From contig DXJL01000124.1 of the NCBI GenBank assembly GCA_019057635.1, forward strand, positions 1 to 19,103: DNA of 19,103 nt, written 5' to 3'. Below, piece by piece: positions 1 through 19,103 of this stretch. The notes below the pieces were generated by a model, which did not search any database, was not told the DNA's origin, and was given only the letters and a program-made list of their open reading frames with translations. Made by a program: the position numbers and the translations under genes. How positions within the stretch are numbered: the stretch's first letter is position 1; the number at the start of each line of letters is the position of its first letter. Source of the stretch: Candidatus Heimdallarchaeota archaeon (lineage in GTDB: Archaea; Asgardarchaeota; Heimdallarchaeia; Hodarchaeales; Hodarchaeaceae).

Positions 1-75
1 ACTTCTCCTTATTCTTGGATTGCAGTTTTAATTTCATTTCTCTCAATTAAAATTATTCGGAGGCAAAAAAAATAG
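1..75 (+). CDS. 3' end (partial) of a protein with a C-terminal transmembrane helix and basic tail (CTERM-type anchor or sorting signal)
   Basis: Frame 1 from the window start reads TSPYSWIAVLISFLSIKIIRRQKK* (TAG at 73-75): a short motif, a hydrophobic stretch, then an Arg/Lys cluster at the stop. Not in the ORF track. Confidence 0.6.
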   Translation, partial: TSPYSWIAVLISFLSIKIIRRQKK

Positions 76-122
76 CCAATGCAAAGTTTAAACTGTCTAC
101 TTGGGATAAAGGAGAGCTATTC

Positions 123-311
123 ATGCAGGAACTGGCATCTAATCTAGATATTCCTATAGAAACGCGCGATGCAAAACAAGTGATCGAATTATCTAAAGGA
201 AAAATAACTTTTCACCCCGATGATCGAGGTTTTGCCTTTATTACTGCTAAAGGTGTTGAAGAAAAGACCATCGAAGTCATTGACAGAATTAAGGAAAGAT
301 TCCTTGATTAA
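123..311 (+). CDS. small hypothetical protein (62 aa)
   Basis: ATG is preceded by GGAGA at 111-115. Composition is protein-like and the ORF fills the gap before the convergent histone. No family recognised. Confidence 0.6.
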   Translation: MQELASNLDIPIETRDAKQVIELSKGKITFHPDDRGFAFITAKGVEEKTIEVIDRIKERFLD

Positions 312-328
312 GAGTTTTCCCTGATTAT

Positions 329-345
329 AAAAAAAAAAAAAAAAA
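329..345 (-). terminator. oligo-T (T17 on minus strand) terminator of the histone gene
   Basis: A17 run on the + strand, 17 nt beyond the histone stop. Archaeal terminators are T-tracts. Confidence 0.65.
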
Positions 346-362
346 CAGATGAAATAAGCAGC

Positions 363-566
363 TTATTTATCAGCTGCTAATTTAACATCGTTTTCTTTAA
401 CAGTTTTTCGACCAGAGTGTCGAGCAATTTCAACTGCGTATTTAGCTAAATCCATACTGTATTCAGTAAGGACCTCATTTAGTCTGGTGATAGCTTTCGC
501 GGAAACACGACGAGCACCAGCTGTACGAATTAATCTTTCAATTCTTGCACTAGCAAATCCTGCCAT
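363..566 (-). CDS. archaeal histone (HMf-like singlet histone fold, no tail), 67 aa
   Basis: MAGFASARIERLIRTAGARRVS...ARHSGRKTVKENDVKLA carries the R-V-S loop, H-x-G-R-K-T-V and the conserved D. Start moved to ATG 566 because an AGGTGA SD lies just upstream. Confidence 0.96.
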   Translation of the reverse strand: MAGFASARIERLIRTAGARRVSAKAITRLNEVLTEYSMDLAKYAVEIARHSGRKTVKENDVKLAADK

Positions 567-639
567 TTTTATTTCACCTTTTCTCAATTAGATATTCTTG
601 TTCTACTTTTGCAGAACAAGATAGCTCTCAAAAACTTAC

Positions 640-656
640 TATTAAATAACTTTCTC
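640..656 (-). promoter_or_regulatory. putative BRE/TATA promoter of the histone gene
   Basis: Minus strand reads GAGAAAGTTATTTAATA: a purine-rich BRE followed by a TTTAATA box. Confidence 0.45.
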
Positions 657-1171
657 TTTCATTGCTCAAATACCTCACAATTTTGTTCCCACTCTAGAAT
701 CGACCTCAGTGAAAGTTCAAATTTCGTCATACAAACTTGAGTTGAGAATCACTTGAAGTATACCTCTGATCGAAGTTAATTATTTTTACATTCATGACCG
801 AAGTTGCAAGGCCTGCTGCGATAAACATCTGAAGATCATAAATCCAAAAATGCTTCTCTAGATTATGTGTGTACACAAAATTCAAGTTGGAACTTCCCTG
901 CAGGAACCGAAAGAATAGACTCTAGTTTTACTCCTAGATAATTAAGTGAAAACAGTCAGGATGCGATTAACACAGCTGAAAATTATTACAAAAAAATACA
1001 TATATTTCACAAATATTGTCCGGAAGCACATAACAATAAATAAAAATTCGTTCAAAAATTGATACCCCGAGTGTTAAACTCCCCAAGAACTGTATAGTCA
1101 CTAGTAATATTTCATTCTACTGAGATTGACTATCAGTTTGTTGCATGATTCAATGTATGAGGTTATTTACT

Positions 1172-2824
1172 ATGCAACTAGGTGGACAACCTATAATAAT
1201 CCTTAAAGAAGGAAGTGAGCGTTCACGCGGCCGTGATGCTCAACGAAATAATATTCAGGCCGCCATAGCCGTGGCTGATGCAGTACGTAGTGCATTAGGT
1301 CCTCGAGGTATGGATAAGTTACTCGTTGATTCGTTAGGTGACGTTGTTATTACTAATGATGGTGCTACGATTTTAGACGAGATTGATGTTCAACATCCTG
1401 CAGCCAAAATGCTTGTTCAGGTAGCTAAAGTTCAGGACCAGGAGGTCGGTGATGGTACCACGACTTCTGTCATTGTCGCTGGTGAATTGCTTAAACGCGC
1501 TGAAAAGTTACTTGATCAGAAAATTCATCCCACTGTTATCATTGGTGGTTTCAAACTCGCCTCTGATAAATGTACTTTGATTTTGAAAGAAATTGCTAAC
1601 AAAGTTGAAGCCGATGACATAGATACTCTCAAAGCAATTGCTAGAACTTCTTTGAATTCTAAATCTGTGGGTGGTGCGAAAGAAATACTCTCAGACATGG
1701 CTGTTACCGCTACTAAAGCAGTGATGGAGGATAATAAAGTTGATATAGATATGATCTCTATTATCCAGAAACAAGGTAAGAGCTTAACTGATTCTGAGCT
1801 CATTCAAGGCATTGTGATTGACAAAGAAGTAGTTAATAGTCGAATGCCTTCTTCTGTTGAAAATCCTTCGATTGCTCTAGTTGATGTCGCATTAGAAATC
1901 AAGAAGACAGAATTTGATGCGAAAATCCGCATTACTGAAGCTTCTATGATGGATGCTTTTCTAGATCAGGAGCAAACCATGATTCAAGATATGGTTGATT
2001 TAATTCTTGCCTCTGGTGCGACTACTGTTATGTGTCAGAAAGGTATTGATGATTTAGCCCAACACTTCCTGGCTAAAAAAGGCGTTTTAGCTGTTCGTCG
2101 AGTAAAAAAATCCGATATGGAAAAACTCGCTCGTGCTACAGGCGCTAAAGTAGTAACCAATCTCAAAGATCTATCTTCTGACGATTTAGGTTCAGCAGGA
2201 ATTATTGAAGAAGTTCAAATTGGAGACGAAAAGCTCATCTACGTAAGAGACTGTCCTAATCCTAAATCAGTTTCCATTGTTCTTCGCGGTGGGACTAAAT
2301 ATGTCACTGATGAGGCTGAACGTGCATTACACGATGCTCTATGTGTTGTCAGGGATGTTTTAGAAGATACTTGGGCTGTTGCTGGTGCTGGAAGCCCTGA
2401 GATTGAACTTCATAAAGGTCTCAAGGAATTTGCAGGAACAGTGATAGGCCGTGAGCAAATGGCTGTCGATGCCTTCGCAGATGCTGTGGAGATCGTTCCC
2501 CGAACTCTGGCTGAGAATGCTGGTCTTGATTCTATTGATGTTTTGGTCGAATTACGTGCTGCCCATGAAAAAGGCAATCCTAACATTGGTATCAATGTCG
2601 ACACTGGGAAAACAGTGGATGCTTTCAAAGCTGGTATTATCGAACCTCTCCGTGTGAAACGCCAAGCACTTAGATCTGCTCGTGAAGCTGCTGAATTAAT
2701 TCTTCGTATTGATGATGTCATTCAGAGCAAGAGTACGGGCGGTGGTGCACCAGGCGGTATGCCCCCAAATATGGGTGGTATGGGCGGAATGGGTGGTATG
2801 GGCGGTATGCCCCCAATGATGTAG
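1172..2824 (+). CDS. thsA: thermosome (group II chaperonin) subunit 1 with GGM tail
   Basis: [29 protein letters not shown] and RIDDVI motifs. Start is ATG 1172 ([14 protein letters not shown]) with SD GAGGT at 1159-1163. The alpha/beta label is arbitrary. Confidence 0.97.
2753..2815 (+). repeat. coding 9-nt tandem repeat (ATGGGYGGW x4) encoding the GGM tail, bounded by a GGCGGTATGCCCCCA direct repeat
   Basis: atgggtggt atgggcgga atgggtggt atgggcggt at 2771-2806. The 15-nt direct repeat is at 2753-2767 and 2801-2815. Confidence 0.9.
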
Positions 2825-2835
2825 GAGGAAAAAAA

Positions 2836-4473
2836 ATGACTTTTCAAGGTACACCCGTATTAATATTAAAAGACGATACCCAACGAACAACTGGAAAAGA
2901 CGCAGTCGGTAGTAATATCGCTGCGGCTCGTGTTATCTCTGAAGCAATTCGTTCTGCCCTTGGACCCAAAGGCATGGACAAGATGCTTTTGGACAATTTT
3001 GGTGATGTTGTTATTACCAATGATGGTGCTACAATTCTGAAAGAGATTGATATTGCCCATCCAGTAGGTAAGATGATGGTTGAGCTATCTAAAATTCAAG
3101 ATCAGGAAGTTGGTGATGGTACAACCAGTGTTGTTATCCTAGCTGGTGAGATGCTTTCTGAAGCTGCAGAATTAATTTCCAGTGATAAAATCCATCCTAC
3201 TATTCTTGTAGAAGGATATAGACTAGCTACTGAAAAAGCAATTGAATTTCTTAACGAAATTGCTACTGAAGTCTCTGCAGATGATGACAAACTCTTGAAA
3301 GAGATTGTTATGACCTCGATGGGATCAAAAATTGTCGCCCGATCAGGTGAGATGCTGTCATCAATTGTAATTGATGCCGTTAAAAGCATTGATCCAGGGA
3401 CAGGTAAGATCGATATCGATGATATCAAGGTAGAAAAGAAAGAAGGTGAAGATATTGAAGCAACAATCTTAGTTAAAGGCATTGTTCTTGACAAAGAAGT
3501 GGTTCATGTTGGTATGCCTAAAAATCTGGAAAACCCAAAGATCGCTTTGATTACTGAGGCTTTTGAAGTTTCAAAGACAGAGTTTGATTCTGAACTGAGT
3601 ATTACCGACCCTTCCAAAATCCAAGAATTCTTGGATCGTGAAGCCTCAATGCTACAAAAAATGGTAGATAGTGTCGTAGCTGCAGGTGCTAGTGTAGTCA
3701 TTGCTCAAAAAGGCATTGATGATGTTGCACAACACCTCTTAGCAAAAGAGAATATTATGGCTATTCGTCGGGTCAAAAAATCCGACATCGAAAAATTGAG
3801 TAAAGCTACTGGTGCAGCCATCGTTAACAACCTTAGCGATTTATCAGTTGCTGATTTAGGTACTGCTGGTAAAGTTTACGAAACCAAAATCGGTGACGAT
3901 GACATGATATTCGTTGAAGACTGCCCTGAAGCTAAAGCTGTTACCATTTTAATTCGTGGAGGCACAGAACTCGTTGTCGATGAAGCTGAAAGATCTATTC
4001 ACGATGCAATATGTGTCGTGCGTAATGTTCTTGAAGATAAAAAAGTAGTTGTAGGTGGCGGCGCTCCAGAGGCATATGTCAGTCGAAAACTTCACAAATT
4101 CGCCGAATCTCTTATAGGACGTGAACAACTTGCTGTTCAGGCTTTTGCCAACGCATTAGAAGTGATCCCCCGAACTCTGGCTGAAAATGCTGGCCTAGAT
4201 CCTATTGATATCATTGTTGCACTTCGAAATGAACATGAAAGTGGGAATTTCAAAGCTGGCGTAGATGTTTTTAAAGGAAAAGTTAAAAACATGGATGGAG
4301 TCACTGAACCCCTACGTGTGAAAACGCACGCTATTTCAGCTGCTAGTGAGAATGCTCAGATGATTTTGAGAATAGATGATATAATTTCCGCAAAAGCAGG
4401 TGCTGGTCCTGGTCCAGGTGGTCCAGGCGGTCCAGGCGGTCCTGGAGGAATGGGCGGAGACGACTTCGATTAA
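2836..4473 (+). CDS. thsB: thermosome (group II chaperonin) subunit 2 with GPG-repeat and acidic tail
   Basis: [23 protein letters not shown] and RIDDII motifs. A GGAGG SD overlaps the upstream stop and the gap is 11 nt. Confidence 0.97.
   Translation: MTFQGTPVLILKDDTQRTTGKDAVGSNIAAARVISEAIRSALGPKGMDKMLLDNFGDVVITNDGATILKEIDIAHPVGKMMVELSKIQDQEVGDGTTSVVILAGEMLSEAAELISSDKIHPTILVEGYRLATEKAIEFLNEIATEVSADDDKLLKEIVMTSMGSKIVARSGEMLSSIVIDAVKSIDPGTGKIDIDDIKVEKKEGEDIEATILVKGIVLDKEVVHVGMPKNLENPKIALITEAFEVSKTEFDSELSITDPSKIQEFLDREASMLQKMVDSVVAAGASVVIAQKGIDDVAQHLLAKENIMAIRRVKKSDIEKLSKATGAAIVNNLSDLSVADLGTAGKVYETKIGDDDMIFVEDCPEAKAVTILIRGGTELVVDEAERSIHDAICVVRNVLEDKKVVVGGGAPEAYVSRKLHKFAESLIGREQLAVQAFANALEVIPRTLAENAGLDPIDIIVALRNEHESGNFKAGVDVFKGKVKNMDGVTEPLRVKTHAISAASENAQMILRIDDIISAKAGAGPGPGGPGGPGGPGGMGGDDFD
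4411..4446 (+). repeat. coding 9-nt tandem repeat (GGTCCWGGH x4) encoding the GPG tail
   Basis: ggtccaggt ggtccaggc ggtccaggc ggtcctgga. Confidence 0.9.
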
Positions 4474-4506
4474 GAAGCGTCTACGTCTTTTTTCTTTCAA
4501 ACATAA

Positions 4507-4531
4507 AATCCCCCTTTTTCCTTTTTTTTTT
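4507..4531 (+). terminator. pyrimidine/oligo-T terminator of the thermosome operon
   Basis: AATCCCCCTTTTTCC followed by T10, starting about 35 nt after the stop. Confidence 0.65.
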
Positions 4532-4687
4532 ATTCAATCATCCAGCTTGAGACTAATTCTCCATTTCAAGCCTAAGAATAAACAAGAAGAACTCACTTAT
4601 ATCTCATGCAAATTCGTCAGTTCTTGTTTGGTATTGGGCTTTCCAAACCGTTTTTAATTCTTAATGATATTTTGGGCTGGTTACTCC

Positions 4688-5017
4688 GTGACAGAGGCGA
4701 ATGTGGATTATAAGATTGAAATTGGACCTCAAATGCTGACTAGGTTTGAATATGCGCGTATTTTAGGAGCAAGAGCTCTGCAAATATCGATGGGTGCCCC
4801 TGTATTAGCAGAAGCACAGGAAACAAAACAACAACGAACTCCGGAAGCAGTTCAAGAACAGGGAGATCCCCTTCTAATCGCCGAACAAGAAATTAAAAAA
4901 CGTCTTCTCCCTATTTTAGTCCGAAGAACGCTCCCTGATGGAAGATACCAAGATATTCCTCTTTCACATCTTCTAAAACATTCTGGCCGTAAACACGGAA
5001 GGATAATGACAAAATAA
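4688..5017 (+). CDS. rpoK: DNA-directed RNA polymerase subunit Rpo6 (RpoK/RPB6)
   Basis: [22 protein letters not shown] and DPLLIAEQE...[12 protein letters not shown] motifs. The start is uncertain (GTG 4688 or ATG 4664). TTTTAA at about 4652 favours the GTG. Confidence 0.95.
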
Positions 5018-5116
5018 AATAGATAATTGTTTCTTAACCTGATATTTCTCTGGTTTAGGTATCATAAGTGGTGGTTCTTTTCACTAGACACTTGTATTGA
5101 TACTCCGAATGTAACC

Positions 5117-5124
5117 TTTTAATA
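5117..5124 (+). promoter_or_regulatory. putative TATA box for a leaderless transcript starting near TTG 5146
   Basis: TTTTAATA begins about 28 nt upstream of the TTG start. Confidence 0.45.
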
Positions 5125-5145
5125 TTCAAATGCTTTCTTATTTAG

Positions 5146-5832
5146 TTGGAGGCTATCGCTATTCCAAACCCAAAGTCTACCAAAGAGCTTCATGATAAAT
5201 TCGCAGAAAAATTGAAAGAGATTTCTGATTCTGCTGATGATGAAGCTAAATCTTTACTCACAGAAGGATTAAGAAATACCGCCAAAATTCCTTTTTTCCC
5301 ACAGAATTTTTCTACCTACCTATTAGATCTAAAACTTGCTTTAAATTTACCGGTTTCTCTTTTACCAGATTCTCTTTTCGTAAGACCGAATTTTAAGGGG
5401 AAATCTGAATTCTTTCACCGATTAGCATCCGAACTTATTTCATTTGGATTAGCCTACCAACGGATAAACTTAAAACCAGTTCCTCTTCATAAAATCACTT
5501 CCTTATTTCATAAACATAGGCCATGGTGGCAGTGTGACATTCAAGACATTGAAACCGCTCTTGATGTTCTACAAATGAATAATATTATACGCAAAAAGGA
5601 GGAGGGGTATATTTTTGAGCCATTCTCAGTATCTAGTGAGATCAGAACTTTTCTGTCTGCTGTTTCTGATGGAATAAGCGATTATGGGGAAATATCCTTG
5701 ACATTGATTGAGCAATTAGTGCCTTGGGAGAACGCTAGGATCATCGCGACATTAGAAATCCTTACTAGTCATCAGATTTGTATATATGATCAGAAGAACG
5801 AATTAGTTTATTTCCCAGGTTTTAAGAAATGA
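5146..5832 (+). CDS. EAP30/Vps22(Snf8)-Vps36-like ESCRT-II subunit (tandem winged helix)
   Basis: Colinear matches to Vps22/EAP30 as recalled from memory: EFFHRLA~DFYYELG, VPLHKI~ITLEEL, DIETALDVL~DLIRAIKKL, YGEISL..I....WENAR...LEIL~NGYVTV..I...KWETER...LEHL, and terminal D....VYFPGF~D....YWLPAL. Length is similar. Confidence 0.75.
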   Translation: MEAIAIPNPKSTKELHDKFAEKLKEISDSADDEAKSLLTEGLRNTAKIPFFPQNFSTYLLDLKLALNLPVSLLPDSLFVRPNFKGKSEFFHRLASELISFGLAYQRINLKPVPLHKITSLFHKHRPWWQCDIQDIETALDVLQMNNIIRKKEEGYIFEPFSVSSEIRTFLSAVSDGISDYGEISLTLIEQLVPWENARIIATLEILTSHQICIYDQKNELVYFPGFKK

Positions 5833-5855
5833 AAGGATGAGGAGCCCGAGATTTC

Positions 5856-6152
5856 ATGTTATTTCCTCCCCCAGAAGCATCCAAGTTTTATGATGATCGA
5901 ATATTAATATCTTGGGAAATCTCTCAACCAAAAAATTGTGATTTACTTCGTGAACTTAAATTTGAGATATATGGAAAACCTAAACTAATTTTTGATCCTG
6001 ATCAAAGCCCTATTATTGAGTTACCAACGTTAGAAGGTAACACGGTTATCTTGAATTGGGTTATCAAGCAACCAGAAAAAAGTACAGATATTCACTTATC
6101 GATGGAGTCTTCAACGATTAAGGAAACCCAAAAAATTACCCTAACTCCCTGA
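5856..6152 (+). CDS. hypothetical protein, 98 aa, beta-strand rich (possibly Ig-like sandwich)
   Basis: Alternating hydrophobic strands (ILISWEI, LKFEI, VILNWVI, IHLSME, QKITL). It lies 23 nt after the ESCRT-II-like gene with GAGGAG upstream. Confidence 0.65.
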   Translation: MLFPPPEASKFYDDRILISWEISQPKNCDLLRELKFEIYGKPKLIFDPDQSPIIELPTLEGNTVILNWVIKQPEKSTDIHLSMESSTIKETQKITLTP

Positions 6153-6189
6153 ATAATTAGATGATACTGATTCCCTGAAATGAGTGGTT

Positions 6190-6203
6190 GAAAGCTTTAA
6201 AAA
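6190..6203 (+). promoter_or_regulatory. putative BRE/TATA promoter of eS17
   Basis: GAAAGC followed by TTTAAAAA. Confidence 0.55.
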
Positions 6204-6298
6204 TTTCTAGAGTAAACGTTACTCGAAGCGTGATTACTCTTCTAAACACTATAAAACAATAGAATGACGAAGAGACACTCACTAGGATAATGAGTATT

Positions 6299-6514
6299 AT
6301 GGGTAAAGTCCGAACATCCGCAGTAAAAGTAATTTCACGAGAAATTGTGAAAGTATATGAATCGCATTTATCTCCAGATTCATTTGAACATAACAAAGAC
6401 ATAGTCTCGAAAGTGGCTCATATCCATTCCAAGAGGTTTAGGAATCAAATTGCTGGATATGTTACGCATCAGTTAAAGCTGAAAAAGTTACGTGAAGAGT
6501 CCTACGAAGATTAA
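6299..6514 (+). CDS. rps17e: 30S ribosomal protein S17e (eS17)
   Basis: MGKVRT...DSFEHNK...SKRFRNQIAGYVT signature. Start set to ATG 6299. Confidence 0.96.
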   Translation: MGKVRTSAVKVISREIVKVYESHLSPDSFEHNKDIVSKVAHIHSKRFRNQIAGYVTHQLKLKKLREESYED

Positions 6515-6750
6515 ATCTATTTTTCTGTGAGTAATCGGACCAACATTCACAATTTTGCTTTTTTGTGAGAGATTAAGCCGATTTTTCTCTAATTTGAGCT
6601 AAGCTTTCAAGTTTCTAGTCTTTTAAAGATGAAACAATGGTTTATTAGAAGGCATATGGAGAAAACATCATCATCGTTGCTCTTTCTAAATTATCTCATG
6701 GTGACATAGACTTTCTTAATTCGACGAAAAAAGTAAGTGTGAATCGTTCT

Positions 6751-6933
6751 ATGGCAGATAGTCCTCCACTTGGTGTACGCATAAAAGTTGAAGAAACTAA
6801 AGAGCGGTGTGGGAAGTGTAAGGCACCTTTCATCATGGAAGTTTATCTAGATCCATTAAGTGAAAGAAGATCGACAAGAGTTTACTGTAAGAATTGTCAA
6901 TATGATGTTCCATTGGAGGAAAATGATTATTGA
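6751..6933 (+). CDS. small zinc-ribbon protein (CxxC...CxxC)
   Basis: CGKC...YCKNC. Probable start is ATG 6751 (alternative GTG 6739). The stop overlaps the next start (TTGA). Confidence 0.75.
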   Translation: MADSPPLGVRIKVEETKERCGKCKAPFIMEVYLDPLSERRSTRVYCKNCQYDVPLEENDY

Positions 6934-7544
6934 GTTCTGCTAAACCTCCTGAATTTTATTTTGAGTGTCAACAGAGTGGTTTTTGTTGTTGTGATCCAAA
7001 AATTATTGTTACTACAACTTTTCTCGATATTCATAGCTTATATTTAGCGCTAGAGAGAGAATTTGAATACCTCCTGAAAAAATTATCATTTTACAGGATC
7101 GATACTGACTTAAGTCCTGAATTACGGAAGAAATTAGTTCTCTCAGCTATCCACACAACTGATGGTGAAATAATTCCAGGTCTGAGGAAAATTAATGGGC
7201 AAAATTGTGTCTTTTACACCAGACCAAATTGCTCAATTTATCGATATCGGCCACGTGCCTGTAAAAACTACCCCATTGCTTTTCTTGGTAACAAATCTAA
7301 GAATCGATTCATTTGGGCAAAGGATTCGGAAAAAGTTTGTCCTGGAGTAGGAAAAGGTAGACTCTTATCTCTTACTACTTTAATTCAAGAAGGAAAAATG
7401 ACTCTAGAAGATATTCAGGCCCATAATGATCTTATCAATGAACTGAACACTGAAGCTTCAAAGGGAACGCCATTATCAGCGAGAGAAGTAATTTGGTTGT
7501 TCATAGTCTATGCTGAAAAGTATCTTTCGACAAAAGAAGAATAA
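6930..7544 (+). CDS. YkgJ/UPF0153 family cysteine-cluster (putative Fe-S/Zn) protein
   Basis: FECQQSGFCC, NCVFY, CSIYRYRPRACKNYP and CPGVGKG motifs. Confidence 0.88.
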   Translation: MSSAKPPEFYFECQQSGFCCCDPKIIVTTTFLDIHSLYLALEREFEYLLKKLSFYRIDTDLSPELRKKLVLSAIHTTDGEIIPGLRKINGQNCVFYTRPNCSIYRYRPRACKNYPIAFLGNKSKNRFIWAKDSEKVCPGVGKGRLLSLTTLIQEGKMTLEDIQAHNDLINELNTEASKGTPLSAREVIWLFIVYAEKYLSTKEE

Positions 7545-7575
7545 TTCCCTATTAACCGTTTATTAGTTAAAGGAG

Positions 7576-9165
7576 TCAGTTCTTCCAGACTAATGCTTTC
7601 TTGTAATCACTTATTTCTTTTTCTATTTCTTCTGAGGACCATCCTAATAGGTTTCCCATATGGTGAGCGATCGCTTCAATGCAATCCAAACCTTGTTCAA
7701 ATGATAATTGAATCTGTGTTCGTCGAAATAACACATCTCGTAAAGTGATTGCTTTTTCATACTTAACAAAATAATTGATTTCACCGAAAATATAAGGACG
7801 ATGATTTGTAATAACTTTCATTAGCTGAGGATCTTCTTTTGCTTCATCTAGCATTTTGATATAATTATCTCCATATCTCAATAAGTGTTGAGAGACTTGC
7901 TCTGACAAATTATACCTGATCATCATATTCTCACATGCGATTCTTGACCAAGCGTCCCAACCCTGACGTTTAGTTGAAACCCAGCCATTCAATGGAACCT
8001 TGTCTGTAGTAGATTTTGTTTTATCCCCGAGAATTTTCGTAATTTTGTCCACCATTTCTTTTGCCATTGTTCGATAAGTGGTAAATTTTCCTCCCGCTAT
8101 AGCAAAAGTATTTGGTCTAACCATGCGAATCTCATGATTTCGTGAAACATCCGATTCTGATTTGGCAGAGTTAGAGAGAATTAAGGGGCGTAAACCTGAG
8201 TATGCACTGATGATATCTTGTTCTGTGAGAGAACCAGGAAACAAAAAGTTCACTGCGTCGATCAGGTAATTTACGTCTTCCTTTGTTACTGGAATATAAT
8301 CAAAATCTTCCACATAATCTGTGTCCGTTGTCCCAACTAACAAATTCTGCCCAAATGGAACAATAAATATTATCCTTCCATCTTCAACAGGGATAACAAC
8401 GGCATGATCTAGGTTATAGAACCGTTTTGTAATTAGATGAACTCCTTTTGTAGGTCGAACACGCGAATGCGATGAAGGGGCGATTCGTTGTACCATTTTA
8501 TCGCTCCAATGACCACAAGCTAAAACTAGTGTTTTTGTTTGGACTGTAAATACATGCTTGTTCGTTTGATCACGCATCGTTACCGTGTCTATTCCCTCTG
8601 GACTTTGTAAATGGAAATCTTCAGCCGAACAATAATTCAAAATGTCAGCTCCTGCTTTTTCTGCAGACAACATGACCTCAAGAGTCAATCGAGCATCATC
8701 CATTTGGCCATCACCATATATTGCTGCTCCTTGAAAATTCGTATCACGAATAGAGTTTGGTAGTAGCATCTTTGCTTTTTCAGGGCCTAGTATTCTGTGA
8801 AATGAGTAATTTCGAAAATTAGCAAAAAGATCATAGAGCCAGACTGCTAATCTCATTTTTTTCTTTGTCAGAATAGTATCAGAATGAAGAGGAACAAGAA
8901 ATTTCAAAGGCCGTGTTATATGTGGTGCCATTTCAAGGATTTTTTTTCTTTCAATTGATGCTTCACGAACGAGACGAAACTCTTTTTGGCCAATATAGCG
9001 TATTCCTGCGTGTACAAGTTTGGATGAACCACTACTTGTTCCATAACCAAAATCATCTTTCTCAACTAATGCAACTGTAAGACCTCTTAGAGCAGCATCC
9101 CGAGCGATACCTGCACCTGTTATACCTCCTCCTATAATAAGGATATCATAGTTAGTTTTACTCAT
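7576..9165 (-). CDS. glpD: FAD-dependent glycerol-3-phosphate dehydrogenase/oxidase (GlpD/GlpA family)
   Basis: DILIIGGGITGAGIARDAALRGL, GTSSGSSKLVHAGIRY, DDARL, TKGVHL, GTTD, YSGLRPL, SRNH, GGKFTTYR and DVLFRRT. Start moved to ATG 9165 to avoid overlap with TatD. Confidence 0.93.
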   Translation of the reverse strand: MSKTNYDILIIGGGITGAGIARDAALRGLTVALVEKDDFGYGTSSGSSKLVHAGIRYIGQKEFRLVREASIERKKILEMAPHITRPLKFLVPLHSDTILTKKKMRLAVWLYDLFANFRNYSFHRILGPEKAKMLLPNSIRDTNFQGAAIYGDGQMDDARLTLEVMLSAEKAGADILNYCSAEDFHLQSPEGIDTVTMRDQTNKHVFTVQTKTLVLACGHWSDKMVQRIAPSSHSRVRPTKGVHLITKRFYNLDHAVVIPVEDGRIIFIVPFGQNLLVGTTDTDYVEDFDYIPVTKEDVNYLIDAVNFLFPGSLTEQDIISAYSGLRPLILSNSAKSESDVSRNHEIRMVRPNTFAIAGGKFTTYRTMAKEMVDKITKILGDKTKSTTDKVPLNGWVSTKRQGWDAWSRIACENMMIRYNLSEQVSQHLLRYGDNYIKMLDEAKEDPQLMKVITNHRPYIFGEINYFVKYEKAITLRDVLFRRTQIQLSFEQGLDCIEAIAHHMGNLLGWSSEEIEKEISDYKKALVWKN

Positions 9166-9229
9166 TTTTTGGATAGTGGGTTCCCGGTATTTATGATTTT
9201 TCACAGTTCTTGCCTCGATCTCTGAATTG

Positions 9230-9973
9230 TTATATATTGAAGAATTTTTCCGTATTTCGGGTTGTAATCTCATCTACTTCTTCGATAGATGAATTCTTTA
9301 GTCTGGCTAACTCTTCAATGGCATATTTAATGTTTGCTGGTTCATTACGCTTTTTTGGTATGGGACTAAGAAAGGGGGAATCAGTTTCTACTACAACATG
9401 CTCTAAAGGTGTCTTTCGTGCTATCTTGCGATGTTTCTTTCGATTAACTACTGCTGTTGGTATTGATATCTTCCATCCTAAATCAATTACTCTGGTTGTT
9501 TCACTGATGTTCCCTGCAAAACAATGCATTAGAATAGGTACATTGGCGAAACGTTCCAAAATATCAATGCAATCTGATTCCGCTTTCCGAGAGTGTATGA
9601 CTAATGGTTTCTCAAGAGTATTCGCAAGCTCTATAAATTGTTTAAAGATATCTTGTTGCTTACTTCGCCATTGGGATTCATGTATCCAGTGATAATCCAG
9701 CCCAACTTCCCCAATCGCAACTATAGAGGTGTTTTGACTTATTAATTCAATTGTCTCGTCAAATGGTATCTCTTTAATCCTCTGTGGGGCAAACCCCAGT
9801 GTGGTAAAAATAAACCCTGGATGAGTTTCTGCGAGCTGAATAGCAAAAGTAAATTGATGGGGTTCAATTGCACTATTTATTACAGCCTGAAGACCCGTTT
9901 TTTTCGCATTATCTATTACCGTATCAATATTTTTCATGAAGTCTGGTAATAAATGTGCATGTGCATCGATCAT
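9230..9973 (-). CDS. tatD: TatD family metal-dependent hydrolase/DNase
   Basis: DAHAH, IGEVGLDY, HSRKAE, HCF, ETDSPFL and RNEPAN motifs. Confidence 0.95.
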   Translation of the reverse strand: MIDAHAHLLPDFMKNIDTVIDNAKKTGLQAVINSAIEPHQFTFAIQLAETHPGFIFTTLGFAPQRIKEIPFDETIELISQNTSIVAIGEVGLDYHWIHESQWRSKQQDIFKQFIELANTLEKPLVIHSRKAESDCIDILERFANVPILMHCFAGNISETTRVIDLGWKISIPTAVVNRKKHRKIARKTPLEHVVVETDSPFLSPIPKKRNEPANIKYAIEELARLKNSSIEEVDEITTRNTEKFFNI

Positions 9974-10216
9974 TACTCATACCTACGCTTTACTAAAATG
10001 AAATTGAGTGTGCTCTTTGTTTCAAGTGTATCTGTGAAAGGAAAGCTTATCAACTTATTATTTTAGTATTTAGTGTCGGTGCTGTAAGAGCATTAAATTT
10101 CCTTCCCTTTCATTCTGATATTCCCAATGCAGAACTCAATAAGCTTAAGAATGATATGAGAGAATTGGTCATACAAGCAAAAACTGAATCTACAAAATTT
10201 CTATACTAATCGAATC

Positions 10217-10224
10217 TTTATAAA
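10217..10224 (+). promoter_or_regulatory. putative TATA box of the nucleotidyltransferase gene
   Basis: TTTATAAA about 65 nt upstream of ATG 10288. SD GAGGT is at 10277-10281. Confidence 0.5.
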
Positions 10225-10287
10225 ATCTAAAATCATCAGAGAATTAATAGACCTAATGGGTCTCTTTTCATCAATAGAGGTCTTATC

Positions 10288-11286
10288 ATGGAAGAATCAG
10301 AGTTAAGAGAACTTATTCGTGAATATGCAATGCAAGTACGTCTTGATCAAGGTGAAGCATCATTAACCTCGGTTCTCAAGCATGTGATAGCAGAAAACCC
10401 GGGAATGAAAACTCAAGTAAGGTCTTCGGTTGCGCTAATAAAAGAATTAATCGGAGAGGTAAATTCGATGGAAGAAAACGATCTGAGTGAGAGCTCAAGC
10501 GGAATTTCTGTGGATGAGTCAAGCGAATATGAAATGTTGGTCAAATTAGTCAGTCAAAAGTTGTTAGATTCTCCTGAATTGAAAAAAGACATCAAGAGCC
10601 TGATGATTTATGGATCCTACGCAAAGAAATTGCACGTTGTCGGAGACAGTGATATCAACTTTTTAATCGTCCTTACAGCTAATAAAAAATCGGAGGACGC
10701 AATTGAAGCAATAACTAGCATCGCGGAAGAAATTGTTACACCTGAAATCGCTCACATCTTTGATCTTATGATTTTAAAAGAAGATGATATCTCAGATTTG
10801 GAAAAATTTGAACATGTATTTACCTACATTCATGCTCTTTATGCAAAAGAAGGGGAACTCATCTACGGTGAAAATCTATTCAAAGATCTTAAATTTACTA
10901 ACAAAAATATTCAAGATGCTGCGAAATTATTAATTGAAGATTCTATATCCCAATTCTTCGAGATAGAAAAAACTGCAAAGGAAGAAGGCTTACCTGAAGA
11001 TGAACTTGATTATTTACTTGGCTCATCAATTATTGATATTGCTTTTGGTCTTTCTTGTTACAAAGCAGGGGTAAAATCTGTCAAAATGGATCTTGTGAAA
11101 CCTGATATTCATGAAGAAATTATTGAAGTTTGGGGAACCGATTCTGAATTTTCCAGCTTCTATCCACTCTTTGAAAAAGCGCATGCATTCAAACTTAGTA
11201 TTAAGCTCCCTGAATCTGATAACTTTAGGGAAGATTGCGAAAATTTTATACAAAAAGTTATTGAATATACAGGGTTATCAGGATAA
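10288..11286 (+). CDS. multidomain protein: archaeal GluRS N-terminal-like helical domain + acidic linker + Pol-beta-type nucleotidyltransferase + C-terminal helical (HEPN/substrate-binding-like) domain
   Basis: NTase motif IYGSYAK.....DSDINFLIV with a later FDLMIL strand. Residues ~1-62 (LRELIREYA...A....V...VIAENP.MK.......IKELIGEVNSM) match the pattern of the archaeal GluRS N-terminal extension. Confidence 0.75.
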   Translation: MEESELRELIREYAMQVRLDQGEASLTSVLKHVIAENPGMKTQVRSSVALIKELIGEVNSMEENDLSESSSGISVDESSEYEMLVKLVSQKLLDSPELKKDIKSLMIYGSYAKKLHVVGDSDINFLIVLTANKKSEDAIEAITSIAEEIVTPEIAHIFDLMILKEDDISDLEKFEHVFTYIHALYAKEGELIYGENLFKDLKFTNKNIQDAAKLLIEDSISQFFEIEKTAKEEGLPEDELDYLLGSSIIDIAFGLSCYKAGVKSVKMDLVKPDIHEEIIEVWGTDSEFSSFYPLFEKAHAFKLSIKLPESDNFREDCENFIQKVIEYTGLSG

Positions 11287-11296
11287 TAAAACTAAA

Positions 11297-11902
11297 TTAT
11301 TTTCTTTCATCTCTAAGATAACCTTCTCTCTCCAAATATGATTTGAGGAATAAAAAATCTGTTTGATAGCCTTCGAGCTCATTTAGCGCGTAGGAATGAA
11401 ATGAATCTGCCTGTTCTCGGGTAATCCATTGTTTTTTCGAGTATACTGATGCCTGATTCATAACATCTATATGATCAGCAATTCTAGCAATCCTAAATTC
11501 TTCCGTATCATTGTCTCCCATTAGGTCTAGAAATAAAACTCCTATTTCTTGACTTAACTGGTTGGTAATACGTGTTACTGCCCCTTCCTCAATATTTTGA
11601 AGAAAGGCTGAAATTTTTTGAGGATCGGCTAAATTAAAAATACTTTTATCAATATCCATATACTCAGATTCAGGAAAATCATGAAAAAGTGCATGTAACA
11701 CGGCTTTTTCTGTGTTAAGAAGAGGTTTATTTACTTGAGTTTTTCTTAAGATATTTTCCTCTGCACAAAAGAAGTATGTAAGAATACTAACAGCCCAAGA
11801 ATGATCTGCTAAAGATTCAATATCACATTTTGGAACTCCAGCTCGGATCCAACCAGTACGCAGCAAAGATTTCATTAATCCAATGTTCTTCATCAAAATC
11901 AA
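11297..11902 (-). CDS. HD-domain hydrolase, YfbR/HDDC2-like 5'-deoxynucleotidase family
   Basis: RTGWIRAGV..ESLADHS, ALFHDFPE...DI, EE and ADHID motifs. Confidence 0.9.
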   Translation of the reverse strand: MILMKNIGLMKSLLRTGWIRAGVPKCDIESLADHSWAVSILTYFFCAEENILRKTQVNKPLLNTEKAVLHALFHDFPESEYMDIDKSIFNLADPQKISAFLQNIEEGAVTRITNQLSQEIGVLFLDLMGDNDTEEFRIARIADHIDVMNQASVYSKKQWITREQADSFHSYALNELEGYQTDFLFLKSYLEREGYLRDERK

Positions 11903-12006
11903 AACATTACACCATAATAATTAGAGAAAAAAATACAGATGATTCAAAGTAGAAAATCCAAATAGTTTTTTATCCCTTCCCCCCTTGGGAATCGGAAATA
12001 AAAATG

Positions 12007-12297
12007 TCATGCTTTCATATAGACAGTTAATCGTCTATTTGAAAACGCTTTTTTCAAGATTTTTTTCTCTTCCAAATCGGTTAATAGTTGCTTTGCCGCA
12101 GAAACGCGGATATCATTACGTGCAGCTATTTCCTGAGGAGTAACAACGATAGATTTCCGTTTTTCATATTCAGTGGTTAGATCTTTCAGCATAGCGTTAT
12201 ATTCGTCACCTACGAGTAATGATCGTTCATAACTAGTATACTCGAAGACTTTACCCCATCTTCGTTTTTTACGTACCCTTTTATCAGATATGCTCAT
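12007..12297 (-). CDS. rps25e: 30S ribosomal protein S25e (eS25)
   Basis: KKRRWGK N-terminal motif and VVTPQEIA.R.DIRVSAAKQLL.DLE.K.I......RRLTVY winged helix. ATG 12297 has GGAG upstream. Confidence 0.88.
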   Translation of the reverse strand: MSISDKRVRKKRRWGKVFEYTSYERSLLVGDEYNAMLKDLTTEYEKRKSIVVTPQEIAARNDIRVSAAKQLLTDLEEKKILKKAFSNRRLTVYMKA

Positions 12298-12447
12298 CTT
12301 AATCGACTCCAATCAGCCTACTTGACAGGTACTGTTCTTTTCTCCTTTGATATATGAAGGGTTCGATTGGATTGCCTAATTGTTTTTAAAATGCAGTTGT
12401 TTAATTCCTATATACTTTGTCATAAAGGAACTAAATGTGAGTAATAT

Positions 12448-13158
12448 ATGCTTGGAACATTGATCAATTGTCTGGCTGTTATATGTGGAACAATAATCGG
12501 AGTTACTATGGGAAAAGTATTCTTTTCTGATGAAATGAAACAAATCACCATAAAAAGTATCGGTTTATTGACAATGATGCTTGGAGTTCAAATGTTTCTG
12601 AAGTATCCTTTATCAGAAATGGAATTCCTAGTTTTAATGTTTTCTTTAGTTCTAGGTGGGATAATTGGAGTATTGATCAAGATTGAAGATAACATCGAAA
12701 AGCTGGGAGAATGGTTTAAAGATCGAGCTAAAAACTCAGAAAGTACTTTTGTAGAGGGTTTTGTTGTTGCTTCCATCATTTTTGAAACTGGACCGCTAGC
12801 AATTCTTGGATCAATAAAAGATGGCATTAGTCAAGAATTAGATTTATTACTGATAAAATCTGGATTGGATGGAATAATGTCAATCGTGCTATCGGCAACA
12901 CTGGGAATAGGTGTAATTTTTAGTGTAGTTCCAATATTAGTGTACCAGGGCTCAATTACATTGATTTCAGTGCTGGTAGGTCCCCAGCTAAGTGAATCGG
13001 TTCAAGGGATGATAAGTGTTGTCGGAGGCGTGTTAATTCTCGGATTAGGTATTCGGATATTAGAGATAAAAGATATCCCTGTAGGAGATATGACTCCCTC
13101 TATATTACTAGTCATTCCTTTTACATTAATTTTTGAAATGATTCAAGTAATGCTTTGA
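12448..13158 (+). CDS. DUF554 (YdfK/YqgA-like) membrane protein
   Basis: MLGTLIN..AVI.G..IG, FVEGFVVAS, GPLAILGSIKDG, KS.LDG, GIGVIFS and YQGSITL motifs, with multiple TM helices. Confidence 0.92.
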   Translation: MLGTLINCLAVICGTIIGVTMGKVFFSDEMKQITIKSIGLLTMMLGVQMFLKYPLSEMEFLVLMFSLVLGGIIGVLIKIEDNIEKLGEWFKDRAKNSESTFVEGFVVASIIFETGPLAILGSIKDGISQELDLLLIKSGLDGIMSIVLSATLGIGVIFSVVPILVYQGSITLISVLVGPQLSESVQGMISVVGGVLILGLGIRILEIKDIPVGDMTPSILLVIPFTLIFEMIQVML

Positions 13159-13172
13159 TTTACACTTATCAA

Positions 13173-14054
13173 TTACTTAAATGTAAACTGAATAAGTTTG
13201 ATTATTCCCTCTGACATAAAGCCAAAGACACCAATGGTCATACAAATCTTGAGGATACGTTTTATTGAGGTAGTATTGCGGATAATCAGGTCTTCTGGTT
13301 GATTGAATAATTGAGGGATTGTGTACAGAATTGATCCAATAATCAAGAGAACGGCAATAAAGAATGGGATACTTGAATAGTATCCTAAGATTATTGGAAA
13401 TGGGATTACAACAACGAGACTTAATAGGATGATATATGCGAGATTTCGAGCAGGCTTTACTCCATAGCGTAAAGCAATTGATTGCACATTCTCTAATTTG
13501 TCACCATATACATCTTCTATATCTTTTATGAGCTCTCTTCCCAAATTTATTAGAAAGGCAAAAGAGGCGGGATAAATTAGAGTATTGTAGCTCTGGGTAA
13601 CGAACCCTCCGAAAACGAATGGAATTGCAGCTAATAAAGCCACGATTAAATTACCTGGAAAACCCGATCGTTTGAAGCGTGCGCCATAAAGATAGAGAAG
13701 AATGCCTCCACTCAACGCTAAAAGGACTGCAATATAGTCAATTAAAACAGCAAATAATAACCCTAGTGCAAGTGTAATAACAGAAAACCATTTTGCTCCT
13801 TTTAAACTAACAGAACCAGAAGGTATAGGACGATGGGGAACATTGATTTTGTCAATTTCGATATCAAATATGTCATTAATTGCATAACCATATGCAGAAA
13901 TGAATCCAGTCGTAATACATCCAAATACAATGTACCAGATTTGAGTTGTCGTCAAAGGAGCAGATAGAGCCGCTAAAGCACCTATGGCGACTGCAGATCC
14001 AGCTAATACGGAATTCAAAGGTCGTCCAAGAATAAAATAAGATTGTACAGACAT
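13173..14054 (-). CDS. digeranylgeranylglyceryl phosphate synthase (UbiA prenyltransferase family)
   Basis: RPLN, NDIFDIEIDKINVPHRPIPSG, K..GFPGNLIVA and GRELIKDIEDVYGD motifs, with multiple TM segments. Confidence 0.88.
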   Translation of the reverse strand: MSVQSYFILGRPLNSVLAGSAVAIGALAALSAPLTTTQIWYIVFGCITTGFISAYGYAINDIFDIEIDKINVPHRPIPSGSVSLKGAKWFSVITLALGLLFAVLIDYIAVLLALSGGILLYLYGARFKRSGFPGNLIVALLAAIPFVFGGFVTQSYNTLIYPASFAFLINLGRELIKDIEDVYGDKLENVQSIALRYGVKPARNLAYIILLSLVVVIPFPIILGYYSSIPFFIAVLLIIGSILYTIPQLFNQPEDLIIRNTTSIKRILKICMTIGVFGFMSEGIIKLIQFTFK

Positions 14055-14181
14055 TCTAGTTCATCTAGGTCCTTCTTTCCCAGTAAAAAAGGAAATCACA
14101 CTTTTGTATTTATTTGTTTGGCGAGATTCTCAACTATAAAAGAAGAAAATTTTGGTGTAAAATTAGTTTAATTAGAATATT

Positions 14182-14211
14182 AAAAAGAAAAAAGTAAGAA
14201 AAAAGGGGGTT
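14182..14211 (-). terminator. oligo-T terminator of the stomatin gene
   Basis: Minus strand reads AACCCCCTTTTTTCTTACTTTTTTCTTTTT just after the stop. Confidence 0.65.
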
Positions 14212-14218
14212 AGAAGAA

Positions 14219-15109
14219 TTATTCGTCTGCCTTCTTCTTATCCTTTGTGGGAATTTTCTTTAGCCCAAGGACACCTACAGGTGGTAAACCTCCATCTCCA
14301 GATGGTCTTCCTAGGCTACCCGCACCTGAAAATCCTGCAATAGGTATATTAGCAGGTATCATCATTATGGTTGCTCCACCTTCAGTTGCTGCTTCAAATA
14401 GCAAGTTTATCCAACGTAATTCCATAGCGATTGGTGATTTAGCATATTTATTAGCTGCTTCTATCATTCCATCTGCTGCTTCCTTTTCTGCTTGGGCAAG
14501 TGTGATACGAGCACGTCGTTCCCTTTCAGCTTCCGCTTGACGGGAAATTGCTTCTTGTAACCTTGCTGGGACGACAACATCACGAATTTCTACACTCATG
14601 ATTTTTATACCCCACTTTTCAGTTTTCTCATCGACAATTTCTTGCATATGACTGGCAATCTTCTCCCGTTCAGCTAATACTTCATCCAGCTCGACTTGTC
14701 CAGTCACTTCTCGTAATGTTGTTTGAGCAACCCACTGGGTGGCGGATTGATAGTGTTCAACTTCTAAGATTGTCTTTTCAACATCTACAACCTTAAAGAA
14801 CAACACAGCATCAATAGTAACGGGAACATTATCTCTGGTTAAGCTCTGTTCAGAACGGAAGGAGTAAGTTTGGATTCGAGTGGAAATGATTGAGGGAATT
14901 TTATCAATACCAGGAATAATCCAGAAAAATCCTGGCCCCTTTAAGCCTTGATATCGACCAAGTCGCAGAACAGGTGCCCGTTCCCATTCTTTGATAATCT
15001 TAATTCCACTGACGAGATAAATCAATACAAGTATCAGACCAAACAATCCAAAAAACAGTAGCATAACATCTGTGCCCGCATCTTGGGCAAAAAAATTCAG
15101 TATTTCCAT
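14219..15109 (-). CDS. SPFH/Band 7 stomatin-like (slipin) membrane protein
   Basis: N-terminal TM, IKEWERA.VLRLGR, GPGF, TRDNVPV.IDAV, AQTTLR.V.G..ELDE.LAERE and QAEAERERRA motifs. ATG 15109 is preceded by an AGGTGA SD. Confidence 0.95.
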   Translation of the reverse strand: MEILNFFAQDAGTDVMLLFFGLFGLILVLIYLVSGIKIIKEWERAPVLRLGRYQGLKGPGFFWIIPGIDKIPSIISTRIQTYSFRSEQSLTRDNVPVTIDAVLFFKVVDVEKTILEVEHYQSATQWVAQTTLREVTGQVELDEVLAEREKIASHMQEIVDEKTEKWGIKIMSVEIRDVVVPARLQEAISRQAEAERERRARITLAQAEKEAADGMIEAANKYAKSPIAMELRWINLLFEAATEGGATIMMIPANIPIAGFSGAGSLGRPSGDGGLPPVGVLGLKKIPTKDKKKADE

Positions 15110-15258
15110 TTTTTTCACCTAATTAACATTCTTCTTGAATAACAGTCACATTTTGACTAGAAAATTATATAATTTAAATCCTCACTTCACGGAAAGCAGT
15201 GAAATAAAAAAATTCAGTAAACTGATATTTCTAGTGGTTGAATTCAGGTAACGTTCAG

Positions 15259-15672
15259 ATGGCTTCGAATCACATACTTGTTGAATTTTCCATCGCTGGC
15301 CAGAATGAATACGGTCGTGGTATATTAGATCGTGACATTGCATCCCGTACAGTGGCTTTAATTAATTATCAACTTCGGAATGCTATTCAAACACGAATTG
15401 TGGTTCGAAATGGGGAAGTAAATTTTCCATTTAAGATCGGCAGAGCAGGCCCTGAAAACGCAAAGAAATTTGTAAGGAAGGGGGACATCGGGTATTGGAC
15501 ACAAAGTCACGTTCTAATTGTCTTCTTACTTAGCAAAGAAATTGCATATCCAGTTAATATCGTTGGCCAGATTCAACAGGGGAACATAAAATTTTTCGAA
15601 AAACTGAGAATTGGCCGTTCTATTAAAATAGAGAGAGTACAGAGCGCTATCGATGAGGAGGATTACCTCTAA
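15259..15672 (+). CDS. cyclophilin-like fold protein (DUF369/TM1367-like)
   Basis: ENAKKFVRKGDIGYW....LIVF and PVNIVG.I pattern. Probable start is ATG 15259. Confidence 0.75.
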   Translation: MASNHILVEFSIAGQNEYGRGILDRDIASRTVALINYQLRNAIQTRIVVRNGEVNFPFKIGRAGPENAKKFVRKGDIGYWTQSHVLIVFLLSKEIAYPVNIVGQIQQGNIKFFEKLRIGRSIKIERVQSAIDEEDYL

Positions 15673-15676
15673 ACTA

Positions 15677-16408
15677 TCAATGCCCGAAAAATAGTCTTTC
15701 AGCTAAACGAATCGGTAAACCGACTTTCTGAATTTCTCTAGCGACATCTCTGATGTCATAATTAACCCTGATCCAATCTAATTTAATCGTAGATTCAGGA
15801 GATATTTCCATTATACCAGCAGACGCGCGTGGATCATTATCACGTGGTTGACCCACACTTCCAGGATTGAAGATGACTTTTCCTGCCTCATTCTGGTATA
15901 TCAACGGAATGTGAGTATGACCAACAATGAGTAGTAAATTTTCACCTATCATATCAAGAAGTTCATCCTTGCGTTGTTTGGAATCTTCTGGATAGATATA
16001 ATCGGTCAAATACTCTTTAGGTGAGGCATGTGTCAAATATATTTTGACGCCATTCTCTTCTATCTCCTTATATTCATTTTGAGCTATTATGGAAATATAG
16101 GTTTTATTGTAAGTTGTTAATTGATCAAAAGTCCAAAGAACAGTTTTTGCTGCGTCAGGGTTAAAACCGTCAGCGTTTCCTGTTGCACAAGCAATATCAT
16201 GATTTCCTATTATGGTTAAATCAAAAGATTCAGAGATTTTAACGAGTTCGTTTGGATATGGTCCATATCCGATGATATCGCCTAAGCATATTGTATAGTC
16301 GATGTTTTTTCCATATTGATTTTGAACCTCATCGCGAATCGCGTGATACGCAGTCAAATTACTATGGAGGTCTGCCAGAAATAGTATCCGCATTGGTCGA
16401 TTAGACAT
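15677..16408 (-). CDS. metallophosphoesterase (calcineurin-like, YfcE/MJ0912-type)
   Basis: DLHSN, GDIIGYGP, GNHD, THAS, GHTH and NPGSVGQPRD motifs. The start is uncertain (16420, 16408 or 16393). Confidence 0.92.
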   Translation of the reverse strand: MSNRPMRILFLADLHSNLTAYHAIRDEVQNQYGKNIDYTICLGDIIGYGPYPNELVKISESFDLTIIGNHDIACATGNADGFNPDAAKTVLWTFDQLTTYNKTYISIIAQNEYKEIEENGVKIYLTHASPKEYLTDYIYPEDSKQRKDELLDMIGENLLLIVGHTHIPLIYQNEAGKVIFNPGSVGQPRDNDPRASAGIMEISPESTIKLDWIRVNYDIRDVAREIQKVGLPIRLAERLFFGH

Positions 16409-16492
16409 AAAATTTCCCAAAATAGAGTTTTTGACTCAAGATATCTCATAAAAAGTCGCAATGATCTTTGAATATATTTTTTCCCCAATGAT

Positions 16493-16506
16493 GGAAAAAA
16501 GGGATT
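16493..16506 (-). terminator. putative oligo-T terminator downstream of proteasome alpha
   Basis: Minus strand reads AATCCCTTTTTTCC about 40 nt after the stop. Confidence 0.45.
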
Positions 16507-16544
16507 GTAAGAGGTGTGTTACCACCATCTTAAATTTGCTCTCA

Positions 16545-17207
16545 TTACTCTGCAGTTAAAATTCGGATTTCTAATTCTTTTTCGGTGAGAGGTTCTTTCT
16601 TATTCAGAGCATTTGTGATAATTTCGAGAACTAACTTCTTTGCAGCTTCGACTGCAATGCCTTGCTTATATTCCTTCCGAAGGGCATCGATTATTCGTTC
16701 ATTCCCACTTCCAGCAGCATAAGCATTTACTGCAAAGTAAGACCCTCCATTATCTACAAAGAACAGTTCTGCCTCCTTAGAAATTGGATTGAAGCCTGCT
16801 AGGAGTAAAGCTGTTCCGAAAGGTCTAAGCCCTCCTTGAATTGTATGGCGAGCCATTAAATCTCCTAATCGTTGAGCTAACGCCCTGATGGAAATTTTTT
16901 CTCCGTAAATCAAACGATGTTGTTGAGCAACTAAACGTGCTTGTCCAATTAGAAGGTTTGAATCAGTAGAGAGGCCAGATGCAATTAGAAATAATTTACT
17001 ATCTATTTTTTGAATTTTATCTGGTTTTACCACCAATGGATCAAATAAAGTTTCACCTGCGAGTAAGATGGTTTTACTATCTAAGATCATGCCTAATGCG
17101 GCTGCTCCTTTCTCGGATGCCTTTCGTGCATATGACAATTGGACCAATTCACCGTCAGGACTCCAAATTGCTGCAGATTTATCGTATGGTATTCTAGAAT
17201 CGTACAT
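16545..17207 (-). CDS. psmA: 20S proteasome alpha subunit (divergent)
   Basis: YD....WSPDG.L.Q..YA, DKIQKID, SGL..D, GGLRPFG.ALLLAG and GSG motifs. Confidence 0.9.
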   Translation of the reverse strand: MYDSRIPYDKSAAIWSPDGELVQLSYARKASEKGAAALGMILDSKTILLAGETLFDPLVVKPDKIQKIDSKLFLIASGLSTDSNLLIGQARLVAQQHRLIYGEKISIRALAQRLGDLMARHTIQGGLRPFGTALLLAGFNPISKEAELFFVDNGGSYFAVNAYAAGSGNERIIDALRKEYKQGIAVEAAKKLVLEIITNALNKKEPLTEKELEIRILTAE

Positions 17208-17217
17208 GACTTATCCC

Positions 17218-17883
17218 TCACATGTCAATATGGATTTCTTCTGTTACTACTTGATCTTCATCTTTGAAGAAGATCAATCCATCAATTCCATTTCCAGTAG
17301 CGTTATCTCTCGCAAGAGAGGTTTTTAAAGCTGCAATGGCAAGATCCTTCGCCTTTTCTTTGTCGAGATCAGGTTTGTATGAGTGTTCTAATACACCTAT
17401 GGATAGTAGGGTTCCTGATCCAATTGCAAAGAAGTCTTCGTCAGAAATTGATCCATCAGGACCTAAAACATATACATGTGATCCACGACGATCGACTCCT
17501 GCAACTAAAAGTTGGACCCACCAAGGTTGAAATCGTCGAAAACTTCCATGCATGATTGTGGCAAGTAAGCTCCCAGCAACTTTGATACTAGGCTCGAAAT
17601 TATTTTCAAGCTGATAAAGACGTAATTCACTTCGCAATAGATCCACTAGTGCTTGTGCATCGGATACAGATCCTGCAATTCCAATACCAGTGTAATCATT
17701 GACCTTATGGACCTTTTTTGCGTGTTTGCTAGCAGTAAAACTGCCCATTGATGCACGACGATCAGCGACAACTAAAGCACCATTTTTAAACTTCAAGGCT
17801 AATCCTGTTGTCCCTTTTAATCGATTCATCTGGTCTTGCTGTGAATTATTATTGTTAAATAAGGGGTTTGTTGGATAATTCAC
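17218..17883 (-). CDS. psmB: 20S proteasome beta subunit (Ntn hydrolase, catalytic Thr1 intact, 24-aa propeptide)
   Basis: KG|TT cleavage site, Asp17 (ADRRASMG), Lys33, AGSVSDAQ, GSG and RDNATG. GTG start with an AGGAG SD. Confidence 0.95.
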   Translation of the reverse strand: MNYPTNPLFNNNNSQQDQMNRLKGTTGLALKFKNGALVVADRRASMGSFTASKHAKKVHKVNDYTGIGIAGSVSDAQALVDLLRSELRLYQLENNFEPSIKVAGSLLATIMHGSFRRFQPWWVQLLVAGVDRRGSHVYVLGPDGSISDEDFFAIGSGTLLSIGVLEHSYKPDLDKEKAKDLAIAALKTSLARDNATGNGIDGLIFFKDEDQVVTEEIHIDM

Positions 17884-18111
17884 TTTGTGTTTCTCCTTTA
17901 TTGTGTTTTTTATTGTTGTTAAACATTATATTGTTTCATATAGAGAATTTCTAGAACTTATTAATATGACTGGCTTTTGAAAAAAAAGAGAAATTGTTGT
18001 TTATCAAGCAAGAATGCTTTGGAGAAATTACTTTTTCCCTCTTGAATAAGAGAATTTGGTATAGTTCGCCTTTTAATATTGGCTGAAACCTAGATTCCAG
18101 TGATTAAGGGA

Positions 18112-19103
18112 TTAAAAATCCATATAGAGAGCTGGCTTCATTGGTTGAGCCTTTGAAGCTTTATTTAGTGGATCGATGATTGATTTAGTTTCAGCTGCGA
18201 AAACCTCTAGATTACAGTCAAAGTGTTGAGATAGATATTGTTTATACCCATTAATTGCATCTATTTCTTTTTCTGTTCCTACATATTCTTTCCTAAATAT
18301 TTTAGCATCCCCGCGAACCGATTTAAGTTCTTTAGCAATTTCTTTCATTTTTGGAGTGAATTTCGGGTTTGACTTTAGAGTACCCATAATCTTCCCCATA
18401 TTAAAAGATCCTCCACCTAGTATTTTAGAAATTTCACCGTATAATTCTTGTTTCCATTCAGGTGCTACGTAAATAATTATCTTTTTTGGAGAATCTCGCT
18501 TCAAATCAATAATTGCTTGAATATCTTCTGATAAATCCTTAATGAAATTTGTTTGCAGCATTAAATCAGCTGCTTCGTTTGTCACCTCTAATTGGGGAAT
18601 ATTCCTTAATGAGCAGAACTCAGTAGATCCTAATTTCTCATTAATTTCCTCACAAACATGTGGAATCATTGGACTGAGAATTATATTCCAATGATCGACA
18701 ATATATCGAAGAGCTGCCTGTCTTTCTTTCTTAGAGATGCCAATCGAAGATTTTTGATAGAACTCGATCTCTCTTAACATTAGATGAAAAGCATGAGTAA
18801 CAAAATCTCGGCCATTATACTGCCCCAGTTGACTTACTGCTTCTTTTAGATGGGATGTACAAGCAGAAATGAATGATCGTGTCATAAATGATGATTTGAT
18901 TACATCAAAGGATTTATCAATAGGATATGAAGCAATCTCGTTAATCGATGACCAAAATTTTCTGAATCTAGTCACAAGGGTGTTAATACCTTCGTCTGTC
19001 CAATTTAAAACTGTATCAGCAGAACCAGCAGCAACTAGATACATCCTTGTAACATCAACAGAGTATTTTTTTGGAAGAAGGGCAATAGGTATAACATTTC
19101 CAG
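18112..19103 (-). CDS. leuS: leucyl-tRNA synthetase, archaeal type (3' part; gene starts beyond the window)
   Basis: The frame is open to the window edge (GNVIPI...YSVDVTRMYL, the segment after KMSKS). LSPMIPHVCEE, IYVAPEWK and terminal DP.NKA.KAQPMKPALY are typical of archaeal LeuRS. Confidence 0.93.
   Translation of the reverse strand, partial: GNVIPIALLPKKYSVDVTRMYLVAAGSADTVLNWTDEGINTLVTRFRKFWSSINEIASYPIDKSFDVIKSSFMTRSFISACTSHLKEAVSQLGQYNGRDFVTHAFHLMLREIEFYQKSSIGISKKERQAALRYIVDHWNIILSPMIPHVCEEINEKLGSTEFCSLRNIPQLEVTNEAADLMLQTNFIKDLSEDIQAIIDLKRDSPKKIIIYVAPEWKQELYGEISKILGGGSFNMGKIMGTLKSNPKFTPKMKEIAKELKSVRGDAKIFRKEYVGTEKEIDAINGYKQYLSQHFDCNLEVFAAETKSIIDPLNKASKAQPMKPALYMDF

Follow-up and report, generated by a model that had tools for sequence, protein, structure and literature searches.

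A nucleotidyltransferase-fold protein of the Hodarchaeales that joins a domain homologous to the archaeal GluRS extension to an altered metal site

Domains of aminoacyl-tRNA synthetases are only rarely reused outside translation, and the cases that exist are informative about how translation is monitored. What, then, might be the role of a gene in which such a domain is joined to a nucleotidyltransferase (NTase)? The question is raised by an open reading frame at 10288..11286 on the forward strand of a 19,103-nucleotide stretch of DNA from Candidatus Heimdallarchaeota archaeon (hereafter, the window), which encodes a protein of 332 aa plus stop (P0001). The lineage of the host has been reported to comprise the archaea closest to eukaryotes. 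An earlier note had read the protein as three modules, and its reading frame, the strings that it quoted (the linker EENDLSESSSGISVDESSE at residues 62-80, YGSYAK at 108-113, DSDIN at 120-124, FD at 158-159) and its remark that no HEPN RxxxxH motif is visible all hold in the translation; a motif scan of the entire 332-aa protein found no R-x(4-6)-H. A first protein search recovered 79 matching proteins, mostly full length and with 52-81% identity, and the median dN/dS of the fused gene over 10 close pairs is 0.06, an approximate value given the high dS. Judged by these matches and ratios, the gene is more than a chance open reading frame and its product is under strong purifying selection.

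AlphaFold2 models and profile matches both bear out the three-module architecture, which is real: an N-domain (residues 1-62, 10288..10473), an acidic, Ser-rich disordered linker (residues 63-79, 10474..10524), a Pol-beta/MNT-type NTase core (residues 80-200, 10525..10887) and a helical C-domain resembling AadA_C and KNTase_C (residues 201-332, 10888..11283), all on the forward strand. In a domain-only model (pLDDT 89.9) the N-domain is a four-helix bundle, with its helices at residues 3-59. The whole-protein model (pLDDT 80.4) has a disordered linker at 60-78, with pLDDT below 50 at residues 69-78, then an alpha/beta NTase core (~77-195) and, at 205-328, the helical C-domain. The linker is the least conserved part (42.8% identity, dN/dS 0.14), and the identity of the N-domain (69.5%) is roughly equal to that of the NTase core (70.3%). 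By module, dN/dS is 0.05-0.07, with 0.053 for the core (close pairs; dS high, values approximate). The fused protein is a new architecture of known parts. A literature search returned no description of it, in keeping with the view of the earlier note that the arrangement was undescribed.

The first of these parts had been assigned, from a sequence pattern, to the N-terminal extension of archaeal GluRS. That pattern fits real GluRS sequences, and reciprocal HMM searches pass. Residues 4-66 of P0001 match positions 3-66 of the GluRS model NF003169 with E 5.6e-7, and this model is matched by the N-domain in 21 of the 23 fused members (E 0.01 or better) and TIGR00463 in 14 of them; besides GluRS models, the sole other family match of these N-domains is SAMP1, once. 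Searched with an HMM of 29 GluRS N-extensions, its own among them, the window genome (14,941 ORF pieces) yields GluRS at 4.8e-25 and the fused gene at 6.9e-6, with the next match at 0.49. In the reverse direction, the N-domain HMM matches 21 of the 29 GluRS at E <0.01 (best 9.7e-10) and no unrelated ORFs. By these profile comparisons the N-domain is homologous to the N-terminal YQEY-type extension of archaeal GluRS, collinear with it over ~62 residues. The homology is clear only with profiles of diverse GluRS, since the N-domain gives no BLASTP alignment with the extension of its own genome's GluRS, which ranks only fourth with the N-domain HMM (E 0.66). The NF003169 match in P0001 ends at model position 73-75; the class I catalytic core (tRNA-synt_1c, HIGH motif) is absent from the protein, PF00749 being unmatched.

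The label "YqeY-like" agrees with usage in the literature, where the extension of M. thermautotrophicus GluRS, residues 1-85, is named the YQEY domain (PMC2978374). The Pfam family GatB_Yqey (PF02637) scores 16.6-16.8 bits on the N-domain against a gathering threshold of 27, and is matched by 5 of the 23 fused members at E up to 0.1. Of the two kinds of similarity to GluRS-N and YqeY that had been anticipated, the profile similarity was found (NF003169 and the HMMs), and the structure searches were not discriminating: for the isolated N-domain Foldseek listed nothing at E 0.001 or better, the best VIA-wide Z in a fold search was 6.4, to unrelated small helical proteins, and YqeY-C (8xje_A, 94-146) superposed with Z 4.8 and an rmsd of 1.8 A (46 residues), a level that many unrelated folds reached as well. 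A structural match to the GluRS extension itself is impossible, because in the sole archaeal GluRS structure, according to PMC2978374, the extension is disordered. Either GluRS or GlnRS could have donated the N-domain. The GlnRS of sister families bears a similar N-extension and that of the window genome lacks one; a 70-column tree, from which 6 of 10 fetched GluRS loci are absent because a motif filter missed them, gives no decision, and HMM scores for the two candidates overlap (17-41 bits for GluRS, 26-42 for GlnRS). A large, word-limited protein search for longer proteins with the N-domain gave only the NTase family and one GluRS, which is weak evidence against further architectures.

The NTase core is likewise recognizable by profile, as the earlier note had proposed. 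Pfam Polbeta and NTP_transf_2 both match residues 98-167; Polbeta scores 23.5 on the whole protein and 26.1 on the isolated segment (gathering threshold 26.9), and NTP_transf_2 scores 19.6 and 21.3 (gathering threshold 21). Profile alignment to the solved NTase 9xbd_E places GESDINF on TDSDIDF, so that N124 of P0001 aligns with the second Asp of the motif. The NTP-binding "hGS" motif, G109-S110 (10612..10617), does not vary in alignment A1, which comprises 30 of the 79 first-search matches, and GS is present in all 77 sequences P0001-P0077. The third carboxylate, D159 (10762..10764, in HIFDLMIL), is also invariant in A1.

In Pol-beta-fold NTases, both Asp residues of the D-x-D motif ligate the two catalytic metals. 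On the alignments, fused members do not carry the [DE]-h-[DE] carboxylate pair of these enzymes: at D122-I123-N124 of P0001 (10651..10659), Asn stands in place of the second metal-binding Asp. What had been noticed in a single SDIN string is fixed, with D/N-x-N in 23 of 23 fused genomes, whereas D-x-D is kept in 47 of 48 related genes that lack the N-domain (hereafter, N-less). N124 is strictly invariant, and an acidic residue two positions ahead of D122 is near-invariant, mostly E120 and in P0001 D120. Distant fused members depart further: P0086 and P0091 have Asn instead of D159, and P0089 and P0090 have N-x-N, which leaves one carboxylate in the deeper fused lineages (P0086, D-x-N plus N; P0089, N-x-N plus D).

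The C-domain is helical, as had been expected; it is not a catalytic HEPN or an NTase_sub_bind partner but the helical domain of ANT/KNTase-type enzymes. Foldseek recovers ANT(9), AadA and KNTase (E 1.8e-4 to 5e-3; TM-scores by target 0.42-0.61), and its alignments to whole ANT enzymes span 282-294 columns; atlas leads for the C-domain are AadA_C (0.86) and KNTase_C (0.84). In Pfam the C-domain is unmatched, with no AadA_C or KNTase_C at E up to 10. Its invariant motifs are DLVKPDI (268-274, with a nearly invariant H275) and AHA.KL (298-303). As modelled, residues ~78-332 form a body with the two-domain NTase build of the aminoglycoside enzymes (ANT/KNTase type). Like the fused protein, ANT(9), ANT(3'')(9)/AadA and ANT(4')/KNTase have a Pol-beta core followed by a helical domain, with GS and the third carboxylate; at ~10-16% identity to these enzymes, the fused protein differs in its Asn second ligand and its extra N-terminal synthetase-type domain, and also in its archaeal host and in having nothing that hints at an antibiotic substrate.

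Among 400 Asgard genomes the fusion was found in 23, which belong to two families of the window's order (Hodarchaeales, by the source names of the homologs). A survey of Asgard genomes for the same fusion found it in one order and not Asgard-wide. Of the 24 genomes of the order covered by the search, 23 have exactly one full-length fused match. An N-less D-x-D paralog is also present in 19 of the 21 fused-bearing genomes of the window's family; that of the window genome (C183:43579-44376, SDLDL motif) is unlinked to the fused gene. Four fused-bearing genomes, 74-87% complete (G059, G068, G078, G079), gave no N-less match to the query. N-less relatives share 25-34% identity with the body over residues ~78-327, and EY..L, GS, h-D-h and AH..[RK]LG are common to both. 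In a tree from a quick search, rooted at the midpoint, a branch with SH-aLRT 99 separates the fused group from the rest, and the N-less genes nearest to that group are P0094 and the same-genome paralogs. On this tree, the body descends from an N-less, canonical D-x-D NTase that is widespread in the class, after duplication; the N-less Heimdallarchaeia NTases (P0094, P0098, C183:43579-44376), which lack the N-domain and keep D-x-D, are its direct source. Because one branch leads to all the fused genes, the gain of the N-domain and the change from Asp to Asn are placed on that same branch. The two then count as one evolutionary event, and their co-occurrence is uninformative on cause. A single origin and a before/after pair within one genome, the N-less D-x-D paralog and the fused D-x-N copy, give the system its value for comparison.

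The reading that we favour, at a probability of roughly 45%, is that the fused protein is a catalytically impaired, nucleotide-binding NTase paralog that acts as an adaptor or sensor and is tethered by its remodelled synthetase domain to a tRNA(Glu/Gln)-related target. The earlier note had offered a catalytically altered scaffold as one alternative, and it is the one that best fits the data. Nucleotide binding has probably been retained, since the GS-YAK[KR] loop, D122, D159 and the K271 of the C-domain vary little or not at all, and purifying selection on them is strong. Two-metal nucleotidyl transfer, by comparison with canonical sites, may have been lost or greatly weakened, and such impairment would leave the protein a role mainly as a nucleotide-binding adaptor or sensor. 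The flexibly tethered domain would then dock the protein in cis on its target. NTase folds kept for ligand or partner binding after the loss of catalytic carboxylates are known from MiD51 and the inactive N-terminal NTase module of TUT4/7. The likeness to these pseudo-NTases is one of fold use; the main fused clade loses one of three carboxylates, and its inactivity is deduced from that loss. Against an impaired site, the invariant N124 and the near-invariant acidic residue 120 also fit a modified active site: in a dead site one would look for drift, and N124 is strictly invariant. Asn is able to ligate Mg2+ through its carbonyl oxygen.

The sharpest form of the adaptor reading, in which a YqeY "tRNA sensor" domain has been redeployed onto a silenced NTase as a nucleotide-gated sensor of the Glu/Gln-tRNA system, is improbable. 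Such a sensor would be confined to the order nearest to eukaryotes, and its domain would be of the sort that the GlnRS of sister families retains and the window genome's GlnRS lacks. If it were true, the status of tRNA or synthetase would be coupled to nucleotide binding in a manner like that of GCN2, which uses a dead HisRS-like domain.

In the N-domain the core residues G22, A24, L26, V29 and P38 are invariant or nearly so, and the G-x-A core (G22, A24) is retained with the flanking Lys changed to Glu: the GKA of GluRS becomes GEA, a charge reversal. Net charge is -5.1 for the N-domain (n=23) versus +1.0 for GluRS-N (n=29), and the whole fused protein has a pI of 4.53, lower than 96% of 1813 ORFs. 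In the GluRS extension, as in the fused N-domain, the module is N-terminal and flexibly joined to the rest (PMC2978374); it differs in sitting on a class I synthetase core and not on an NTase, and in its charge. The C-terminal Yqey of D. radiodurans GlnRS (NCBIfam NF011291) is likewise a small helical module on a linker, and is reported to raise tRNA affinity in cis (PMC1865053). The tail domain of GatB/GatE is described as docking the D-loop of tRNA, and the YqeY pocket as conserved and ringed by positive residues (PMC2811023). The fused protein is unlike GlnRS, GatB and GatE in that its partner enzyme lies outside the aminoacylation machinery and little is left of the pocket's basic surround. 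For the GluRS extension itself, a tRNA role is extrapolated from GatB and D. radiodurans GlnRS (PMC2811023, PMC1865053). The lost key lysines and the very acidic protein speak against simple tRNA binding by the N-domain, and its remodelled charge suggests a target that may not be bound as GluRS or GatB bind tRNA. Some tRNA binding could nevertheless persist, since four of ~7 conserved basic positions of GluRS-N are retained (consensus lines, by eye).

These properties bear directly on the proposal that had been made at the outset, an active tRNA-directed nucleotidyltransferase in which the YqeY-type domain recruits tRNA(Glu/Gln) in cis and catalysis proceeds with D122, N124, D159 and perhaps acidic 120. 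The documented cis role of the domain's family and the long flexible linker, as in the D. radiodurans fusion (both from PMC1865053), favour it, as do GS, D122, D159 and Asn124, invariant without drift in a core with so low a dN/dS. The same reading must accommodate an Asn second ligand throughout, single carboxylates in the deeper lineages, the reversed GKA lysine and the acidity. By Foldseek the nearest folds are those of NTases that act on small molecules, and not of CCA-adding or MenT-type enzymes; the archaeal class I CCA-adding model TIGR03671 gives 14 bits versus a cut-off of 281.3, over residues 77-150 only, and no tRNA genes or Rfam matches were found in the window. An active tRNA-directed enzyme is, on balance, unlikely.

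A further reading is an active ANT-like NTase of small molecules or proteins, in which the borrowed domain would be a protein-docking or regulatory module (e.g., for GluRS, GlnRS or GatDE). The body is nearest to ANT(9), AadA and KNTase across both of its domains, and the N-domain surface has turned negative while core residues are kept. ANT-type enzymes are themselves acidic, with cationic small molecules as substrates, and the fused protein shares this acidity. The D-x-N site tells against such activity, as does the ANT(9) model NF012212, which scores 23.6 bits versus a cut-off of 340. The locus gives no clue to a substrate: the genes around it encode TatD, an HD hydrolase and eS25, and it is fixed amid these housekeeping genes in 20 of 20 genomes. 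The HD-domain gene (YfbR-like; 11297..11902, reverse strand; Pfam HD_3 7.5e-15) is convergent with the fused gene, with 10 bp between stop codons, and adjoins it at all 20 loci compared in the window's family. We regard an active enzyme of this kind as doubtful.

Impaired catalysis could also be compensated by a partner. KNTase is a dimer with shared active sites, and by this precedent the fused copy might target a heterodimer in which the N-less D-x-D paralog catalyses. The paralog is held by 19 of 21 fused-bearing genomes of the family, and the tree places the two clades close together. ANT(9) and AadA are monomers, however; the four genomes without an N-less match and the lack of linkage between the genes also count against the arrangement, which seems quite improbable.

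An MNT-type antitoxin or defence-system NTase on a mobile island is very improbable, despite weak core matches (MntA, E 0.0032; PADLOC PDC-S09, 8.4e-7, residues 99-151; Cyclase, 4.5e-5) and HalB, CdnD and MNT at lower Foldseek ranks, for a HEPN or other partner gene is not adjacent, the locus is fixed, 23 of the 24 genomes searched in the order have a single full-length fused match each, PHROGs gives no matches, and all scores fall far under family cut-offs (MntA model NF047752, 17.3 bits versus 60). A defence or phage assignment was rejected on the same grounds, the PADLOC matches being generic core matches only, and a match of TatD to the defence gene QatD is a housekeeping cross-match.

The consequences would differ according to the target. 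If the fused protein binds tRNA or a synthetase, it would represent a new class of tRNA-linked regulator; if it binds neither, it would still be a well-defined natural experiment in the remodelling of an NTase active site.

Several smaller observations accompany these results. A 152-nt contig from one metatranscriptome run matches 10485-10635 exactly, too slight a match for a claim of expression. A GlnRS gene lies ~2 kb from the N-less NTase in G015 and G016; as a functional link this was set aside, the distance being 13 kb in G011 and the gene absent at L111 and L112. Conserved neighbours of the N-less NTase are a KaiC-like ATPase, an M24 peptidase and a P-type ATPase. The window genome has a GatE-like gene, only the tail of which escapes the Pfam model, and the host lineage also has the direct GlnRS pathway.

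The forward-strand gene at 10288..11286 encodes a 332-aa protein (P0001) in which the earlier note had read an aminoacyl-tRNA-synthetase-derived N-terminal domain, a nucleotidyltransferase (NTase) core and a helical C-domain. Every string quoted in that reading was located in the protein, the three modules and the synthetase origin of the N-domain were confirmed, and the HEPN R-x(4-6)-H motif is absent, as had been noticed. The AlphaFold2 model (pLDDT 80.4 for the whole protein, from a 30-sequence alignment) places four helices at residues 3–59, followed by a disordered linker, an alpha/beta core at ~77–195 and a helical domain at 205–328; modelled by itself, the N-domain reaches 89.9. The loop YAK[KR]LHVVG[ED] (residues 111–120; window 10618–10647), which joins the GS motif to D122, is near-invariant yet predicted at pLDDT below 50, and could serve as a mobile lid over substrate or nucleotide. 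The sole hint of expression is a single 152-nt metatranscriptome contig, an exact match.

Residues 4–66 match positions 3–66 of the archaeal GluRS model NF003169 (E 5.6e-7), as well as TIGR00463 (E 0.0033) and, below the family threshold, Pfam GatB_Yqey (E 0.0075). When 23 N-domains, one per species genome, were scanned singly, NF003169 was matched by 21 (best 4.6e-8) and TIGR00463 by 14; one further NCBIfam family was matched once, and the commonest Pfam match was GatB_Yqey, weakly, in 5 of the 23. Reciprocal HMM searches recovered the proposed GluRS-N similarity in both directions. Against 14,941 ORF pieces of the window's genome, a GluRS-N HMM (built from this genome's GluRS and 28 others from Asgard archaea) returned GluRS (4.8e-25), the fused gene (6.9e-6) and next a match at 0.49, while an N-domain HMM recovered 21 of 29 GluRS at E < 0.01 (best 9.7e-10), all unrelated ORFs ranking behind. 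With an N-domain HMM the genome's own GluRS ranked only fourth (E 0.66), and BLASTP of the N-domain against it gave no alignment; the GluRS N-terminal pattern given in the earlier note is present in real GluRS sequences. Foldseek with the N-domain returned no match, and a VIA-wide structure search was non-discriminating (best Z 6.4), with C. jejuni YqeY residues 94–146 (Z 4.8, rmsd 1.8 Å over 46 residues) and the human GlnRS N-domain, 117–182 (Z 4.5), among many tied rows. The N-extension is disordered in the sole archaeal GluRS structure, and fold searches are therefore unable to return it.

The first search matched 79 proteins. Most are full-length matches with 52–81% identity, and the sources, where named, are mostly Hodarchaeales, Hodarchaeota or Heimdallarchaeota; an alignment of 30 of the 79 contains the invariant blocks YGSYAK.LH.VG.SDINF, TPE..HIFDLM.L, DLVKPDI and AHA.KL. 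Only 30 among 1.84 billion representative proteins reached E 0.001. They comprise the close family, a second tier of distant relatives (~30–33% identity) that are full length and keep the N-domain, and a third tier of proteins of 235–264 aa whose match is confined to residues ~77–327, and which thus lack it. Relatives with a source name are again from Hodarchaeales or Heimdallarchaeota. Averaged over 21 genomes, identity is 69.5% for the N-domain, 70.3% for the NTase core, 65.0% for the C-domain and 42.8% for the linker, and median dN/dS in 10 close pairs (ratios approximate because dS is near saturation) is 0.062, 0.053, 0.065 and 0.14, respectively. The earlier note knew of no described protein with this architecture; our literature search likewise found no description of a YqeY-type domain joined to an NTase, only papers unrelated by title or topic.

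In a family-profile alignment to 9xbd_E, a minimal NTase of solved structure (E 3.7e-4), GESDINF pairs with TDSDIDF, and Asn124 thus stands where that enzyme has its second metal-binding Asp. SDINF is found in all 77 proteins P0001–P0077. Among fused genes taken one per species genome (n = 23), 22 have D-x-N and one N-x-N; genes without the N-domain have D-x-D in 47 of 48 cases from genomes (D-x-N in L100) and in seven of nine representative proteins (D-x-N in P0097 and P0103). Distant fused members decay further, with N-x-N in P0089 and P0090 and Asn at the third carboxylate in P0086 and P0091. Every replacement is an isosteric Asp-to-Asn change, and the GS motif, the basic residues after it and D122 are fixed in the main clade. 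In Pol-beta-fold enzymes, both Asp residues of the motif bind the two catalytic metals. From this pattern of replacement and retention in the sequences, we infer that two-metal catalysis would be weakened or lost and the pocket retained. The reading we favour, at a probability of roughly 0.45, is that this NTase paralog binds nucleotide but is impaired in catalysis, and that a remodelled domain of YqeY type tethers it.

Remodelling is apparent over the 65 columns shared with GluRS-N: although the G-x-A core survives in the NTase N-domains, they have GEA in place of GKA and lack the first Lys of KAVMGK, and their mean net charge is −5.1 (n = 23) versus +1.0 for GluRS-N (n = 29). With a pI of 4.53, the protein as a whole is more acidic than 96% of 1813 ORFs of at least 200 aa. 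The YqeY-type tail of GatB is described as having a conserved hydrophobic pocket (V449, M452, G457, A459, P461) "surrounded by positively charged residues", with D-loop docking proposed (PMC2811023), and the Yqey domain of D. radiodurans GlnRS is reported to raise affinity for tRNA-Gln in cis only (PMC1865053). Several conserved basic residues remain in the N-domain (R7, R18, K31, K41, R45, K52), so it may still bind tRNA. An active tRNA-directed NTase, against which the acidic charge and Asn124 weigh, seems to us unlikely.

The body itself resembles aminoglycoside-type enzymes. Foldseek aligned residues ~77–332 with whole ANT(9), ANT(3'')(9)/AadA and KNTase chains over 282–294 columns (E 1.8e-4 to 5e-3; TM-scores by target 0.42–0.61). 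The whole protein resembles NTP_transf_2 clusters of 255–275 aa (atlas 0.96), in line with the assignment expected for the middle module; for the C-domain, where HEPN/NTase_sub_bind had been expected, the leads are AadA_C (0.86) and KNTase_C (0.84), both under the 0.9 trust level. P0001 scores far under the cut-offs of the ANT(9), MntA and CCA-adding models. That the protein is a still-active enzyme of ANT type whose N-domain docks it to other proteins, a reading favoured by these alignments and disfavoured by the altered motif, is just as doubtful as tRNA-directed activity.

In a survey of 400 genomes of the phylum Asgardarchaeota, full-length matches occurred in the window's family (21 of 22 genomes, the window's own counted; the one without is 71% complete) and in both genomes of a sister family within the order. 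The fusion was seen in this order alone (23 genomes); elsewhere matches covered only the body and came from five more families of the class, plus three genomes belonging to two additional families. Of the 21 genomes in the window's family that carry the fused gene, 19 also have a paralog without the N-domain (in the window's genome at C183:43579-44376, motif SDLDL). This co-occurrence would suit a heterodimer of the two proteins, a reading that strikes us as improbable. On a quick maximum-likelihood tree of 85 bodies (midpoint-rooted, the careful search unfinished), all 28 fused rows lie on one side of a single branch (SH-aLRT 99), neighboured by the N-less P0094 (D-x-D) and the N-less paralog clade of the same genomes. 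Domain gain and the Asp-to-Asn change fall on one branch of this tree; being a single event, they offer no statistical association.

On a 70-column domain tree, the NTase N-domains did not fall within the clade of present-day Hodarchaeales GluRS. N-domain profile scores overlap between GlnRS N-extensions of sister families (17–41 bits) and those of GluRS (26–42 bits), either being a candidate donor, and a large, word-limited search for other proteins with the N-domain gave only the NTase family and one GluRS. The top-scoring N-extension (42–43 bits) is that of a divergent GluRS-like gene from the order's sister family (619-aa frame, G078:C605, L124), perhaps the nearest living relative of the donor.

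In content, the archaeal window looks Asgard-like (two thermosome subunits, RpoK, EAP30/Vps36-like, eS25, proteasome alpha and beta), with no tRNA genes or Rfam matches within it. A convergent HD (YfbR-like) gene adjoins the fused gene in 20 of 20 family loci, with 10 bp between stop codons; eS25 follows it in 19, and TatD lies upstream of the fused gene in 8, these counts being lower bounds because flanks are short. A defence or toxin–antitoxin role, for which defence and phage libraries gave generic core matches or none at a locus surrounded by housekeeping genes, is very improbable. Elsewhere in the window, the EAP30/Vps36-like (ESCRT-II-type) gene and then a 98-aa ORF without a Pfam match (5146-6152) are typical Asgard content, and a GlpD-like FAD oxidoreductase ORF (7576-9273, reverse strand) overlaps the TatD ORF (9230-9973, reverse strand) by 44 nt as listed; the true GlpD-like start is perhaps further downstream. 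In one Heimdallarchaeia family, a KaiC-like ATPase (~219 aa) lies ~20 nt after the N-less NTase in four of four mid-locus cases (L107:7770-9169, L108:7735-9130, L111:6094-7506, L112:6044-7516), with an M24 peptidase next in three and a divergent P-type ATPase upstream in all four.

The window's genome also carries a bona fide GlnRS without the YqeY N-extension (contig C166, L002:1378-3147; TIGR00440 692 bits against a cut-off of 426). A 2022 review describes GlnRS as missing from all known archaea (PMC9499178), whilst GlnRS of Hodarchaeales receives a brief mention in a 2024 preprint (10.1101/2024.07.04.601786). Alongside GlnRS, the genome encodes a GatE-like protein (contig C183, L113:475-2373; TIGR00134 334 bits against 320) whose last ~70 residues lie outside GatE models, the tail being missed by the Pfam GatB_Yqey model. 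GlnRS orthologs in two sister Heimdallarchaeia families (52–61% identical to that of the window's genome) bear a GluRS-type YqeY N-extension, the HIGH motif falling at about residue 128–139 of the open frame (L107:4401-6353, L108:4373-6313, L109:16755-18713, L110:2052-3974, L125–L127, L129–L131); our literature searches found no published account of this extension. A YqeY-like N-domain is also carried by eukaryotic GlnRS, and the N-extended archaeal enzymes may have a bearing on the origin of GlnRS.
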